Part shown: positions 1 to 64,000 of the stretch, piece after piece | How positions within the stretch are numbered: the stretch's first letter is position 1 | How the letters are laid out: every line of letters starts with the position of its first letter | Source of the DNA: a virus | DNA length: 64,000 bases | Strand: one strand, 5' to 3' | Virus record (IMG/VR): IMGVR_UViG_3300023179_007063 | Span: 33,088-97,087 of that record | Translations under genes and position numbers: made by a program | The notes under the pieces: model-generated | Database searches by the model: none | Seen by the model: the letters and a program-made list of their open reading frames with translations, nothing else | Told to the model about the DNA's origin: nothing

Positions 1-2036
1 TGTACTATCAGAAAGTCGTACAAATCTGATGGTTTATTGACAATACTTGTAGTATCTATCCCTGACATCGACGTGTTGTTCTGTATCGCTTCCTTGACAA
101 CTGACCTTGAGTCGGTATCGTTCAAAGAAGTAGTAATATCAAAAGATATGTCACGTGTACCATCAACGTTGATGGTTGAAGAAGCTGAGCCTTGATCTAT
201 TGTAACAGACTTAACCGACTTGGCCAATCCTTCGACGTCTCTGTGCGGAGTTCTAATCGTTGCAATGTTAGAAACTGTTAGAAGTGCACCAGATAAATCG
301 TGTAAATATGCATTGTATTCTAGGTAGCCTTTGCCAGCCAATGAGCTTACATCGTCTGCCACAGTTAGACTTCCCGCTGTCTTTGAGTCAGTAGTTCCAC
401 TATATACAACGACTCTAGACGAAGCCCGTGTAATCTCAGGATATGCGTCTGTCACTGAGGTCTCCGGAAATGACCTTCGCTTGATGACTAATTTTGCATC
501 GCTTGGAATTCCATACACGTTTATGGTAACACTGTTACCCATAGCAGAAGCTCGAGAGTAAGAAGGAACTATTACTAGCTCAGAGAAGTAAGAGTACCCG
601 CGGCCGACGACAAAGTCTCTGTATTTCTTCGACTCTTGCCCTTTGTCGTCGACTGCTATTACTCTAACTAAGCCTAGCTGTGTTTTGATACTATAGAGGC
701 CGCTTTGCTTATTTTGAAGTGATCCTACAAACTCATATCGAGCACCTGCAGCTGCTTTTCCAAGGGACTTCACATACACATTGAACTTAGAGACTCTGCT
801 GCTTTCTCTCTGAAAATATTTTGACGACTGATACGGGCTTCGCTTTGCTAGTCCATCGACAGATATTGAAAAAATACTCTTGTCTTGTGCGGGATATGAA
901 AGACTTGCATTCGGCTCATACTGCATAGACTCGAAAGAATCTATTAGACTGTCTAGCGACACATCGATGGACTTTTTCTGTGTATACGGTTTGTTTCCGC
1001 TCGTGATTGGCTTTCCTGGTGCTTGATTCCAGGCGTATACTGAAATTCTATAAGTACTTGACTTATTTGGTATCTTGACTCCTGAGACAACAAGAGATAT
1101 ATCGACTTTTTGTTTAACGTTCTTGCCGATAACGACATTGTACCTGTCGTCATAGGGTCCATCAGGCGAGTCGACAAAGCAGTATTTTGTCATTCCACTG
1201 AGAACTCTGTTGTTTCTTGTCAAAGCTCTAAAAGAATTAAGCATGCCGAGGTCGTAAGCCGTGCTTACACCATAAGTCATGTTCATGACTTGAGATGGCG
1301 AAGCGTCTACTGGGCTGGGGGACTCAAGAGTTGCTTTGTTGAGCTCTATCGCTGTGCTATCTTTGAGACTAAAAGACACCTGAGGTCTGAATGGTGTCTG
1401 GTCTACGCTGTTGATTGTTGGTCTCGTAGGAGAGATCAGACTCTGAGCAAAGTTATTAGAAGTTGTTACTAGCCTTGGAGATGTCCAATAACTGACAGAT
1501 GCGTCTCTGACAGTGTTCCTTATGTCGTAATTGCTTTCATGGACTGTCTCGTACTTTTTATCAAGTACTTCGGCGCCTGCAAGAGCTCTCTTTAGCAGCT
1601 TTTCCCGTCCCGGGCTACCAGAAGCAGTCTCATATATCCCCTGGTATGTATCCGATAGACCTTGCTGCTTCAAAGAGTTGGCATCGTGAGTTGCAAGAAT
1701 GCTATTTGCGGCCGCGGCCGCAACCTTATTTATCTGCACCTCTCGGGGCGTGAGACGTCTCTCTATCTTAAGCGTCACATTCGTGAAACAGAGGTTTGTA
1801 GGTGGGTTTATTGGGTCATGGTCGATTCTTCCGACATCTTTTATCGGTTGACCTTCATTGTAATAGTAGTAACCATTCCACAAAAAATTATAGCTTGGTA
1901 CTTTGAAGCTCACGTCAAGGTCGACAGTCTGTAGCGTCTCATCGTAGTCTCTGATACTGAGAGCAGTTTCTTCGCTCATCTCTATCGCGCCGTGATTAGT
2001 AGCTGAGTCTTTGCTGTTCTTTATGCTGCTTGTCAT
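1..2036 (-). CDS. Large hypothetical (probable virion structural) protein, partial; runs off window start
   Basis: Hand translation from ATG at 2036 (MTSSIKNSKDSATNHGAIEM...) is open over the first ~350 nt and the last 60 nt in the same frame. Absent from the ORF track, consistent with no stop in the window. Follows the 2047-3576 gene with a 10-nt gap. Confidence 0.7.
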   Translation of the reverse strand, partial: MTSSIKNSKDSATNHGAIEMSEETALSIRDYDETLQTVDLDVSFKVPSYNFLWNGYYYYNEGQPIKDVGRIDHDPINPPTNLCFTNVTLKIERRLTPREVQINKVAAAAANSILATHDANSLKQQGLSDTYQGIYETASGSPGREKLLKRALAGAEVLDKKYETVHESNYDIRNTVRDASVSYWTSPRLVTTSNNFAQSLISPTRPTINSVDQTPFRPQVSFSLKDSTAIELNKATLESPSPVDASPSQVMNMTYGVSTAYDLGMLNSFRALTRNNRVLSGMTKYCFVDSPDGPYDDRYNVVIGKNVKQKVDISLVVSGVKIPNKSSTYRISVYAWNQAPGKPITSGNKPYTQKKSIDVSLDSLIDSFESMQYEPNASLSYPAQDKSIFSISVDGLAKRSPYQSSKYFQRESSRVSKFNVYVKSLGKAAAGARYEFVGSLQNKQSGLYSIKTQLGLVRVIAVDDKGQESKKYRDFVVGRGYSYFSELVIVPSYSRASAMGNSVTINVYGIPSDAKLVIKRRSFPETSVTDAYPEITRASSRVVVYSGTTDSKTAGSLTVADDVSSLAGKGYLEYNAYLHDLSGALLTVSNIATIRTPHRDVEGLAKSVKSVTIDQGSASSTINVDGTRDISFDITTSLNDTDSRSVVKEAIQNNTSMSGIDTTSIVNKPSDLYDFLIV

Positions 2037-2046
2037 CGATTATCCG

Positions 2047-3576
2047 TCATAGGTTCGTAGACTGCTGAGAATAAATCAGAGTAAACATGTTGATGAATAC
2101 TGATGTGTTCATCTTATCCAATAGTCGCTTGCCTAAAAAGAAGACGCGTAAGTTCGTTCCATCTGGTGACTTTATGCTTCCGTAGTCGACCATGTCAAGC
2201 TTGTTAACAGTGTGTACTGTTCCATCAGATACGACTTCGAAAAACTGGCCGAGAAGTCTATTTCCAAGAGAGGTCTGGTCGAAAGTTATCGATGACTTGC
2301 TAGAAGGTCCGTACTTATCTAGCCTAGATTTCAGGCCGCCGTCTCCTGTAAACTGCATCGGTGTGTTTCTACCAAATGCTGGGTAATTTCCTAGTAGATA
2401 GCTGCTAGCGAGTGTTGCAACTTCGGAAACGGGACTATCGAGTAGTGCTGGGATGTCAGTCTTGCTGTACTCTCTCGATGTTAGCTTCTTGAATTTTGCT
2501 CTAAGCGATCCTTCATCTGTCTTCAAGATCGGCGGCAAGTATCGATACTCGGGCAAGTTACTAAACTTATCGTCTAAAAATATCGAAGGTGATATGTCGA
2601 CATCACTTCTTTCAATGGCAGACTTATACGCAGGAGGTATGTTACTTAGTGAGAAAGAAACGGTATTAGATGACAGAGTAAAATTCTGATCGTTCTTCTG
2701 AAAGTCTATGGAGGCCAAAGTCTTAAGTCCCAAGAAGTTGTCAAAAGAAGCCGTAAGTTGGCCAGAAATCTGTGACAAGAATTCGTCTCCGACTATCTGT
2801 TCCTCAACTCTTCTACCTCCTGAGACAGTATCGAGGAGTGAGAACTGATCAGATTTAAGCTGCCCGAGATATTGAAGATTGATGTTGCCTAGACCTGGAT
2901 AGTCGAAGAAGACGTAGCTTCCCTGGGTGGTCGTGAAGATCTTGGGTCCTGCACCTGTGGATGCAGACATGGCATTTATTGCATTGCTGATTCTAGTAGC
3001 AACAACGTCGGATGACGGATCGTCTGAGACACCTATCGTGGAAATATACGGGCCGTTTCCCGGAAATGTGTTTGCTGGGTCTTCAAAAGTCAGAGGTATG
3101 CGGCTAAAGGGATCGAAAAATATACTAGCGGTGACACCGCCAACTGGATCTGAATATATGAATCCGTCAGATGTAGAATATTCAACGCTCTTAATGGGGG
3201 TTGTTAACAGTCGAGGCTTGTACTGATACTCTGAAGTCAACATCTCTCCGCCAACAAAATTTCCGACAGTGAAAGCACTCTTCATCGAAGGCATAGCATT
3301 GCTGAAGACAGAAGCGTCGGGATTGATAGACTTAATTCCTCCACCGCGTGTGTCTGTCTCAAACACGATCCTGTCTTGAGGAAGATTGCATGCCTCGAGA
3401 TAGATCTTTCCTGCAGGATCAATGTGACCATCAGCAGCGTCTGGCTGGTAGACGACGTCGGCATCTGTAAATGTCACGTACTTTATCTGAAAACGGTCTT
3501 CCGAAAGCTGTCGCCTTCCCTCGACAGTGAAGACCGCATCGATTACACGTGACTTTGGATCTAAGATTCCGCTCAT
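2047..3576 (-). CDS. Conserved jumbo-phage hypothetical/structural protein
   Basis: 509 aa. N-terminus MSGILDPKSRVIDAVFTVEGRRQL...FQIKYVTFTD resembles a recurrent large-phage structural-gene N-terminal motif (from recall). Confidence 0.55.
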   Translation of the reverse strand: MSGILDPKSRVIDAVFTVEGRRQLSEDRFQIKYVTFTDADVVYQPDAADGHIDPAGKIYLEACNLPQDRIVFETDTRGGGIKSINPDASVFSNAMPSMKSAFTVGNFVGGEMLTSEYQYKPRLLTTPIKSVEYSTSDGFIYSDPVGGVTASIFFDPFSRIPLTFEDPANTFPGNGPYISTIGVSDDPSSDVVATRISNAINAMSASTGAGPKIFTTTQGSYVFFDYPGLGNINLQYLGQLKSDQFSLLDTVSGGRRVEEQIVGDEFLSQISGQLTASFDNFLGLKTLASIDFQKNDQNFTLSSNTVSFSLSNIPPAYKSAIERSDVDISPSIFLDDKFSNLPEYRYLPPILKTDEGSLRAKFKKLTSREYSKTDIPALLDSPVSEVATLASSYLLGNYPAFGRNTPMQFTGDGGLKSRLDKYGPSSKSSITFDQTSLGNRLLGQFFEVVSDGTVHTVNKLDMVDYGSIKSPDGTNLRVFFLGKRLLDKMNTSVFINMFTLIYSQQSTNL

Positions 3577-3633
3577 TTAGTCTCAGACTCTCTTCATATT
3601 CAAATATACGTCGATGAGCGAGGCGTGACCGCT

Positions 3634-5016
3634 TTATAGAATCTTAGATGCAAGCGTTGCGAGGTCGCTTCTCTCTCCCTTGAGGAGAGTGATGTGTCCT
3701 GCAATGTCGTATTCTTTGAACTTTTCAACGGCATAGGTAAGTCCATTGGTGAAAGTGTCAACATGAACGTTGTCGATCTGCTCGATGTCTCCTGTCAGAA
3801 CTATCTTCGTTCCTTCACCGGCACGTGTGATGATCGTCTTGAGTTCGTGCAGCGTCAAGTTCTGAGCCTCGTCAATCACTATGAAAGCGTTTGGAATAGA
3901 CCTACCACGAATGAAAGATATGGCCTCGATCTCTAGTAGACCTCTTGACTGTAGAAGCTCAAGGTAGGGATCATGAAATCCAGTAGCACCTTCCTCTGTC
4001 TTCTTCTTTCTAATATTCTTATTCTTTCGTGAGGCACCAAGCAAGAATTCGAGACTGTCTCGTATCGGAGAGATCCAAGGCTCCATCTTTTCTTCCAGCG
4101 TACCAGGTAGGAATCCGATGTCTCTACCGACAGGCTGAACAGGGCGTGACACGATTAACTTCTGATATCTCTGCTGATCGCCGATCGACTCAAGCTGCTC
4201 GAGTCCTGCGGCCATTGCAATCAGAGTCTTGCCACAACCTGCACGACCTGTGAGAGTCACGAGTTTGACGTCTGGGTCCATCAGAAGATCGATAGAGAAC
4301 TTCTGCTCTTTGTTCCTAGGGAATAAGCCAAAGACTTTTTCGATCTTTTTCAAGGGCATCAGACGCCCATTCTGAAAGCGAGCTAGAGCTGAGCTATTTG
4401 TGTTACCTTCACCATCGACGTTCTTGAGGACTACTATCTCATTCGGTAGAACACACTTGTCTGTGACGATCGTAGCTTCAGGACAGATACCTGCATAGAA
4501 GTCTTCGATGACGCTAAGGTCCGTAATGATAACTTTTACGCCCGTATACAGCGTCTCTGTACTGTCCGCTACTTTCATAGAAAGGTAGTCTTGAGCAGAT
4601 ATTCCAAGGGCAGAGCACTTTATTCGAACGTTGATGTCCTTGGACACGAGGATGACGTTGGGATCAACGTTCTTCCTGTATCCATCGACAAATCCAAGAA
4701 TCATGTTATCAACGGACGTCGTTGACTTCAGCTCTGGTGGGAGACCCATGGTGTACTCGGGGCCAGATGACAATATTCTAAGAATTCCACCGGAAGGAAG
4801 CTTCACACCTATGACAGCGTCGCGTCCTGCAAAGAGGTCATCCAGAGACCGATTGACTTCTCTGCAGTTTCTACCAATTTCGTCCGATCTGCTCTTGTGT
4901 TTGTCTAGCTCTTCAAGTACCAACATCGGAACGATGAGGTTATTGTCTTGAAAGTTATTGAGACACTTAGGATCACTGAGAAGGACATTCGTGTCCAAGA
5001 TGAAAGTTTTTGTCAT
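3634..5016 (-). CDS. phoH: PhoH-family ATPase with N-terminal PIN domain (PhoH2/YlaK type)
   Basis: PIN motifs ILDTNVLL, EELD, VDNMIL, VSKDINVRIK; Walker A GRAGCGKT; GFLPG, RGRS, DEAQN, GDIEQID. Confidence 0.93.
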   Translation of the reverse strand: MTKTFILDTNVLLSDPKCLNNFQDNNLIVPMLVLEELDKHKSRSDEIGRNCREVNRSLDDLFAGRDAVIGVKLPSGGILRILSSGPEYTMGLPPELKSTTSVDNMILGFVDGYRKNVDPNVILVSKDINVRIKCSALGISAQDYLSMKVADSTETLYTGVKVIITDLSVIEDFYAGICPEATIVTDKCVLPNEIVVLKNVDGEGNTNSSALARFQNGRLMPLKKIEKVFGLFPRNKEQKFSIDLLMDPDVKLVTLTGRAGCGKTLIAMAAGLEQLESIGDQQRYQKLIVSRPVQPVGRDIGFLPGTLEEKMEPWISPIRDSLEFLLGASRKNKNIRKKKTEEGATGFHDPYLELLQSRGLLEIEAISFIRGRSIPNAFIVIDEAQNLTLHELKTIITRAGEGTKIVLTGDIEQIDNVHVDTFTNGLTYAVEKFKEYDIAGHITLLKGERSDLATLASKIL

Positions 5017-5076
5017 GAATTATGAGACGTCTTTGAACAAGAAGATCTCTAAGCACAATTATACCATCTAACACCG

Positions 5077-5346
5077 ATGAGTACTGACAAAATAGGAAAG
5101 AAGCATCTACCCGTTGTAACGGGAGTCAAGTGTTATGAGGCTGTTGACAGACAAGGCTTGCCTTGCATGAGAAAGACATGTCAACAGTGGATCGAATATC
5201 CACAGGAGAAGAACTGTGTAGTGCTAACAACACAAAAAGGCCCACTGACCTTGCGAGAGATTGGCAAGATCTATGGACTCACTAGAATGAGAATCTGTCA
5301 GATTGAAAAGAATGTCTATCAGAAGATAAAGAAGCACATTCTTTAA
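5077..5346 (+). CDS. Small protein with sigma-70 region 4-like HTH and Cys-rich N-terminus
   Basis: LTLREIGKIYGLTRMRICQIEK matches the region 4.2 consensus TLEEIG..fgvTRERIRQIE; four Cys upstream. Confidence 0.8.
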   Translation: MSTDKIGKKHLPVVTGVKCYEAVDRQGLPCMRKTCQQWIEYPQEKNCVVLTTQKGPLTLREIGKIYGLTRMRICQIEKNVYQKIKKHIL

Positions 5347-5717
5347 GCAGACTTCTTGCCAAACTTCTTCTTTGGCTTGTCTTGAGCAACTTCAGTCGGC
5401 TCATGCGTCTCTGGTTGCACGGCTTCTAACTCAGAGGTCGTCTCGGTGATAGTTGCGGCTGTTGATTCTTCGACTTGTACTTGAAGATCAGGTACTGTTA
5501 CTTCGACTTTTTCTTCGCCTATTTTAACAACAGGCGGCGTTTGTGCAGAAATATTTTTTATCTCTGTAGCAATCTCTACTTTTTCTTCAGCAGAAGTCGA
5601 AAGAATAGCCTTTTGCTTGAGAGGCACAAGTCCGCTCTTTCCTGCGACATATGCCGCTTTGGGATCGAGATTCTTCTGTGCTAACTCTCTTAGTATCATC
5701 TGGTGTTGTCTGCTCAT
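5343..5717 (-). CDS. Hypothetical protein with acidic/Thr-rich low-complexity tail
   Basis: Start moved to MSRQHQ at 5717 (AGGAG upstream); Lys-rich C-terminus. Confidence 0.6.
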   Translation of the reverse strand: MSRQHQMILRELAQKNLDPKAAYVAGKSGLVPLKQKAILSTSAEEKVEIATEIKNISAQTPPVVKIGEEKVEVTVPDLQVQVEESTAATITETTSELEAVQPETHEPTEVAQDKPKKKFGKKSA

Positions 5718-5748
5718 AATTGTATGTATCTCCTGGCTGCAAATATAG

Positions 5749-5786
5749 AACGAGACCCAGCATGCCAAGAAGCATGGGGTCTCGTT
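5749..5786 (-). terminator. Stem-loop just downstream of the Hc1-like gene (possible terminator/processing hairpin)
   Basis: AACGAGACCC...GGGTCTCGTT inverted repeat with inner CATGC/GCATG pairing; weak U-tract. Confidence 0.5.
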
Positions 5787-5789
5787 GTG

Positions 5790-5999
5790 TCACTTCTCTG
5801 TCTTGTTAGCCTTGTCCGTCTCAAGGGTGAGCTTGACAAGCTCCTTGGCAACGCCTTGAAGGTGGCGAAGACCCTTGCGTGCGCGTACGCCGGCAGCTGC
5901 TACGCCCTTCTCACCATTCTTCAAGACGTCAACCTCAAGAGCCTCTACGAGAGACTTGAGCTCAGACCACTTTGTAAGTACAACACTTGAATCACTCAT
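5790..5999 (-). CDS. Histone H1-like Hc1-family protein (short form)
   Basis: 69 aa; LKSLVEALEVDVLK.GEKGVAAAGVRARKGL matches the Hc1 N-terminal motif (KGNKAAGxRAR); AGGAGG RBS. Confidence 0.75.
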   Translation of the reverse strand: MSDSSVVLTKWSELKSLVEALEVDVLKNGEKGVAAAGVRARKGLRHLQGVAKELVKLTLETDKANKTEK

Positions 6000-6068
6000 T
6001 TGAAAGATAAACCTCCTGCAGGAAATGTAACACAGGCATTAAAGGAGTAAACTATCACTTCACAACTA

Positions 6069-7721
6069 TCACTTCACAAATGAGGCTTTAAAGTCTTCTG
6101 GAAACATGTGAATGCTTCTTGTATAGAACTTGTCCCAATCAGAGTCCAAGATGTAGGAAACAGCATGATCTTTCTCATTCCTAATAGACCTACCGAAAGA
6201 CTGAATGACTGACTTTGCAGTCATATATGGATACCATGACTTATTCTTATCCATTCGCTTCTTGATCACTAGATCTCCTAGGTAAGGAAACGGAACCTTA
6301 CACAAGATCTGAAATCTGGATGCATCGTCGGATAGATCTACGCCCTCCATCATTGATGGGCTCAAGAGAACAGTGTGTTCGGAAGATTCGACATGCTTTC
6401 GGAGAACTTCGTCTCTATTGTTAGAGTCGTGTGTTAGAAGCCTGTTCGACCTAACGTTGTCGATCAGATACTTTGCAACTTTATAGTTTGTCGAATGGAT
6501 GATGCCCTTCTCGGCCGGATGCTTATTAAGCAACATCTTGACAGCCTCAGCCAGGACAGGAAGTGTCTTGTCGATGTTGTCCTTTGACATGCTTCCTACG
6601 GGTATGTAATGGATGGGTCGATTCTCAACAGGAAACGGTGAAGGCATTCGAAGGTAGGCGACTTCATCTGTGGGTAACCCAATGGACTTACAAAACACAT
6701 CCTTGTCGACAACAGTGGCCGACATTAACAAGACTCTTGCTCCGCTCTTGAAGAACACAGACGTACTATAAGGGCCTACATCGATGGGCTTAAACTCGAA
6801 TTTTCGTGCTCCTCTTCTGTTGCCTTCCTGCGGATATGCAATGTTCATCACCCAGTTGTCATCTCTGTAGACTTCGATGAACTGCTCTACCTTACCAATG
6901 TGCTTCTCAAGCATCTCTGCTTGCTTCGAGAACTCTCCGTATCCTTCAATGTCGCCTGATAGCTTTGCCAGGTTCTTGTCGAGGTCCTTCGCATACTTGT
7001 TGAGACTCTTCTTATAGCCTGCTCGAATCCATTCGAACACTGCGGACTGTGAGTCAAGCTTTGGAACCTTACACTTCAAGACGTCGCGAGCAAACTTTTC
7101 AGAGAATGTGACCTCTACGAACTTACCAAGTTCTGTCTCTGTATTGTGGCATTCATCAACTACGAGCAGGGCTCGAGGTTCAAGTTTTCCTGCATACGTT
7201 GTCTCTGCAAGAAAATAAGAGAAATTGGTGATAGAGATAGGTGACTCAATAAAGTCTTGCTTTTCTAGAGCATATAGACAGCTGGTCTTACACTTCTTCT
7301 GAAACTCTGTTCCGTTTAGCTGCTTTCCTAGCTGTGCAAGTACTCTTCGCGACTGTCCGCAAGACTGATCAGTGTAAAACTGACACTTATAGTTAGAAGA
7401 AGACTTGATGGTTCGTATCAGATTCTTACCTGAGGCTGGACCGAAGTCATCCATGTACTGCTCTTGTAGAATCTTCTGTGTCGTGATGACGTATGCACCT
7501 GTCATTAATTCTCCGTCTGCATTCCTAACAGACGGAGCGTGCGCTTCCATGTATCTTGCTACTGTAATACCGATAGCAGACTTGCCGAGTCCAGTACCTG
7601 CTTCTAGTAGAACGTACTTCTTTCCACTCTCATAGGCATCGATAGCAAACTCGATTGCTCGACGTTGCTGGTCTCTCATCTTTGTGAAGGGAAAATATTG
7701 GTCGTATTTGTGAAGCGGCAT
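6069..7721 (-). CDS. DinG/Rad3-like SF2 helicase (helicase C2)
   Basis: Q motif MRDQQ, Walker A AGTGLGKS, DECH, MSAT, EGVD, KVPFP, QSFGRSIR; Cys residues compatible with an Fe-S cluster. Confidence 0.9.
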   Translation of the reverse strand: MPLHKYDQYFPFTKMRDQQRRAIEFAIDAYESGKKYVLLEAGTGLGKSAIGITVARYMEAHAPSVRNADGELMTGAYVITTQKILQEQYMDDFGPASGKNLIRTIKSSSNYKCQFYTDQSCGQSRRVLAQLGKQLNGTEFQKKCKTSCLYALEKQDFIESPISITNFSYFLAETTYAGKLEPRALLVVDECHNTETELGKFVEVTFSEKFARDVLKCKVPKLDSQSAVFEWIRAGYKKSLNKYAKDLDKNLAKLSGDIEGYGEFSKQAEMLEKHIGKVEQFIEVYRDDNWVMNIAYPQEGNRRGARKFEFKPIDVGPYSTSVFFKSGARVLLMSATVVDKDVFCKSIGLPTDEVAYLRMPSPFPVENRPIHYIPVGSMSKDNIDKTLPVLAEAVKMLLNKHPAEKGIIHSTNYKVAKYLIDNVRSNRLLTHDSNNRDEVLRKHVESSEHTVLLSPSMMEGVDLSDDASRFQILCKVPFPYLGDLVIKKRMDKNKSWYPYMTAKSVIQSFGRSIRNEKDHAVSYILDSDWDKFYTRSIHMFPEDFKASFVK

Positions 7722-7766
7722 CAGGAGGACACTACAGTGATGTTGGACAAGATTACACTCATAGCT

Positions 7767-8378
7767 TCATGAGTTATCGCCAATGATCTTATCAACTATG
7801 CCCAGTCTTATAGCCTCCTGCGGCTGTATGTAGACGTCATGACCAACTTTCATGAGTCTCTCTATCTCGTGCCTAGATGATCCCGTCTCCTTCACAATCG
7901 CTTCTATCATCTGGTTCTGTTGACGCTTCATCTCTTTCGTGTCATTTATCACCTCAAAGATGTTTCCGCCGGCGCCGCCGCTGACAGGATGGACCATGAG
8001 ACGCGCAGATCTTCCTATCATCCTGTGCCCCTTGGCACCAGATGCTAGCAAGAGAACACCGGCAGACATCACTTTGCCCAATGCGACCGTATGAATCGGG
8101 CATGGTAAAAACTTGATCGTATCGTAAAGAGTAAACATCTCATCAACAGAACCGCCGTATGTCGAGATGATGAGATGAATCGGCTTGTTGTTCTGTGATG
8201 CAAGGTGAAGAAGCTGTGCTACGACGATCGTGATTGACTGCTCATTGACGTCTCCCGCCAAGACTACAATCCGTGCAGTGTCACCCGAAGCGATGTGCTG
8301 TATCTGAACACCCTCGGGACCTTCATTGTGTCCAGGCGATCGCCTCTTCGCTTCTATCGTAGCTGATGATCTTCCCAT
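7767..8378 (-). CDS. clpP: ClpP-like serine protease subunit
   Basis: ISTYGGSV, GKVMSAG (Ser), MVHP (His), HDVY (Asp), EAIRLGIVDKI. Confidence 0.9.
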   Translation of the reverse strand: MGRSSATIEAKRRSPGHNEGPEGVQIQHIASGDTARIVVLAGDVNEQSITIVVAQLLHLASQNNKPIHLIISTYGGSVDEMFTLYDTIKFLPCPIHTVALGKVMSAGVLLLASGAKGHRMIGRSARLMVHPVSGGAGGNIFEVINDTKEMKRQQNQMIEAIVKETGSSRHEIERLMKVGHDVYIQPQEAIRLGIVDKIIGDNS

Positions 8379-8647
8379 TACACAATCTCCTGTTCAGGGT
8401 CTGGTGGGGTTTCTTCCGAGAAGACTCTCGACACAAACATGTCTTTTCCCTTCAAGTCTGATATGAATTTTGTCACAGATTTCATCTCTTCGACGTTCTC
8501 GATCTCAAGAGACAGTAGATGAATTATCAGCCATCTCTGTCTATCATTGATGCCGAACATGTTAATCTCTCTGACGATCTGTCGAGCTGCATTGTTGTCA
8601 GCAGCCAACTTCTCAGAAGCTGTCTGACCAAAAAACTCAGTGCTCAT
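8378..8647 (-). CDS. Hypothetical protein
   Basis: 89 aa ORF coupled to both neighbours by overlapping start/stop codons. Confidence 0.7.
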   Translation of the reverse strand: MSTEFFGQTASEKLAADNNAARQIVREINMFGINDRQRWLIIHLLSLEIENVEEMKSVTKFISDLKGKDMFVSRVFSEETPPDPEQEIV

Positions 8648-9114
8648 AGTATGACTACCTCTTCTCTTGCAAAGGACTCAACTTTAAAGAAAGTCTCACT
8701 CATAATGACGGCGTACTTGCCTTGCTTCACTCCTGCATCTTCTTCTTGAGCAAGCAGTATGAAGTTTCCCCACTGCTTGTTCTCCAAGATAAACTTTGCC
8801 TGCTCCCAGACTGATGTGTCGACGTTGTTTCTCTCTAAGATGTCAACTAAGTTTGATGGCAGACCAATTTTTATGTCTTCTATCGTTAAGATCGAAGACA
8901 TGTTCTCTCGACCGGTCATTATAGTCGACGTGCATATGTCTGTGATCTTGTGTATGACACCACAGTTGTTACACTGCGCAAACTTAGAAACTACTGTATC
9001 GTCATCGTTGATGACAGAAAAAACTATGAATCTGTGTGCTGGGGGATCGACTCGTCCCTTGAACGTCGGCAAGACGCATCGACATTTAATGAGATGTCGC
9101 TGACCTCGAGCCAT
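8644..9114 (-). CDS. Hypothetical protein, putative Zn-binding (CxC...CNNC...C)
   Basis: 156 aa; KCRC, QCNNCG and DIC motifs; coupled to neighbours. Confidence 0.65.
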   Translation of the reverse strand: MARGQRHLIKCRCVLPTFKGRVDPPAHRFIVFSVINDDDTVVSKFAQCNNCGVIHKITDICTSTIMTGRENMSSILTIEDIKIGLPSNLVDILERNNVDTSVWEQAKFILENKQWGNFILLAQEEDAGVKQGKYAVIMSETFFKVESFAREEVVIL

Positions 9115-9374
9115 TACTTGTTTTTCGCCGTCTTGGATACGGTCTTGTGCTCTGAGACGATGTGATTATCAACTGACTTCTGAAAGACACGAATTGCCTT
9201 CTGATATCCCTCTCCAGCTGAAATTGAAACTAAGTTGACCAGCTTTGATAGCTGATCTTCTCTTATGTCTATTAGACCCGTCTTCGATGCTGTTATGAGG
9301 TTGTTGCTTATTGTGTCTTTCACGCTGTCGATTATCAGCTTGGTGTCGTGTACAATCTTATCGGAGGTCTTCAT
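9114..9374 (-). CDS. Hypothetical protein
   Basis: 86 aa; stop overlaps the next start. Confidence 0.6.
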   Translation of the reverse strand: MKTSDKIVHDTKLIIDSVKDTISNNLITASKTGLIDIREDQLSKLVNLVSISAGEGYQKAIRVFQKSVDNHIVSEHKTVSKTAKNK

Positions 9375-9409
9375 AGCACAATAGTAGGTCTATAGTCAAC
9401 AGTGTAAAC

Positions 9410-10552
9410 TTAGACGATCGCTGTACAGCTTTCTATTGTCGACATGAAGTGTTCATAGTGGCGCTTAGCTACTTCTGTTGCATCTTCTCTACACAGAAGA
9501 GCATGGCTCAGCCATCGAATGACTTCGTCGAATTTCTGACGAGTTGCTTCATACATTGCGTCGTTCGATAGATAGATCGTGACGTGCGAAGACGTGAGAG
9601 ATCGATATCTCTTGGAGAGAATGCTCTCTATCTCAGGTCGATCTTGTATCATCTTCTTTAAGTTCTGAACGTGATCTTCGACTCTCTGCGCTGTACGTCT
9701 GTTCTTTATCACAACAGCAGCATCACGAATTGATATCTCATCTACTGCAGGTGATTTCTTCATGTCTATTGCAGACATTAAGTCCCCCTTAAGACTCGAT
9801 GTGACGTCTGTACCACATACGACTGCGATGTCTACCATGGTGTTTGCATTATCGACATCGAAAGGCACTCTTATCGGTATGATCTTGAATATGCCCCTGT
9901 CATTGTTGACCTTGATGGTATTCAGAACATCATCAGATAGTCCCCTAACGAAGAGCATGCACGTCTCTTTGTTCTCGGCAAGATACTCAAGAATGTGATG
10001 AATTTCACTGATGTTTTCTACGTAACCATCGATGCAAAGAACTGTTGCATTCCTATAAAGACCGGTCTGTTTTAGCAGCACAGGCAAGCTAAATACGTAT
10101 CCATCCGTGGCTTCTACAAATGAAGCTAGTGATCTGGATTTTACAACAGACAATTTACCGGTGAGAGAAGACATGTCACATGCTAAAAGAAACATGTCGA
10201 CCTCTCTCTTTCGAAGTCCTACGAAGAATAGTTTTTCTTCTATTCTATCCCGAGTAATGCCATTTATGGCATTTATGGCATTTATGGCATTTGATTCATA
10301 AGGTGCACCAGCTACAAGCTTGAGTAACTGAATGCCGGCTCCGGCCGACGTCGTCTCTGCTTTCGAAGCATATGCTAGAAGCGTTTGATAGACCCCTGCT
10401 GTGCTTTTGTCTCTGTATTTCTTATCAAAGAATATCTGTAATCTACTTCTAAGACGTAAATTGTCACCTTCTACTGAAAGTGCAGACGTGACAGATTTTG
10501 AATTTTCTATGAAGCTTCTAATTTCTTGTAGCGACGCTTCTACTTTGTTCAC
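9410..10552 (-). CDS. Divergent, truncated GroEL/Cpn60-like protein (apical domain recognisable)
   Basis: LCIDGYVENISEIHHILE...DDVLNTIKVNNDRGIFKIIPIRVP...DIAVVCG aligns by eye to the GroEL apical domain; GDGTTT loop absent; only 380 aa. Confidence 0.7.
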   Translation of the reverse strand: MNKVEASLQEIRSFIENSKSVTSALSVEGDNLRLRSRLQIFFDKKYRDKSTAGVYQTLLAYASKAETTSAGAGIQLLKLVAGAPYESNAINAINAINGITRDRIEEKLFFVGLRKREVDMFLLACDMSSLTGKLSVVKSRSLASFVEATDGYVFSLPVLLKQTGLYRNATVLCIDGYVENISEIHHILEYLAENKETCMLFVRGLSDDVLNTIKVNNDRGIFKIIPIRVPFDVDNANTMVDIAVVCGTDVTSSLKGDLMSAIDMKKSPAVDEISIRDAAVVIKNRRTAQRVEDHVQNLKKMIQDRPEIESILSKRYRSLTSSHVTIYLSNDAMYEATRQKFDEVIRWLSHALLCREDATEVAKRHYEHFMSTIESCTAIV

Positions 10553-10589
10553 TCATCTATCATACGACAAATCTGTGTATTGAACAAGA

Positions 10590-11114
10590 TCACATGTGCT
10601 TCTCAATCCAATTGAAGATGAGCGTAATTGCTCCTCCGCCCAGGGCTACTACTATCCACTTGATGATCGATCCAGCCTGATCTTTTGATCTTGTAAGATG
10701 GTCGACGGTCTTTTCTAGCTGAACTATCTTGTCAGCATTATCATCGACATTTTGCTCGTGCTTCGTGTCTGACTTTTCTTGGTGTTTCTTCCATTCAGTA
10801 AGCTCTGCTAGCTTCTGTGACGTCTCACCGTGTTGTTGAGCGTTTTCAATCTTAGCAGCTCCGATCTTGGCAAAGATTCCATCGATAGGATCGTAGATCG
10901 AGTCGTGTATCTTGTCGACTTTTGTGACTATTTGTCCCTGGCATTGCTCGATTTTATCAATCTTGAATAGAAGAGTATCAAATCCACCGTTGAGAGCTGC
11001 GCTAGACGTTATCTTTCGCTGAATCTCCTCGAGCAGCTCTGACTCTTTCTTTTGTTCTATCTTCTGGTTCGTAACTGCAATAGGACGAACAGAAAGTCTT
11101 TTTGCCATGTACAT
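10590..11114 (-). CDS. Coiled-coil protein with C-terminal transmembrane segment
   Basis: Heptad-rich body; C-terminal IIKWIVVALGGGAITLIFNWI. Confidence 0.65.
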   Translation of the reverse strand: MYMAKRLSVRPIAVTNQKIEQKKESELLEEIQRKITSSAALNGGFDTLLFKIDKIEQCQGQIVTKVDKIHDSIYDPIDGIFAKIGAAKIENAQQHGETSQKLAELTEWKKHQEKSDTKHEQNVDDNADKIVQLEKTVDHLTRSKDQAGSIIKWIVVALGGGAITLIFNWIEKHM

Positions 11115-11192
11115 TCTCCGGGCGACTAAGTAGATTCCTCTCTTAAATAGTAAGAATTTTAAGTCTTAAAGAAAAAATAGGAATTCAGAGAA

Positions 11193-13208
11193 ATGGCAAA
11201 TTTCAGAGACGCAGTGTTCGTAGATCCGAACAAATTAATACGCGATGATGCAGATATCATATTTGTTTCCGATCTTTTTGAAGAAGACTACGTCGGCGGT
11301 GCAGAGCTGACAACTGAAGCTCTCATCCAGGAATCTCCCTACAAAATTCAGAAATTGCACTCAAGAGATGTGAAGTTAGCTCACCTGTCACAAGGCGTAG
11401 CTAAAACGTGGCTCTTCGGAAATTTCTCACAGATTAATCCCGAGCTAATCCCCAGCATCATTGCGAACCTTAAGTACTCGGTCTTAGAGTACGACTACAA
11501 GTATTGCAAGTATAGATCACCAGAGAAGCATGAAGCATCTACTGGTGATAAGTGTGACTGCCAGAACAACCTATCGGGAAAGCTGGTCTCTGCTTTCTAT
11601 TACGGTTCATTGTGCATGTGGTGGATGTCAGAGAAGCAGAAGCAAAGATATCTGGAACTGTTTCCGTTCTTGTCTGAGAAAGACAACATCGTACTATCTA
11701 GTGTATTTTCAAAAAATACTCTGGGCACCATCCAGATCCTACGAACAGCTGCTTCAAAGAACGAACGTAAGGGCTGGGTTGTCCTTGGTTCTGACTCTTG
11801 GGTAAAGGGGGCAGAGGCTGCCAAGAAGTGGTGCGAAGACAACGGCAAAGATGCTCAAGTCATTTGGAACTTGAGATACGATGAGACGCTAGCTAAGCTT
11901 GCAGCAGCTGAGGGTTTTGTTTATCTGCCAGCCGGCGCAGACACTTGTCCTCGAATGGTCATCGAAGCGAAGTTGCTAGGATGTAAGCTCGAGCTGAATG
12001 ACAACGTTCAGCACAGAGACGAAGAGTGGTTTGCAACCGACGACATCGACAGCATTCACGACTATCTATATGCAGCTCCTACAACTTTCTGGAACGTGAT
12101 TCGACACCTCATGGATAAGAAGCCGACGATCTCAGGCTACACAACGACATACAACTGCGTAACACAAGGTTATCCGTTCGAGCAGAGCATCAGGTCCATG
12201 ATGCAGTTCTGTGATGAGGTATGCGTAGTCGATGGAGGATCTACTGATGAGACACCCGAGAAGCTCTTTCAGCTTCAGATGGAGAACAGCGGTCTAGACG
12301 GCAAAGGTCGAGAAGACTTCATGCTTAGTATGGAGACCGGTCCCGATGGGATCAAACTTCGAGATGCTATGGAAAAGCTCAATGAGATTTCCAAGGTCAA
12401 GGTCAAGTTCATTGCTAGAGACTGGTCACATCCACGTCATGCTGTGTTCGATGGCATGCAGAAGGCCGAGGCTAGGAAGATGTGCATGGGAGAGTTCTGC
12501 TGGCAGATGGATTCCGATGAGATAGTGCACGAAGACGACTTCTCGAAGGTGTCTGACTTGTGTAGCAAGATGCCTAAGAACGTTGATCTTATATCGCTCC
12601 CTGTCGTCGAGTATTGGGGCGGCTCTGAAAAAGTTCGTGTCGACATACAGCCCTGGAAGTGGCGTCTCAGCAGAAACCAGTCGTACATAACTCACGGAAT
12701 TCCCGTAGAGCTACGTGCCAAAGATGGAAATGGAGACGTCTATGCTTCGAGTGGAACAGACGGTTGTGATCTGATCCACACAGAGTCAGGAGAACGTATA
12801 CCGCACCTTACTTTCCACAACGAAGACTCTGAAAAGTTGAGGCTAGCTGCTATGTCAGGCAACGCCGCAGCACTCAAGCAGTATGAGACGTGGTTCAATG
12901 CCGTCGTAGAAAACTTACCGGGCGTACACCACTATTCTTGGTTTGACATTCCCAGAAAGATGAGACTCTATCGTGACTACTGGACACGTCACTGGAACTC
13001 TCTGTTCAACAAGTCTCTCGAAGACACTGCAGAGACGAACATGATGTTTGATCTACCTTGGGCTGAAGTGACAGAAGAGATGATCGAGGCCCGTGCGAAA
13101 GAACTAGCAGAAAAGACGGGAGGTTGGATCTGGCATCAGAAGTGGAATGGTCAGAATATACCTTCGATCAAGTGCGGTAGAAGTCAACCAAATCTAATGG
13201 CTCTTTGA
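11193..13208 (+). CDS. Two-domain glycosyltransferase (GT-B/GT4-like + GT-A/GT2)
   Basis: GGAE and DTCPRMVIEA in the N-half; TTTYN, VVDGGSTDET and QMDSDE in the C-half. Confidence 0.85.
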   Translation: MANFRDAVFVDPNKLIRDDADIIFVSDLFEEDYVGGAELTTEALIQESPYKIQKLHSRDVKLAHLSQGVAKTWLFGNFSQINPELIPSIIANLKYSVLEYDYKYCKYRSPEKHEASTGDKCDCQNNLSGKLVSAFYYGSLCMWWMSEKQKQRYLELFPFLSEKDNIVLSSVFSKNTLGTIQILRTAASKNERKGWVVLGSDSWVKGAEAAKKWCEDNGKDAQVIWNLRYDETLAKLAAAEGFVYLPAGADTCPRMVIEAKLLGCKLELNDNVQHRDEEWFATDDIDSIHDYLYAAPTTFWNVIRHLMDKKPTISGYTTTYNCVTQGYPFEQSIRSMMQFCDEVCVVDGGSTDETPEKLFQLQMENSGLDGKGREDFMLSMETGPDGIKLRDAMEKLNEISKVKVKFIARDWSHPRHAVFDGMQKAEARKMCMGEFCWQMDSDEIVHEDDFSKVSDLCSKMPKNVDLISLPVVEYWGGSEKVRVDIQPWKWRLSRNQSYITHGIPVELRAKDGNGDVYASSGTDGCDLIHTESGERIPHLTFHNEDSEKLRLAAMSGNAAALKQYETWFNAVVENLPGVHHYSWFDIPRKMRLYRDYWTRHWNSLFNKSLEDTAETNMMFDLPWAEVTEEMIEARAKELAEKTGGWIWHQKWNGQNIPSIKCGRSQPNLMAL

Positions 13209-13221
13209 GAGAAGGAACCTA

Positions 13222-13947
13222 ATGAAAATTATAGACATAAGGAAGAAGCTTGAAGAATTGGGAACAAGTGTCTCAAGCATTCCACTTGGAGATTTTGACT
13301 ATATTGGAAAATTTACAGCAGAAAGAATGAGAGATAGGGGGTCAGATCTCTATAACAAAGTAGGGGCCTTCTATAGATCGAATTACGAAAGAGGAATTTT
13401 GATCAGTACTCTTATCAAGACCTATAAGATTGAGTCAGTTTTAGAGATAGGTTTTGGTAGAGGATATTCTACCTTCTGTGCTGCAAAAACATTTGATGAG
13501 CTTGGTATACAAGGGAAGATACACACAATTGATCCTAATTTCGATCAAAACCTAATTCAGAGTCTAAAAAGTGTATTTCCTCAAAAATGGTTCAGCTATA
13601 TAACTTTTATGAATGGAACATCAAGAGATGTTCTTCCATCTATTAGAGAAGAATATGATCTCATATACATCGATGGAGACCACTCATATGAGGGAACAAA
13701 ATTTGACTGGGAGATGACTAAAAACAAGTGGAAAAAGTGTCTTCTATTTGATGACTATCATCTACCAACAAAGAACGACCCGGGAATTCAATGCAGAGAA
13801 TTGATCGATACTATCGAAGATCCTTCAAAAGAATTGATCATAGGAGATAGAAGAATATTCTTTGATGATAGAAGACTACCTGACGATAAGATAGACTACG
13901 GTCAAGTCCTATTGACAAAACAGGGAATCATTAGCAATGACTGGTAA
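13222..13947 (+). CDS. Class I SAM-dependent methyltransferase (Methyltransf_24-like)
   Basis: VLEIGFGRGYST, YDLIYIDGDHSYE, LFDDY; visibly AT-richer than its flanks. Confidence 0.85.
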   Translation: MKIIDIRKKLEELGTSVSSIPLGDFDYIGKFTAERMRDRGSDLYNKVGAFYRSNYERGILISTLIKTYKIESVLEIGFGRGYSTFCAAKTFDELGIQGKIHTIDPNFDQNLIQSLKSVFPQKWFSYITFMNGTSRDVLPSIREEYDLIYIDGDHSYEGTKFDWEMTKNKWKKCLLFDDYHLPTKNDPGIQCRELIDTIEDPSKELIIGDRRIFFDDRRLPDDKIDYGQVLLTKQGIISNDW

Positions 13948-14662
13948 TAGATTCGTGTTTGTGTGTCCAATGTTTAATGCATCCAAGACGCTTGAGAGAC
14001 TTTTACACTCACTCTATGGACAGTCATACGAAGACTGGAAAATCATTATACTAGATGACGTTTCAGACAAGAACGATTCTATGCGTTGCAACGAGATTAT
14101 CTACTCGTTTAGAAATTTCGGCTACGGCAAGATCAAGATCATTCACAACTCAGAGAAGAAGTGGGAAGTTGCAAATGTTCTTCATGGCATCTCGATGTGC
14201 GATGATAACGACATCGTCTGCAGGATAGATGCTGATGACTGGTTGACCGATCTGGATGCGCTAGCAATCATAGACTCGACCTATCAACAGACAGGATGTG
14301 ATGCTCTTTGGACTGCTCATCGGTGGAGCTTTAGCGACAAGAACATCAGCGGTCCCATGCCTGAAGATGCTGATCCTTATGTGTTTCCTTGGGTTTCAAG
14401 TCATCTGAAGACGTTTCGAAAGAGCCTCATCAATGACGTCAAAGACGAGAACTTTAGAGGGGAAGATGGCAACTACATTCGTAGAGCCGGCGATCAAGCA
14501 ATCTATCTTCCCGTTCTCAAGAAAGCAAAGAAACGCTTGTTCTTACCGCGAGTGATGTACCACTATACTATCAAAGACGTCCCAGAGACCTATCAAACTG
14601 ATGACGCCAGGTTTCAGAGAGACGAAGCTGTCTTCTTGAGGAAAAGGGGTTACATAGAATGA
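13937..14662 (+). CDS. GT2-family glycosyltransferase
   Basis: CPMFNA, QSYEDW, ILDDVSD, RIDADDWL. Confidence 0.88.
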   Translation: MTGNRFVFVCPMFNASKTLERLLHSLYGQSYEDWKIIILDDVSDKNDSMRCNEIIYSFRNFGYGKIKIIHNSEKKWEVANVLHGISMCDDNDIVCRIDADDWLTDLDALAIIDSTYQQTGCDALWTAHRWSFSDKNISGPMPEDADPYVFPWVSSHLKTFRKSLINDVKDENFRGEDGNYIRRAGDQAIYLPVLKKAKKRLFLPRVMYHYTIKDVPETYQTDDARFQRDEAVFLRKRGYIE

Positions 14663-15027
14663 AATCTACCGTAAACGAAACGATTACAAAGCTTCTGGTA
14701 GAGAGGTTGCAGTGGAGGAAAGAACAAAAGCTTGACACGTCTACCTGCTCAGAGATATACCAAGACATCTTCTTTACTCTTTCTGAGATAGTGAAAGAGG
14801 CTAACACGCCGCTTAGCAATGAGTCAGTGAACCTGCTGTCGCAAATGTACTATGACAGTGTGACAGTACAGACGTCATCAGGTCCCATGGAGCTAGATCC
14901 TAACATCTTCACCCAGCGTGCCAAGATAGAAAATATCCCAACAAAGGAGCTAGCTCTTCTTGCTACGATGATGAATGGAACACCCTATGGCGACATCTTC
15001 GTCGGTGCTGTCAAGAGGCGGTCTTGA
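14659..15027 (+). CDS. Hypothetical protein
   Basis: 122 aa, 4-nt overlaps with both neighbours. Confidence 0.65.
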   Translation: MKSTVNETITKLLVERLQWRKEQKLDTSTCSEIYQDIFFTLSEIVKEANTPLSNESVNLLSQMYYDSVTVQTSSGPMELDPNIFTQRAKIENIPTKELALLATMMNGTPYGDIFVGAVKRRS

Positions 15028-15965
15028 AGGTACACGTCGACAATGTCGACCCAGCATCAAGAAGTGGTCCTAACTCTTTTGCATTTCGACTAACAACAGA
15101 GCTTGTCAAGCGAGGTCACACTGTCGCTCTAGACAGTGGAAAAGATGCAGACGTCTCTCTCATTTTCATAGAGCCTTCGGGAAGACAACTTGCAAAGCGA
15201 ACAGTACAACGTCTAGATGGAATATGGTTTGCACCTGACGAGTTCCACCACAAGAATTCAAACATCAAGCAGATTTATCACCAAGCTGACCATGTCATAT
15301 GGCAGTCTCAGTTTGACAGAAACATGACGACTACCTGGTGGGGTTCTCCTCGAGAGGGTTCAGTTGTCTCAAACGGCGCCTCAAACAGTTACAAGAAGTT
15401 TGACGCTGTAGAGGCTCAGATGGGTCTCCTCAGAGAGAAACACGAGAAGATCTTCGTGTGTTCTGCGAACTGGCATCCTCAGAAGAGACTGAAGGACAAC
15501 ATCCGTCTCTTTCGACACCTCAAGACCCACTATCCCACAGCGTGTCTCATTGTCATGGGATCTAACGGACACAACGGTGGCGAGTCTGACGTGTACGTAG
15601 TGGGAAACCAGCCTCACGATGTGTGCATGCAAGTCTTCGAAGCATCGGACTGGATGTTACACCTCGCGTGGCTAGACCACTGTCCCAACACCGTAGTAGA
15701 GTCCCTGTCCGTAGGAACACCAGTCATCTGCACAGAAGACGGAGGAACACGAGAGATTGTGGGAGACTATGGCATTGTCCTTCGCGAAGACGTGAAGTAC
15801 AACTACGAGCTGAAAGACTACGACTCGCCCCCTCCTATTGACGTGACACAGGTAGGTATCCTACCATCGAAGAACGACCTGGGTGACCACCCAGACTTAT
15901 CGATAGAAACAAGTGCAAGTAACTACATTAGAATATTCGAAGATTTACTAAAGAAGATACCATGA
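15024..15965 (+). CDS. GT4-like glycosyltransferase
   Basis: SGPNSF, ADHVIWQS, DHCPNTVVESLSVGTPVI, GGTREIVG. Confidence 0.85.
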   Translation: MKVHVDNVDPASRSGPNSFAFRLTTELVKRGHTVALDSGKDADVSLIFIEPSGRQLAKRTVQRLDGIWFAPDEFHHKNSNIKQIYHQADHVIWQSQFDRNMTTTWWGSPREGSVVSNGASNSYKKFDAVEAQMGLLREKHEKIFVCSANWHPQKRLKDNIRLFRHLKTHYPTACLIVMGSNGHNGGESDVYVVGNQPHDVCMQVFEASDWMLHLAWLDHCPNTVVESLSVGTPVICTEDGGTREIVGDYGIVLREDVKYNYELKDYDSPPPIDVTQVGILPSKNDLGDHPDLSIETSASNYIRIFEDLLKKIP

Positions 15966-16858
15966 ACAAAGTCTACGTTCTACCACCTCGAGAAGATTGG
16001 ATTGTTGACAGGTTTGTCAAAGAGTGGAATGAAGACAACTCCGACATTAGTGTGCATCACCCGAAAGATGCACAAGTTGTGTGGCTACTAGCAGACTGGT
16101 GTTGGGAGCGACTCTGGAGAAGTGGTGCGCTGAAAGACAAGAAGGTGATCACAACTGTGCACCACATAGTACCAGAGAAATTCGGACATCAGCAACGCCA
16201 AGAGTTCGATGTAAGAGACAAGATCACAACTGCGTATCACGTCTATAACGAGAGGACACTAGACTTTATTCGTCCGATGACAGACAAGCCCGTACACTTC
16301 ATCAAATACTGGGCAAATCAGAAAATCTGGAATGTAACTGAGTCGAAGTCAGAACTGCGCAAGAAGTACGACATACCTGAAGATGGTGTGAAAGTAATTG
16401 GATCATTTCAGAGAGACACTGAGGGTCACGATCTCAAGAGTCCAAAGCTGGAGAAAGGTCCCGATCTTTTTGCTGACTACGTAGGAAAGCTGGCGGAGAA
16501 ACCCTTCGTTCTACTTGCAGGCTGGAGAAGACAATACGTGATCAGTCGCCTAGAGACTATGGGCATTCCTTACAAGTACTTCGAAAGGCCCGATCAAAGC
16601 ACAGTCAACGAGCTTTATCAGTGCTTGGACTTGTATGTTGTTTCAGCTAGACACGAAGGAGGTCCACAGTCACTCATCGAATGTGGACTTACTAATGTAC
16701 CTGTCATCTCAACTCCCGTTGGAATTGCCGAACAAGTTCTACCGAGCAGTGCGATAAATGTCGATCTCGCAAAAGCAGAACCTGCAATACCCGATGTCGA
16801 CAGTTGGAAACTGCCAGACGGCTATTTGCTGTATAGAAAGCTGATAAATTCTCTCTAG
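15962..16858 (+). CDS. GT4-like glycosyltransferase
   Basis: EKGPD, DLYVVSARHEGGPQSLIECG..PVISTPVG. Confidence 0.85.
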   Translation: MNKVYVLPPREDWIVDRFVKEWNEDNSDISVHHPKDAQVVWLLADWCWERLWRSGALKDKKVITTVHHIVPEKFGHQQRQEFDVRDKITTAYHVYNERTLDFIRPMTDKPVHFIKYWANQKIWNVTESKSELRKKYDIPEDGVKVIGSFQRDTEGHDLKSPKLEKGPDLFADYVGKLAEKPFVLLAGWRRQYVISRLETMGIPYKYFERPDQSTVNELYQCLDLYVVSARHEGGPQSLIECGLTNVPVISTPVGIAEQVLPSSAINVDLAKAEPAIPDVDSWKLPDGYLLYRKLINSL

Positions 16859-16885
16859 AGTGTGGTACCTTATGTCAAGGTACAC

Positions 16886-17022
16886 ATGAAGATAGCAGGT
16901 ATTTGGTCAGGTCACGATTGCTCGTATTGCATACTTGATTCCGGAAAACCGGTTGCTTCTTGGGAACCAACATCGACTATTTATACTTTCCCGAGTACAA
17001 CAAGATCTTGAGGAGAAAGTGA
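16886..17022 (+). pseudogene. Internally deleted carbamoyltransferase (NodU/CmcH/TobZ family) remnant
   Basis: ATG 16886 gives MKIAGIWSGHDCSYCILDSGKPV (family-like N-terminus). It joins out of frame to CFLGTNIDYLYFPEYNKILRRK* (16954-17022, family-like C-terminus), whose stop overlaps the next GTG. Confidence 0.7.
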
Positions 17023-17951
17023 AAGTCTTCTTCAACAGACACCTGAGGCGTACACCCTGGGGAGGTGGAGTCCATTTTGCTACTGGTCTAGCTGACTACT
17101 TGGAGCATAATGGACACAAAGCAACAACTGAGTACGAAGATGACGTCGATGTCATTCTAATGTTAGACCCCCGAGATGACGAAGGTTTCGGAAGAGTAGA
17201 ACATCTGATATCTTACAAAAAACATCTTCGAGAAAAGGGCAGAAATGTAAAAGTAGTTCACAGGATAAACGATACTGACGTAGCAAGAGGAACAAATTTC
17301 CTAGTCGACCTCAACATCAAGGCAAATTCGGCTATAGCTGATGAGACTGTCTTCATAAGCTCGTGGTTGAAAAACCACTATGAAGACAGAGGATTTAGTC
17401 GAAATAGCAGCGTCATAACAAATGGTTGCAATCAAAAGTGGTTTTACCCGAGGTCAACAAACAGCATAGAAGGCCCAGTTAGAGTAGTCACACATCACTG
17501 GTCGGACAACTACAACAAGGGATTTGATGCATACATTGAGCTTGATAAGCAGCTTTCTCATAGAAGCGACATAGAATTTACATACGTCGGAAGATACTTC
17601 AAAGGCTACGCACCTACAAATACAAAAATCATACAGCCTCTATATGGAATGCCACTAGCGGATGAGCTTAGAAAGCACGACGTGTATCTAACAGCAGCAC
17701 GCTGGGAAGCGTGTGGAATGCATCACATCGAAGCTTCTTCTTGCGGCCTACCCGTAGTATATCACAGAGACGGAGGAGGCATCAATGAAGTCTGTGAATC
17801 ACACGGAATTCAATTCGAAGACCCGTCCAGAGTGTGCGATGTCATCTTAGAAGCCTTTAAACAACGCATCGAGCTATCTTCAAAAATTGCATACGAAAAG
17901 CTAGACAGTGATCAAGTAAATGCAATGTACTTGAAGGTGCTGTCAGTATGA
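17019..17951 (+). CDS. GT4-like glycosyltransferase
   Basis: Start moved to GTG 17019 (AGGAG at 17011); PWGGG, NKGFD, HDVYLTAARWEACGMHHIEA..CGLPVV. Confidence 0.85.
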   Translation: MKVFFNRHLRRTPWGGGVHFATGLADYLEHNGHKATTEYEDDVDVILMLDPRDDEGFGRVEHLISYKKHLREKGRNVKVVHRINDTDVARGTNFLVDLNIKANSAIADETVFISSWLKNHYEDRGFSRNSSVITNGCNQKWFYPRSTNSIEGPVRVVTHHWSDNYNKGFDAYIELDKQLSHRSDIEFTYVGRYFKGYAPTNTKIIQPLYGMPLADELRKHDVYLTAARWEACGMHHIEASSCGLPVVYHRDGGGINEVCESHGIQFEDPSRVCDVILEAFKQRIELSSKIAYEKLDSDQVNAMYLKVLSV

Positions 17952-18886
17952 AGATCATTGCCATAACTCCTGATAGAAAGAGAGACTATACAACAGAGCT
18001 CACACTGGAGGGTCTTAGAGATCTAGGTTGCAATGTAATCGTATCAGATGCAGGAAATGGCATAGAAGAAGCTGCATCCGAAGAGTCGATACTTGAAACT
18101 CACGATGCAGACGCTGTCATAGCTTTCTTTGGTAAAGTTAGAGGAAATAGACCTCCGAAGTATCATCTCCTAGACGATCTAAAGAAGAGATACAAGACAG
18201 CCTACATCGATGGGAGCGAGTGGACATGTACAGGTTATCCAAGTGAAGGTCAGATGTCTGACTCTTTGTCAAAGCCAGAGAGGCGAAGAGGTCATCCTTG
18301 GATTAATCAGCACATGAAAGACATCACAGATTTCTACTATAAGAGAGAGTGTTATCCACAAGATCTCGAAGAAGGAATCATTCCGCTTCCATTTTGTCTA
18401 TCAAGTCGACACATATCTGAGACAGTCAATAAAGACATAGACGTTATGTGTGTTTTTGGTCACAGTCTAACAGGTATGAGAAGAGAAGTAGTTCAAGAGT
18501 GCATGAATCTCAGAAGCAAGACTTCGTACAACATAGTAATAGCCGACAATTTAGATTCTCTCACTTATAGAAGCGTACTGTCTAGATCTAAAATTGTCAT
18601 CGACGCCTGGGGAGGCGGAGACACCTGTGACAGATTCTTCGAAGCCATAGGCTCGGGCGCGTGCTGTCTATATCAGAGATACAATGTAGTAGTTGAGAAT
18701 CCTTTCAGTGATTTCGAAAATGCTGTTTCGTATTGGGATACATCCACCTTGATAGACAGACTATCGATGCTGTTATCTTCCCCAGAGATTAGTAGGTTGA
18801 TAGGTGAAAATGGAAAACACCACGCCATGAAATACCATACAGCGGCTATAAGAGCACAAAAAATACTCAACAATTTTCAGGTGTAG
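17948..18886 (+). CDS. GT-B glycosyltransferase-like (CgeB/Glyco_trans_1_2-like)
   Basis: LSRSKIVIDAWGGGDTCDRFFEAIGSGAC; IGENGK..AMKYHT. Confidence 0.7.
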   Translation: MKIIAITPDRKRDYTTELTLEGLRDLGCNVIVSDAGNGIEEAASEESILETHDADAVIAFFGKVRGNRPPKYHLLDDLKKRYKTAYIDGSEWTCTGYPSEGQMSDSLSKPERRRGHPWINQHMKDITDFYYKRECYPQDLEEGIIPLPFCLSSRHISETVNKDIDVMCVFGHSLTGMRREVVQECMNLRSKTSYNIVIADNLDSLTYRSVLSRSKIVIDAWGGGDTCDRFFEAIGSGACCLYQRYNVVVENPFSDFENAVSYWDTSTLIDRLSMLLSSPEISRLIGENGKHHAMKYHTAAIRAQKILNNFQV

Positions 18887-18889
18887 ACA

Positions 18890-19780
18890 ATGATTACATT
18901 TTGTGGATTTTCTTATAGAAGCTCTGGAATAATACGCGGAATGCAATTATCAGACCGCATAGAAGGATCTGATTTCCTCGATGTTGACAGATTGTCGGGT
19001 GCAAGACCAAAGAACGACATCATCATCTACGTTAGAAAGTTTGATCCTGCCCATGCAAATTTCTGTAAGTCGATGGGTCTCAAAGTAGGATTTGACGTTG
19101 CAGATAACCCAGTAACAGATTTCTTATATGGAAGAGTGAAGAAAGACGACTTCGTCAGATACACACATCAATCAATAGACTTCTACATCGTCAATAATGA
19201 CATTATGTTGAATGAGATGAAGAAAGTGACTGACAAGCCCGTTTATGTCATTCCTCACCACAATTGCAACTTCTTGAAGAAGCACAATATGCTAAAAGGC
19301 AGACCGAAGAGACTCGGCTACGTCGGCTTGCCAGAGCAGACAATACACGAAGATAGCATGATCAGTCTTTGCAAAAAGCTAGACGTTAGCTTCACATCTC
19401 AGGATGTGACTAGTCACGATCAGCTAGATGAAGCATTCTCTAAGATAGACATAGGAATCGTCTACTTCGACAGAGATGATTCAAAGAGTGAATATCAGAG
19501 CAAGATCTTGCGCTACAAGCCTGCAACCAAGCTTAGCAATTTTCAGAGCTACGGAATTCCAACAGTCTGTCTTCCTTACGAGAGTTTCAAGCAATTTGGA
19601 GGAGGAAAGAATGTATTCGTTGACAGCTTTGAAGATCTTGAAAATGCTGTTGAACGTCTAGTCAAAGATGAAGAAGCTTACTCTAGCCTAGCAAGCGAGT
19701 CTCTCGTACAAGGAGAATCTCTGCATATTGAAAAAGTTGTAGATTACTACCACGGCATAGCGAAAGATTTAGAGACATGA
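18890..19780 (+). CDS. Glycosyltransferase-like protein
   Basis: S..IRG N-terminus, LGYVG, IDIGIV, YKPATKLSNFQSYGIPTV. Confidence 0.65.
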   Translation: MITFCGFSYRSSGIIRGMQLSDRIEGSDFLDVDRLSGARPKNDIIIYVRKFDPAHANFCKSMGLKVGFDVADNPVTDFLYGRVKKDDFVRYTHQSIDFYIVNNDIMLNEMKKVTDKPVYVIPHHNCNFLKKHNMLKGRPKRLGYVGLPEQTIHEDSMISLCKKLDVSFTSQDVTSHDQLDEAFSKIDIGIVYFDRDDSKSEYQSKILRYKPATKLSNFQSYGIPTVCLPYESFKQFGGGKNVFVDSFEDLENAVERLVKDEEAYSSLASESLVQGESLHIEKVVDYYHGIAKDLET

Positions 19781-20544
19781 GAAATGTTGTGAATTTGCTT
19801 GACGAGAAGAGTCTAAAAGAATCTTTTAGGGGCGCAGCTCCGTTCGACCATATAGTCATTGACAACTTTCTTCAAGAGAGCTTTGCTACTGACCTAGCCA
19901 ACACATTTCCAGGCGTAAAAGATCACGTCTGGTGGGTATATGACAATCCGCTTGAGAGAAAGTTAGCATTCAACGACATATCACGACTACCTGCCTGTTT
20001 TTCACAATTCTTCTCTTGCGTAAACGGAGTAGAGTTCGTATCGTGGCTATCTAGAGTCACAGGGATCGAAAACTTAAGGTCTGACTCTTCTCTTAGGGGT
20101 GGAGGCCTTCATTACATAAGAAAGGGTGGAAAGCTCGACGTACATCAAGACTTCAACATACACAAAGAGATTAACATGCTTCGAAAGGTTAACTTGATAG
20201 TCTATCTAAACGAAGCTTGGGATGAAAGTTGGGGAGGGCATCTAGAGCTTTGGGACAAAGATATGACTCGTCTGTGTCAAAGAATCGCTCCCATCTTCAA
20301 CAGAGCAGTCATATTCCGAACAGACACCGAATCGAACCACGGGCATCCACACCCTCTACAGTGCCCAGAAGATAGAGGAAGAATGTCATTAGCTACGTAC
20401 TACTACGTAGAAGACAAGAATATTGACACCATACCCTATAAGTCCACCGTCTACAAGAAGCTCCCAGGTGAAGATGACAGCTTAGACGAGCTAAGAATTA
20501 AAAGAAGCGAGGGTCGTCTAGCAAACATCACTTCAGGCAAATGA
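19777..20544 (+). CDS. 2OG-Fe(II) oxygenase (prolyl-4-hydroxylase-like fold)
   Basis: PFDHIVIDNFL, GGGLH, LDVHQDFN (HxD), WGGHLELW, NHGHP (distal His), RMSLATYYY (2OG-binding Arg). Confidence 0.9.
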   Translation: MRNVVNLLDEKSLKESFRGAAPFDHIVIDNFLQESFATDLANTFPGVKDHVWWVYDNPLERKLAFNDISRLPACFSQFFSCVNGVEFVSWLSRVTGIENLRSDSSLRGGGLHYIRKGGKLDVHQDFNIHKEINMLRKVNLIVYLNEAWDESWGGHLELWDKDMTRLCQRIAPIFNRAVIFRTDTESNHGHPHPLQCPEDRGRMSLATYYYVEDKNIDTIPYKSTVYKKLPGEDDSLDELRIKRSEGRLANITSGK

Positions 20545-21284
20545 GAAGACACATGACAAATAACGTCGCAATTGTCACATATACTACTTCTAAATACTCA
20601 GACGTTTGGGACATGCATTTCGGTCAGCTAACAAGGCATGCTGCGAGCTTGAAAAGCTATGCATTCTCCGACAGGCTTTCTCGAGATGCATGGAAACACA
20701 CCAAACACACACTTGTAACATACGAAGACAGCGATCCATACTGGAAGCAGTACACTACGTGTCTCAAGAGCATCGAAGAAGACTTTGTCATCTATTCACA
20801 AGAAGACTTCATATTGTTTGCAGATGTAGACTATGCTGCTCTGAATAGGTACAGAGATTTCTTGTCGAATACAAACTATGACTATGTACGTCTAATTAGA
20901 TGCGGATATTCAACACCGCTTGACAGACCAGTGCAGGAAGACATCTATGAGGTCGACATGAGCACGAATGATGCATTCTCCATGCAGGCAACGATGTGGA
21001 AGAAGTCATCGATAGACAAGTTGTATAGACATGTCAAATCAGAGAAGTGGCTGGAGTCAGAATCGTGGAACTCAGGTGCTCGTGAGATTGGTATAAAAGG
21101 AACGCTTGTCTACAACGGTGAGAGAAAGATTGGAGCATTCCATTACGACTCTATCGTGTATCCTTATGTCTGCACTGCAATCAACAGAGGAAAATGGAAT
21201 GTTGATCAATATCCAGATGTAATGAGCGAAATGTTTACGAAGTACAATATAGATCCTTCAGTCAGGGGTATTAGAGTTAGATGA
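20541..21284 (+). CDS. GT-A-like hypothetical glycosyltransferase
   Basis: Y.D.W N-terminus, YSQEDFIL, QATMWKK, AINRGKW. Confidence 0.6.
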   Translation: MRRHMTNNVAIVTYTTSKYSDVWDMHFGQLTRHAASLKSYAFSDRLSRDAWKHTKHTLVTYEDSDPYWKQYTTCLKSIEEDFVIYSQEDFILFADVDYAALNRYRDFLSNTNYDYVRLIRCGYSTPLDRPVQEDIYEVDMSTNDAFSMQATMWKKSSIDKLYRHVKSEKWLESESWNSGAREIGIKGTLVYNGERKIGAFHYDSIVYPYVCTAINRGKWNVDQYPDVMSEMFTKYNIDPSVRGIRVR

Positions 21285-22078
21285 AGATCTATAGCTTAGT
21301 ATTCGACTACAATTTGTCGAAGATGAAAGGGACAGGTCGTCCATGGGCTGAAACTGCTTATAAGAACAAGGACTTCATCTTTTCATACTCAGCAGCTTCA
21401 ATTGCAACATTTCTTCATCACAACCCACATCTTCCATACGAGATCCTTACAGACGATGTGTACTTGCTCATCAGAAAACTCGATGAATATGCAGTAGATA
21501 CTCACAACTTGACCATCACAGATGCAAGAAGCCTAATCAGTGAGTGGACTTCACACTGGTACTGCTTCTGGCCTCTCATAAAGTCTTTTGACTATTTTGC
21601 AAGAGAGTCGAATCAAGGTGTCTTGAAGCTTGACAACGACTTGACTTGCTTGAAACCCATAGACGATCTTCTTAAACATGATGGTGCAATTGTCTGGAAG
21701 CGGGAGAGAAATTGTAGCGACGGTCGCGAGTACTGGGGTGAGAAGTATGCAGCTAAGCGGGCATTTGGAACAGACAACTTTTCAATCTACAACACAGGAA
21801 CGTGGGGCGTCTCATCTCAACACGTAGAATCAGCTCACTCCATACCCGATCTATGCGAGAAGATGATATCCGTCGATGTCACCGATATCTCCAGATTTCC
21901 AGAAACACCAGAAGTAAGAACTAAAGTCTTTAACACTAGCGATCAAGTATCTAATTGCTATTATCTAAGCTACAACGATATTCCTGTTATAGAATCTAAG
22001 GCATGGTTCGAACACCATTGCTATGGACATGATGCAAAAGCACAGTGCATAGAGAGAGCCGTGCGTCTAAAGAAATGA
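21281..22078 (+). CDS. GT-A-like (DxD) glycosyltransferase-like protein
   Basis: ILTDD, VLKLDNDL (DxD), YNTG.WG. Confidence 0.55.
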   Translation: MKIYSLVFDYNLSKMKGTGRPWAETAYKNKDFIFSYSAASIATFLHHNPHLPYEILTDDVYLLIRKLDEYAVDTHNLTITDARSLISEWTSHWYCFWPLIKSFDYFARESNQGVLKLDNDLTCLKPIDDLLKHDGAIVWKRERNCSDGREYWGEKYAAKRAFGTDNFSIYNTGTWGVSSQHVESAHSIPDLCEKMISVDVTDISRFPETPEVRTKVFNTSDQVSNCYYLSYNDIPVIESKAWFEHHCYGHDAKAQCIERAVRLKK

Positions 22079-22701
22079 GAATTATCAAGCAAAAAGAATT
22101 CAATGAACCTTCTAGAAGAGTAGGGCCAAAAAAAGACGAATGCTACTACTTGAAGGCGTTATACAGCACACTTGTTCATTTTCGACCAAAAGTATGTCTA
22201 GAGATAGGCACACATACGGGAAAATCTTCTCGAGTTTTTCAGAAATACTTTGATGATTACATGCCCGACGGATTGTTAATTACATGCGACATCAAAAAGT
22301 ATGTTGATCTCTCAAGTCTTAAAAATGTAAGACAGATCATAGTATCACATCACATACCAGATATTGATCGACTTCACAATGTAGATTCAGCGAGTCTTGT
22401 ATTCAACGACAAAGAGTCAACAAAGACCAATATAGATCTCATAAAGAAAGAGTCTCAGTTGTACGACTTTGCATTCATTGATGGCGATCACACTAGAATC
22501 TCATTCCTAAAAGATTTGGAAATATGCGAGTCTGTGCTGTCTCATCCTATGAACATTCTGATAGATGACACGAAAGAACCTGTACACGAATGCAAATCTG
22601 TGTATGAAAATGAGATAAGAAAATCGAGTCTATACGAATGTTATGACTTTGAAGACTGGGATGTATTTGTTGGATGCTCTTTAATAAAGAGAAGGTCATA
22701 A
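22075..22701 (+). CDS. Class I SAM-dependent methyltransferase
   Basis: Start at ATGA overlap 22075; CLEIGTHTGKS, YDFAFIDGDH, ILIDD. Confidence 0.82.
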   Translation: MRIIKQKEFNEPSRRVGPKKDECYYLKALYSTLVHFRPKVCLEIGTHTGKSSRVFQKYFDDYMPDGLLITCDIKKYVDLSSLKNVRQIIVSHHIPDIDRLHNVDSASLVFNDKESTKTNIDLIKKESQLYDFAFIDGDHTRISFLKDLEICESVLSHPMNILIDDTKEPVHECKSVYENEIRKSSLYECYDFEDWDVFVGCSLIKRRS

Positions 22702-22704
22702 GAA

Positions 22705-23268
22705 ATGGGAAGTCTAGATAAGAACGTTCTTGCAAGCATATTGAATAGTCACAACGCAGCTTTAGAAGACTTCCCAATTTTTATAGAGACGGGAACTCAT
22801 TTAGGTACGACTAGCGCAAGGATGAGTTCACTTTTTAGAGAAGTTCACACAATTGAGATATCCGATCTTTATTACGAAGAATCGAAAAAGTCGCTTAATA
22901 GACTACAGAACGTAAAAACTTATTTGGGTGATTGCGTAGATTTGCTTCCGTCGATACTTTCATCTTGTGTTGGAAATACAGTCTTTTGGCTTGATGGTCA
23001 CTGGTCTGGCGGGACGACGGGGAGAGGTAAAGATGATTGTCCTGTTCTCGATGAATGCAAAATAATAAACAACTATTTGAGTCAAACATGTTCTAAGTCT
23101 ATCATAGTAATCGACGACTATAGACTGTTTGGTGAAATAAAAGAACACAATTGGAAGAACATCACCGTCAATAATATCAGATCGATCTTTCCAATTGAAA
23201 AGATTCGTACTGATATGATTAACAATAAGGTCGACTGCTACAGCATCTGTGTCTCTTACGAGAAATAA
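22705..23268 (+). CDS. SAM-dependent methyltransferase-like protein
   Basis: FIETGTHLGTT, VHTIEI, FWLDGHWSGG, IVIDDYR. Confidence 0.78.
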   Translation: MGSLDKNVLASILNSHNAALEDFPIFIETGTHLGTTSARMSSLFREVHTIEISDLYYEESKKSLNRLQNVKTYLGDCVDLLPSILSSCVGNTVFWLDGHWSGGTTGRGKDDCPVLDECKIINNYLSQTCSKSIIVIDDYRLFGEIKEHNWKNITVNNIRSIFPIEKIRTDMINNKVDCYSICVSYEK

Positions 23269-23289
23269 ATGCATACCAATAACAATCAT

Positions 23290-24273
23290 ATGAAAAAAGC
23301 GCTTGTTTGTGGAGCAGGTGGATTCATAGGATCACACCTCGTGAAGTGTCTCAAGAGAGAGGGATACTGGGTGAGAGGCGTTGATCTAAAACACCCAGAA
23401 TATTCTTCTACAGCAGCTGATGAGTTTGTCATTGGAGATTTGAGAGATTTGTCTACTGTGGTTTCTGTCTTACACACAGATACTTCTTGGGGCAGGGGAT
23501 TTGACGAGGTGTATCAGCTAGCCGCAGATATGGGTGGAGCAGGTTATATCTTTACGGGTGAAAACGACTCCAATGTGATGCACAACTCCGCAACAATCAA
23601 CCTTAATGTCGTTTCCTCAGTAGTCAAATTCAAGGTGATGCCCCGTGTCTTCTACTCCTCATCAGCTTGCATGTACCCAGCTTACAATCAAGAAGATCCT
23701 GAGAACCCAAAGTGCAGTGAAGAGTCAGCTTACCCAGCAGCTCCGGACAGTGAGTACGGCTGGGAGAAGCTCTTCAGTGAGCGCTTATATCTTGCGCACT
23801 CAAGAAACTTCGGTCTCCAAGTTCGAATTGCCAGATATCACAACATTTTCGGGCCAGAAGGAACCTGGAGGGGTGGCAAAGAGAAAGCTCCTGCAGCGAT
23901 TTGTAGAAAGGTGGCAGAAGCAAAAGACGGTGATGAAATTGAGGTGTGGGGTGACGGTCAGCAGACCCGATCTTTCCTCTACATCGATGAATGTGTAGAA
24001 GGAACTCGAAAGCTCATGGACTCTAATTTCGAAGGACCTGTCAACATTGGATCCGATGAGATGATCAAGATACAAGATCTTGTGAAGATGGTAGCATCGT
24101 TGGCTGGGAAAGATATTCGCATCAAGAATGTTACGGGACCCATAGGCGTCCGTGGAAGAAACTCAGACAACAAGCTAATCGAAGAGAAGCTTTGTTGGAA
24201 ACCTACATCATCGTTGAAAGATGGCATCGTCAAGACTTATGAATGGATATTGAATCAAGCAAGCAAGTCATAG
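23290..24273 (+). CDS. NAD-dependent epimerase, GDP-mannose 3,5-epimerase-like
   Basis: GAGGFIG, LAADMGGAGYI, SSSACMYP, YGWEK (YxxxK), REKAPAA-like KEKAPAAICRK, WGDG.QTRSF, GVRGRNSDN. Confidence 0.88.
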   Translation: MKKALVCGAGGFIGSHLVKCLKREGYWVRGVDLKHPEYSSTAADEFVIGDLRDLSTVVSVLHTDTSWGRGFDEVYQLAADMGGAGYIFTGENDSNVMHNSATINLNVVSSVVKFKVMPRVFYSSSACMYPAYNQEDPENPKCSEESAYPAAPDSEYGWEKLFSERLYLAHSRNFGLQVRIARYHNIFGPEGTWRGGKEKAPAAICRKVAEAKDGDEIEVWGDGQQTRSFLYIDECVEGTRKLMDSNFEGPVNIGSDEMIKIQDLVKMVASLAGKDIRIKNVTGPIGVRGRNSDNKLIEEKLCWKPTSSLKDGIVKTYEWILNQASKS

Positions 24274-24275
24274 AA

Positions 24276-24956
24276 ATGATATGCTACATTCACTATATGA
24301 TCTCGAATGATCCTGACAGATCAGATCAAATTTTCAGAGAGATATACGACAGGTTGCAATCTTCATCACTTTTACAGAAGCTCTCTGATGTAAAAATTGT
24401 AACTGTAGGAAACCACAAATCTCTAAAAACAAACTTTGGCGAGTATGAAAAAGCTCAACAAGTAGATCACAAAGAAAACGTCTTTGAGTACGAGTTTCCA
24501 ACTCTCTCTAGAGTATACCAAGATGCACAACTTCTAGACGGCGACACTCCCATCTTGTATCTTCATCTAAAAGGAGCTTCAAAGCCCAAGAATCACTCTG
24601 ATGATTCTTGGAGAGAAAGAATGATGGTCGGCGTTCTGGATAAACATGTAGAATGTCTTGAAAGTTTGCAGAATATCAGAGTCGTAGGCATCGATCTAGC
24701 TCGAGTAAAAATGAACGACGGAGAGACATGCCCTGCATATACGGGAAATTTCTGGTGGTCATCTGCAAGACACCTATCGTCACTACCCGACCCATCAGTT
24801 GAAAGCATTAAGAAGTCACATGGACATCTAGTAAAGAGTAGAACCAGCAAGAATCCGTCATCTCCGCGTGGCGATAATCACAGATACCTTGCAGAATTTT
24901 GGGTTTGCATGAACAATCTTGATAATCCTGCTGGTCTAAGTGTACTATCGGTCTAA
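24276..24956 (+). CDS. Viral glycosyltransferase-like hypothetical protein
   Basis: YEFPTL, ILYLHLKG, WR..M, YTGNFWWS, AEFWV: a motif set recalled from phage/giant-virus glycan clusters. Confidence 0.55.
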   Translation: MICYIHYMISNDPDRSDQIFREIYDRLQSSSLLQKLSDVKIVTVGNHKSLKTNFGEYEKAQQVDHKENVFEYEFPTLSRVYQDAQLLDGDTPILYLHLKGASKPKNHSDDSWRERMMVGVLDKHVECLESLQNIRVVGIDLARVKMNDGETCPAYTGNFWWSSARHLSSLPDPSVESIKKSHGHLVKSRTSKNPSSPRGDNHRYLAEFWVCMNNLDNPAGLSVLSV

Positions 24957-25924
24957 TGATCACATTTTTTGGTCTGAATGATAGAGATCACATACAAGAA
25001 TTCCAACACCGCTTGTTGGAAAGAAATGTTGGTCCTGATAGCGTGCATGACAAAAGTCTATCTACAGAATCCATAGGAAGAAATCTTTCTGCCTTCGTGT
25101 GGCAAGAAGATGGAAAAAGACTGCTCGTAATACTAGACGTCGACGACGGTAGCGGAGGAACACCTGCCGACTGTAAGATAGTCTGGCCGTCTTACAACAA
25201 CATACTTCATCGTTATAGACCTCACGACGTAATGGTGTTGAAGTCACAGGTTCATCCCGTAGATGAGTACAATCAGTTCTATCCATTCAAAGAAGACGTT
25301 CTACCCATAGGTGTTTTTAGCAACAAAATAAAAGACGTCTTCAGTATGAGAGAGAAATTTGCACCTGTCACAAAAGACATCGACGTCTTTTTTGCGGGCG
25401 GTCTCAAGCATTCAAAGAACAGACCATATGCTTGGCCCAAGAATAGAGACATCAAGAGATGGTGGTCAGGAGCATCTGTCAGGGGATACGACAAGCTCTT
25501 AGAGATAAGAGAGAATAGAAGGGACATAAAATTCGAGCTATTCGACGAATCTGTATCACCAGATGACTTTTACAATCTCGTGAGAAGAAGCAAAATATGC
25601 ATCGATCTACCCGGTGTCGGTCTTTCTTCAAGAAAATTCTATGAATTCATGGTTTTTGGTAAGTGCGTTTTGTCGCTTAGACAGCAACTCACGCCCTGGG
25701 AATGCCAAGAGAACGTTCACTATAGATCAATGGGAGAAGATCTAGACTTCGAAACGCTAGAAAGTGAAATAGACAACCTCTTGAGATCAGATGAATCACG
25801 AATTGCAATAGAAGAGAATGTTCGATCGATAGAGACACAACTCACACTTGAACACATGATCACAAGAGCTGAAAGATCTATAAGAGAAAAAGCTAAAAAT
25901 GCAACCCAAAGACTCACGTACTAA
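24956..25924 (+). CDS. GT-B glycosyltransferase-like protein
   Basis: DIDVFFAG, RRSKICIDLPGVG..SRKFYEFM. Confidence 0.65.
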   Translation: MITFFGLNDRDHIQEFQHRLLERNVGPDSVHDKSLSTESIGRNLSAFVWQEDGKRLLVILDVDDGSGGTPADCKIVWPSYNNILHRYRPHDVMVLKSQVHPVDEYNQFYPFKEDVLPIGVFSNKIKDVFSMREKFAPVTKDIDVFFAGGLKHSKNRPYAWPKNRDIKRWWSGASVRGYDKLLEIRENRRDIKFELFDESVSPDDFYNLVRRSKICIDLPGVGLSSRKFYEFMVFGKCVLSLRQQLTPWECQENVHYRSMGEDLDFETLESEIDNLLRSDESRIAIEENVRSIETQLTLEHMITRAERSIREKAKNATQRLTY

Positions 25925-26678
25925 CACAGTTGGAATTCTAGGGTTTGGAGAGATAGGTCGCGCTCTACACGAGGTTTATGCTTTAAGTAGCAAAAGCTTC
26001 AATGTCAAAGTCAAGGACTTAGAGAGAGATGACGGTCTGGTCGACTTAGATGTGCTAAACATAGCATTGCCCTTTAACGACTCTTTTGATTTCATTCGGA
26101 CCGTTGAAGAGGCTGCAATTCTCTCTGGGTCAAAGATTGTAATCATTCACTCTACAGTACCTGTAGGCACAACAAAGAAGCTGAAGCAGTCACTAACGTC
26201 TGCAGCGGTTTGTCACTCACCCTGCAGGGGAGTTCATCCGAATCTCTTCGAAGGAATTATGACTTTCGAGAAAATCATCGGAGCTACTTCGCAAGAAGAT
26301 GCGCGCTTGGCGTCTATCCATCTTGAAGAGCTAGGAATTAAGACGCGTATTTGTACCAATTCAGAGACTACTGAGTTAGCAAAGCTACTAGACACGACGT
26401 ATTACGGTCTATGCATTGCATTTCATGGCGAGGCTGCTAAAGCATGTGAGAAGCTTGGAGCCGACTTCGAAGATGTCATGACTTCATACAACACAACATA
26501 CAATGAAGGCTACACAAAACTAGGAAAGAAGAATGTAGTTAGACCAGTACTACATGCACCTACTAACGGCATTGGCGGACATTGCGTGGTTCAAAATGCT
26601 GAACTGTTAAAGAAGCAAATTGAGTCCGACGTATTAGATTTGATTATCTCATACAAGAAAGCTAATCAGCATGAGTAA
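25899..26678 (+). CDS. Short UDP-glucose/GDP-mannose dehydrogenase family protein
   Basis: GILGFGEIG, IHSTVPVGTT, TELAKL, IGGHC; only 259 aa, so no room for the C-terminal domain. Confidence 0.8.
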   Translation: MQPKDSRTNTVGILGFGEIGRALHEVYALSSKSFNVKVKDLERDDGLVDLDVLNIALPFNDSFDFIRTVEEAAILSGSKIVIIHSTVPVGTTKKLKQSLTSAAVCHSPCRGVHPNLFEGIMTFEKIIGATSQEDARLASIHLEELGIKTRICTNSETTELAKLLDTTYYGLCIAFHGEAAKACEKLGADFEDVMTSYNTTYNEGYTKLGKKNVVRPVLHAPTNGIGGHCVVQNAELLKKQIESDVLDLIISYKKANQHE

Positions 26679-27606
26679 GTCAATTGCAGTTATTGGTCAA
26701 GGATTCGTCGGCGGGTCTCTCACCACAGTATTTTCTGAGAGAAACTTTGAAGTCTATGCCTATGACAAAGCAGGCAACTACGCAACGGGAGCCTGGAGAA
26801 GCGGCGAAGACGGAACGAGACTGCCACAAAGGCCAACATCCATCAAAGACCTAGTTGAACTTTGTGAATCAAAAGAAAACTTTTCCAACGTCTACTTCGT
26901 GTGTCTTCCGACTCCCATGTACGAGGACGGCTCGGCGGACCTCAGAATAGTGGAAGGAGTGCTAGAGGAGTTAGCATCTGTCCCTGGTGAGAGGATCGCA
27001 GTTGTCAAGTCCACAGTTCCACCTGGTTCTACAGAGAAGTGGAACGAGGCGTTCGGACCTCGAGGTCTCCACGTGGTCTTCAACCCAGAGTTCCTCACAG
27101 AAGCCAACGCGCTTGATGACATGCGCAACCAGAACCGCATCATCCTCGGCGGACCTCGTCCTTGGATCAACGAAGTAAAGCAAGTCTTCCAGACTGCATT
27201 CCCGAAGGTTCCACTAATCAAAACGTCTAGCACTACGGCTGAAATGGTGAAGTACATGACCAACAACTTCCTCACCGTCAAGGTAGCCTTCGCTAACGAG
27301 ATGGCACAGATCTGCGAGGCTCTAGACAAATCCGGTCTAAATGTGGACTATGACAAGGTGGTCGAATATGCGAAGTACGACAGGCGCCTAGGAGAGAGTC
27401 ACTGGAGTGTACCTGGCCCTGACGGCGATCGAGGTTTCGGAGGCCACTGCTTTCCGAAGGACATTAATGCTATGATCAGAGTTGCAGAGAGTTTAGACGT
27501 GTGCCCCTTAGTCCTACAATCTGCATGGAACAAGAACAGAGAGGTCAGAAAAGACCTAGACTGGGAGAAGCAAGTAGGTCGCGCTGTCTCCAAGAAAACC
27601 TGTTAA
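26671..27606 (+). CDS. Short UDP-glucose 6-dehydrogenase-like protein
   Basis: GQGFVG, CLPTP, KSTVPPG, NPEFL, AEMVKY..N, GFGGHCFPKD; ends before the C-terminal domain. Confidence 0.88.
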   Translation: MSKSIAVIGQGFVGGSLTTVFSERNFEVYAYDKAGNYATGAWRSGEDGTRLPQRPTSIKDLVELCESKENFSNVYFVCLPTPMYEDGSADLRIVEGVLEELASVPGERIAVVKSTVPPGSTEKWNEAFGPRGLHVVFNPEFLTEANALDDMRNQNRIILGGPRPWINEVKQVFQTAFPKVPLIKTSSTTAEMVKYMTNNFLTVKVAFANEMAQICEALDKSGLNVDYDKVVEYAKYDRRLGESHWSVPGPDGDRGFGGHCFPKDINAMIRVAESLDVCPLVLQSAWNKNREVRKDLDWEKQVGRAVSKKTC

Positions 27607-27642
27607 TTGAACTGTTGAGTCTCTGCACTGTATGGTCTTACA

Positions 27643-28458
27643 ATGCAAGACAAGTCGTCCTTCGAGATTCTTCCGACAGGAAAGCCGCACGTTTCTTTCT
27701 CTGAAGTGAAACAGTGGAAGGAGTGCTCCTTCCGACACCACCTCGTTCACGTCAAGAAGCTCGATGTCTTCAAGCCTTCACCCGTGCTAGAGTTCGGTAC
27801 TGCAGTACACGCGGCGTGCGAGGACTACCTGTTGACACGCGTCATGAAGGTAGAGATCGCACACGCAGCGATACAGGACGCCTGGAAGAAGAACGAAAAT
27901 ATCGAAGAATTCAACGAGCGTTCCCTCAATGAGGCGCTCAGAGATTCTTCTGCCATACTCTCTGAGGTCCCGGCGTTCCTCGATGAGACCTTTCCCGAGT
28001 GGACCGTGGTGGACGCTGAACACGAACTCTATGAGTCCATCGAGGGTCATCCGCACGCCTTCAAGGGATTCATCGACGGAGTCATCAAGGCGAAGGGCAA
28101 GAAGGGAGAGGACCTCTACTGGATCCTCGACTGGAAGACCTCTGCGCGAGGCTGGTTCCGCGAGAAGCGGTCAGACGACATGGTGAAGGCGCAGTTGGCG
28201 CTCTACAAGAACTTCTGGCACAAGAAGAATCCCCAGGTCCCGTTCAAGGACATCCGTTGCGGTTTCGTCATCCTCAAGAAGAGTGGTAAGCCTGGTACTC
28301 ACTGTGAACTCTTCACCGTTCCCATGGGTGAGGTCCCCATCACGCGGTCGCTCAAGGTGGTGAGTAACATGATCGCATCTGTCAAGCGGGGCATGTCAAT
28401 CAAGAACAAGAGTTCATGCACGTACTGTGAGTTCCGAGAGACAGAACACTGTCCGTAA
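27643..28458 (+). CDS. PD-(D/E)XK nuclease, Cas4/RecB-like
   Basis: SFS..K.W..C, FGTAVH, GFIDGV, ILDWKTS, QLALY, C-terminal CTYCEF...HC. Confidence 0.85.
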   Translation: MQDKSSFEILPTGKPHVSFSEVKQWKECSFRHHLVHVKKLDVFKPSPVLEFGTAVHAACEDYLLTRVMKVEIAHAAIQDAWKKNENIEEFNERSLNEALRDSSAILSEVPAFLDETFPEWTVVDAEHELYESIEGHPHAFKGFIDGVIKAKGKKGEDLYWILDWKTSARGWFREKRSDDMVKAQLALYKNFWHKKNPQVPFKDIRCGFVILKKSGKPGTHCELFTVPMGEVPITRSLKVVSNMIASVKRGMSIKNKSSCTYCEFRETEHCP

Positions 28459-28459
28459 T

Positions 28460-28810
28460 ACTTCAGCGTTGTTTCATTTCATGAGATAGTTCTTATAGAA
28501 TTATCGACACTGCAATCCTGAAAGTATGAGTCCAATTTTTTCCATCATGTCAAAAATGCATGCCCACGAGATATGGACAAACGATGCAAAAAGACTGGAA
28601 ACAATTGCTTCGATAGGGTATAGAATCCTCGTCATACGGGAGAGCGAATACAAGAATGGATCTTGGGTTGATAAGCTCGACCGATGGCTGGAGGAAAATG
28701 GAAAAGAAAAAGATATTGATACTGTCAGACCATCCGTGAACGACCACAGCTCAGCGGATGTAAAATTGGGTGAATTGCTGGAAACTCGTGGGATAGACAC
28801 CACAGCGTGA
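28460..28810 (+). pseudogene. Frameshifted remnant of a Vsr/EDxHD-type (DUF559-like) homing endonuclease
   Basis: Pieces in shifting frames read VLIEL / HCNPE / YESNFFHHVK / MHAHEIWTNDAKRLETIASIGYRILVIRESEYK. No intact 5' end. The last frame runs through GT exon 1 into the intron. Confidence 0.65.
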
Positions 28811-30214
28811 CTGGAAACGGTGAGCGCGAAGGTCAAAAAGTCTTACTATACGACAATCAGCAGCCAAGCTCCTAAGGAGAAATTCTGGAGAAGGTTCAGA
28901 GACTACGGTTAGCCTAAATCAAAAAGACACGGCAATGATCCGACAGCGCCCAACACCAAATCAAGTATGGTGATGATATAGTCCAAAACTTTTTGTAAAG
29001 TGAGCACCTCCGGAGTAGGCACACAGGCCCGATGGCTTGTATCAGGTCTGATAGAAACAGGCAAGTATTCGTTCAGATGCTTCGGCGGAGCGATTAAGCA
29101 TGACAACTACGATACGGTCGTAGTCAACCCTGACTTCATCATCAAGCCTACAAACGGCTTCGGTGATAGAAATCTTCTACGCAAGACGCTGGCTCAGGTG
29201 AAGCCTGATGCCCTGATGCTGTTTACTGACCCACGTTTCTTCATGTGGGTCTGGGAGATGGAGGACGAGATCCACCAGATGTGCCCAATCGTCTATTGGC
29301 ACTTGTGGGACAATCCTCCCTGGCCTGAGTTCAATCGTCACATCTATGAGTCGACCGACCTCGTCAACTGCATCAACTATCCGACATACAAGATGGTACA
29401 CGAGAGGTTCCCAGAGAAGACAAACTACATTCCTCACGCTGTTCCCGAAGATCTATACAAGCCGCTTCCGAAAGAAGACGTTAGGAAGTTCAAAGCAGCG
29501 CTCTTAGGCAATGAAAAGGTCGACCACTTTACGCCGATGTACGTCAGTCGTAATGCGAGGAGAAAAGTTCCGAGCGACATCATAGAGTCGTGGAAGATTT
29601 TCTTGGATGACCTTGAGGCAAAGTACGGCCACAGGAAGGCGACTCTGATCCTCCACACAGACCCACTTGATCAAGAGGGAACAAATTTATTTATGCTTGT
29701 CGACCTCTTTGGCGTGAAAGACAACGTCGTCTTCTCCAAGGAGAGAATAGGCTTCCAGGAGATGAGCACCCTCTACAACGTTTGCGACTGTGTCGTCAAC
29801 CGGTCTATGAATGAGGGCTTCGGTCTACCTGTTCTAGAGTCGATTCTATGTGGCAAGCCGCCGATAGTTGTGAAGACAGGCGGTTTGACACGACAGGTAT
29901 ACGACGATGAGACAGGTGAAAAATACGGTATCGGTCTGGACCCTGAAGTTCGAACTCTCGCTGGTAATCACTTCGTTCCCTACATCTATGAAGACTTCGT
30001 GTCTCACAAGACTTTCGCAAATGCATTCATGGAGATGTATGAACTCGGTCCTGAGGGGAGAGCGGCACTTGGCAACAAGGCAAGAGAGAGAGCGAAGAAA
30101 GAGTATAATCTCAAGAAAGTCGTCTCTGACTGGGACAACACTCTCGATTCAACGATCTCTAGGTGGAGAGATGATAGAAAGTCCTTCGACAGATGGAGCA
30201 AGATAGAACTATGA
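28698..30214 (+). CDS. GT4 glycosyltransferase split by a group I intron (exon 1 28698-28737, exon 2 29001-30214; 417 aa spliced)
   Basis: GGAGG RBS + ATG 28698. Splicing gives MEKKKILILSDHP-L-STSGVGTQAR; C-half has RNARRK and NEGFGLPVLES. Unspliced exon 1 stops immediately (CCG TGA). Confidence 0.9.
28738..29000 (+). ncRNA. Group I self-splicing intron (263 nt, no internal ORF)
   Basis: P AATTGCTGGAAA (28773), Q AATCAGCAGCC (28855), R GTTCAGAGACTA (28894), S GATATAGTCC (28975). P1: exon CATCCGT pairs with GCGGATG (28754-60), U.G at the splice site. P10: GCTCA/TGAGC. P3: TTGGGTG/CGCCCAA. Terminal G at 29000. Confidence 0.92.
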
Positions 30215-31395
30215 GCACCACCACTCTTAAGAAATCAGTACTTCTCCGCGGACCGCTTCTGACTCAGTCAGGTTACGGAGTCCATGCACGACAGATCGCG
30301 GCTTGGGCGATAGGAAGAGACGACTTCGAAGTGCAAGTACAAGCTACTCCGTGGGGTGAAACTCCGTGGATCATAGACGAAAGCGCTTGTGGTGGTCTCA
30401 TCAGAAGCATCATGGAAAGGACAGTCGACCCAGGAAATAAGCTGTACGACATCACAGTACAGATTCAACTACCGAATGAGTGGAATCCATCGCTAGGTCG
30501 ATTCAACATTGGCGTCACGGCAGCAGTAGAGACTGACACGTGCCACCCATCCTGGCCAGAATATTGCAACAAAATGTCAGCTGTGGTTGTTCCATCAGAG
30601 CATGCAAAGAGCTGCCTGTTGTCATCTGGTAAGATCACAGTCCCGATCCTAGTGATACCCGAAGCTTACAACGATGCAATCGTTGCCGCCGAGAAGACAC
30701 ACATCGATGAAGTCAAGTTCTCAACACCTTTCAACTTCTTAGTCTTCGGTCAGATGACAGGCAGCAATCCAGAGAATGACAGGAAGAACCTCTTCTACAC
30801 TGTCAAGTGGTTCTGTGAGGCGTTCAAAGATAACCAGGAAGTAGGCCTGGTCTTGAAGACTAATATGGGAAGAAACACAAAGCTCGATAGACGACTCGTG
30901 ACTAACTTGTTGCAAAATCTACTAAAGGAAGTGAGAAAGAGTGCATTTCCAAAGGTTCACCTCATTCATGGTGACATGTCAGACGCTGAGGTCGCCTCTC
31001 TCTATAGACACCCACAGGTAAAGGCCCTCTTGACACTGACAAGAGGGGAAGGATATGGTCTCCCGATACTAGAAGCAGCAGCATCAGGACTGCCAGTCAT
31101 TGCTACAGGTTGGTCTGGTCACACTGAATTTCTTAAGAATGGAAAGTACATAGAGATCTCCTATAAGCTTGACAAGATACACCCGTCAAGAGTTGATGAC
31201 AAGATCTTCGTAAATAATGCAAGGTGGGCAAATCCTTCTGAAGAAGACTTCAAGAGAAAAGCGCAGAAGTTTAAGTCTTCTGCATCTGTTCCTAAAGAAT
31301 GGGCCGAATCGATGAAGAGAGTGATCTTAGAGAAGTATTCACTAGATTCTCTCAAGCCGAAATACGACGATTTGGTGAACGGAGCTGTCCCGTGA
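30211..31395 (+). CDS. GT4 glycosyltransferase
   Basis: QSGYGVHAR, DRKN, TRGEGYGLPILEAAASGLPVIATGWSGH; start at ATGA overlap. Confidence 0.9.
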   Translation: MSTTTLKKSVLLRGPLLTQSGYGVHARQIAAWAIGRDDFEVQVQATPWGETPWIIDESACGGLIRSIMERTVDPGNKLYDITVQIQLPNEWNPSLGRFNIGVTAAVETDTCHPSWPEYCNKMSAVVVPSEHAKSCLLSSGKITVPILVIPEAYNDAIVAAEKTHIDEVKFSTPFNFLVFGQMTGSNPENDRKNLFYTVKWFCEAFKDNQEVGLVLKTNMGRNTKLDRRLVTNLLQNLLKEVRKSAFPKVHLIHGDMSDAEVASLYRHPQVKALLTLTRGEGYGLPILEAAASGLPVIATGWSGHTEFLKNGKYIEISYKLDKIHPSRVDDKIFVNNARWANPSEEDFKRKAQKFKSSASVPKEWAESMKRVILEKYSLDSLKPKYDDLVNGAVP

Positions 31396-31691
31396 TACTA
31401 CTGTTGACGCTGTATTCTGTATCCGTCACGTTCATAGCATACTACAGCGTCCGAAAGAATATGCTGGCCTATGACAAACTTGAGGCAGTAGCCGCTCAGA
31501 TAGAGGAGTCATTAGATGAGCTTGACGTTTGTTATACAAATATCGATGCAAAGACGAAGATCGAAGTGGTGTCAGACGAGCCTGTAGTAAGAGAACTTCT
31601 GCAGGACATGAACCGTGCAAGGGACACAATTCTACTCGTCGCAAACAAGATATCTAACCCCCTGATAGAAGGCGACGAAATAGATGAGTGA
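31392..31691 (+). CDS. Small membrane-anchored coiled-coil protein
   Basis: GTGA overlap start; hydrophobic N-terminus ILLLTLYSVSVTFIAYY. Confidence 0.6.
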   Translation: MILLLTLYSVSVTFIAYYSVRKNMLAYDKLEAVAAQIEESLDELDVCYTNIDAKTKIEVVSDEPVVRELLQDMNRARDTILLVANKISNPLIEGDEIDE

Positions 31692-32391
31692 AGAAACCGA
31701 CAAGAAAATCAGCCCAAAGCTCTATTTTAATTCCGGTACGCAAGAAGCGATCGTCAGCTTTCAGTCAGAGACAGATAAAAGAAAGAGAGATGAGATCTAT
31801 GTCTACCACATCATGCCGGCTTTTGAGAAGCTTGTGGAGAGTCTCATCAACATACACAAGTTCACTTCAATACACGATTCTCATGACGACCTAAAGAACG
31901 ACTGCATCAACTTTCTCTTTGAAACAATACACAAATTCGATCACAGACGAGGCACCAATGCTTTCTCATATTTCAACGTCGTAGCAAAGAACTGGCTCAT
32001 CATCAAGACGAAGCAGAAGTCCCAGAAGCTGAAGAAGAGCGTCAGTCTTGACGACCCAGCCGGCCTCACGATGTATGAGACTTTACTCGTCGAAGAACAC
32101 AACACGATACCTGCGCAAGACGTGATGCTTGACGACAACAGGTCATCACAGCTGACTCTTGACATGCTCTATGAGATACGAACGAAGGTCAAGAAGGAGA
32201 ATGAGCTGATATGCATTAATTCCATCATCACTATCTTTGAGAACATCAATGATCTTGATCTCCTCAACAAGGGAGCTATTCTTCTATACATGAGAGAGCT
32301 GTCCGGGCTCACGCCGAAGCAGTTGACAACAACGATGCAGACGATTAAGAAGCACTATAAGAAGACGAAATCGGACGCGAAGAGGTCGTGA
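31684..32391 (+). CDS. Phage RNA polymerase sigma factor (gp55-like)
   Basis: YF...QEAI, DDLKNDCINFLFETIHKFD...TNAFSYFNVVAKNWLI resembles phage sigma region 2; precedes the structural block. Confidence 0.7.
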   Translation: MSEETDKKISPKLYFNSGTQEAIVSFQSETDKRKRDEIYVYHIMPAFEKLVESLINIHKFTSIHDSHDDLKNDCINFLFETIHKFDHRRGTNAFSYFNVVAKNWLIIKTKQKSQKLKKSVSLDDPAGLTMYETLLVEEHNTIPAQDVMLDDNRSSQLTLDMLYEIRTKVKKENELICINSIITIFENINDLDLLNKGAILLYMRELSGLTPKQLTTTMQTIKKHYKKTKSDAKRS

Positions 32392-32406
32392 ACAATAATT
32401 GTAGTT

Positions 32407-32763
32407 ATGCAGACCATAGCTGAGCTTCAGGACACACTCGAGTCAAAAGTACGCGACTTCTCAGGCCTTCTTGATCAGATTGATGGAGTGTCAGACAAGA
32501 AGAAGAAGTTGTGGAAAGAGATATATGAGAACGCAATAGTCGATCGACAGAATGCCTACGTACTATTCACCACTCTTGTCACCATCGTTGAAGATAAGAG
32601 TACTGAGCATGCAATCCACGGTAAGACTCTTGCTACGTACATCGAGAGAATGAGCAAAGCAAACGAGCAGCTAATTCGTCTCTCAGAGCTCATCTCAAAG
32701 TCAGAGAGCAAGCAAGAAGAGTCTATAGATCCTGACGAGATGTTTCGAAAGATCGGTGGATAA
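32407..32763 (+). CDS. Hypothetical helical protein
   Basis: 118 aa ORF directly upstream of the baseplate block. Confidence 0.65.
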   Translation: MQTIAELQDTLESKVRDFSGLLDQIDGVSDKKKKLWKEIYENAIVDRQNAYVLFTTLVTIVEDKSTEHAIHGKTLATYIERMSKANEQLIRLSELISKSESKQEESIDPDEMFRKIGG

Positions 32764-34287
32764 ATGGCGCTAAGAGACAAGCACGAGAATGCGTCTTCAG
32801 CACAAGACTTCGTATCAGGCAGGTACGAAGGAAAGACAGTCTCTAGCTATAGCAACCAGCCGCACTTCCGAAAAGTCGTGGTGCTTGAGGTCATAACAGA
32901 CCCAAATAACATCATTGACGAAAAAAAGATTGATTATTGGAATGCCGTTCTCAAAGTGTCCAACCTGCAGTATGCAAGGACGCTACCAAGAAACGCCATT
33001 GTAGGCCAGTTTCTTGACAGGCAGATCAATCCAATGTTCTTGTTTCCATTCTTCCCTTCGCATATATCTCTTCCATGCAAACCAGGTGAGACGCTATGGG
33101 CAATGGTCGAGGACCCAGAAGCTCCTGCGACCGATATAGCATACTGGTTCGGCAGAGTCACTGAGAATCATCTTGCCGACGACGTCAACCACACGCATGC
33201 GCCGAGAGCATTCGATCGATCGATGGCAGCCGGTTCACTCAAGGACAGACAAGAGAACGACGGAAAGGTCGATCCTGTCTACGATTTAAGGAACGGTGGG
33301 GTCGGAACATACGACGGTCTCAGAGTCACAAATCCAAAGCAAGTCTACTTGTCTAGTGGTAATGAGAGCATATTTGAAGATCTTGTGTCTAGAACAGACG
33401 GGGCTGCAATGATGCAGTACGAGTCAGTTCCCAGATTTAGAAAGCGACCCGGGGACCTTGTTCTAGAGGGTACTAACAACACGCTTGTAGTATTAGGTAC
33501 AGACAGAAGTGGCCCAGTCGCCGAATATGTTGAAGACCCTGATAAGAAGTCAAAGGTACCCCAACCGACACTTGATATGGTAGGATCAGCAGGCTCGATA
33601 GACATCGTCGCTGGTCGTGGCCAATTGTCTGACACGCACGGTCTTCCCGTGTCTACAACAAGCATCTATAGAAAGTCTAATGAAAAGAAGGGTGCAGAGA
33701 TTCACAAAGAGCTGGGAAAGCATCTACAAGACACATCTCCTATGGAGGGCGATCCTGACTTCTCAAGTGATAGAAGCAGAGTCCTAGTCTCTCAAAGAAC
33801 GATGGTAGACACCAACTTTGGTCTGTCGGACAACAACGTGTCTTCTTTCTCAGGTCAGGGAGCGGAAGTCAAAGACTCGACGGAAGGTGACGCTGCTGTC
33901 GTCATAAAGTCAGACAAAGTTAGAATCATAGCAAGATCAGACATACAGATAATCGTCAAGGGATCAGACACGGCAAAAGCCCCTGATGGAAAAGACATTC
34001 TATTAGAAAAGACAGAGTCAAAATTCTATGCATCCATCACGATAAAGAAGAACGGAGACATTGTCTTCACCCCCAGCGCATCTGGCTATATTAAGCTCGG
34101 TAGTGACAATGCAGATAAGGCGATACTATGCACTGACTCTCCTGCTGTAAAAGTTCCTGCCGCAAACCCAGGAGACGCCTCGTCTGTTCTTGGACTTCCA
34201 AATGCTATCAGTGATACATCAGCAGGATTCATTGGAACAGGAGCTGCAGGTCAGGGAACTTGGGCTAAGAAAGTTCTTGTAGACTGA
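32764..34287 (+). CDS. Probable baseplate hub/spike (gp5/VgrG-like) protein
   Basis: PFFP..ISLPCKPGE OB-fold-like motif, PGDLVLEGTNNT, IKSDKVRIIAR beta-strand repeats; position before gp25/gp6-like genes. Confidence 0.55.
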   Translation: MALRDKHENASSAQDFVSGRYEGKTVSSYSNQPHFRKVVVLEVITDPNNIIDEKKIDYWNAVLKVSNLQYARTLPRNAIVGQFLDRQINPMFLFPFFPSHISLPCKPGETLWAMVEDPEAPATDIAYWFGRVTENHLADDVNHTHAPRAFDRSMAAGSLKDRQENDGKVDPVYDLRNGGVGTYDGLRVTNPKQVYLSSGNESIFEDLVSRTDGAAMMQYESVPRFRKRPGDLVLEGTNNTLVVLGTDRSGPVAEYVEDPDKKSKVPQPTLDMVGSAGSIDIVAGRGQLSDTHGLPVSTTSIYRKSNEKKGAEIHKELGKHLQDTSPMEGDPDFSSDRSRVLVSQRTMVDTNFGLSDNNVSSFSGQGAEVKDSTEGDAAVVIKSDKVRIIARSDIQIIVKGSDTAKAPDGKDILLEKTESKFYASITIKKNGDIVFTPSASGYIKLGSDNADKAILCTDSPAVKVPAANPGDASSVLGLPNAISDTSAGFIGTGAAGQGTWAKKVLVD

Positions 34288-34301
34288 TGTAATATAGAGA
34301 T

Positions 34302-36338
34302 ATGGCTGAACCCCCAAAGGCACAAGAAGCTGCAAACGTCCTAAAGCTTGACCCAAACTCTGGGAAGCTCGTCTTGACAGACGAGGCTCGGGGAATATTC
34401 ATCAAGCGGACAAAAGAAGCTCTGTCGACAGGTGACATCAATTTGGGATTTCCGTGTATGCCACCGATCCCTGTCTTCGATAAGGCAAAAGATCTCGACT
34501 TGGCTGACAAAGAAAAATACCCTGATTTCCATAAATTCTGGATCGATGGAATGTATACTTCCGTTGCCCGGGCTCTCAACGTTCAGTCACAGTTTCAGAT
34601 ACCCGTATTTGACCCTATAGCATTGGGGCTTAAGCTAGGTCTACCTGCACCTCTACCAGATTTAAATCTGGTATCTGTGGCCGCATCATTTGCAGCTCCT
34701 ATTCCTATGGCGCTTCAATTGCTGAAGATAAAACCGCTGGACTTTCCAAATATGATACCGAAAGTCACGGGTCTAGTAATTCCTAAGCCGCCGAGCATCG
34801 CTCTAGACTGGCAGCTTCCTAACATTTCATTTGCGCCCTTTGGAGCACTCGATATACAGCTTGCTCTGGCGACAGGACTGCCTTCGGCATTCTTGGGTCT
34901 AGTCGCGGGTCTGGCCAAGCCAGACTTCTGGCTAAAGTTCACGATACCAGGACTTTTTGAACTATCTTGTCAGACGATGTCAAAGCCGTTTATGTCAGCT
35001 TATGAGTCATCTCCGTCGTCTTCTCCTCCCATAACAGCTTTTGCAGCGGCAAAAGCAATGGGATCAGTCACAGCAGACTGTGCTGCTTTCGCAGGCACAT
35101 CTTCTGTCATAGGCGCTGGAATTGTTGTTGATAAGGAAGCAGAATCTAAGGGTTATAAACAGAAGAAACAAGAGCGGTCTCCCGATTTGGTAGCAGAAGC
35201 AGCACTTCACAATCTGTTGCCTTTTGATCCTGATGAAGGCTCAGGAGCCAAGTGGGTGTTCAAAGACACTAATAGAAAATTCTGGTTTGGGGATCCCATT
35301 ACAGTCGACTATCTCTATGCTCTGGCTGATTACATGAAGTCGCAAAGCTTCGAAGTACCTGACTACGTCCTTGAAATTGGAAACATATCAGGATTAGATG
35401 ACGACTGGATAAACTCGGAGGGCTCAAAGATAAAGGGTAAGGGATGGAGATACTGCCACTCCACAGAAACAACAAATCCGAGAGTGAGGCACGGTCTCTA
35501 TAAGTCAGGGCCTCCGATCACTACGACATTTTCTGCACACGCAGGTGCGTCTTTCGACATGGCTTACCCGATGAGAGACGGCAACACAAGAATAACAGGA
35601 ATGAATCCCAACTCAAGATACTTGACAAGAGAGCATGCAGAGCTCGAGACAACCTTTTTGTCGTCAGGCGCAGTGAAGAAAGAGACACTAGCATCTAGCA
35701 ACAAGACTAGAGACGCTAACGTGTATAGGCCTGACGCCGCCGGAGCGAATAAAGACGGACCGCTTACTGAAGCTTCTGATTTTAATGCAAAGCTTCATTG
35801 GGTGTCTCCTGGTTGGAAGGCAGACTACTACGACAGAGAAGTCATATATGAGCTCGTCAAGTGGTCTAGAAAATACTTCATAGATCTTGCGGAGAGTGGA
35901 AAAGTTGAAATATCGGCAAATGACAAGGTGATGCCGACACCCATTCAACAACGCAAGCCAGGATCGAAGATCAACTATAGGTCAATTCTTAACTCTTTTT
36001 CGATGGGACCGTGTGTAAGAGCAAAGATGGTCGACTGGGCTAATAAAAATAGGGCAAAAGATCCCGAAAAAGACGCTGTGCTAGGACTCATTGCGCCACA
36101 GTCGGCCCACGAGGACCACATCCACGTTAGACTAACAAGAAGCAGGTTAAACCCAGACAAGACAGCAGAGACAGGTAAAAACCACTACTTGCTTCTAGTA
36201 AACACAGACGCATACTACGGCAATACTAAAGACTTAGAAAAATACCCGGACAGAGCTATTTTTGCAGGTCATCCTGTAGAAGAGAGAGACATAGCAGATC
36301 CTGCCGATCCTGCTAAAAAACTATGGGTCCGCATTTGA
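34302..36338 (+). CDS. Baseplate-region protein with C-terminal MepA-like (LAS) Zn-peptidase domain
   Basis: WFGDP.TV, EIGNIS, H-x5-D (SAHAGASFDM) and HEDHIHVR (HxH); Pro-rich hydrophobic N-half. Confidence 0.6.
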   Translation: MAEPPKAQEAANVLKLDPNSGKLVLTDEARGIFIKRTKEALSTGDINLGFPCMPPIPVFDKAKDLDLADKEKYPDFHKFWIDGMYTSVARALNVQSQFQIPVFDPIALGLKLGLPAPLPDLNLVSVAASFAAPIPMALQLLKIKPLDFPNMIPKVTGLVIPKPPSIALDWQLPNISFAPFGALDIQLALATGLPSAFLGLVAGLAKPDFWLKFTIPGLFELSCQTMSKPFMSAYESSPSSSPPITAFAAAKAMGSVTADCAAFAGTSSVIGAGIVVDKEAESKGYKQKKQERSPDLVAEAALHNLLPFDPDEGSGAKWVFKDTNRKFWFGDPITVDYLYALADYMKSQSFEVPDYVLEIGNISGLDDDWINSEGSKIKGKGWRYCHSTETTNPRVRHGLYKSGPPITTTFSAHAGASFDMAYPMRDGNTRITGMNPNSRYLTREHAELETTFLSSGAVKKETLASSNKTRDANVYRPDAAGANKDGPLTEASDFNAKLHWVSPGWKADYYDREVIYELVKWSRKYFIDLAESGKVEISANDKVMPTPIQQRKPGSKINYRSILNSFSMGPCVRAKMVDWANKNRAKDPEKDAVLGLIAPQSAHEDHIHVRLTRSRLNPDKTAETGKNHYLLLVNTDAYYGNTKDLEKYPDRAIFAGHPVEERDIADPADPAKKLWVRI

Positions 36339-36359
36339 CGAACACGCTACTTAACGTCA

Positions 36360-36830
36360 ATGGGATCGATCAGCTTCAAGAGCGTCGGTAAGACGAGACA
36401 GATCACAGCAGCAGAAGCTGTTGCCACGTCGAAGATCCCCTTTGGAATAAAGACGCCTGTAGCTCTCGGAACAAATTCTGAGGGAATATTCTCCATGAAC
36501 TACAGTCTGGAGGATCAGTTTGCAGACAACCTCAGAAACTTGTTACTGACCAACTGGGGAGAGCGTCTCGGACAATACAAATTTGGAGCAAATCTTCGAC
36601 CTATCACAACAGAGTTAGTATCACAAGACAGCTTCGATGCAGAAGCCATTAGTAGAATAAAGACTGCTGTTGAGACATGGATGCCCTTCATCGATCTCGA
36701 AGACTTCATGTCAGAAACAGACAGGACGGAAAACGCTAGCACGGCTGTAATTAAAGTCAGCATCACGTACACGATACCTGCGCTTCAGACAGGGAAAAAG
36801 CGTCTTCAGATCGTCTTGTATGCAGTCTGA
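36360..36830 (+). CDS. Baseplate wedge protein, gp25/GPW-like
   Basis: NLRNLLLTNWGER...FGANL, I..AVETWMPFI. Confidence 0.88.
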   Translation: MGSISFKSVGKTRQITAAEAVATSKIPFGIKTPVALGTNSEGIFSMNYSLEDQFADNLRNLLLTNWGERLGQYKFGANLRPITTELVSQDSFDAEAISRIKTAVETWMPFIDLEDFMSETDRTENASTAVIKVSITYTIPALQTGKKRLQIVLYAV

Positions 36831-36861
36831 CACGACGGTCGTAAGATAGTTAGGTGAGAAG

Positions 36862-38745
36862 ATGGCAATCATTAACAATCCACAAGCACTGAAGTCGGTC
36901 AGGCAACGGAACTACCTCGCAAGAGACTTCGACTCTCTTCGTGCAGTGATACTCGACTACGCACGTCAGTACTATCCTGACAGAATACAGGACTTCTCTG
37001 ACGCATCGCTCGGTGGTCTCTTTCTTGACATGGCTGCTTACGTTGGAGACAACCTCTCATTCTACCTAGATCACTTGTATTCAGAGCTCAACTACGACAC
37101 GGCTGTAGAGACTAAAAACATAGAGCGAGCCATAGCTAATGCAGGAATAAAGGTGGTGGGTGCCTCTGCATCTCTAGTCAACATCGACTTCTACATCGAA
37201 GTACCTGCCTCAGCATCAGACCCAACTAATCCTGACTTCAACTTGCTGCCTACAATAGCTGCAGGTACGACAGTTAGATCTGACAGCGGGATACTCTTCA
37301 CTCTTCTGCAGAATGCAGCATTCTGGAGATATGACGAAGCAGGAAATATTGTCCTCGGTAGCAACGTGACGAAGTCGACAGGGAGAAGAACTGGGGGTAA
37401 TATTGCTACTTACATCCTCAAGAAGTCCGGACCTGACACACTCTGCACAAGTGGCAACCTTACGACAGAATCTTTCTCAGTCGGTGTGTTCATACCATAC
37501 AGAAAGATAGTCCTGTCACAACCCGACATCACACAGGTGATAAGTGTAACAGACGGGTACGGAAACACATATTACGAAGTCGGAAGTCTATCACACGACG
37601 TCGTGTATAAGAGTGTTCTAAACACAAATACGTCGGACTCGAGTCTAGTTCAGAACGTAATTAAAGTAGTACCAGCTCCATACAGATATCTGCGAGACGT
37701 CTCTCTGCAGACACGAAACACAACACTGACTTTTGGCGGTGGATCCGCTGAGGACATACAAGACGACATAATTCCTGACCCATCACAGTTCGCTATTCCG
37801 CTGCCCTATGGCAACGCTTTCTCTAGGATTGGAATCAATCCATCGACTCTTTTGAAGACTACGACGCTTGGCACTGCAGCTTCCAATACGATGCTGAATA
37901 TCACGTATCGATACGGCGGCGGGCTCAGTCACAACGTGTCACCCGGATCGATTCGAACGATAGTAGGTCTAGACATGTCTTTCCCCACAAACCCATCTGC
38001 TGCCTTACAAGTACAAGTTCGAAACACGATCGAAGCATACAATGCCGCGGCAGCTGTAGGCGGAGAGGATGCCCCAACTTCAGATGAACTCTTGGCACTC
38101 ATCCCGGGAATGAAACATACACAGGAGAGAGTCGTGACCAAGGAAGATCTTCTAGCACGTGTGTACACGATGCCGAGCAACTTTGGAAGAGTCTTCAGAG
38201 CTGCTATCATGAGAAACGAGAACAATCCGCTAGCTATTCGATTGGCAATTGCCTCAAGAGATGAAAATAGCAAGTTGATTATCTCACCAAATACACTCAA
38301 GAACAACTTGAGGACATATCTCAACTCTTATAGAATGGTCTCCGATGCGATAGACGTTGAAGACGCAAAGATAGTTAATCTGCAGCTCTACTTCAAGATA
38401 GTGTCGGATCCTTCACTCAATAAGAGTACACTTATCTTCAACATCATCGGAGATCTAAAGAGTCAGTTCAATATAAAGAACTTTCAGATAAACCAGCCGA
38501 TCATCATCTCTGACATTATAAGCACCATCTTTGCTCGTCAAGGCGTTCTAGCTGTTGATAGAGTAGAGTTTAAAAACTTGTTCGGCCTGAATTCTGCGAT
38601 AAAGAACAACAAGAAATACTCAGACGTGATATTCGACCCGAAGTCGAACACAAGAAATTCGATATTGTACCCACCGGACGGCGGAATATTTGAGATAAGA
38701 TTCCCAGACATTGACATAATCGGAGAGGCAGTATCAGATGTATAA
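36862..38745 (+). CDS. Baseplate wedge subunit, gp6/baseplate J-like
   Basis: RDFDSLR, DFSDASLG..FLDMAAYVGD.LSFYLD, GGEDA, QERVVTKED. Confidence 0.88.
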   Translation: MAIINNPQALKSVRQRNYLARDFDSLRAVILDYARQYYPDRIQDFSDASLGGLFLDMAAYVGDNLSFYLDHLYSELNYDTAVETKNIERAIANAGIKVVGASASLVNIDFYIEVPASASDPTNPDFNLLPTIAAGTTVRSDSGILFTLLQNAAFWRYDEAGNIVLGSNVTKSTGRRTGGNIATYILKKSGPDTLCTSGNLTTESFSVGVFIPYRKIVLSQPDITQVISVTDGYGNTYYEVGSLSHDVVYKSVLNTNTSDSSLVQNVIKVVPAPYRYLRDVSLQTRNTTLTFGGGSAEDIQDDIIPDPSQFAIPLPYGNAFSRIGINPSTLLKTTTLGTAASNTMLNITYRYGGGLSHNVSPGSIRTIVGLDMSFPTNPSAALQVQVRNTIEAYNAAAAVGGEDAPTSDELLALIPGMKHTQERVVTKEDLLARVYTMPSNFGRVFRAAIMRNENNPLAIRLAIASRDENSKLIISPNTLKNNLRTYLNSYRMVSDAIDVEDAKIVNLQLYFKIVSDPSLNKSTLIFNIIGDLKSQFNIKNFQINQPIIISDIISTIFARQGVLAVDRVEFKNLFGLNSAIKNNKKYSDVIFDPKSNTRNSILYPPDGGIFEIRFPDIDIIGEAVSDV

Positions 38746-40234
38746 GGTCGCCAAGTCTGACAAAGACACGTACATAACCAGCAAGTACATTCAAAAGAAG
38801 TTAGTGACCGGAAGTAATGTCGGAATAGCTGCCTCTCTTGACCTCTACAAGCTCTATGGCAACACATACACAGGCAACACACCTAACACTGAACTTTCAC
38901 GTCTTCTAATCCATTTTGATCTCAAAGAGCTAAAGAACTTGCACGCCGAGAACAAAATAGACGTCTCAGACAGCAGCTTCTGGTGTAAACTTTCTCTCAA
39001 AGACGTGTACGCTGGTCAGACTACACCCTCTAACTTCAAAGTGAGTGTGTTTCCTCTGTCTGCTTCCTTCAATGAAGGCGTCGGAAAAGACGTTGTCTAT
39101 TACACAGATAGAGACGTCGCTAACTGGAAATACTCTGACTACGGTGTCGAGTGGTATGGCGTAGGATGCACAGGTGACTGTCTAGACGACACACCAGGCG
39201 ACTACATCATCAAGTATAAGAGCCTTGGTTCAACTGAGTCGACACAGACTTTTAAGACAGGTGCAGAAGACCTATTAGTTGACGTCACGAAGATCGTATC
39301 GGCGACAGTCGTCGGAGTGCTACCAGACAGCGGTTTTCGAGTGTCTCTGACTTCATCCCTGGAGTCAAATTCACAGACTTATTTCGTCAAGCGGTTTGGC
39401 AGTAGACACGCGTATAACACTCTCAAACATCCTCGATTGATCTATGGATTCGACGACTCTGTGAGCGACGACTCACAGAACTTGGTGTTTGACACAGACA
39501 GCAGTGTCAATCTATACAACTACGTCGCAGGAGAATCAGCTAACATAGTGTCTGCATCCTACGACATAGTCGGCTCTGATTCTTTGCTTCTAAAATTGGT
39601 AACAAGTATATCAGGCGGATTTTACGAAGATTACTTCACGGGTTCCCAGCTGACACTGGGAATAAATCCTGTAACAGGTGTGTACACAGCAACTGTCAAT
39701 GTGCCCTCCGACGACCCTGACATAGCGCAGAAGCTGGAGATGAGCGGATCTGTTAGTTTTACTCCCTATTGGAAGTCACTCGATGACAGCGTGTGTTATG
39801 CAACGGGCAGCACTCTAACATTTCGGCGGCCCGAGCGTACTTCTAAATCAAGCAAGAGCAGGTCCTATGTCGTCACAGTCACGGGTCTCAAATCGATAGA
39901 ACCAAAGAACAGTGAGACGTCCGTTAGGGTCAACATCTTCGATTATTCGAGCCCACTCATCCAGGTCGTGAGAGTCCCAGTCGAAATGCCGGGTATAGTC
40001 TTGAAGAACGTCTATTACAGCGTGAGGGACGTCTCTACAGGAGAGCAAGTGATACCATTCGACTTCGATAAGAACTCTACGAAAGTCTCTTCTGACTCTG
40101 ACGGCATGTTCTTCATACTCGACACCTCTGTATTGGAGCCAGGAAGGACTTATGTGATCGACGTCGCCGTCAAGATCAACGGAATGACTCAGAAGTTCGT
40201 CGATTGTTCACCCACTTTTAGGGTCGAGGAATAA
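38738..40234 (+). CDS. Virion structural protein (hypothetical)
   Basis: 498 aa; DTYI...SRLLIHFD N-terminus; coupled within the baseplate operon. Confidence 0.6.
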   Translation: MYKVAKSDKDTYITSKYIQKKLVTGSNVGIAASLDLYKLYGNTYTGNTPNTELSRLLIHFDLKELKNLHAENKIDVSDSSFWCKLSLKDVYAGQTTPSNFKVSVFPLSASFNEGVGKDVVYYTDRDVANWKYSDYGVEWYGVGCTGDCLDDTPGDYIIKYKSLGSTESTQTFKTGAEDLLVDVTKIVSATVVGVLPDSGFRVSLTSSLESNSQTYFVKRFGSRHAYNTLKHPRLIYGFDDSVSDDSQNLVFDTDSSVNLYNYVAGESANIVSASYDIVGSDSLLLKLVTSISGGFYEDYFTGSQLTLGINPVTGVYTATVNVPSDDPDIAQKLEMSGSVSFTPYWKSLDDSVCYATGSTLTFRRPERTSKSSKSRSYVVTVTGLKSIEPKNSETSVRVNIFDYSSPLIQVVRVPVEMPGIVLKNVYYSVRDVSTGEQVIPFDFDKNSTKVSSDSDGMFFILDTSVLEPGRTYVIDVAVKINGMTQKFVDCSPTFRVEE

Positions 40235-40237
40235 GGA

Positions 40238-43200
40238 ATGTCTGTAAGATCAACCTATCCATACATACAATCTTACATAAAGTCTGCTCGATTTGATGCC
40301 AAACCTGTCAGGCTGACGGGCATCGACGCCGGTCCCATATCACCAGAAGACACACGCGGACTCTTTAAGTACGATCCGCTCAGCTTCCCACTTAGAAATA
40401 CGCAGCAACTGAATCTCGACTGGTCGAGATTCGAGAACCACACGTTCTTCTCTTCAGCAGAAGTCAAGGTAAACGAGGCGTTCAATGCAATTATCAACGG
40501 CTATCCTTTCGATGGTACAAAACTCGAAGTTGAGCAGTTCCTGGACAAGCTATCGGGGTTTGATAAGTACGTTTACGACAATTTTCCCAGATGGAAGGGA
40601 GCTCTAGCATTCTCAGGGACAGCAGCTGGGGAAGACCCAGCGTCTGGATATGCAGCGGGCCTAGGTAACTGGATATCAGTCAAAGACTCAGCAGGATTCT
40701 TGTATCCTGACCTGGCGAAGAACTCTTCTGGGGACTCGATCCTCAATCCCGACGCTGACACTTCTTTCACAATAGAGGCACAGGTCTTCTTGCCGCAAAT
40801 CAGCAACGGCACACAGGTCATCTTCCAGAAGTCTTCGACACAGAAAGAAGGATTGTCTGTCCATCTTCAGCCCTCGTCTTCTGACGATGTGACAGCTGTA
40901 TTCAGCGTATCGTCAGGTTCATTTCAAAACAGCGTGTCAGCTAACCTCAAGAAGGGAGAGTACAACCACATTTGTGTGTCTCTCAACAAGTCTGACGCAA
41001 GAGAGCACGTTCTTCAGTTCTTTGTCAATGAAAATTTAGTAGCTACGAGCAAGAATAGCATAGAATTTGGGAAACTAAACATTGATACAGCTGAATTTCT
41101 GATAGGTTCCGGGACAGCATTCTTCTCGAACAAGACGCTCGTCACACCGACACAGACTTTCAGCGGCACTCTCGATGAACTAAGAGTATTTCACTCGCTT
41201 CGCGATGCAAAGACACAAAAGCTGTATGCAGCCAAGGGACTATATTCGACCCCCGACCTGAAGCTGTACTACAGGTTTAACGAGCCTCAAGGAAAATTGT
41301 CATCTGATCCGAATGACGATGTCAATAGAATAGTTCTTGACAGCAGTGGAAATGCTCTCCATTCTGTTGTCAATAACTTTACTTCGAGCCTCAGGATAGA
41401 CGCATCAAAAGACGTTCTAAACCCAGTCACACACGAGAGGGAAGAATTCACGGTAATTCTATTCCCGGCATACACAGATGTGCTAGATCTGAACGCAACG
41501 CTCCTCACCAGTGCATCTACGTATGACCGGTCAAACCCAAACTTAATTATCAACCTTGTTCCAAAGCACTATCTTCTCGAGGGAGCTTTCCAGGACGGAA
41601 CAAACACTGAGTTGGGAAACTATGGAGCTGCATACTCAGGAGACGGAATACCTGGTCAGGGCGTCAAGGGTACGGGCCAGATAATCTTGTCGTTTCTCTA
41701 CATCTGGGCTAAGTTCTTCGATGACATCAAGATGTATGTTGATTCTTTCAGCACACTGAGAACTGTCGACTACGAGACGAACGAGACGATTCCCGACAAT
41801 TTCTTAGACGATCTCATAAGAGAGAGTGGCTTCTATTTGCCACCGTTCTTCGCACACGCTTCAGTGGCTCAGTACATAGAAGGTGAGGACTATGCAGGAG
41901 TCGACTATGCGACGACACCGCTTAAGAAGATACACTCTGCTCTCTTAAGAAGAGTGCTTGTCAACCTACCTGACGTTGTTCGGTCAAAGGGAACTCAGCA
42001 CAGCATACGGTCGTTTCTTCGGTCTGTAGGCATCGATCCTGACAACAGCCTGAAGATCAGAGAATACGGTGGACCTACAGTCAAACAGCTCTCTACAGCG
42101 AGGTCCAAAAAGATGGTGACCGATGCCATGCTAGACTTTGTGACATCGAGCGTCGCGATCTCAAATCCCCTGTCAGCCTCTAGAGTAGAGCCTGGTTTCC
42201 CTAGACCGACAGGAAATTTCTTATATAGAAATGGCAACATCGTCGGAACTAGCGATGCATCAGACGGGCTTCTTACATCTGGTTCTTGGGCACTAGAGGG
42301 TGTCTTTAGAATACCCCCGCAGAAGACGTTTCAGATAACAGACGTCAACAACTACCAGTCTCTCATGAGAATGATAGTCACCGGTTCAACGGTCGCTAGC
42401 TCACCAGGCTTGGTGGCTAACATCATCGCAACACCAAGAATTGAGTTTGGTGCCACTCCTGCACGCGTATTAGCTTATCTACGGCCCGGAACAGCAACAA
42501 ATTCTCCGCTGCTCAAGATGAGCTTAGACATGGAAGGAAGCGGTCTGTTTGGCGGTGACAAGTGGTACGTTTCGATCGGCTGTCAACGCAATGATGCTTC
42601 ACAATCAGTTGTGTCCTCTTCGTACTTCTTGAGAGTTGCGTCACTCGACAACACAATACAGAATAAGCTATACCAGACGTCGTCCTTCTTCTTGGAAAAT
42701 CCTCTAGGAGAGGATAACGTCTTCAGAAAATCGAGTACGACACACAACGCTTCAGGATCTTATGTAGTCTTAGGAAAGAATCAGACCGTTCCTGGAGGAC
42801 TCAGTGTAAGTGGGTACAAGTTCTTGAATGACTATGACAGCGTACCAGACACAGCGAGAGTGAGAGATTTCATTGGTAGAGCATCTAACATCAAATTCTG
42901 GTCGAAGCATCTGGAAGACAGCGAGTGGAAAGAGCATGCAAAGAATTACAGATCGACGGGTGTCGATAATCCTCTCACTAACTACAGTTTCGTGAACGTA
43001 AAGAGCGGATCTTTTGAAAAGCTTAGAATGAATGCAATATCGAAGCAAGAAGTTCTGTCAGCTGATGCGTCGGGTAGGATAGAGCTCGTCGACTACAGTC
43101 TCAACAACAACTTCATCCATGCTTCCGGCTATGACTCTGGTTCGAACGTTTTGATGGGAGAGCAGTTCATCTTCACTCAGCTATCTACGACATTTGATGA

Positions 43201-43759
43201 AATTTCCTCCGACGATAAAGTGAGAATCAGAAGCTTCCTCAGCTTGGATGACGATATTCTCTCGGAAAATCCATGGTCTGTCCCAGCTCCGAGCTATTAT
43301 CACAGTCTCCAGATGAAGACACAAGTTCCGCAAGACGATACGAGGCTGTCGATAGAGTTCTCTCTCATCGACAGTCTCAATAACGACATTATCAACATGT
43401 TCTCTACATTCGATTCTCTCGCTTCTGCAATCGGAAATCCTGAGCTTGCGTTCTCGCCAGACTATCCGGCACTTGAGACAATGAGAGACATATACTTCAA
43501 CAGGCTGTCAGACAGAGTCTACTTCAAGAAGTTCTTAGAGTTCTACAGGTGGTTCGACATCTCTATATCTACCTTTATAGAGCAGCTGATGCCCGCCAAG
43601 ACGAAGTACAAAGGAACGAACTTCGTGATAGAGTCACACATGCTAGAGAGGCACAAGAAGCAGTACTTCCACAATGAGATGTACATGGGTGACAAGATGA
43701 TAGTCAATAACGATAACATCCTGCTGCAGCAGGTACAGACTACGCTGAAGAAGTACTAA
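40238..43759 (+). CDS. Large baseplate-associated protein with LamG/concanavalin A-like domains
   Basis: FTIEA.V, YNHICV, FSGTLDELRVF, LYYRFNE, DSSGN; SKGT..SIRSFL...IREYGG. Confidence 0.72.
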   Translation: MSVRSTYPYIQSYIKSARFDAKPVRLTGIDAGPISPEDTRGLFKYDPLSFPLRNTQQLNLDWSRFENHTFFSSAEVKVNEAFNAIINGYPFDGTKLEVEQFLDKLSGFDKYVYDNFPRWKGALAFSGTAAGEDPASGYAAGLGNWISVKDSAGFLYPDLAKNSSGDSILNPDADTSFTIEAQVFLPQISNGTQVIFQKSSTQKEGLSVHLQPSSSDDVTAVFSVSSGSFQNSVSANLKKGEYNHICVSLNKSDAREHVLQFFVNENLVATSKNSIEFGKLNIDTAEFLIGSGTAFFSNKTLVTPTQTFSGTLDELRVFHSLRDAKTQKLYAAKGLYSTPDLKLYYRFNEPQGKLSSDPNDDVNRIVLDSSGNALHSVVNNFTSSLRIDASKDVLNPVTHEREEFTVILFPAYTDVLDLNATLLTSASTYDRSNPNLIINLVPKHYLLEGAFQDGTNTELGNYGAAYSGDGIPGQGVKGTGQIILSFLYIWAKFFDDIKMYVDSFSTLRTVDYETNETIPDNFLDDLIRESGFYLPPFFAHASVAQYIEGEDYAGVDYATTPLKKIHSALLRRVLVNLPDVVRSKGTQHSIRSFLRSVGIDPDNSLKIREYGGPTVKQLSTARSKKMVTDAMLDFVTSSVAISNPLSASRVEPGFPRPTGNFLYRNGNIVGTSDASDGLLTSGSWALEGVFRIPPQKTFQITDVNNYQSLMRMIVTGSTVASSPGLVANIIATPRIEFGATPARVLAYLRPGTATNSPLLKMSLDMEGSGLFGGDKWYVSIGCQRNDASQSVVSSSYFLRVASLDNTIQNKLYQTSSFFLENPLGEDNVFRKSSTTHNASGSYVVLGKNQTVPGGLSVSGYKFLNDYDSVPDTARVRDFIGRASNIKFWSKHLEDSEWKEHAKNYRSTGVDNPLTNYSFVNVKSGSFEKLRMNAISKQEVLSADASGRIELVDYSLNNNFIHASGYDSGSNVLMGEQFIFTQLSTTFDEISSDDKVRIRSFLSLDDDILSENPWSVPAPSYYHSLQMKTQVPQDDTRLSIEFSLIDSLNNDIINMFSTFDSLASAIGNPELAFSPDYPALETMRDIYFNRLSDRVYFKKFLEFYRWFDISISTFIEQLMPAKTKYKGTNFVIESHMLERHKKQYFHNEMYMGDKMIVNNDNILLQQVQTTLKKY

Positions 43760-43775
43760 CAAGACAGGTATAAAC

Positions 43776-44819
43776 ATGCAGCTTGCAAGTCTCCCGGCAG
43801 GAAACGACGACGTCTTTAGTAACATTGCAGCGACGCGCACCATTCAAAAGCTTTATTTTGAAGATCAAGGACAACCAAGCTTTGTCTCCGGAAGCGCGGA
43901 CCAGAACGAGAAGTCAAGAGTTGTGGGCTTATTTGCTCACGAAAGACTAAACAACAAACAGAGTCTATCTCAGGCGGCGAAGCAGCGGCAGTCTCTTCAT
44001 GCTTACATCGTTAGTGGAACTCTTAGACAGGCTGATCAATTTAGAAACGGAATAGAGATATCTTCTAACACTATCTGGAGTTCTGGACTTGTAAAGATGT
44101 GGTCGGGAGATCCTGGGCACATAATCAAAAGTCCGAACTCCTACGGGGTCGTGAATCTTGACATCGTGGATTCAGACAGCTTCAAAGAGATTGACACTTT
44201 CAATCCTGTCGAATTCATAAAAGCTCAAGCAGACGAAGCAGTCTTCTACCACTATCAACTCGCATTCACTTATCCAATTGTAACGAGTGACGTCAATCAG
44301 AGAGAGAACTCAATCTTCAACGGCATCATTGAAGCAATGCCGATAAGAGAGATCATATCATTCTTCTCGATCAACGTTCCCTTCGAGCCTAGAGGAGTTG
44401 TTGGAGACTTCGGTGGAGGTAACTACAGGAGGCTCAGCAACTCTACAGACCAAGTTCTAACAGTAGAAGAATTCAATCCATCGATTCGTAATAAAACGCC
44501 ATACGCTGATCTGCTCGACGACGTGACTGTCACGAAGAAAGACGCATATGGAAATTCTTACAAAGTACACCTCGGATATACGATGGGGTACTTCTCGCAA
44601 GACTACAACAAAACAACACCTTTCGTCGACGAAGTAAATCCGAGAGACCACACAAATACCGGCACCTACGCTGAAGACATGATAAGCGTCATAAGGAACA
44701 TGCCGCCAAAAGACAACTACGTTAGAGAAAAACAACGGGCATCTACTTCTGGTTTTGTGTATGATAGCACAATCAGGGGTACAGACTCTCTGGCATTCGG
44801 AGGCCTCACGTATACATGA
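43776..44819 (+). CDS. Virion structural protein (hypothetical)
   Basis: 347 aa in the structural operon; C-terminal GTDSLAFGG. Confidence 0.55.
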   Translation: MQLASLPAGNDDVFSNIAATRTIQKLYFEDQGQPSFVSGSADQNEKSRVVGLFAHERLNNKQSLSQAAKQRQSLHAYIVSGTLRQADQFRNGIEISSNTIWSSGLVKMWSGDPGHIIKSPNSYGVVNLDIVDSDSFKEIDTFNPVEFIKAQADEAVFYHYQLAFTYPIVTSDVNQRENSIFNGIIEAMPIREIISFFSINVPFEPRGVVGDFGGGNYRRLSNSTDQVLTVEEFNPSIRNKTPYADLLDDVTVTKKDAYGNSYKVHLGYTMGYFSQDYNKTTPFVDEVNPRDHTNTGTYAEDMISVIRNMPPKDNYVREKQRASTSGFVYDSTIRGTDSLAFGGLTYT

Positions 44820-46771
44820 AAAAGAGAAGAATACTTCCGAGAAGAGAAGTTTCCCGCCTGGATCCTGTCGACTTCATAAAGAAGTCGACAGGCGTCTTCA
44901 ATGACTTAGACACGATATTCTTCTCAGGAAGCATGACTCTAGATATGCCCAGCGGACTCCCGCGGGGCAATAGTCTCCCCCTGTACGTGTCTTCAACTTA
45001 CGGTCGACAACTTTCTGACATAGTGTCGCAGTCAGACGCTGAGGGCCTGTATGTCACAGGAACGATGACGTGGGACTCTTTCGACAGATTTGTATATTCT
45101 GATCCGCTGGTAAGCGGATCAGCAGATCCCTTCAAAGAAGATGCGCTATTCGATCAAGGAACACAAGACTTAAGCTTCTTCAGCACGGGGTCTGACCCGA
45201 AGATTGGGAATGGTTCACTAAGAAAGCCGCTGACTAGCAAGGTGCAGATAAAGAAGTCTTTTTCAGTCAAGACTCAACAAGTTCTACCTGCAGCTACAAG
45301 CAGTTTCTACTACTTTGATGTAGCTGCAGGATCTTGGATCATTCCGGATGCTGTCAAGCCCATCTTGACAGACCCTTTCAAGAAGACATCATTTCCCACC
45401 GTAGTCTTCTGTCCCCCATCAATCAATGGGACTAGCGGCAGCCTCTACATCGAAGACGCGATAGGATTTGACGCATATGGCAATTTCTTGGCCTCGGGAT
45501 CTCGAGACATTCTAAGACAAGGATCAGACACAAAATCGACGTATTACTTCCCCGCTGAGGAGAAGACTAACAGCAGCTTGTCAGTATTTCTAAGCATTCA
45601 GCAAGACAAGTCTTTTACAAACAGCCTTGAATTCAAGGCGCAGGACGCGCAACAGTTCGAAGTCACCATATCTAGGCCCTTCATGCTTGAAAAGGCTACT
45701 GTCAGCATACCCGTGTGTGCTGGACCGGACTGGTTTCTAGACAAGACTGTCTCTCTTTTCATCACGGGCTCCGGAGACGACTTAAAGAGTGGATCCAGCT
45801 ACTCTATTGCCAATGAATATAGCATCGGAAATTCAGGAGGCCCGGCAGTCTCTGTTGCCCTCTTACACCAGAAAAGATTTGTGATAAACGGTGCTGATCT
45901 AAGCATAAGAGACGTAATATGTCATGCTTCTTTCACACACTCAGGAGACGTCGCTGACGCCACCTACGACATCATACAGCGTAGAGACCCCGACAGAACG
46001 CTTGTGACACCTGCAGGAATCGGATCAGAAGAGAACGGAGCCAACGTCGGCTCAGTAGTCACAGTTCCCGACAACCTCTACTTCACAGGAAGTGTGAGCG
46101 TCAACATGACATCCAGGTCTGAATGTGGAATAGCAGGCCACGTCAATAGAGTCTTTCCAGGCTCCACTGTTACTAAGGCGGCTTCGCAATTAAAGACTGT
46201 TCTCTCTACGAAGAAATTCCCAGAGAAAGAAAAGTTTATCAATTTGGAGTCGAATGCTGCAGGAGAGTACGGAATCGGTATTGCAGCGATTGTGCCCTTT
46301 GGAAGATCTCATACAGGTCTCACCGGTGGCGGAACGTCTCCTTTTGGTAGAGACTTCTTGATGTACGACTTTGGTCCTGGATTCCGAAACCCTGGGTACT
46401 CGTCAAATACATCTACTGTTGATGAAGCTGTTAATAAGTTTAGTGATGTATATGACGGGTCTTCTCCCTTTGGGGTTCAAGGATATTCCAACAACATTGC
46501 TTCCAAAGACTCACCTTATCTACTGATGCCCGGTGACAAACTGATACTCTGCGCCACGAAGACGAGACCAGCATATCAGCATCTCATGGGCGTCAATGTC
46601 GCAGTTGGAAGTACAGTACCTCTCAATGTCGGAAAATTTACCTATACGTCATCTTCCTATTACAACTCTCTCAGAAGCGGTAGGGGTCATGACATAATGT
46701 TCAACACAGGAAGCATAGACATCACATTGTTCGGAACCTATGTAAGCAACGGCGGCGAGTACTCAAGATGA
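44816..46771 (+). CDS. Virion structural protein (hypothetical)
   Basis: 651 aa, Ser/Gly/Thr-rich; coupled; SPYLLMPGDKL motif. Confidence 0.55.
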   Translation: MKKRRILPRREVSRLDPVDFIKKSTGVFNDLDTIFFSGSMTLDMPSGLPRGNSLPLYVSSTYGRQLSDIVSQSDAEGLYVTGTMTWDSFDRFVYSDPLVSGSADPFKEDALFDQGTQDLSFFSTGSDPKIGNGSLRKPLTSKVQIKKSFSVKTQQVLPAATSSFYYFDVAAGSWIIPDAVKPILTDPFKKTSFPTVVFCPPSINGTSGSLYIEDAIGFDAYGNFLASGSRDILRQGSDTKSTYYFPAEEKTNSSLSVFLSIQQDKSFTNSLEFKAQDAQQFEVTISRPFMLEKATVSIPVCAGPDWFLDKTVSLFITGSGDDLKSGSSYSIANEYSIGNSGGPAVSVALLHQKRFVINGADLSIRDVICHASFTHSGDVADATYDIIQRRDPDRTLVTPAGIGSEENGANVGSVVTVPDNLYFTGSVSVNMTSRSECGIAGHVNRVFPGSTVTKAASQLKTVLSTKKFPEKEKFINLESNAAGEYGIGIAAIVPFGRSHTGLTGGGTSPFGRDFLMYDFGPGFRNPGYSSNTSTVDEAVNKFSDVYDGSSPFGVQGYSNNIASKDSPYLLMPGDKLILCATKTRPAYQHLMGVNVAVGSTVPLNVGKFTYTSSSYYNSLRSGRGHDIMFNTGSIDITLFGTYVSNGGEYSR

Positions 46772-49467
46772 GCTACACTAGAAACACTGTGTTCACAGAC
46801 GTTGTAAAGGACATAATAGGTGACGAGCCAGTGCTCGATCAGTTCGACATCGACTATAAGGCTCTCTTCTTTGGAAGTGTCATGGACGACTACATCACAG
46901 GATCGATGGTTGTCTACGATGACACAAACAAAGTCCTTCCTCTCAACGGTTCAGTCTATCGTAACATTCAACCTTCCGGAACAGGAAGGGGGTCCATACT
47001 CAGCAAGACAGCATGGCTGTTTCAACCGTCCAATTCTGAGCCAGGAACAAGCACCATTAATGTCAGCCCGTATGAGTCGACAAGAGTCACACCTGTTCAA
47101 ACTCTAAAGTCGAGTCAGTTTAGAACTTTCACAATGATAGATGAGAGAGAGCGGTTCTATGACAGCTGCCTTCCATCTCTCAAGTCTTCTCTCGCTGCTG
47201 ACGGCACATCTTTCTGGACGATATACGACGTGTCACCGTTTCTGTGGCTAAGTCCCGTAGCAAACACCGTGTACGATAAAATAGGATATATCAGGTTTAA
47301 TGACATAAATCTTCAACACATAGGAAACTTTCCGGCAGGAAGAGACCCTCTCACAAACAACAGCTGGACTTGGTCTTATCCGTATGAGACGAGATATAAT
47401 CCTGATCTGAGGTTCGCAAACACCGAAGAGATATTTGATGTTGGATCAACCAACTTGGCGACGACTTGGTTCCCAATACCGTTTCAGAAGGTCAATACAG
47501 CTGCTGGTACCATCCAACTAAAGGGATTTCTTCCGCTATTCTCTGGGAGATTTTCACAAGATGCGCTCGGCAGCGGTGGCGTTAATGGCCTTAGAAACAG
47601 CGAGTTTCTTCCTACGGGATCGGCCGTAGACAGTATGTACGGAACGGGATACATCATACCTGCTGACGTGGACTTCAGCAAAATAACATCGGGAATGGAA
47701 CACCAGACGGGATCAGCCCCCGTAGTCGACTTGATGAAAGCATTGTACGGCTTTGGAGACAATAATTGCGTTGGCTATGTGTATTCCGATCTTCTACAGG
47801 AAGCCAGCTCAAGCGCCTATTACAAGGACTTTAGTGGAAGCTTTGGAACACGTGCTTACAACATAGCAAGCTCTACAGATGCAGGAACGGGTAGCATAAA
47901 GTGGAACAACTCGTCTCAGGTGAATCCATGGACAGTCCTGCAGAGAGACGGCACCTCACTAAAGCCCTCGGGCATCACTTACAGTTACCTGTCGTCGTCA
48001 GTCTATTGGAGCAGTAGAAGTGACTCTGTTCTAGCTTCTGACACTGACACATCTCTATATGGCGGTCTGAGTGCAGGCAAGCATAGCACGTTTAGTCTGG
48101 ACGTGACGTCTTCAAATCCTTGGTGCTTTGCCTACAAGCGATACGTTGCTTCGGACACTTCTAACTATCTAGAGGTCTACATCAACAGAGCACGAACAGA
48201 GAGCATCGATGTCGCAAATGTAAAGATACCGATCGATTCAGTGCAACCGGGTGATGGCGGTGCATACGGACCAGGAGGATCTTCTGCACCTCCTAGAATA
48301 CTGCAGCCCTTCACGTCTTCCTACTACCCACCAGGTGAGTATAAGATCAACGTGTCTTATGTTAGAGACGTGCAGGCTTTATCATTCTCAGGATTTGCAG
48401 CAGGGGCTCTCAACGTTCTTTCAGCTTTCGAGGAGATGGCAGACACTTTAAAGAACAAGAACGCGATAAATTCTAACACCAATAAGTACGACGTCGTCGG
48501 CCCGAACCGTGTAGCTTCTGTAGGAAGTGCCAAAGATTCACTGATCAAGACGCCTGGTGCTTTCTCGTCTCCGTCTCTTCTCTCAGACATCAACAAGAAA
48601 GCACAGCAACAGCAGAAGACTTCTGTGAATGCTAACTCAGCTCTAATAGGCGCTGCTAAGACGATAGGATCAAGCACTCCTACTCTCATACCTGCCGCAA
48701 TACTGGGTAACACGGCGGAGCTAGTTCTCGGATCGAAGTCGACAGTAGACACGATCGACAGAGCTTTCATAAGCGAGATCAACATCATCACTTGGGACGC
48801 GATGTCGAGTAGTGATGTATTTAGCAAGAAGACAGCTGTCAGGATAGGGGGAAACAACTATCCTACATTCCGAAGAGTCGCCGTTGACACACGAGCTACA
48901 CTCGATAGCCTCTTCCCAGGTACACCAGAACAGAAGCTGAAATCTTCAAGACTGTACTCTTCTTACAACTTTGGAATTAAGCCTGTGATACGCGGCTGGA
49001 AGTACGGACTCTACAGCGGTATGCCGATGAACTCCAAAGCAGTGTTTAGAAGAGACCATTACGGTCACCTCAGAGACATGCTTGAGCAGAGGCCCTACAC
49101 GAAGTTCTATTACGAACAGAAGACGAGAGTTGCTGGCTCGGGCGTGCCTCCTGCCCCTGCCACATATCCGACGAACGGAGAAGAGAAACCAGGAGATTTA
49201 AGTCTTCCTGCAGTCTCTGTCAGGTTTGTCAAGAGACGCTATAAGCTTCTAGGAACTGCTAGTAACATCGGAGAGATGTATAATGTGGAGGTCGACCCAG
49301 AGTTGACACTGTCACACAACTTGAGCACAGAAGCCACTTCATCTATTCCCTACTTTGACAACATCTCACGCGAGAGAGACGAGTCGTCTTATGCAAAGAG
49401 CAGAGACGCTAGCGTCGTCGTAGCAAAGTACGACTTCGATCTCAGTAGCGGCTTGGTGATCAAATGA
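46768..49467 (+). CDS. Virion structural protein (hypothetical)
   Basis: 899 aa; IGDEPVLDQFD, RGWKYG, FRRDHYG..RDMLEQR; coupled. Confidence 0.55.
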   Translation: MSYTRNTVFTDVVKDIIGDEPVLDQFDIDYKALFFGSVMDDYITGSMVVYDDTNKVLPLNGSVYRNIQPSGTGRGSILSKTAWLFQPSNSEPGTSTINVSPYESTRVTPVQTLKSSQFRTFTMIDERERFYDSCLPSLKSSLAADGTSFWTIYDVSPFLWLSPVANTVYDKIGYIRFNDINLQHIGNFPAGRDPLTNNSWTWSYPYETRYNPDLRFANTEEIFDVGSTNLATTWFPIPFQKVNTAAGTIQLKGFLPLFSGRFSQDALGSGGVNGLRNSEFLPTGSAVDSMYGTGYIIPADVDFSKITSGMEHQTGSAPVVDLMKALYGFGDNNCVGYVYSDLLQEASSSAYYKDFSGSFGTRAYNIASSTDAGTGSIKWNNSSQVNPWTVLQRDGTSLKPSGITYSYLSSSVYWSSRSDSVLASDTDTSLYGGLSAGKHSTFSLDVTSSNPWCFAYKRYVASDTSNYLEVYINRARTESIDVANVKIPIDSVQPGDGGAYGPGGSSAPPRILQPFTSSYYPPGEYKINVSYVRDVQALSFSGFAAGALNVLSAFEEMADTLKNKNAINSNTNKYDVVGPNRVASVGSAKDSLIKTPGAFSSPSLLSDINKKAQQQQKTSVNANSALIGAAKTIGSSTPTLIPAAILGNTAELVLGSKSTVDTIDRAFISEINIITWDAMSSSDVFSKKTAVRIGGNNYPTFRRVAVDTRATLDSLFPGTPEQKLKSSRLYSSYNFGIKPVIRGWKYGLYSGMPMNSKAVFRRDHYGHLRDMLEQRPYTKFYYEQKTRVAGSGVPPAPATYPTNGEEKPGDLSLPAVSVRFVKRRYKLLGTASNIGEMYNVEVDPELTLSHNLSTEATSSIPYFDNISRERDESSYAKSRDASVVVAKYDFDLSSGLVIK

Positions 49468-51572
49468 TAGAGAAGAGCAAGAGCGATCTCTTCTATCTAG
49501 CGAAGGATGAAAAGAGCGGAGAGGCGAAGCGCCTCGCGGCGGCGACCGACGTACAGATAGGAACAGAGAGCAAGCCTTCAGAGCTTCAGATCACAGGAAG
49601 AATATCTCACAGTCTACAGACAGTAGAACTAGCTGTGAACCAGACGGCTCAGATGGATAACAACACGACGTACCTCCTCGTGTATGCATACGGTGCTGTG
49701 GGGCCCGTTGGCGTGGTGCTACCTGCCAGCCCGCGCAAGGGACAGGTATGCACTATTAAAGATGCAAGTGGAAACTCAAGCACCTATAACATAGTGGTGC
49801 ATGCTTCAGGGGTGGCAATGATAGACGGTCAGCCCATGAGAATGTTATCTGCTGACTACGGAAGTGTGTCGTTCATTTGGGGTGGCGCACAGTGGCATGT
49901 CGTCGGTTTCTCCGAGACGATCGTGATACCGGAAATTCCTGATCCAGCACCTCCGCCTCGACAACCTATCGACGGAAAAAACGGTGACACAGGGCCTAAG
50001 GGTGACACAGGACCTGCAGGTACCAACGGAGTCAACGGTGACACAGGACCTGCAGGATCAGACGCATACGAATACACTTTGTATCCTGCTTCTATTGGAC
50101 TCAATGCCGCTCCCACAGGAGTCGTGTACAGCTATGCTAGGACTTCTACTGTAATAAAAGCTTACAAGGGATCGACAGCACTCACGCCTGTCGCAGGTAC
50201 AAGTCCATCGACAGGACAGTTTGCAGTCAGCGAAGTCGTCAGCTCGACGGGAATTGTACCTGACATAACTCTAGGATCACCAAAGACCCAGAATATCGCT
50301 AATAAAGAGATGGACTACGGCACAATGTCAGGAATGTCTAACAACGTGTCGACTGCCTACATCGACTACACGCTGTACCTCGAGAGCAACACAAACACAA
50401 GAGTATTGCGACAAACAATTACGAAGACCATCGACGGAACAACAGGACCAACAGGACCAACAGGACCGACAGGACCGACAGGACCGACAGGAGAGAATGG
50501 CATCTCTAGAGATGCACTCGTCGTCGCGGGGGGAGAAGGTGACTATTCTCTCGCATACTCATATGACGGTGGAGAAACTTGGACAGGTGTTGCAGGATCA
50601 TCGAGCATCATTCAACAATGCTATGGAGTGGCCTGGAATGGCAGCACGTGGATTGCTGTCGGCAATAGAGGCACAGGAACTCACTCCATAGCTTTGTCTG
50701 CAAATGGTACAAGCTGGGCAGGTGTATACAATGTATCCGATATATGGGGCGCAAATGCTGTTATTAAATGCGTCGCATGGAACGGATATGCATGGGTAAT
50801 TGGCGGGTATCAAGGTACCACAGCGAAGCTGGCGTTTTCTCTTGATAACGGTGTGTCTTGGTCGTCATTTGCAGGAGAAAGTACGTTAACGAGCACTCCT
50901 AGTTACACTTCTATAAATGCTCTCACACGTGTTTTGAACACTTACGAAGGATCGACTGTATTCGATCTAATTGCTGTTGGTTCAACAAGCTCGGGTAACA
51001 GCAGCTACCCTCTTTATATCAATGCTTCCGGAACCATCACGCGGATGGCGGCCGCGAGTGGTTTTCAATACAGCGGCAATGGAATAGCTTCAAATGCAAA
51101 CTACGTCGTTGCAGTCGGAGCTGTGTCAAATAACACGGCACCCAGAACTCTTTACATTCATCTGCCCTGTGCTGCTGGTGGTGCATGGTCAAATGCAACG
51201 ACGTCCGGAATGGTACCTGACTTTGGCGATATAGGCAATGCAGTGGTGTGGAACGGTCTCACTTGGGTTGCAGCTGGGGGCAACGCTACTGCATCCGGAG
51301 GTACGGTCATCAAACGATCGACAAACTACAACAGCCCAAGTGACTGGCTAGGCGTGGCGGTATCTCCTGCAATAATTGGTCCTGGAAGAGCATTGTGCTG
51401 GAACGGGTCAAGATGGATTGCACAAGGCAACAAAGACGAAAACAGCACAACAATGTACACTGACGACTTCACGGGAAGTTCGTCATGGCATGCCGGTCTT
51501 CGGGGAGGCGAATCAGTATTCACTGTAGGATACTGCTTGGCGTCGAGGCACGTTGTTCTTCCTCAGATTTAA
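49464..51572 (+). CDS. Tail fibre-like protein with short collagen segments and C-terminal WNG-repeat (propeller-like) domain
   Basis: GDTGP and GPT repeats; repeated VAWNG..WIAVG; YSYDGGETW. Confidence 0.72.
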   Translation: MIEKSKSDLFYLAKDEKSGEAKRLAAATDVQIGTESKPSELQITGRISHSLQTVELAVNQTAQMDNNTTYLLVYAYGAVGPVGVVLPASPRKGQVCTIKDASGNSSTYNIVVHASGVAMIDGQPMRMLSADYGSVSFIWGGAQWHVVGFSETIVIPEIPDPAPPPRQPIDGKNGDTGPKGDTGPAGTNGVNGDTGPAGSDAYEYTLYPASIGLNAAPTGVVYSYARTSTVIKAYKGSTALTPVAGTSPSTGQFAVSEVVSSTGIVPDITLGSPKTQNIANKEMDYGTMSGMSNNVSTAYIDYTLYLESNTNTRVLRQTITKTIDGTTGPTGPTGPTGPTGPTGENGISRDALVVAGGEGDYSLAYSYDGGETWTGVAGSSSIIQQCYGVAWNGSTWIAVGNRGTGTHSIALSANGTSWAGVYNVSDIWGANAVIKCVAWNGYAWVIGGYQGTTAKLAFSLDNGVSWSSFAGESTLTSTPSYTSINALTRVLNTYEGSTVFDLIAVGSTSSGNSSYPLYINASGTITRMAAASGFQYSGNGIASNANYVVAVGAVSNNTAPRTLYIHLPCAAGGAWSNATTSGMVPDFGDIGNAVVWNGLTWVAAGGNATASGGTVIKRSTNYNSPSDWLGVAVSPAIIGPGRALCWNGSRWIAQGNKDENSTTMYTDDFTGSSSWHAGLRGGESVFTVGYCLASRHVVLPQI

Positions 51573-51580
51573 GCCGCGAC

Positions 51581-52063
51581 TTAATTAAGTAACTTCTTTT
51601 CAGGTAGTTTCGTCTTGCCGTCCACGACGTCGTCGAACAAATCGGACAAATCAAGCTTAGGTTTGTTCCTGCCCTTTATCTGAGTTACTTTGAGCAGCTT
51701 GTGGCGCTTACCGTTCCACGGTATCGTTCCACCGGACACCCATCCGCTATACGTCTCGACATAGGATCCGCCGATGGCGTTCGTTGGTGTCTGTATTCCG
51801 TAGTGCTTCGCGAGCCGAATTCTCTCAAACATCTCCGACTCAGGCGTCTCGACGAAAGAGGAGTTATCACCGTCGTATATGTACTCCGCACCCATCCACT
51901 CGACCTCCAAGAAGTCGTCGCGTTCTAGCGTTACGTTGCAGCAGTACTCTCCGTCTGGCTCGGGTGTCGACATGCCGAGGTAATAGACAGCTTCGGGAGA
52001 GTCGAACAACGTGAAAGACCACCCTTTGGCTGGGGTCTTCAGGGTCAAACGTACTTTCTTCAT
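51581..52063 (-). CDS. Hypothetical protein
   Basis: 160 aa, convergent with the fibre gene. Confidence 0.55.
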   Translation of the reverse strand: MKKVRLTLKTPAKGWSFTLFDSPEAVYYLGMSTPEPDGEYCCNVTLERDDFLEVEWMGAEYIYDGDNSSFVETPESEMFERIRLAKHYGIQTPTNAIGGSYVETYSGWVSGGTIPWNGKRHKLLKVTQIKGRNKPKLDLSDLFDDVVDGKTKLPEKKLLN

Positions 52064-52082
52064 CTTTGTAAATAGTACTTCG

Positions 52083-52685
52083 CTATGAAGCTTTCGTATC
52101 TAGATACTTCTTCTTGATGACAGTTCGAAGTCCGGGATTGACACGAAGCGCCTCAGGCATAATGCGGTGTCGGATGAGGTTCCGCATGTACCTCTCGTCT
52201 GTGTTAGACGCGTCATCGATCCACTGCAAGTCTCGTTTTTTCGCCCAAGAGATGAGCTCAGACTTCGGAGTGACGAGGAAGGGTCGAACCACGTTTCCCC
52301 TCCTATAAGGAAGAAGCTTCGACGCACCGTGGAGAGATGAGAAGATCCATGTCTCGACAGCGTCGTCGAGGTGGTGGGCTGTGACGATAGGATCTTCGAA
52401 CTGAGTCAAAAACTCGTAGCGACAGTTGCGCCAGTACTCTTCCTGAGACTCGTCGGACGGCTTGGGGCCGGTGATGTGTCCGACGGTGAGGGGGACCTCA
52501 CGGTCAAGCGCGAAACTCTTTGCAAAGTTCAAGGCCTCATCGGAGGTCTTGGTTCCGTGATGGAAAAAGGCCAAGGAAACGTCTCGTTTACCATTTATGA
52601 GGAAGTCCGTAATTGCTACGGAATCAACTCCTCCTGAGAAGGCTACGATACATTTCCTTGGAAGACTTCCGATGAATCGAATCAT
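52083..52685 (-). CDS. tilS: tRNA(Ile)-lysidine synthetase, minimal (catalytic domain only, 200 aa)
   Basis: AFSGGVDS, RYEF, TAHHLDDAVET, RPFL, WIDDASN, RNLIRH. True start ATG 52685; the longer track ORF overlaps the tRNA. Confidence 0.92.
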   Translation of the reverse strand: MIRFIGSLPRKCIVAFSGGVDSVAITDFLINGKRDVSLAFFHHGTKTSDEALNFAKSFALDREVPLTVGHITGPKPSDESQEEYWRNCRYEFLTQFEDPIVTAHHLDDAVETWIFSSLHGASKLLPYRRGNVVRPFLVTPKSELISWAKKRDLQWIDDASNTDERYMRNLIRHRIMPEALRVNPGLRTVIKKKYLDTKAS

Positions 52686-52690
52686 TGTCT

Positions 52691-53005
52691 TGGTGGAACC
52701 ATTCGGACTTGAACCGAAAACCCGCTGATTCACGTTTGTGTTAATTTCTTAACTCCGTGGACTATATCATCATCCTCAGCTTTACCTGTTAGGATGTCGG
52801 ACGCTTTATCCCGTATTACGTTGAAAGTTTCGTTCAACACCGGGTAGTCTCTACACCTTTCTACCACGCTTGGTAGACTTGGCTCGGGATTACCTTATCT
52901 TGCGACTTAGGCTTCCCCGAATTCATCCGATTTTCGACAATCATTTCTGATTGAAGTCACCTTTTGCGATGAGTCAGCTGCTCTAACCGATTGAGCTATG
53001 GTTCC
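52691..53005 (-). tRNA. tRNA-CAU, probably Ile2, split by a group I intron (exons 53005-52969 and 52730-52691)
   Basis: Spliced sequence GGAACCATAGCTCAATCGGTTAGAGCAGCTGACTCAT|AATCAGCGGGTTTTCGGTTCAAGTCCGAATGGTTCCACCA folds to a full cloverleaf with encoded CCA. No initiator features. Ends 5 nt upstream of tilS. Confidence 0.9.
52731..52968 (-). ncRNA. Group I intron in tRNA anticodon loop (238 nt, no ORF)
   Basis: P1: exon UCAU with GUGA (U.G). P3 TCGGATG/CGTCCGA; P4 TTCGGG/CCCGAG; R GTGTAGAGACTA; S ATGATATAGTCC; P9 GTTAA-GAAA-TTAAC; P9.0 ACG/CGT; terminal G. Confidence 0.93.
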
Positions 53006-53033
53006 GTATTGAAAGTTGTGTTTATTCCTTTCG

Positions 53034-53116
53034 TGCTCAGGGTGGGAATCGAACCCACACGGGAGTTACCCCGGCTGATTTTGAGTCAGCTGCGTCTGCC
53101 GTTTCGCCACCAGAGC
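53034..53116 (-). tRNA. tRNA-Leu(CAA), CCA not encoded
   Basis: GCTCTGGTGGCGAAACGGCAGACGCAGCTGACTCAAAATCAGCC...GGGTTCGATTCCCACCCTGAGCA; long variable arm; one U-U mismatch in the acceptor stem. Confidence 0.9.
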
Positions 53117-53130
53117 GTCTCTACCTCTTC

Positions 53131-53159
53131 ATCATAAGGTAGCTGTGCTCTAGTTTACA
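53131..53159 (-). promoter_or_regulatory. Sigma70-like promoter for tRNA-Leu / tRNA-CAU / tilS
   Basis: TGTAAA-17 nt-TATGAT, ending 15 nt upstream of tRNA-Leu. Confidence 0.55.
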
Positions 53160-53162
53160 CTG

Positions 53163-53558
53163 TCACAACAGCTTAAGTCTTCCTGTGATCTCATCGATGA
53201 TGTCAGATGCATCCGGACCTACAGCGATGGCCGCTAGTTGTTCCACTGTGTCAGACTTCTCGTCGTCAGGATCTGACTTGCGCTGGGTCGTTACAGAATG
53301 CGTGGAGAGACCATGCTTCTCAGCTTTAAATGCGACAGCTTCAAGTGCGCCTAGGGACGCGACGCCCAACACTACAACCTGCGGATCATTGATCCATGCA
53401 GATTCCTCTTTTGACAGTTCGACGTGTAGGACTTCGAGACGAGCAGAGTCGTCGTTTTCTAAGAAGAATCTCATCGATGCTTTCGCAACAAGAGCTGCCA
53501 TCTCTGCACGTCGGAGCCGCAGGTCGCGACGCACCACGACTACTTGCTTGGTTCTCAT
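53163..53558 (-). CDS. Pth2-like peptidyl-tRNA hydrolase fold protein (atypical)
   Basis: KQVVVVRRDL, VVLGV, AVGP...IDEITGRLKLL are Pth2 hallmarks; the GK..AQ and DAGxT motifs are not conserved. Confidence 0.75.
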   Translation of the reverse strand: MRTKQVVVVRRDLRLRRAEMAALVAKASMRFFLENDDSARLEVLHVELSKEESAWINDPQVVVLGVASLGALEAVAFKAEKHGLSTHSVTTQRKSDPDDEKSDTVEQLAAIAVGPDASDIIDEITGRLKLL

Positions 53559-53574
53559 GGTATCTACCTAGATT

Positions 53575-54054
53575 CTACTCAGACGCAGAAGACTTAAACA
53601 GATCGTCTTCATCTTTGGCTTCTTTACGAAGCTCTTCTCGAAGCTCCATTAAGATCCTCCCCAACCAGTTCTCGCCCGTGCCCCTGCAGACACCCCAGAA
53701 TCTATCGTTCCACGTGTTACCGTGAACTAGTTCAGCGTCGCCCGTTGCAAGGAGATACTGACGAAGGAGTGGATTCTCGAACTTCAAACGCGTGAAGGTT
53801 CGCATTAGATCGATCTTAACATCGTTCCAATCAGATCGGATCTCGACTCCACGACCCAGCTTCTTAGCCTCGGCCGGGGTCTTAGCTCGTCTAATGAGAG
53901 CTCTCGAGTCTTCATTGAGAGTCTTGTGTGCCTGATACGCGTGCTCGACTGTTGGATACGTCTTACCATCCACGACGATCGTTGAAGTGTGGAAGTTTGA
54001 GAGTTGACCGTGTCCTGAAGAAGCGTAGAAGTTGATGATCTTCTTGTCTGTCAT
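53575..54054 (-). CDS. NADAR (YbiA-like) family protein
   Basis: LSNF, YPTVEHAYQA.K, AKKLGR, KF....L...LLATG, DRFWG, GENWLGRILM. Confidence 0.92.
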   Translation of the reverse strand: MTDKKIINFYASSGHGQLSNFHTSTIVVDGKTYPTVEHAYQAHKTLNEDSRALIRRAKTPAEAKKLGRGVEIRSDWNDVKIDLMRTFTRLKFENPLLRQYLLATGDAELVHGNTWNDRFWGVCRGTGENWLGRILMELREELRKEAKDEDDLFKSSASE

Positions 54055-54242
54055 TTATGTTGAACAGTTTCCCGAAAAGCTAAATGTTCTTTACGAGGAG
54101 AATTTGCAATCCATCTTAAACTATGTTAAGATAAATTTCAGCTCTGATTATGTCGAACTCTTGCAAAGAGTGCGGAAATCCTTGTAGGAAGGTATATTGT
54201 TCTGCAAGGTGTTCAGTCTTTGGCAATAGCTATAACAAACAG

Positions 54243-54316
54243 CGACCCCAGTTGGATTTGAACCGACGTCTTCCGGAGTGAAAATCCGGTATCCTAGACC
54301 ACTAGACGATGGGGCC
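54243..54316 (-). tRNA. tRNA-Glu(TTC), CCA not encoded
   Basis: GGCCCCATCGTCTAGTGGTCTAGGATACCGGATTTTCACTCCGGAAGACGTCGGTTCAAATCCAACTGGGGTCG folds to a cloverleaf. Confidence 0.9.
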
Positions 54317-54320
54317 AAAT

Positions 54321-54340
54321 GGCGGAGCTTTCACCCCGCC
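54321..54340 (-). terminator. GC-rich hairpin between lipoprotein gene and tRNA-Glu (terminator or processing signal)
   Basis: GGCGGGG-TGAAAG-CTCCGCC followed by ATTT. Confidence 0.45.
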
Positions 54341-54347
54341 TCTTCAC

Positions 54348-54719
54348 TCACTTCTTGTCAGCAGAAGCTGCAGGCTTTGTAGCAGCCTTCTTGTCGTCCT
54401 TCTTCGTCTCAGGCTTGTGTGGAGCGACTCCGGCAGGAAGCGGAACCGACACCGGGGCACCGTTCGGAGTCACTGTCGGAGCAGCAGCCGGTGCCGAAGG
54501 CGCCGCTGAAGCTGACGGAGCGGGCGCAGCTGGAGCCTTCACCTCGACGAGTGCAGCAGCCGAAGCGCTCGGTGCAGCGGCAGCTGATGGAGCTGGTGCG
54601 GCCGAAGGAGCAGCAGATACAGAAGCAGCGGTCGTCGGCGGCGAGGTCTCTGCTGAGTTACAGGCGAGGCTGAGAGCTACTGCTGAGAGGCAAACTGAGA
54701 GAGTCTTAAATGTGTTCAT
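54348..54719 (-). CDS. Predicted lipoprotein, Ala/Pro-rich
   Basis: Signal peptide with lipobox LSLA-C, low-complexity body, basic tail; GGAG upstream. Confidence 0.7.
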   Translation of the reverse strand: MNTFKTLSVCLSAVALSLACNSAETSPPTTAASVSAAPSAAPAPSAAAAPSASAAALVEVKAPAAPAPSASAAPSAPAAAPTVTPNGAPVSVPLPAGVAPHKPETKKDDKKAATKPAASADKK

Positions 54720-54869
54720 ATTTCGTTTTCTCCGGATCCACGACGTATTGTGTCAAGTTTTGGATCGTTCATGGTATTTATAGTCATAAATTGGCATATG
54801 TACATCGTAAGATTGTTCTCGTGATCGATCCTGTGTCGTCCAACAATTCAACTGATAGAAGAAAAGTAG

Positions 54870-57578
54870 ATGGCGTTTAAAGACTCGCAAAGATATAGAA
54901 AAGTCTACTCGTATTACAGACCGCAACCCAGACTGACAGACAGCTTTGCGGCCGACAACGAGTTCGTCTTAGAGGCTCTACGGGGAATAGACTGGAAGCA
55001 GTCTGTGAGGGCAGCTTCCACGGCAAACATCAGTAATCTAGTTAGTGTCACTAGCATTGACGGTGTGACACTCTCCGATGAAGACAGAGTTCTCCTAAAG
55101 AATCAGTCTTCCGCTGAAGAGAACGGAATATACGTCTTCTATTCCGCGTCGGGTCTTGTTAGGTCGCTCGACGCGACGACGTCTGTCTTGACGTGCGGCG
55201 CGACGTGCTACGTTGACGAGGGAACGTCGAATGCAGGAACGTTCTGGACCTTGACAACCCCTGATTCGATAACGGTAGGGTCCACTCCACAGACATGGGA
55301 GGAGAAGATTGGTGCGGGGGGAGGTGGTGGCGGAGGAGGAAGCGGAAACTGGAATGAGCTCTCTCCCTCACCTCGACTCAACACAACAGCTTCTATTGCA
55401 ATAGCAGGAGAACTTGGTTCGACATATGCAGCACAGAGCACAGGTACAGACGTCTTCTTCTACGTCAGCGGCACGATAAAGGGCAACACACCTGTATCTT
55501 CACCTAAAGTGTCTGTCTTCGGAGGCGATGTAGTAACTAGTGGATCGCTAACAGTCTCCGGCACTGTCAAGATAGGCGGGATCCAAACGGTGCCCGTCTA
55601 CGGCGACGTCCCGGGGGTCGTCGACGCATACTTCGTCAAGTCATACAACTTCGCGTTCCCGGGAAGCTCATTTCAGTCGTTCGGTTCTCTGTATCCGAAT
55701 CTGCAGGGATCAGAAAGAGGTCACCTTGGAAACGACGGCGACCTATCAAAAATTTGGTTCGACAGGACGGGTCTGTTGCATGCAAAGATCCTTTCCGCGT
55801 CATCAATTAGTGGTTCGATCACAAAGTTGTCAGATGGAACGTCTTATCTGATAGCCGGTACGAACATCAACATCACTTCTCAGTCTAACGGCTCCATCTT
55901 AATAGCCGCATCACCCGCGGCAGGTGGAGACGGTTATTTCTACAGCGTCGCAAACGGGTCTGTCTACACGACTGGCTCTGTGGCATTCTCCGGACTGTCA
56001 GGCATCACTTCGGTGAACAACATAGGCTCCGACGTCTTCTTCTACGTCAGCGGATCCAAGGACGGTCTCAGGAAGTCAGTGTTTGGAGGCGACGTAGCAG
56101 TCAGCGGAACGGTATACGGATCCCGCTTCCTCGCCGGCACGAATCCAAGCAAAGACATCTGGCTGGGTTCTGCTTCACTCGATCAAGCACCAGGCGGGAA
56201 CATCAGCATCATCGCACAGCACGGTATCTCACCACACGCACCTGGTAACGTGCTGATCAACGCCGGCAACGTTGACTATCCCGGAGTCTCGAGTGACTAC
56301 GTAGGAAGCGTATCGATACACGGCGGTGAGGTATTCGTCTCTGCATCGAATCCAATAGATAGTCAACACAACGGGAAGCTCAATCTCACAGCTGATAAGC
56401 TTACACTAGCAGTCCATCCGGATGGCGATCCATGGATGACTTTCAAGACTCTTGCATTCTATCTCGACGAGAACGAAGGAATAGCTGAGGTCGACAGCAA
56501 GACGTGGGGATTCTTGGGAGCTCTCGGGCGCGCCAACGCCGACCTCGTCGATGTCACGCTGCTTTCTACAAGTTCGCTAGATGACGATCAAGATCTCCGT
56601 AGAGGAATAACAGCAGCGATACCCAGGGGACAGTCAAAGTACTTCTCGGTCGGCGCCTACGACGGAGACATCAGTCTCGATCCTCAGAACGTCGGTGTAA
56701 CCAAAGTCATGACGGTCTCCGACACGGGAGACGTAGCAGCTGCTGGATACGTCACAGCTAGTCTGGGCTTCTCTGGTTCTCTCACGAGGCTAGCAAGCGG
56801 TGCTTCATACCTCATTGCAGGTAACAATGTCACGATAACTTCCGCATCGAACGGCTCCATTACGATATCTTCGAACGGAGGCGGCGGAGGTGCCACAGGA
56901 CCTACAGGGCCTCAAGGTGCCACAGGACCTACAGGACCTACAGGGCCTCAAGGTGCCACAGGGCCAACTGGACCGCAGGGAGACACAGGTCCTGCTGGCC
57001 CTTCTCAGACCTATCAGAAAGGATTTGTTCTTGGCTCTGCACAGGATGGATCCGGAAACATCGATCTATCGTCCATAGGCACACTAGTTCCAGGATATAA
57101 CGCGGAAGCTGACATAGACGTATTCGTCAACGGTCAGCTTCTAGCTGCACCCGACGACTACAATATGATTTCGTCAACGGTTGTGCACATCTCAACCACG
57201 CTATCGTCTACAGACATCGTCACCGTGAGGATGCTGACAAACTCATCAACGCCTGGCGGGATCTATACGCCCGGGGCTCCGTCCACAAGCATCCAGTTCA
57301 ACGATGGAGGAAGCTTCGGTGGTAGCTCTGCGCTTACATTCGACAAAACTACAAACACAGTGACAGCACACGATGTCGTACCCGCGTCAGACTCCTCCTA
57401 CAGCCTAGGATCGGCCAACAAGAGGTGGTCCAACGTGTACACGGGCGACCTTCACCTAAGAAACGATAGGGGCGACTGGACGATCGTCGAAGAAGAAGAC
57501 TTTCTCTGCGTTGTCAACAACAAGACGGGCAAGCGATTCAAGATGGCATTGATACCCCTGGAAGAAGATCGACTTTGA
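54870..57578 (+). CDS. Tail fibre protein
   Basis: DWKQSVRAA...DRVLLKNQ...NGIY domain, DVFFYVSG..VFGGDV repeats, short collagen tract, C-terminal RWSNVYTGDLHL...WTIVE. Confidence 0.8.
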   Translation: MAFKDSQRYRKVYSYYRPQPRLTDSFAADNEFVLEALRGIDWKQSVRAASTANISNLVSVTSIDGVTLSDEDRVLLKNQSSAEENGIYVFYSASGLVRSLDATTSVLTCGATCYVDEGTSNAGTFWTLTTPDSITVGSTPQTWEEKIGAGGGGGGGGSGNWNELSPSPRLNTTASIAIAGELGSTYAAQSTGTDVFFYVSGTIKGNTPVSSPKVSVFGGDVVTSGSLTVSGTVKIGGIQTVPVYGDVPGVVDAYFVKSYNFAFPGSSFQSFGSLYPNLQGSERGHLGNDGDLSKIWFDRTGLLHAKILSASSISGSITKLSDGTSYLIAGTNINITSQSNGSILIAASPAAGGDGYFYSVANGSVYTTGSVAFSGLSGITSVNNIGSDVFFYVSGSKDGLRKSVFGGDVAVSGTVYGSRFLAGTNPSKDIWLGSASLDQAPGGNISIIAQHGISPHAPGNVLINAGNVDYPGVSSDYVGSVSIHGGEVFVSASNPIDSQHNGKLNLTADKLTLAVHPDGDPWMTFKTLAFYLDENEGIAEVDSKTWGFLGALGRANADLVDVTLLSTSSLDDDQDLRRGITAAIPRGQSKYFSVGAYDGDISLDPQNVGVTKVMTVSDTGDVAAAGYVTASLGFSGSLTRLASGASYLIAGNNVTITSASNGSITISSNGGGGGATGPTGPQGATGPTGPTGPQGATGPTGPQGDTGPAGPSQTYQKGFVLGSAQDGSGNIDLSSIGTLVPGYNAEADIDVFVNGQLLAAPDDYNMISSTVVHISTTLSSTDIVTVRMLTNSSTPGGIYTPGAPSTSIQFNDGGSFGGSSALTFDKTTNTVTAHDVVPASDSSYSLGSANKRWSNVYTGDLHLRNDRGDWTIVEEEDFLCVVNNKTGKRFKMALIPLEEDRL

Positions 57579-57611
57579 TACTTAGTCCTGCAAGCAGAGA
57601 TAGGAACTCAA

Positions 57612-60600
57612 ATGGCACTAGTCGGTAACATATCAGGTAGCGCGTCGAGCAACTCCATCATCGGAGTGACGGGCTCTCTCGTCTTCGCGAACGCCAACAA
57701 CGCGTCTTTCCCGGCCCAGGCATCGGACACGATCTTTTACGTCTCGGGTGCGAAGGACGGGACGGCACAGTCGGTGTTCGGTGGAAACCTCGTCATATCA
57801 GGTTCTACGAGGATCAAAGGCGACCTCACCGTAGACGGCACGACGACCTACGTCAACACAGAAAACCTGCTCGTCAAGGACCCGTTCGTCCTCCTCAACT
57901 CGGGATCGGCGGGCACCGACATGGGAGTCATCTTCGCCGGTGGCAACGGTTCGAACGACGTCATCCTCGGGGTCGACAACAAGAACGGCACGGTCGCCGT
58001 CGTCACCGCCGACTCGGTGAGCGGATCCATCACGACCTACCCAACCTCCAGCACGCTCGCGAGCTTCTACGCTGCGACGTACCAGGTCGGAGCCGGTGGT
58101 GCAGATTTATCGTCAACACCCGTGGGTTACCTCAGCGGATCTGGTAGCGACGTGTGGTTGCAGGCGAGCTCTTACCTCTACCTTTCGTCTTCTTTGGTGA
58201 CTTTGACGCAAGACGCGGCGATCAGCGGCAGCCTGTCCCAAGGGCTCGGGCCCATCACGCTAGGATCTTACTCCCACGCCGAGGGATACCAGACGGTCAC
58301 ATCAGGAGCCTATTCTCACGCCGAAGGGTACCAGACGGTCACATCAGGAGCCTACTCCCACGCCGAAGGACGCAAAAACATCGCATTAGGAGCCTATTCT
58401 CACGCCGAAGGTCGCAACACCTTCGCTCTTGGCTTCGCTTCCCACGCCGAAGGGTACCAGACGGTCACATCAGGAGCCTACTCCCACGCCGAAGGAAACC
58501 AGACCAAGACTGTCGGTACAGCTGCGCATACTGAAGGGTACGCTAGCATAGCAGGCGTCCGAGGGGCAACTTCATGCAACTTCGTAAACGCATACACGTC
58601 GTCGGTTTCCGGTGACGAAACGTCGTTTTTCACAGTCGGAGATGTGGTGAGAGTGTACGACCTCGAGGGCAGCGGCAAGCCGTACACAACTTTCATACTC
58701 GACGGTCTGAGTTACGACTCTAGTGCCGGTGAGACATTCCTGTCGTCGTCGGTCTCCGTCTTCTTGGCGGAGCAGTTCATCGACGGCGGGCGCGCACTGT
58801 TCGTGAGAAACGTCGACCCGTATGGTGCAGGCACCCCGACACCCGCTTCTCACGCCGAGGGCCTGAACACTATAGCCGCGGGCTCCTACTCGCATGCTGA
58901 GGGAAGCGGTTCTATTGCTCACGGCTTCGGGTCGCACGTCGAGGGTGACAGTACAAGAGCCTCGGGAGCCTATTCCCATACCGAAGGGTACCAAACTATC
59001 ACGTTAGGAAGTCATTCCCACGCCGAAGGAAATAGCACGACAGCGTCAGGAGCCTATTCCCACGCCGAAGGTGATAGCACGTCTACGTACGGTATCGCTT
59101 CTCACGCGGAAGGAGCTGGCACCACCGCGGGAGTGATAAACTTTCCACTTAATTTGCATTCCATTTCAGGAGACTTCTGCACCGCTTCCATTGGCTCGAG
59201 CGATCTAACGTCGTTCTTCACCGTGGGGAACGTCATAAGCTCTTTCCAAGACTCCCAGACAGGAGTACCCTACCAAGAAGCCACATTGACAGGAATGAAC
59301 TACGACGGTGCCGTGACGTGGCTGACTGCCTCTCTCGGAGTCATGACCCCTGCCGCTGGCATAGTGGATTTGTCAATTGAAATTCCTCGCGGCACGCCCG
59401 GGTCTATCGAGGGTGGTGGATTTTCTCACGCAGAGGGCGACGCTTCTTTCGCGCGGGGAACCTTCTCCCATGCTGAAGGTAGCAGCGCGGAAGCGTACGG
59501 GTACGGCTCCCACGCCGAAGGGTACCAGACCAAAGCTTACGGAGAAAACTCCCACGCCGAAGGATCTGGCACGATTGCGCTCGGCCTGTACTCCCACGCT
59601 GAGGGTAGCAACACCGTAGCTTCGGGTTCTTATTCTCATGCCGAAGGGTACCAGACTACCGTGCGCACTGACGCTTCCCACGCCGAAGGTGATAGCACGA
59701 CGGTGGTCGGTTACGCTTCTCACGCCGAAGGTTCTAGCACAACAGCGGGGACGACGTACTTCCCTGGAGTCTTTACCAGCGGAACAGGATCGATAAACGG
59801 TGACGTAACGTCGTACTTTGGTGTGGGTCATACTCTGTTCCTGTGGGATAGGTCTGACTCATACGGCAACTACAAGTACTCTACGATCATGGGAGTTAAC
59901 TACGATGTCAGCGGCGACACGACGTACGTCACTTCGTCTCTCACTGACACCTATGTAGCGGGTGCAAGGTTACTCGACTTTTCGAACGTACCTCCAGTAG
60001 GAACTGACGGTACCACCGTGTCGGTAAATTCCCACGCCGAGGGCTGCCAGTCGCAGGCTTTTGGCGACAACTCCCACGCCGAGGGATCAGGAACTTTCGC
60101 GGCAGGAAACGCTTCTCACGTGGAGGGAGAAGGTGGGCAGGCGTCTGGTCACGCTTCTCACGCCGAAGGTAGCACGACTCTTGCTGCGGGCGAAAGCTCA
60201 CACGCAGAAGGATCTGGCACGACAGCGTCCGGAGTATCTTCCCACGCAGAAGGATCTGGCACGACAGCGTCCGGAGCTGCATCTCACGCAGAGGGAGAAA
60301 ACACGACAGCGTCGGGAGACTCTTCTCACGCGGAGGGCGAAGGTACATTCGCTCTTGGCGATGCTTCTCACGCTGGTGGGTTCCACACAATTGCGTCCGG
60401 GTCGAACCAGACCGTCATAGGCCAGTACAACAAGCGTAACAACACGACTTCCTTGTTCACGATAGGAAACGGCACGGGAGATGACAACGCAAGCCGCAGT
60501 GACGTTGTCAACGTGTACATCAGTGGTGTGGAAGTCACGGGCTCTACGAGGATCAAAGGCGACCTCACCGTAGACGGATCCACAACAACAGGAAGCATTT

Positions 60601-60995
60601 CCGGAGATCTTATAGTTTCCGGAAGGAGCAACCTAGGCACAGTTGTCGAGAATATTCTGACGAGCAATGGGGGTACGGGGACCGTTGCTTTCAGTCTTTC
60701 CGAACAGTCGATCTTTTATAGAAATGCACCGACCGGAAACATCACAGCTAACTTCACGAGCGTTCCTGCCACCACGAACAAGGTGATATCCACCACCGTG
60801 ATCCTGTCGCAGTCTTCTCCGGCATACATCGTGAGCGCTGTACAGATCAACGGTGTTGCTCAGACTCTCAACTGGGTGAACGGTGTAACGCCCTCCGGAA
60901 CCGCGAACAAGCACGACGCTTTCGGTTTCTCGCTGATACGATCAGGATCCACTCCGACTTGGGTGGTTCTTGGCCAGATGAGCACGTACGGGTGA
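57612..60995 (+). CDS. Fibre/adhesin with YadA-head-like 14-aa SHAEG repeats
   Basis: About 31 (S)HAEG repeats in four blocks separated by three related spacer domains. Confidence 0.8.
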   Translation: MALVGNISGSASSNSIIGVTGSLVFANANNASFPAQASDTIFYVSGAKDGTAQSVFGGNLVISGSTRIKGDLTVDGTTTYVNTENLLVKDPFVLLNSGSAGTDMGVIFAGGNGSNDVILGVDNKNGTVAVVTADSVSGSITTYPTSSTLASFYAATYQVGAGGADLSSTPVGYLSGSGSDVWLQASSYLYLSSSLVTLTQDAAISGSLSQGLGPITLGSYSHAEGYQTVTSGAYSHAEGYQTVTSGAYSHAEGRKNIALGAYSHAEGRNTFALGFASHAEGYQTVTSGAYSHAEGNQTKTVGTAAHTEGYASIAGVRGATSCNFVNAYTSSVSGDETSFFTVGDVVRVYDLEGSGKPYTTFILDGLSYDSSAGETFLSSSVSVFLAEQFIDGGRALFVRNVDPYGAGTPTPASHAEGLNTIAAGSYSHAEGSGSIAHGFGSHVEGDSTRASGAYSHTEGYQTITLGSHSHAEGNSTTASGAYSHAEGDSTSTYGIASHAEGAGTTAGVINFPLNLHSISGDFCTASIGSSDLTSFFTVGNVISSFQDSQTGVPYQEATLTGMNYDGAVTWLTASLGVMTPAAGIVDLSIEIPRGTPGSIEGGGFSHAEGDASFARGTFSHAEGSSAEAYGYGSHAEGYQTKAYGENSHAEGSGTIALGLYSHAEGSNTVASGSYSHAEGYQTTVRTDASHAEGDSTTVVGYASHAEGSSTTAGTTYFPGVFTSGTGSINGDVTSYFGVGHTLFLWDRSDSYGNYKYSTIMGVNYDVSGDTTYVTSSLTDTYVAGARLLDFSNVPPVGTDGTTVSVNSHAEGCQSQAFGDNSHAEGSGTFAAGNASHVEGEGGQASGHASHAEGSTTLAAGESSHAEGSGTTASGVSSHAEGSGTTASGAASHAEGENTTASGDSSHAEGEGTFALGDASHAGGFHTIASGSNQTVIGQYNKRNNTTSLFTIGNGTGDDNASRSDVVNVYISGVEVTGSTRIKGDLTVDGSTTTGSISGDLIVSGRSNLGTVVENILTSNGGTGTVAFSLSEQSIFYRNAPTGNITANFTSVPATTNKVISTTVILSQSSPAYIVSAVQINGVAQTLNWVNGVTPSGTANKHDAFGFSLIRSGSTPTWVVLGQMSTYG
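57804..57838 (+). repeat. Exact 35-bp direct repeat, copy 1
   Basis: TCTACGAGGATCAAAGGCGACCTCACCGTAGACGG, identical at 60543-60577. Confidence 0.9.
58260..60385 (+). repeat. Coding 42-nt-period tandem repeats (SHAEG)
   Basis: Recurrent TC(C/T)CACGCCGAAGG core at 42-nt spacing within blocks. Confidence 0.85.
60543..60577 (+). repeat. Exact 35-bp direct repeat, copy 2
   Basis: Identical to 57804-57838; offset 2739 nt = 913 codons. Confidence 0.9.
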
Positions 60996-60999
60996 TTCC

Positions 61000-62064
61000 A
61001 TGCTAGGCAGGATCTCATCGACGACAGGTCCAATCTCGGCGGCGAAGACCACCTGGACGTTCAGGTACTACCGTTTTTCCGTCACAAGGGTGCGGGATAT
61101 CACCACCGATGGGTCCTATGGGACCTACAACATCGTGGGCATAACCCAGCTCAGCGAGTTTGAACTGATGCTGATGGGAACCAAGCTGAGCTACTCCGGA
61201 GCTACGGTGACAAATCCGGGAGGGGCCAATCCGGCGGGGCAAGACGTTTCAAAGGCCGTAGATGGGGACGAGAACACTGTGTGGCTCGATTGGTCCGGAA
61301 ACGGAACAGCAGGCGGACACGCGACAGGCGCCGTGAAGTCCTGGGTGCTGAAGGTGGATTTTGGCTCCGGCGTGAGAAAGACGATAGACGGTTTTCGGTA
61401 CAAGACGGGTGGTGACGAGACTGGTCGCGATCCCGTGCAGTGGGTGCTGGAAGGCAGTAACGATGATTCTACTTGGACCGTTGTCCACAGGCAGTCCACG
61501 GATGCCACGATCACCACGAATAGAAAGGCCTACACGCAGATCTTCTACACCACTCACAACTCTCTTCCGTATGAGCCGGGGTTGTTTAGGCAGACATACT
61601 CCGGATACATGGGAGATCTCAAGGGTACTGAAGACGACGTGGGCTACTTTGACACTGCTACCCCGTTCTCGTCCGACATACAGACTACAATCATACAAGA
61701 TCCGAATACAGACGACGGAAACAATTACAGCCGCCAGTGGCTCGGCTATTTCTTGCCTGCCACCACAGAAGCTTACACGTTCTACCTCAACTCCGACGAT
61801 TGCTCCTGGATGTGGATAGGCAGCAACGCAGTCTCTGGGTACACCATAGAAAATGCCACAGTAAACAACGGTGGATTGCACGGCTTGGTCGAAAAGTCAG
61901 GAACTGCCTCTCTTGTGTCGGGGACTTACTATCCCATCAGGATCCAGTTCGGTGAGCATTTAGGCGGAGATCAAATGGACTTTAACTATTCTACACCCAC
62001 AATCACGAAGACGACGAGTGTGACGGGCAGAGTTTTCCACCATCCTGCGACAAAATCTTTTTAA
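61000..62064 (+). CDS. Discoidin (F5/8C)-like + PA14/GLEYA carbohydrate-binding protein
   Basis: AVDGDENTVW, RDPVQWVLEGSND..TW; QWLGYF, YTFYLNSDD..WMWIG, YYPIRIQFGE..GG. Confidence 0.78.
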   Translation: MLGRISSTTGPISAAKTTWTFRYYRFSVTRVRDITTDGSYGTYNIVGITQLSEFELMLMGTKLSYSGATVTNPGGANPAGQDVSKAVDGDENTVWLDWSGNGTAGGHATGAVKSWVLKVDFGSGVRKTIDGFRYKTGGDETGRDPVQWVLEGSNDDSTWTVVHRQSTDATITTNRKAYTQIFYTTHNSLPYEPGLFRQTYSGYMGDLKGTEDDVGYFDTATPFSSDIQTTIIQDPNTDDGNNYSRQWLGYFLPATTEAYTFYLNSDDCSWMWIGSNAVSGYTIENATVNNGGLHGLVEKSGTASLVSGTYYPIRIQFGEHLGGDQMDFNYSTPTITKTTSVTGRVFHHPATKSF

Positions 62065-62107
62065 TCGCTAGCAATTCTTGTCAAGAAATCATACTTATCA
62101 CTTATGA

Positions 62108-64000
<1,893 letters not shown>

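What the first reader, a model, noticed from the sequence alone, without database searches (positions are those of the whole stretch)
28698..30214. Group I intron splits a glycosyltransferase gene after codon 13
Seen: complete P/Q/R/S core, 7-bp P1 with U.G, perfect 5-bp P10 and terminal G. Splicing restores the GT4 N-terminal strand and Gly loop (ILILSDHPLSTSGVG); unspliced RNA encodes only 13 aa. The intron has no ORF, no P2, and only 16 nt between S and the terminal G (much reduced P9). Known: phage group I introns are mostly described in nucleotide/DNA metabolism, lysis, packaging and psbA genes; I know of no GT example. Inference: guanosine-dependent splicing could gate a glycosylation step.
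Basis: partly seen in the sequence, partly recalled or inferred. Interest (0 to 1): 0.85.

Follow-up and report, generated by a model that had tools for sequence, protein, structure and literature searches.

The report
Mobile self-splicing intron in phage glycosyltransferase
A 263-base self-splicing group I intron does split this phage sugar-transferase gene after codon 13, but it looks like an ordinary selfish mobile element that travels with a neighbouring homing-endonuclease gene (dead in this genome), not a regulator of glycosylation.

Summary
Rfam calls a group I intron here (77.2 bits, cut-off 50). The intron is 28738-29000, with a 7-bp P1 ending in U.G, a 5-bp P10 and a terminal G29000.

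Joining the exons gives ...ILILSDHP-L-STSGVG. Nineteen intron-less orthologs in IMG/VR encode this motif (minor variants) without interruption.

Ten more phage contigs carry an intron at the same site. Across the 11 introns, 96.6% of pair cells are standard pairs and 30 of 61 pairs show compensatory changes. These include P1 (intron guide against exon 1), P3 and the P7 pseudoknot.

New context: the ORF just upstream (28459-28810) is the wreck of a free-standing homing endonuclease. The intact enzyme has Zn-ribbons, NUMOD3 and a Vsr-like nuclease, the I-Bth0305I/EDxHD type.
- It is intact in five intron-bearing relatives.
- It is present without the intron in four or five loci.
- It is absent from 15 empty loci.
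- No intron occurs without at least a trace of it.

One near-identical genome pair (L014/L015) differs by the 1.2-kb endonuclease-exon 1-intron cassette plus a 1.4-kb divergent tract. This points to recombination-mediated mobility, probably collaborative homing. The cleavage site is untested, and a role in gating glycosylation has no support.

It is a new member of a known kind. First readers of this scan had already noted the same stretch and the endonuclease remnant in this genome.

The parts
28459..28810 (+). Pseudogene remnant of a free-standing Vsr-like (EDxHD-type) homing endonuclease. It corresponds to residues about 221-341 of the intact 341-aa protein of L014. The N-terminal ~220 aa are deleted, and a stop and a frameshift break what is left. 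The catalytic block (EFNGDYWH in L014) is replaced by ELSTLQS-stop. The last frame (ORF 28526-28810) runs over exon 1 and stops 73 nt inside the intron.
   Evidence: tblastn of the L014 HEG hits two frames of the window. Translation of the first frame is. phrog_22677 hit. Intact homolog at L014:615-1640.
28690..28694 (+). Shine-Dalgarno GGAGG, 3 nt before the exon 1 start codon
   Evidence: Read directly from the sequence. The GTG at 29000 that an ORF finder would pick has no such site.
28698..28737 (+). Exon 1 of the glycosyltransferase: ATG plus 12 codons (MEKKKILILSDHP) plus U28737, the first base of the Leu14 codon. In unspliced RNA the frame stops at once (U|GA).
   Evidence: Orthologs encode the same N-terminus uninterrupted.
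28738..29000 (+). Group I intron, 263 nt, with no ORF of its own; subgroup IA-like. It has no P2 and a 16-nt 3' tail in place of a P9 domain.
   Evidence: Rfam 77.2 bits. Covariation over 11 introns.
28731..28760 (+). P1: exon CATCCGU (28731-37) pairs with the internal guide GCGGAUG (28754-60), with U28737.G28754 at the 5' splice site. The loop (28738-53) also carries the P10 guide GCUCA (28749-53).
   Evidence: Four of the seven P1 pairs change on both sides in relatives, following the exon sequence, and the U.G is invariant in 11 of 11.
28766..28772 (+). P3 5' strand UUGGGUG; it pairs with CGCCCAA at 28947-28953
   Evidence: 100% of cells paired; two pairs change U-A to C-G in L135 and L138.
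28776..28862 (+). P4-P5 domain.
- P4: 28776-81 with 28857-62.
- P5: 28786-89 with 28850-53.
- Extended P5 arm: P5a 28795-98 with 28840-43; A-rich bulge 28834-39; P5b 28799-801 with 28831-33.
- Terminal hairpin: 28805-27 with a GAAA loop at 28814-17.
   Evidence: P4 is invariant. P5, P5b and the terminal hairpin carry 11 pairs with compensatory changes. The P5a columns were poorly aligned and were left out of the second count.
28863..28895 (+). P6/P6a: 28863-64 with 28894-95; 28869-72 with 28887-90; 28875-78 with 28883-86; GAAA loop at 28879-82
   Evidence: 100% paired; 6 of 7 variable pairs are compensatory.
28899..28905 (+). P7 5' strand: G28899, bulged A28900, then GACUA. It pairs with UAGUCC at 28979-28984, forming a pseudoknot with P3. 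The G-C pair next to the bulge is the expected guanosine-binding site.
   Evidence: 100% paired. G28899-C28984 becomes A-U in four introns. The role as G-binding site is inferred from general group I knowledge.
28906..28942 (+). Extra hairpin between P7 and P3' (P7.1/P7.1a type, the hallmark of subgroup IA): CGG/CCG and GCC/GGC stems
   Evidence: 100% paired; 3 pairs are compensatory. Rfam shows it as a 39-nt insertion at this place.
28954..28972 (+). P8 hairpin: CACCA (28954-58) with UGGUG (28968-72)
   Evidence: Three of five pairs are compensatory.
28985..29000 (+). Sixteen-nt 3' tail ending in the terminal G29000. P9 is reduced to at most a 4-5-bp hairpin that would include that G.
   Evidence: Relatives L069, L106, L041, L138, L135 and L067 keep a longer P9 hairpin. 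L014, L093, L131 and L079 have tails of 7-16 nt.
29001..30214 (+). Exon 2 of the glycosyltransferase, stop codon included. It starts with UG, completing Leu14, then STSGVG...; the first 5 nt (UGAGC) form P10.
   Evidence: Pfam Glycos_transf_1 47.1 bits against a cut-off of 26.4. The protein is 64-74% identical to orthologs in IMG/VR.

Best explanation
Window 28738-29000 is a functional, ORF-less group I intron of IA type. It interrupts a conserved phage GT4-family glycosyltransferase gene in phase 1 after codon 13.

Splicing, inferred from the anatomy:
1. The transcript folds so that the last 7 nt of exon 1 pair with the internal guide (P1, with U28737.G28754).
2. Free guanosine bound in P7 attacks after U28737.
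3. P10 (GCUCA with UGAGC) brings in exon 2.
4. G29000 takes the guanosine site and the exons are ligated. The product reads ...CAU CCG U|UG AGC..., that is MEKKKILILSDHPLSTSGVG....
5. Unspliced RNA gives only a 13-aa peptide.

The intron is not a regulator but half of a selfish cassette. Its partner is a free-standing homing-endonuclease gene placed directly 5' of the GT start codon. That enzyme has N-terminal Zn-ribbons, NUMOD3 and a C-terminal Vsr-like nuclease.

In relatives with an intact endonuclease, the enzyme most likely cuts endonuclease-free genomes in or near the 5' end of the GT gene. My preferred version puts the cut at the intron insertion site, so that the intron shields its own genome (collaborative homing). 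Repair then copies endonuclease, exon 1, intron and some downstream DNA together.

In this window the endonuclease gene has decayed to a 350-nt wreck. The intron is therefore stranded. It persists because it still splices and because only a precise deletion would remove it harmlessly.

Shown here: the intron's identity, boundaries and structure; the restored ORF; the linkage to the endonuclease; presence/absence polymorphism; and the recombination tract.

Inferred: splicing activity, endonuclease activity and its cleavage site.

Rough odds for the parts: a real, splicing-competent group I intron at these boundaries 0.95; part of a mobile cassette with the endonuclease 0.85; cleavage at the insertion site itself about 0.5.
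For: Intron identity and boundaries:
- Rfam RF00028 scores 77.2 bits, above the gathering score of 50.
- Exact P1, P10 and terminal G.
- The spliced junction equals the uninterrupted LSDHP-L-STSGVG motif (with minor variants) of 15 intron-less IMG/VR orthologs and 4 more. The cultured or assembled phages Mel-JY01, immuto and LR756508 have a related N-terminal motif, though their residues differ.
- The same site is occupied by an intron in 10 further contigs.
- On 11 introns, 96.6% of cells are paired against 30-45% when partners are slid. Thirty of 61 pairs are compensatory, and 0 of 500 shuffles reach this.
- All 11 intron alleles use a UUR Leu codon, giving the U needed at the splice site. 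Nine of 15 empty alleles use CUN.
- By my reading of the sequences, the exon-1 frame meets a stop within the P1 loop in every intron.

Endonuclease partner:
- An intact 341-aa ORF at L014:615-1640 has NUMOD3 at 27.6 bits against a cut-off of 20.4.
- The AlphaFold model (pLDDT 83.6) matches Vsr (1cw0, 1vsr) and I-Bth0305I (3r3p), with TM 0.57-0.70 normalised to the target and probability 1.0.
- The equivalents of Vsr D51, H64, H69 and D97 are conserved in the family (PMC3239194).

Linkage:
- Eleven of 11 intron loci have the endonuclease or a remnant.
- Fifteen empty loci have none.

Mobility:
- L014 differs from L015 by a 1243-nt cassette replacing 104 nt. Eighty-nine of 90 mismatches lie in the first 1.4 kb 3' of the intron, and one in the next 2.8 kb.
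- Window against L014: intron 89% and endonuclease remnant 78% identical, against 65-68% for the flanking genes.
- Intron-bearing loci are scattered among empty ones on the GT tree.

The window's endonuclease is dead: it has lost its N-terminal ~220 aa, has a stop and a frameshift, and has lost its catalytic block.
Against: - No RNA data and no biochemistry. Splicing and cleavage are inferred.
- The 3' end is unusually short: no real P9, and the only possible hairpin includes the terminal G. Splicing may therefore be inefficient or need a helper.
- Endonuclease-only loci exist (L132/L133, L134, L136, L137). The endonuclease therefore does not need the intron for self-protection, which weakens the strict collaborative-homing version.
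- Higher intron identity could partly reflect ribozyme constraint rather than recent transfer.
- The direction of the L014/L015 event, gain or precise loss by recombination, is not resolved.
- All relatives are metagenomic contigs without hosts.
- Rfam did not call the L067 intron at its gathering score.
Confidence: 0.85

Rival explanations
1. Passenger intron. The free-standing endonuclease homes on its own (intronless homing), cutting somewhere other than the intron insertion site. The intron, only 40 nt away, is simply dragged along by co-conversion and gives no protection.
For: Endonuclease-only loci with intact enzymes exist (L132/133, L134, L136), so self-protection without an intron is possible. 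The co-conversion tract in L014/L015 extends 1.4 kb, easily covering the intron. Free-standing HEGs of T4-type phages are known to work this way (PMC3984707, PMC6083498).
Against: No intron was found without a trace of the endonuclease in 11 loci. The insertion site lies in the most conserved motif of the gene, the kind of target homing enzymes prefer. The endonuclease-only enzymes L132 and L134 form their own well-supported branch and may have another specificity. None of this is decisive.
Confidence: 0.3
2. Regulatory intron. Splicing depends on guanosine nucleotide supply or on translation, and so times or gates production of the glycosyltransferase.
For: Unspliced RNA yields only 13 aa, so GT output is strictly dependent on splicing. 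A regulatory group I ribozyme precedent exists: the c-di-GMP-controlled intron in C. difficile, cited in PMC3984707.
Against: Most close relatives make the same enzyme without any intron. There is no added sensor domain: the intron is minimal. Its distribution follows an endonuclease gene, not phylogeny or gene content. Any group I intron needs G, so this is not a specific adaptation.
Confidence: 0.07
3. Dead relic. The intron no longer splices, given its reduced P9. The GT gene is then inactivated, or expressed only as an N-terminally truncated protein from the GTG at 29000.
For: The 3' tail is very short (16 nt). The partner endonuclease is already decayed, showing that the cassette is old in this lineage.
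Against: Every core helix, the U.G pair, P10 and the terminal G are intact. The exon 1 frame, start codon and SD are kept. Exon 2 is an intact 404-codon frame, 72-74% identical to functional-looking orthologs. Three other introns with equally short tails (L014, L093, L131) also keep P1 and P10 matched to their own exons. The GTG at 29000 has no ribosome-binding site, and the truncated protein would lack the first beta-strand.
Confidence: 0.05

Closest known systems
Collaborative (trans) homing pairs: cyanophage S-PM2 psbA intron with F-CphI (Zeng, Bonocora & Shub 2009) and the T7-like phage DNA-polymerase intron with a free-standing HEG (Bonocora & Shub 2009), as reviewed in PMC3984707 and PMC6083498; also T4 mobE / I-TevIII trans homing (PMC2790892)
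   Same: [quoted passage not shown] The intron and the endonuclease are inherited together, and the intron is optional among relatives.
   Different: - The host gene is a glycosyltransferase.
- The endonuclease is Vsr-like (EDxHD type) with Zn-ribbons and NUMOD3, not the Endo VII-type F-CphI.
- Linkage is extreme: only the 40-nt exon 1 lies between them, and in one lineage the endonuclease frame ends 73 nt inside the intron.
- Endonuclease-only genomes also exist.
- Cleavage at the insertion site is not shown here.
- In this window the endonuclease is a pseudogene.
I-Bth0305I and the EDxHD / Vsr-like homing endonuclease family (PMC3239194), including free-standing Hef-type enzymes of T-even phages
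   Same: - A C-terminal Vsr-like nuclease fold (3r3p, 1vsr, 1cw0 matches).
- Conserved Asp/Asn/His/Asp equivalents.
- An N-terminal modular DNA-binding region with a NUMOD motif.
- Association with a group I intron in a phage gene.
   Different: I-Bth0305I is encoded inside its intron (in P5) and has NUMOD2/HTH motifs. This enzyme is outside the intron and has Cys-rich Zn-ribbon repeats plus NUMOD3. Sequence similarity is weak (profile E about 0.1; 20% identity in the structural alignment).
Phage subgroup IA group I introns (T4 td/nrdB/sunY, Twort, SPO1, and jumbo-phage introns such as those in PBS1/AR9 and Serratia phage RNAP genes)
   Same: - The core sequence; the 22-nt P3-J3/4-P4 block occurs in at least 107 IMG/VR stretches.
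- An extra hairpin between P7 and P3'.
- An early in-frame stop after the 5' splice site.
- Insertion in a highly conserved coding motif.
   Different: There is no P2 and almost no P9, and the intron holds no ORF. No cultured phage record holds more than 58% of this intron, and none has it in a glycosyltransferase gene.

Membership tests
Group I intron (Rfam RF00028) | Covariance-model score above the curated threshold | tested here: met
   77.2 bits against 50, E = 7e-18. Homologs at the same site score 58.6-93.9 bits. L067 is below threshold.
Group I intron (Rfam RF00028) | P1 formed by the exon 1 end and the internal guide, with U.G at the 5' splice site | tested here: met
   Seven bp with U28737.G28754. 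The U.G is invariant in 11 of 11, and four P1 pairs co-vary with the exon sequence.
Group I intron (Rfam RF00028) | Conserved core P3-P8, including the P3/P7 pseudoknot, supported by covariation | tested here: met
   96.6% paired and 30 of 61 pairs compensatory, against 30-45% paired in slid controls.
Group I intron (Rfam RF00028) | Terminal G and P10 defining the 3' splice site; ligation restores the host ORF | tested here: met
   G29000 and a 5-bp P10. The junction peptide is identical in form to 19 uninterrupted orthologs.
Group I intron (Rfam RF00028) | Guanosine-initiated self-splicing | not testable with these tools
   Needs in vitro transcription with GTP, or RNA reads.
Subgroup IA | Extra pairing(s) P7.1/P7.2 (or P7.1a) between P7 and P3' | tested here: met
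   Hairpin 28906-28942, 100% paired with 3 compensatory pairs.
Subgroup IA | Assignment to IA1, IA2 or IA3 (P2 and P9 architecture) | tested here: inconclusive
   There is no P2 and P9 is reduced. No subgroup-specific models were available.
Collaborative homing unit | ORF-less intron plus a free-standing HEG adjacent to the same gene | tested here: met
   The HEG is intact in L014, L067, L131, L135 and L138. Remnants occur in the window, L093, L069, L079, L106 and L041.
Collaborative homing unit | [quoted passage not shown] | not testable with these tools
   Needs enzyme assays. The HEG-only loci show that protection without an intron is possible.
Collaborative homing unit | Joint transfer with co-conversion of flanking DNA | tested here: met
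   The L014/L015 pair differs by a cassette plus a 1.4-kb divergent tract, then one mismatch in 2.8 kb. The direction of the event is unresolved.
EDxHD / Vsr-like homing endonucleases | Vsr-like nuclease fold | tested here: met
   For the L014 protein: Foldseek hits 1cw0, 1vsr, 3r3p and 3hrl, with TM 0.57-0.70 on the target and probability 1.0, but E only 0.008-0.04. Weak profile hits go to the same entries.
EDxHD / Vsr-like homing endonucleases | Conserved catalytic Asp/His/Asp residues | tested here: met
   D223, H241 and D267 are invariant or nearly so in 23 family members, and Asn236 sits at the Vsr H64 position as in I-Bth0305I. The mapping onto Vsr D51/H64/H69/D97 is by my own spacing count, using PMC3239194. 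NOT met in the window's own copy, where the block is destroyed.
EDxHD / Vsr-like homing endonucleases | N-terminal NUMOD-type DNA-binding module | tested here: met
   NUMOD3 PF07460 at 27.6 bits against 20.4. A profile hit goes to the I-TevI DNA-binding domain 1i3j.
GT-B / GT4 glycosyltransferase (host gene) | Glycos_transf_1 C-terminal domain above the Pfam threshold | tested here: met
   47.1 bits against 26.4.

The most novel reading that the evidence does not exclude
The endonuclease-exon 1-intron cassette is a collaborative-homing unit caught just before fusion.

[quoted passage not shown] In the window/L014/L093 lineage the endonuclease reading frame already crosses exon 1 and ends inside the intron.

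Together with the natural series (empty site, endonuclease only, endonuclease plus intron, decayed endonuclease plus intron), this would give a living record of how composite mobile introns are born and die.
Probability: 0.35. Interest if true: 0.7.

Novelty: new member of a known kind. Interest (0 to 1): 0.45.

Why it matters
- Annotation: the GT gene here, and in at least 10 other viral contigs, starts 302 nt upstream of where an ORF finder puts it (the GTG at 29000). The first strand and part of the nucleotide-sugar loop come from a 40-nt exon.
- Host range of introns: it adds a sugar-modification gene to the hosts of phage group I introns.
- Homing biology: only a few intron/free-standing-endonuclease partnerships have been described. 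This one comes with more than 30 natural alleles in every state of the homing cycle and a near-isogenic plus/minus pair. The origin and decay of mobile introns could be tested with a few synthetic genes.
- Not shown: it does not reveal a new kind of mechanism.

Tried and rejected
- Megablast of 28400-30300 against 50,697 phage records found no match. No cultured phage holds this locus.
- blastn of the intron alone found only partial core matches (58% coverage or less) in jumbo and other phages, none in a GT gene.
- phmmer of the endonuclease against PDB sequences gave only chance hits. The profile search gave weak but coherent hits, so I folded the protein instead.
- Pfam on the window's 94-aa ORF found nothing. 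Its nature became clear only through the intact L014 homolog.
- I first thought intron and endonuclease were perfectly associated both ways. A search starting from the endonuclease overturned this by finding endonuclease-only loci.
- The P5a helix was badly aligned by MAFFT (31-54% paired) and was dropped from the second count.
- The promoter/terminator scan around the locus gave no promoter-like site and one terminator-like site on the opposite strand, about the chance level.
- ARAGORN does not see the intron-split tRNA at 52.7-53.0 kb.
- Rejected: translation starting at the GTG at 29000, and a regulatory reading (see the rival explanations).
Full report
**1. The observation**

The window is part of a 97-kb IMG/VR virus record that CheckV rates 29% complete. 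Reading 28400-30500 confirms each sequence claim:
- GGAGG at 28690-94 precedes ATG at 28698.
- Thirteen codons (MEKKKILILSDHP) follow, then a TGA made of the last exon base U28737 and the first two intron bases.
- CATCCGT (28731-37) pairs with GCGGATG (28754-60), with a U.G at the splice site.
- GCTCA (28749-53), directly 5' of that guide, pairs with TGAGC (29001-05).
- The intron ends in G29000.
- Five nt lie between P1 and P3, so there is no P2.
- Sixteen nt follow the P7 3' strand.

Rfam finds a group I intron here at 77.2 bits (gathering score 50, E = 7e-18). It finds a second one at 52738-52980 on the minus strand. The downstream ORF is a Glycos_transf_1 protein at 47.1 bits against a cut-off of 26.4.

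**2. Is the splice junction right?**

The gene order is PD-(D/E)XK nuclease, then GT, then a second GT. It recurs in Flavobacterium phage immuto and, with an IMP dehydrogenase gene between nuclease and GT, in Microcystis phage Mel-JY01. The GT also matches an unannotated 484-kb assembled phage. The GTs of these three phages start with a related motif in one piece, for example MKKKKILLLSDDLRLTSGIAT and MEKENVLFVTDHPALSSGVGK.

In IMG/VR, 16 closer orthologs (47-73% identical) were found. Fifteen encode ...KK(T)ILxLSDHP-LSTSGVGTQARWL without interruption. This is exactly what joining 28737 to 29001 gives.

**3. More copies, and the RNA structure**

One ortholog (L014) has an Rfam-positive intron at the same place. 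A 22-nt core word found 107 IMG/VR stretches. Among them were L093/L031, L069, L079, L106, L041 and L067, each with an intron immediately before the GT exon 2. Three more (L131, L135, L138) came from the endonuclease search. Rfam scores are 58.6-93.9 bits for six of them. L067 falls below the threshold.

I wrote the window's structure by hand: P1, P3, P4, P5 with an extended arm, P6/P6a, P7 as a pseudoknot, a P7.1-type hairpin, and P8. I then counted it on an alignment of 11 distinct introns:
- 96.6% of cells are standard pairs, against 30-45% when partners are slid by 1-3 columns.
- Thirty of 61 pairs change on both sides.
- No shuffle in 500 reaches any measure.

P1 is especially telling, because the guide follows the exon:
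- ATGCCGT with GCGGCAG in L069
- CATCCAT with GTGGATG in L106
- ATGCGT with GCGCAT in L067

The U.G stays invariant throughout. P10 changes from GCTCA/TGAGC to ACTTA/TAAGT in L069. The bulge-adjacent P7 pair switches from G-C to A-U in four introns.

All intron alleles use TTR for Leu14, which supplies the U at the splice site. Nine of 15 empty alleles use CTN. By my reading, the exon 1 frame stops within the P1 loop in every copy, as is usual in phage introns.

The short 3' tail is shared by L014, L093, L131 and L079. The other relatives keep a P9 hairpin, so the reduction is derived.

**4. The neighbour: a homing endonuclease**

The 94-aa ORF at 28526-28810 overlaps exon 1 and ends in the intron. 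In L014 the same frame is a 341-aa ORF with these features:
- Cys-rich repeats.
- NUMOD3 at 27.6 bits against a cut-off of 20.4.
- Weak DUF559 and MTES_1575 hits.
- phrog_22677 at 1e-17.

Homologs in the large protein collection are often labelled very-short-patch-repair endonuclease by JGI.

A profile of 23 members weakly hits the I-TevI DNA-binding domain, 3hrl, I-Bth0305I (3r3p) and Vsr. An AlphaFold model (pLDDT 83.6) matches 1cw0, 1vsr, 3r3p and 3hrl, with TM 0.57-0.70 on the target. The model's tail, residues 308-341, is the part encoded over exon 1 and the intron, and it is unstructured.

By spacing, D223, N236, H241 and D267 correspond to Vsr D51, H64, H69 and D97. D223, H241 and D267 are conserved (residue roles from PMC3239194). 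N236 matches the Asn that I-Bth0305I has at the H64 position.

In the window, only residues about 221-341 survive, in two frames. A stop replaces the catalytic block. The gene is dead.

**5. Distribution**

| State | Loci |
|---|---|
| Empty (no endonuclease, no intron) | 15 |
| Endonuclease only | L132/133, L134, L136 (intact); L137 (decayed) |
| Intact endonuclease plus intron | L014, L067, L131, L135, L138 |
| Endonuclease remnant plus intron | window, L093, L069, L079, L106, L041 |
| Intron without any trace of the endonuclease | none |

The GT-adjacent endonucleases form one clade against more distant family members.

On the GT tree the basal lineages all carry the cassette. The crown clade is a patchwork, and the window's nearest GT relatives (L006-L010) are empty.

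**6. Evidence of movement**

L014 (cassette) and L015 (empty) are otherwise almost the same genome. Homology stops at the end of the nuclease gene and resumes at the first base of exon 2. In between, 1243 nt replace 104 nt, and the exon 1 sequences differ.

Eighty-nine of 90 mismatches lie in the first 1.4 kb after the intron, and one in the next 2.8 kb. This is the pattern expected from double-strand-break repair with co-conversion. It does not say which of the two genomes was converted.

Between the window and L014, identities are as follows:

| Segment | Nucleotide identity |
|---|---|
| Intron | 89% |
| Neutral endonuclease remnant | 78% |
| Exon 2 | 65% |
| Nuclease gene | 68% |

The cassette therefore shares a more recent ancestor than its surroundings do.

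**7. Mechanism and rivals**

The best reading is a self-splicing IA-type intron that belongs to a selfish cassette together with a free-standing Vsr-like endonuclease. This is the arrangement called collaborative homing for psbA/F-CphI and for a T7-like polymerase intron (PMC3984707, PMC6083498).

It is not shown that the enzyme cuts at the insertion site. Endonuclease-only genomes prove that self-protection without the intron is possible. I therefore give the passenger-intron version 0.3.

A non-splicing relic gets 0.05.

**8. Novelty**

My full-text searches found no group I intron reported in a phage glycosyltransferase. No cultured phage record has this locus.

Group I introns are now known to be very numerous in huge phages: 2513 in 139 genomes, in many essential genes (PMC12880540). 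Vsr-like homing endonucleases and collaborative homing are also established.

This is a new member of a known kind. It is made more useful by the natural series of allele states.

First readers of this scan had already flagged the same stretch and the endonuclease remnant in this genome. I reached the endonuclease reading before seeing those notes and tested it here.

Noticed in passing
window 52698-53017 (minus strand); intron hit 52738-52980: The second group I intron (Rfam 87.8 bits) splits a tRNA gene with anticodon CAU just after the anticodon. The 5' half GGAACCATAGCTC...GACTCAT and the 3' half with T-arm and encoded CCA are visible by eye. A PP-loop (SGGVDS) TilS-like ORF at 52083-52733 starts a few nt after the CCA. 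ARAGORN misses this tRNA. A tRNA-Leu(CAA) lies just upstream at 53033-53116.
   Followed up: partly
L067:2140-4569 (minus strand): The GT ortholog of this contig carries the intron. It also carries an in-frame ~400-aa insertion with Hint_2 (31.5 bits) and LAGLIDADG_3 (25 bits) domains, that is, an intein with its own homing endonuclease. One gene thus has three selfish elements in or next to it.
   Followed up: partly
L132/L133 2501-3421, L134 1644-2675, L136 2453-3340, L137 2297-2998: Homologs of the endonuclease sit at the same place, directly 5' of the GT start and overlapping it, in genomes whose GT gene has no intron. L134 and L136 read DHA instead of DHP at the site.
   Followed up: partly
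IMG/VR loci L023-L129; L036:765-1064: The 22-nt block AAATTGGGTGAATTGCTGGAAA (P3-J3/4-P4) occurs exactly in at least 107 viral contig stretches, so this is a large family of phage introns. L036 has a 73%-identical intron (Rfam 95.3 bits) in an unrelated gene, ORF 204-797 of unknown function.
   Followed up: partly
L006:2033-2869 (minus strand) and L016:2165-2869: In two intron-less relatives, unrelated genes (278 aa on the opposite strand; 234 aa) are inserted between the PD-(D/E)XK nuclease gene and the GT gene. This junction seems to be a hot spot for insertions.
   Followed up: no
L004:1456-2947 (Microcystis phage Mel-JY01, PP395634.1 83441-84932): The orthologous GT is annotated as two adjacent CDS (191 aa and 302 aa) separated by 10 nt. 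This could be a frameshift, a sequencing error or a real split. No intron-sized gap is present.
   Followed up: no
L014:1530-1640, L093 and window 28698-28810: In this sub-lineage the endonuclease frame has no stop before the GT start. It reads through exon 1 in another frame and through P1-P5 of the intron, stopping 73-100 nt inside it. In L067 it stops inside exon 1. Ribosomes finishing the endonuclease would unfold the 5' half of the ribozyme.
   Followed up: no

Follow-up and report, generated by a model that had tools for sequence, protein, structure and literature searches.

Results

A split tRNA(CAU) gene adjoining tilS

The locus described here lies in a 64,000-nt stretch of DNA from a giant uncultured phage, positions 33,088 to 97,087 of IMG/VR record IMGVR_UViG_3300023179_007063 (hereafter the window), and all of its features are on the minus strand. 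It begins with a tRNA pair. The first member, tRNA-Leu(CAA) (53116-53033), was called by ARAGORN and scores 52.6 bits against the Rfam tRNA model; after 27 nt it is followed by a tRNA(CAU) gene in two pieces, comprising a 5' exon of 37 nt (53005-52969), an ORF-less group I intron of 238 nt (52968-52731; Rfam RF00028) with a terminal G at 52731, and a 3' exon of 40 nt (52730-52691) in which the CCA is encoded. The ATG of a 200-codon tilS gene (52685-52083) lies 5 nt past this CCA. An initial annotation of the DNA had described the same tandem arrangement, with tRNA-Leu, a tRNA-CAU split by a 238-nt intron and tilS at a distance of 5 nt, and each of these elements is indeed present on the minus strand at the positions given above.

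The 5' exon contributes the acceptor strand GGAACCA, the D arm, the anticodon stem strand GCUGA, the loop residues CU and the anticodon CAU, and thus ends in CUCAU (U36). The 3' exon contributes A37 and A38, the stem strand UCAGC, the variable loop, the T arm, the acceptor strand, the discriminator A73 and the CCA. When the exons are joined in silico they form a canonical 77-nt cloverleaf with the anticodon CAU in the loop CUCAUAA. A syntenic relative contains an intronless tRNA (L013:2096-2170) that is nearly identical to the predicted spliced product, and because this homologue matches the joined exons the junction can be set at CAU|AA, which places the intron between U36 and A37. The expectation that tRNA scanners would overlook the gene proved correct, as the split tRNA(CAU) was detected neither by ARAGORN at default settings nor by the Rfam tRNA model. 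With introns allowed, ARAGORN names it tRNA-Gln(CUG) and displaces the intron by 2 nt, an identity that is ruled out by the resulting C at the -1 position and by the CAU|AA sequence of the intronless homologue.

Upstream of the tRNA pair are tRNA-Glu(UUC) (54316-54243), a NADAR-domain gene (54054-53575) and a gene for a PTH2-type peptidyl-tRNA hydrolase (53558-53163), with the two protein-coding genes and the tRNAs tightly packed on the same strand. The order NADAR, PTH2, tRNA-Leu(CAA), tRNA(CAU), tilS, and with it the Leu(CAA)-then-CAU arrangement of the tRNA pair, is preserved in two relatives (L013/14). Downstream, 19 nt past tilS, is an ORF of 160 aa (52063-51581) that has no Pfam or PHROG match and to which no function could be assigned; only in L006 and L013/14 is tilS followed by similar ORFs (38-42% identity). 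The proposal that this ORF is a detached C-terminal domain of TilS is unsupported, as it displays no detectable similarity to TilS_C. The initial annotation had also placed a promoter before tRNA-Leu. A sigma-70 scan found none there, and by eye only a TATGAT with a poor -35 element is present; the sole promoter-like site that the scan reported on this strand (54156-54128) lies upstream of the NADAR gene. Neither a promoter nor a terminator bounds the transcription unit, and a megablast search of the 6-kb region against phages returned no match.

Structure and conservation of the intron

The match of the intron to RF00028 is full-length (model positions 1-253; about 52980-52738), at 87.8 bits (gathering score 50, E 4.7e-21) and with an intact catalytic core, and is thus above the curated threshold. 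Helices P1 to P9 could be assigned, with GNRA loops at L2, L5a and L9. The 5' splice region reads CUCAU|CG...GGUGAC and the intron ends in ...ACGUG. The internal guide GGUGAC (52961-52956) forms P1 with the 5' exon, in which G-U-G-A of the guide pairs with U36-A35-C34-U33 and a U.G wobble marks the splice site. This U.G is invariant in six of six homologous phage pre-tRNAs, and in a relative that resides in tRNA-Thr(UGU) (L212) the guide is GCAA, which compensates both anticodon changes. Reading of the window sequence provided no clear P10 pairing, and the intron, having no ORF, encodes no homing endonuclease.

Between P7 and P3' is a P7.1-type hairpin of 35 nt (52844-52810), which corresponds to a 39-nt insert relative to the Rfam model and consists of an outer stem CCCG/CGGG, an inner stem of 6 bp and a conserved GUAAUA bulge. 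Its two helices display double-sided changes in 3 of 4 pairs (helix 9) and 4 of 6 pairs (helix 10). Across six homologous phage pre-tRNAs, the only ones that make up this sample and one of which supplied the structure, 95.2% of cells are paired, double-sided changes occur in 34 of the 64 pairs and every helix covaries. The covariation score was 0.526, compared with 0.199 for shuffled alignments (none of 500 shuffles scored as high) and 0.07-0.10 for slid controls. The introns of the window, L080 and L183 are 9-19% divergent, and every helix is kept through compensatory changes. Guanosine-dependent self-splicing of the 238-nt intron is predicted.

Comparison with bacterial tRNA-Ile introns

The initial annotation had likened the intron to that of Azoarcus tRNA-Ile, on the basis of its insertion site and GUG guide, and had set it apart by an extra P7.1-type stem. 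Comparison with betaproteobacterial introns of this type (Polynucleobacter and Neisseriaceae loci L239, L329 and L347) bears out both the likeness and the difference. The window intron shares with the Azoarcus type (Ile2.5Ug, IC3) the same gene type, insertion between U36 and A37 of a CAU loop, the same GUG guide with its U.G wobble, an identical P7 and J6/7 sequence (GGUGUAGAGACUA ... UAGUCC), small size, the lack of an ORF and GNRA loops on P2 and P9. In contrast, the betaproteobacterial introns run from AGACUA straight into GACGGCACCC, whereas in the window intron the 35-nt hairpin lies between the two, and the latter thus departs from the IC3 architecture, in which P7 leads directly to P3' with no P7.1/P7.2. 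Identity to the Azoarcus type is 54-58%, and the class A clade (support 100/100) excludes all phage introns. The host gene also differs, in that it is carried by a phage rather than a chromosome and its exons, with their GGAACCA acceptor, diverge from the GGGCCC type.

P7.1-bearing introns in tRNA-Ile2(CAU) genes were found in gammaproteobacterial MAGs (Woeseiaceae, Steroidobacteraceae, Pseudomonadales and Azotimanducaceae; L240, L261, L262, L269, L270 and others) and, to our knowledge, have not been described as a class in any paper. They occupy the same site as the window intron, have the same GGUG guide and carry the hairpin in the same place, with an outer stem CCUG/CAGG and a conserved UAAU.A bulge. 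The split tRNAs also give the same ARAGORN miscall; the intron mode of this program systematically mislabels such split tRNA(CAU) genes as tRNA-Gln(CUG). The gammaproteobacterial introns, however, are chromosomal and sit in classic Ile2 exons, whereas that of the window is in a phage, and at 51-56% identity they are no closer to the window intron than is the Azoarcus type. In the tree the phage introns form a group of their own with moderate support (89/85). That they are a subset of the gammaproteobacterial P7.1 class is shown neither by the tree nor by the identities, only structure being shared; as the tree separates the phage introns, the common P7.1 may therefore be ancestral or convergent.

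Distribution and probable mobility of the intron

Related introns split the tRNA(CAU) genes of cultured Klebsiella and E. coli jumbo phages, in which the gene is unannotated, and members of the same intron family also interrupt phage genes for tRNA-Thr, tRNA-Asp and, where no tilS is nearby, tRNA(CAU). Relatives of the window locus are polymorphic: L013/14 are intronless, L080 has the same intron and L006 has a different, weaker one, which at 39 bits is below the Rfam cut-off and has a doubtful junction. Indeed, most tilS-linked tRNA(CAU) genes are intronless. A metagenome scan recovered two empty-site alleles (L400 and L417) whose exons are identical to those of L080, and no exact empty-site allele of the window's own exons. 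With respect to the junction patterns used as queries, three matches to the first (L050-52) were due to chance, its spacer length being wrong for the window type, while the second matched 119 loci, one of which (L080) was real. The variation among relatives, together with the empty alleles with identical exons, argues for mobility, and the intron is best read as a mobile passenger that is presumably near-neutral with respect to phenotype.

Our literature search brought up no earlier description of phage tRNA genes interrupted by group I introns. A 2014 review places phage introns in protein genes (PMC3984707), and phages are unmentioned in a 2020 catalogue of tRNA introns (10.1101/2020.01.27.920355).

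A one-domain TilS

The ATG at 52685 is the start of tilS, M1 being nearly invariant across the family; a GTG start at 52733, which would generate an ORF of 216 aa, is an artefact that extends into exon 2. No Shine-Dalgarno motif is present at the tilS start, such motifs being weak genome-wide. The protein matches PF01171 (114.9 bits) and the TilS_N model TIGR02432 (118 bits against a curated cut-off of 93.6), with only about 20 bits for QueC, LarE and TtcA. It contains the TilS motifs SGGVDS (the PP-loop), HHLDD..ET and DxSN..RNxIRHxxxP, which align with the N-domain of 1WY5, 1NI5 and 3A2K. An AF2 model (pLDDT 93, pTM 0.87) retrieved only TilS structures at Foldseek ranks 1-6 (TMq 0.79-0.88), ahead of TtuA; against the TilS catalytic domain the predicted fold gave TM values of 0.86-0.88.

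The phage protein has a complete PP-loop N-domain in common with type II TilS of Aquifex aeolicus (1WY5, 2E21 and 2E89) and type I TilS of E. coli (1NI5) and Geobacillus kaustophilus (3A2K, solved with tRNA), to which it is 27-34% identical with TM values of 0.79-0.88 across its entire length. It stops about 12 residues past this domain, however, whereas the solved enzymes continue into a substrate-binding domain (PF09179) and/or TilS_C (PF11734), through which they touch the body of the tRNA and its acceptor stem. Neither of these C-terminal tRNA-binding domains gives a Pfam match in the phage protein, which ends at residue 200, and the score against the full-length TilS model NF007942 (83.5 bits) is below the cut-off of 606. 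Homologues of this one-domain form fall into at least 984 clusters of about 200 aa, while long TilS relatives are only distant (31-34% identity). We know of no TilS lacking all C-terminal domains that has been solved or characterised. By catalytic-domain family and fold the 200-aa ORF is a TilS, in which the N-domain alone would have to provide both activity and specificity. An identical TilS is encoded on a 218-kb contig.

The TilS proteins of the Pseudomonas jumbo phages MIJ3 and PA5oct were described in 2019 as having 'not been reported in phages' and as being of unknown function, and were linked neither with a CAU tRNA nor with the decoding of AUA (PMC6892783). They belong to the same one-domain family (about 194-203 aa; 43% identity over 97%) but, unlike the window, these phages have no tRNA or intron within 3 kb of tilS.

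The pairing of tRNA(CAU) with tilS, which the initial annotation had proposed for this locus, recurs in many phage lineages. A tRNA(CAU) lies no more than about 1 kb from tilS at L007-10, L011-12, L013-14, L029, L030-31 and L036; at least six phage lineages, which differ in arrangement, have the one-domain gene beside tRNA(CAU), with the tRNA either upstream or downstream, and among the tRNAs found directly adjoining tilS nearly all are CAU. At L006 a split tRNA precedes tilS, and the L183 genome encodes a TilS of 43% identity as well as a homologous split tRNA(CAU). Many phages with a one-domain TilS have no tRNA(CAU) within 3 kb of the gene.

Identity of the tRNA and demand for AUA decoding

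TilS converts C34 to lysidine, and the modified tRNA reads AUA as Ile. The joined exons form an elongator-type cloverleaf with C34 A35 U36 A37 A38, G1-C72 and A73, and the tRNA is not an initiator because of the G1-C72 pair and an anticodon stem without GGG/CCC. In E. coli it is most similar to CAU tRNAs annotated in RefSeq as tRNA-Ile, and its anticodon arm has exactly the sequence found in the abundant tRNA(CAU) with a GGGCCC acceptor. The best phage matches are the CAU tRNAs of T4-like phages, which have been argued to be lysidine-type tRNA-Ile (PMC1524935) and which, at about 81% identity, rank among the closest annotated tRNAs. These are phage-encoded CAU tRNAs, as in the window, but differ in being intronless and in using the host enzyme, with no phage tilS. 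In keeping with an Ile2 identity, the bacterial introns related to that of the window reside in exons of classic tRNA-Ile2 genes. In E. coli the TilS determinant is C4-G69; the window tRNA has A4-U69 and a U-A pair at 29-41, which resemble E. coli tRNA-Met. The abundance of ATA codons, which had been noted by eye, was confirmed by counting: ATA occurs 20.6 times per 1000 codons on the 97-kb contig and accounts for 35% of its Ile codons. On balance the split tRNA is a probable tRNA-Ile2, which would acquire lysidine and be charged with Ile.

Discussion

The data presented here make it likely that the locus is a phage-borne AUA-decoding module that acquired a mobile group I intron. The tRNA-Leu(CAA), split tRNA(CAU) and tilS genes would be transcribed together, as the 5-nt gap is too small for a separate tilS promoter. 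The intron would then fold and excise itself with guanosine, with cleavage at the U36.G wobble of P1 on the 5' side and after the terminal G on the 3' side, and splicing would restore the CUCAUAA anticodon loop and free the guide-paired C34. The one-domain TilS, translated from that transcript, would convert C34 to lysidine, using ATP and lysine, and the host IleRS would charge the tRNA, enabling it to read the AUA codons of the phage. The order proposed in the initial annotation, splicing followed by lysidinylation, agrees with the predicted structure, in which P1 of the precursor ties up C34, so that splicing would have to precede modification of this residue. The description of the unit as self-contained was overstated, however, since charging still needs the host IleRS. 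A probable reason for the phage to have its own TilS is that the host enzyme is geared to a rare tRNA or rejects that of the phage.

One could contend that the intron is not neutral but a regulatory or protective gate, in which P1 locks the anticodon until TilS is present or the precursor escapes anticodon nucleases. C34, A35 and U36 are guide-paired in the precursor, tilS is only 5 nt away on what would be the same transcript, several lineages of phages have a split tRNA(CAU), which in two of them lies near tilS, and phage tRNAs are reported to counter tRNA-targeting defences (PMC10264068, PMC11555353). The intron would then be a timing device that supplies an AUA reader only once its own modifier has been made, or would maintain a nuclease-immune pool of precursor, and its repeated capture by tRNA(CAU), tRNA-Thr and tRNA-Asp would reflect selection rather than mere mobility. 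We regard a role of this kind as unlikely. Most tilS-linked tRNA(CAU) genes, including those of the syntenic L013/14, do without the intron; intronless alleles with the exons of L080 exist; and the intron family also resides in tRNA-Thr, tRNA-Asp and tRNA(CAU) genes that have no tilS nearby. It should be noted, in addition, that the mature loop is an ordinary nuclease target once the tRNA is spliced, and that an unmodified CAU tRNA is harmless, as it is charged with Met and reads AUG as Met, so that no fidelity checkpoint is needed. No evidence was found for the suggestion in the initial annotation that splicing and lysidinylation provide two checkpoints on AUA decoding, or for its further suggestion that the precursor may evade anticodon nucleases; relatives that have no intron, the same intron or a different one, together with the empty alleles, instead show the pattern expected of a mobile intron.

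It might also be proposed that the split gene encodes an elongator tRNA-Met, and that the substrate of TilS is the host tRNA-Ile2 or a phage tRNA in the unsequenced part, roughly 70%, of a genome whose contig is 29% complete. ARAGORN and most annotators name CAU tRNAs Met, the A4-U69 and U29-A41 pairs resemble those of E. coli tRNA-Met, and PA5oct-like phages and megaphages have tilS without a nearby tRNA. The adjacency of tilS and tRNA(CAU), however, recurs in both orientations across lineages, with hardly any other tRNA adjoining tilS; among annotated E. coli tRNAs the split tRNA is closest to tRNA-Ile(CAU), the anticodon arm is that of the GGGCCC-type tRNA(CAU), and heavy use of ATA creates a demand for tRNA-Ile2, not for an extra tRNA-Met. 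This identity is, in our judgement, decidedly improbable. That the locus is a decaying relic, with an intron that has lost splicing, a tRNA reduced to a pseudogene and a TilS that serves other tRNAs, is scarcely credible, as the missing homing endonuclease, the weak intron and doubtful junction of L006 and the lack of a clear P10 are set against core elements that are all intact and score well above the cut-off, the -1 U.G and terminal G, helices kept by compensatory changes in introns 9-19% apart (window, L080 and L183) and exons that still give a perfect cloverleaf.

Each part of the proposed AUA-decoding module has a known precedent, and current understanding is not overturned. As the split genes are unannotated in jumbo phages, inventories of phage tRNAs and analyses of codon compensation miss AUA readers. 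The one-domain TilS and its adjoining presumed substrate constitute a minimal natural enzyme-substrate pair, which could be used to probe how tRNA-Ile2 is distinguished from tRNA-Met by an enzyme that lacks the presumed acceptor-stem-reading domains. With respect to the host, the weak use of Shine-Dalgarno motifs, an intron relative in Runella and matches to Flavobacterium phages hint, only loosely, at a member of the Bacteroidota.

Organization of the locus and position of the splice junction

The sequence under study covers the last 64 kb, at the 3' end, of an IMG/VR viral contig (97,087 nt). CheckV scores this contig as 29% complete, which makes it a piece of a jumbo phage about 300 kb in size. 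On the minus strand tRNA-Leu(CAA) (53116-53033; ARAGORN and Rfam) is followed by a tRNA(CAU) gene in two parts. Reverse-complement reading and in silico splicing place exon 1, with the 3' end CUCAU, at 53005-52969 and exon 2, in which CCA is encoded, at 52730-52691, both on the minus strand. The group I intron between them (52968-52731, minus strand; Rfam and in silico splicing) is exactly 238 nt long and ends in G. The reading frame of tilS (52685-52083, minus strand; 200 codons) opens with an ATG 5 nt past the CCA. In silico joining of the exons yields a 77-nt tRNA with a canonical cloverleaf and the anticodon CAU, and Rfam returns a full-length group I intron match at ~52980-52738 (87.8 bits against a gathering score of 50, E 4.7e-21). 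The coordinates, intron length, spacing and gene order proposed in the initial annotation were all found to be right by ARAGORN, Rfam and in silico splicing. With introns allowed, ARAGORN did call the proposed split tRNA, but as tRNA-Gln(CUG) with an intron 2 bases off. The tRNA-Gln(CUG) reading, in which the -1 position would be C, is rejected, as an uninterrupted tRNA on a related viral contig (L013:2096-2170), nearly identical to the spliced product of the window, reads ...GACUCAUAAUCAGC... over the junction and is likewise preceded by tRNA-Leu(CAA). With this intronless homologue the splice sites are fixed at CAU|AA.

The promoter claimed ahead of tRNA-Leu was not confirmed by a simple sigma-70 scan, which found none there; the sole sigma-70-like site on the minus strand precedes the NADAR gene. 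As no credible terminator lies between this promoter-like site and tRNA-Leu, and the genes from NADAR through a 160-aa ORF are tightly packed (gaps of 5-46 nt), it is safe to infer that the tRNAs are co-transcribed with tilS. The start of tilS lacks a Shine-Dalgarno motif, and across the genome the motif is weak in general, with 24% of ORFs versus a 13% background. Once the 3' end of the tRNA is processed, the tilS message would retain no more than 5 nt of leader. Immediately before the tRNAs (53163-54054, minus strand) come genes for a PTH2-type peptidyl-tRNA hydrolase, scoring 54 bits, and for a protein with a NADAR domain, scoring 108 bits, a pair also kept in L013/14, the contigs related to the window. 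Together with tRNA-Glu(UUC) (54316-54243) they form a small translation/ADP-ribose island, flanked on both sides by collagen-like fibre genes on the opposite strand.

A one-domain TilS recurrently linked to tRNA(CAU)

Against a cut-off of 93.6 bits, the window TilS reaches 118 bits on the NCBI model of the TilS N-domain; on PF01171 it reaches 114.9 bits, and other PP-loop families score ~20 bits. It aligns over the catalytic domain of each of the three TilS enzymes with solved structures and retains the SGGxDS, HHLDD..ET and DxSN..RNxIRHxxxP motifs. An AlphaFold model built from 29 homologues is confident (pLDDT 93) and most closely resembles TilS structures (TMq 0.79-0.88), with TtuA and LarE ranking behind. 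In contrast to known TilS enzymes, which contain substrate-binding and C-terminal domains, the window protein stops ~12 residues past the catalytic domain and has neither. That it is a truncated full-length TilS is ruled out by at least 984 homologue clusters, nearly all of 196-216 aa; the longer relatives found are canonical TilS only, at 31-34% identity. In the 2019 paper on MIJ3 a phage TilS was described as unprecedented and of unknown function, and no link to a tRNA was drawn (PMC6892783).

Among 41 viral loci encoding a relative of the window TilS, tRNA(CAU) is within ~1 kb of tilS in six differently arranged groups. The tRNA is directly upstream of tilS in L007-10, ~1 kb upstream in L011-12 and L013-14, and directly downstream in L029, L030-31 and L036. 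L013/14 share the full order of the window (NADAR, PTH2, tRNA-Leu(CAA), tRNA(CAU), tilS and the 160-aa ORF). In L183, where TilS is only 43% identical, tilS is followed ~0.8 kb downstream by a tRNA(CAU) that a homologous 235-nt intron interrupts. What argues most strongly for a functional enzyme-tRNA pair is that the two genes recur together in both orientations, and on comparative grounds such a module is well supported. The CAU tRNAs near tilS at L007:2899-2984 (same in L008 and L009) and L011:1891-1973 (same in L012) are 83-86 nt long and display a long variable arm, a class-II-like shape that is odd for a CAU tRNA. Permuted two-piece tmRNA genes of alpha- or betaproteobacterial type (L030:879-1267, L031, L032:892-1274 and L036:2125-2484) sit 0.5-2 kb upstream of tilS in several related phages; tilS in L030/31 is surrounded by a nine-gene tRNA cluster.

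The window tRNA(CAU) is not an initiator (G1-C72, anticodon stem without GGG/CCC). In E. coli it best matches CAU tRNAs that carry the label tRNA-Ile in RefSeq; its best phage matches include T4-like CAU tRNAs, which have been argued to be of the lysidine type (PMC1524935). It shares its anticodon arm, base for base, with the abundant tRNA(CAU) that has a GGGCCC acceptor. Counting against Ile2 identity is A4-U69, as E. coli TilS prefers C4-G69. Judged from these sequence features, assignment as tRNA-Ile2 is probable rather than proven. The frequent ATA codons, initially noted by eye, are upheld by counting (20.6 per 1000 codons, 35% of Ile codons); the main Arg codon of the whole contig is AGA (20.8 per 1000). 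Weak Shine-Dalgarno motifs, an intron relative in Runella and matches to Flavobacterium phages loosely hint at a Bacteroidota host.

Structure of the intron

Helices P1-P9 were drawn on the window sequence and mapped to an alignment (A2) of six homologous phage pre-tRNAs, a small sample for covariation and one that includes the sequence from which the structure was derived. Standard pairs occupy 95.2% of cells, and both sides have changed in 34 of the 64 pairs (n=6). The covariation score of 0.526 (n=6) compares with 0.199 for shuffled alignments (0/500 reach 0.526) and 0.07-0.10 for slid controls. In the tRNA-Thr(UGU) of L212 the guide GUGA is replaced by GCAA, which compensates both anticodon changes in P1. 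Between P7 and P3' is a 35-nt hairpin (52844-52810), the P7.1-type stem recognized in the initial annotation, whose outer and inner stems covary and whose GUAAUA bulge is conserved. GNRA loops cap L2, L5a and L9. No convincing P10 pairing could be drawn for the window intron, and its 238 nt contain no ORF. The intron is real and probably active.

Relatives in phages and bacteria

A blastn search of 50,697 phage records returned relatives that cover 87% of the window intron, in unannotated gaps of jumbo phages, the Klebsiella and E. coli phages Muenster, KP13-7, RCIP0023, phiKp_21 and TH47. The split tRNA(CAU) of Muenster (MT708547; L047:2457-2768, ~302826-303137 of the genome) is unannotated, in a tRNA-cluster gap between tRNA-Ser and tRNA-Asn. 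Its 104-bit group I intron is directly after CAU, with the guide GGUGAC as in the window, and the acceptor GGCCCCU is similar to that of E. coli tRNA-Ile2. Further Alcyoneusvirus-type cultured phages contain an unannotated split tRNA(CAU) (L048, which is phiKp_21, and the blastn matches H32, H34, H35 and H37). Split tRNA(CAU) genes also turned up in IMG/VR scans, in L080, L183 and L181; the L080 intron is 90.6% identical to that of the window. Related introns interrupt phage tRNA-Thr(UGU) (L212:1187-1502, at 36/37, guide GCAA) and tRNA-Asp(GUC) (L185:1365-1668, same in L225). The window holds a second group I intron (28660-29003, plus strand; 77.2 bits, Rfam), enlarged by one insert past AGACUA and by a second, long one in the region of P2.

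A 2014 review states that phage group I introns tend toward protein-coding genes (PMC3984707), and Williams 2020 recognizes four classical classes of intron in bacterial tRNAs, all IC3 and Ile2.5Ug among them, with phages unmentioned (10.1101/2020.01.27.920355). Full-text searches of open-access papers and bioRxiv turned up no phage tRNA gene described as containing a group I intron.

When 185,579 prokaryote genomes were scanned with the core intron pattern, the matches were mostly tRNA introns, and classic tRNA-Ile2 exons contained two kinds, the Azoarcus type and a kind with a P7.1-type hairpin. In the Azoarcus type, from Betaproteobacteria, AGACUA joins P3' directly, whereas the phage introns insert P7.1; gammaproteobacterial tRNA-Ile2 introns have a hairpin at the same position. 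The loci with this hairpin (L240, L261, L262, L269, L270, L319, L320, L333, L335 and L337) lie on chromosomes, one of them 6.1 Mb long, and ARAGORN with introns calls all ten split tRNA-Ile2(CAU) genes tRNA-Gln(CUG). A quick tree groups the phage introns together (support 89/85), separate from the gammaproteobacterial (92/99) and betaproteobacterial (100/100) clades, and introns of either class share 51-58% identity with that of the window. The phage representatives thus form a branch of their own within the tRNA-Ile2 36/37 intron family. The phage and gammaproteobacterial introns have P7.1 in common as a structural feature that may be ancestral or convergent.

Passenger or gate

The window intron is best read as a mobile passenger that self-splicing would make nearly neutral, because three states are found in the tRNA lineage that has the GGAACC acceptor: no intron (L013/14), a window-type intron (the window and L080) and a different, weaker intron (L006). 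In addition, two metagenome contigs carry intronless tRNA(CAU) genes (L400:362-438 and L417:7-83, both minus strand) whose exons have exactly the sequence found in the split gene at L080:5172-5490 (minus strand); these empty-site alleles indicate recent gain or loss of the intron. The same reading draws on the observations that most tilS-linked tRNA(CAU) genes are intronless, and that the intron family is also found in tRNAs without tilS nearby. It could be argued, as in the initial annotation, that splicing and lysidine formation impose two checkpoints on AUA decoding, and C34 is indeed held in P1 until splicing. To our knowledge, however, C34 is locked in P1 likewise in every bacterial tRNA-Ile2 intron, which does not imply regulation. 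A CAU tRNA without the modification would be charged with Met and would read AUG, and thus there is no fidelity problem that needs a checkpoint. Together with the passenger pattern, these considerations speak against the proposed checkpoints. Nor did the analysis yield evidence for the suggested escape of the precursor from anticodon nucleases.

L006 encodes the closest TilS relative (69% identity) and has a split tRNA (225-530) with window-type exons upstream of tilS (677-1264). Its intron scores 39 bits, is without P7.1 and has a doubtful junction. The sole U/G-compatible junction yields the loop CUCAUGA (G37), with U-A rather than U.G in P1, and a strong terminator hairpin (L006:531-576) is directly past the split tRNA. 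The L006 gene may represent a decaying intron or a pseudogene.
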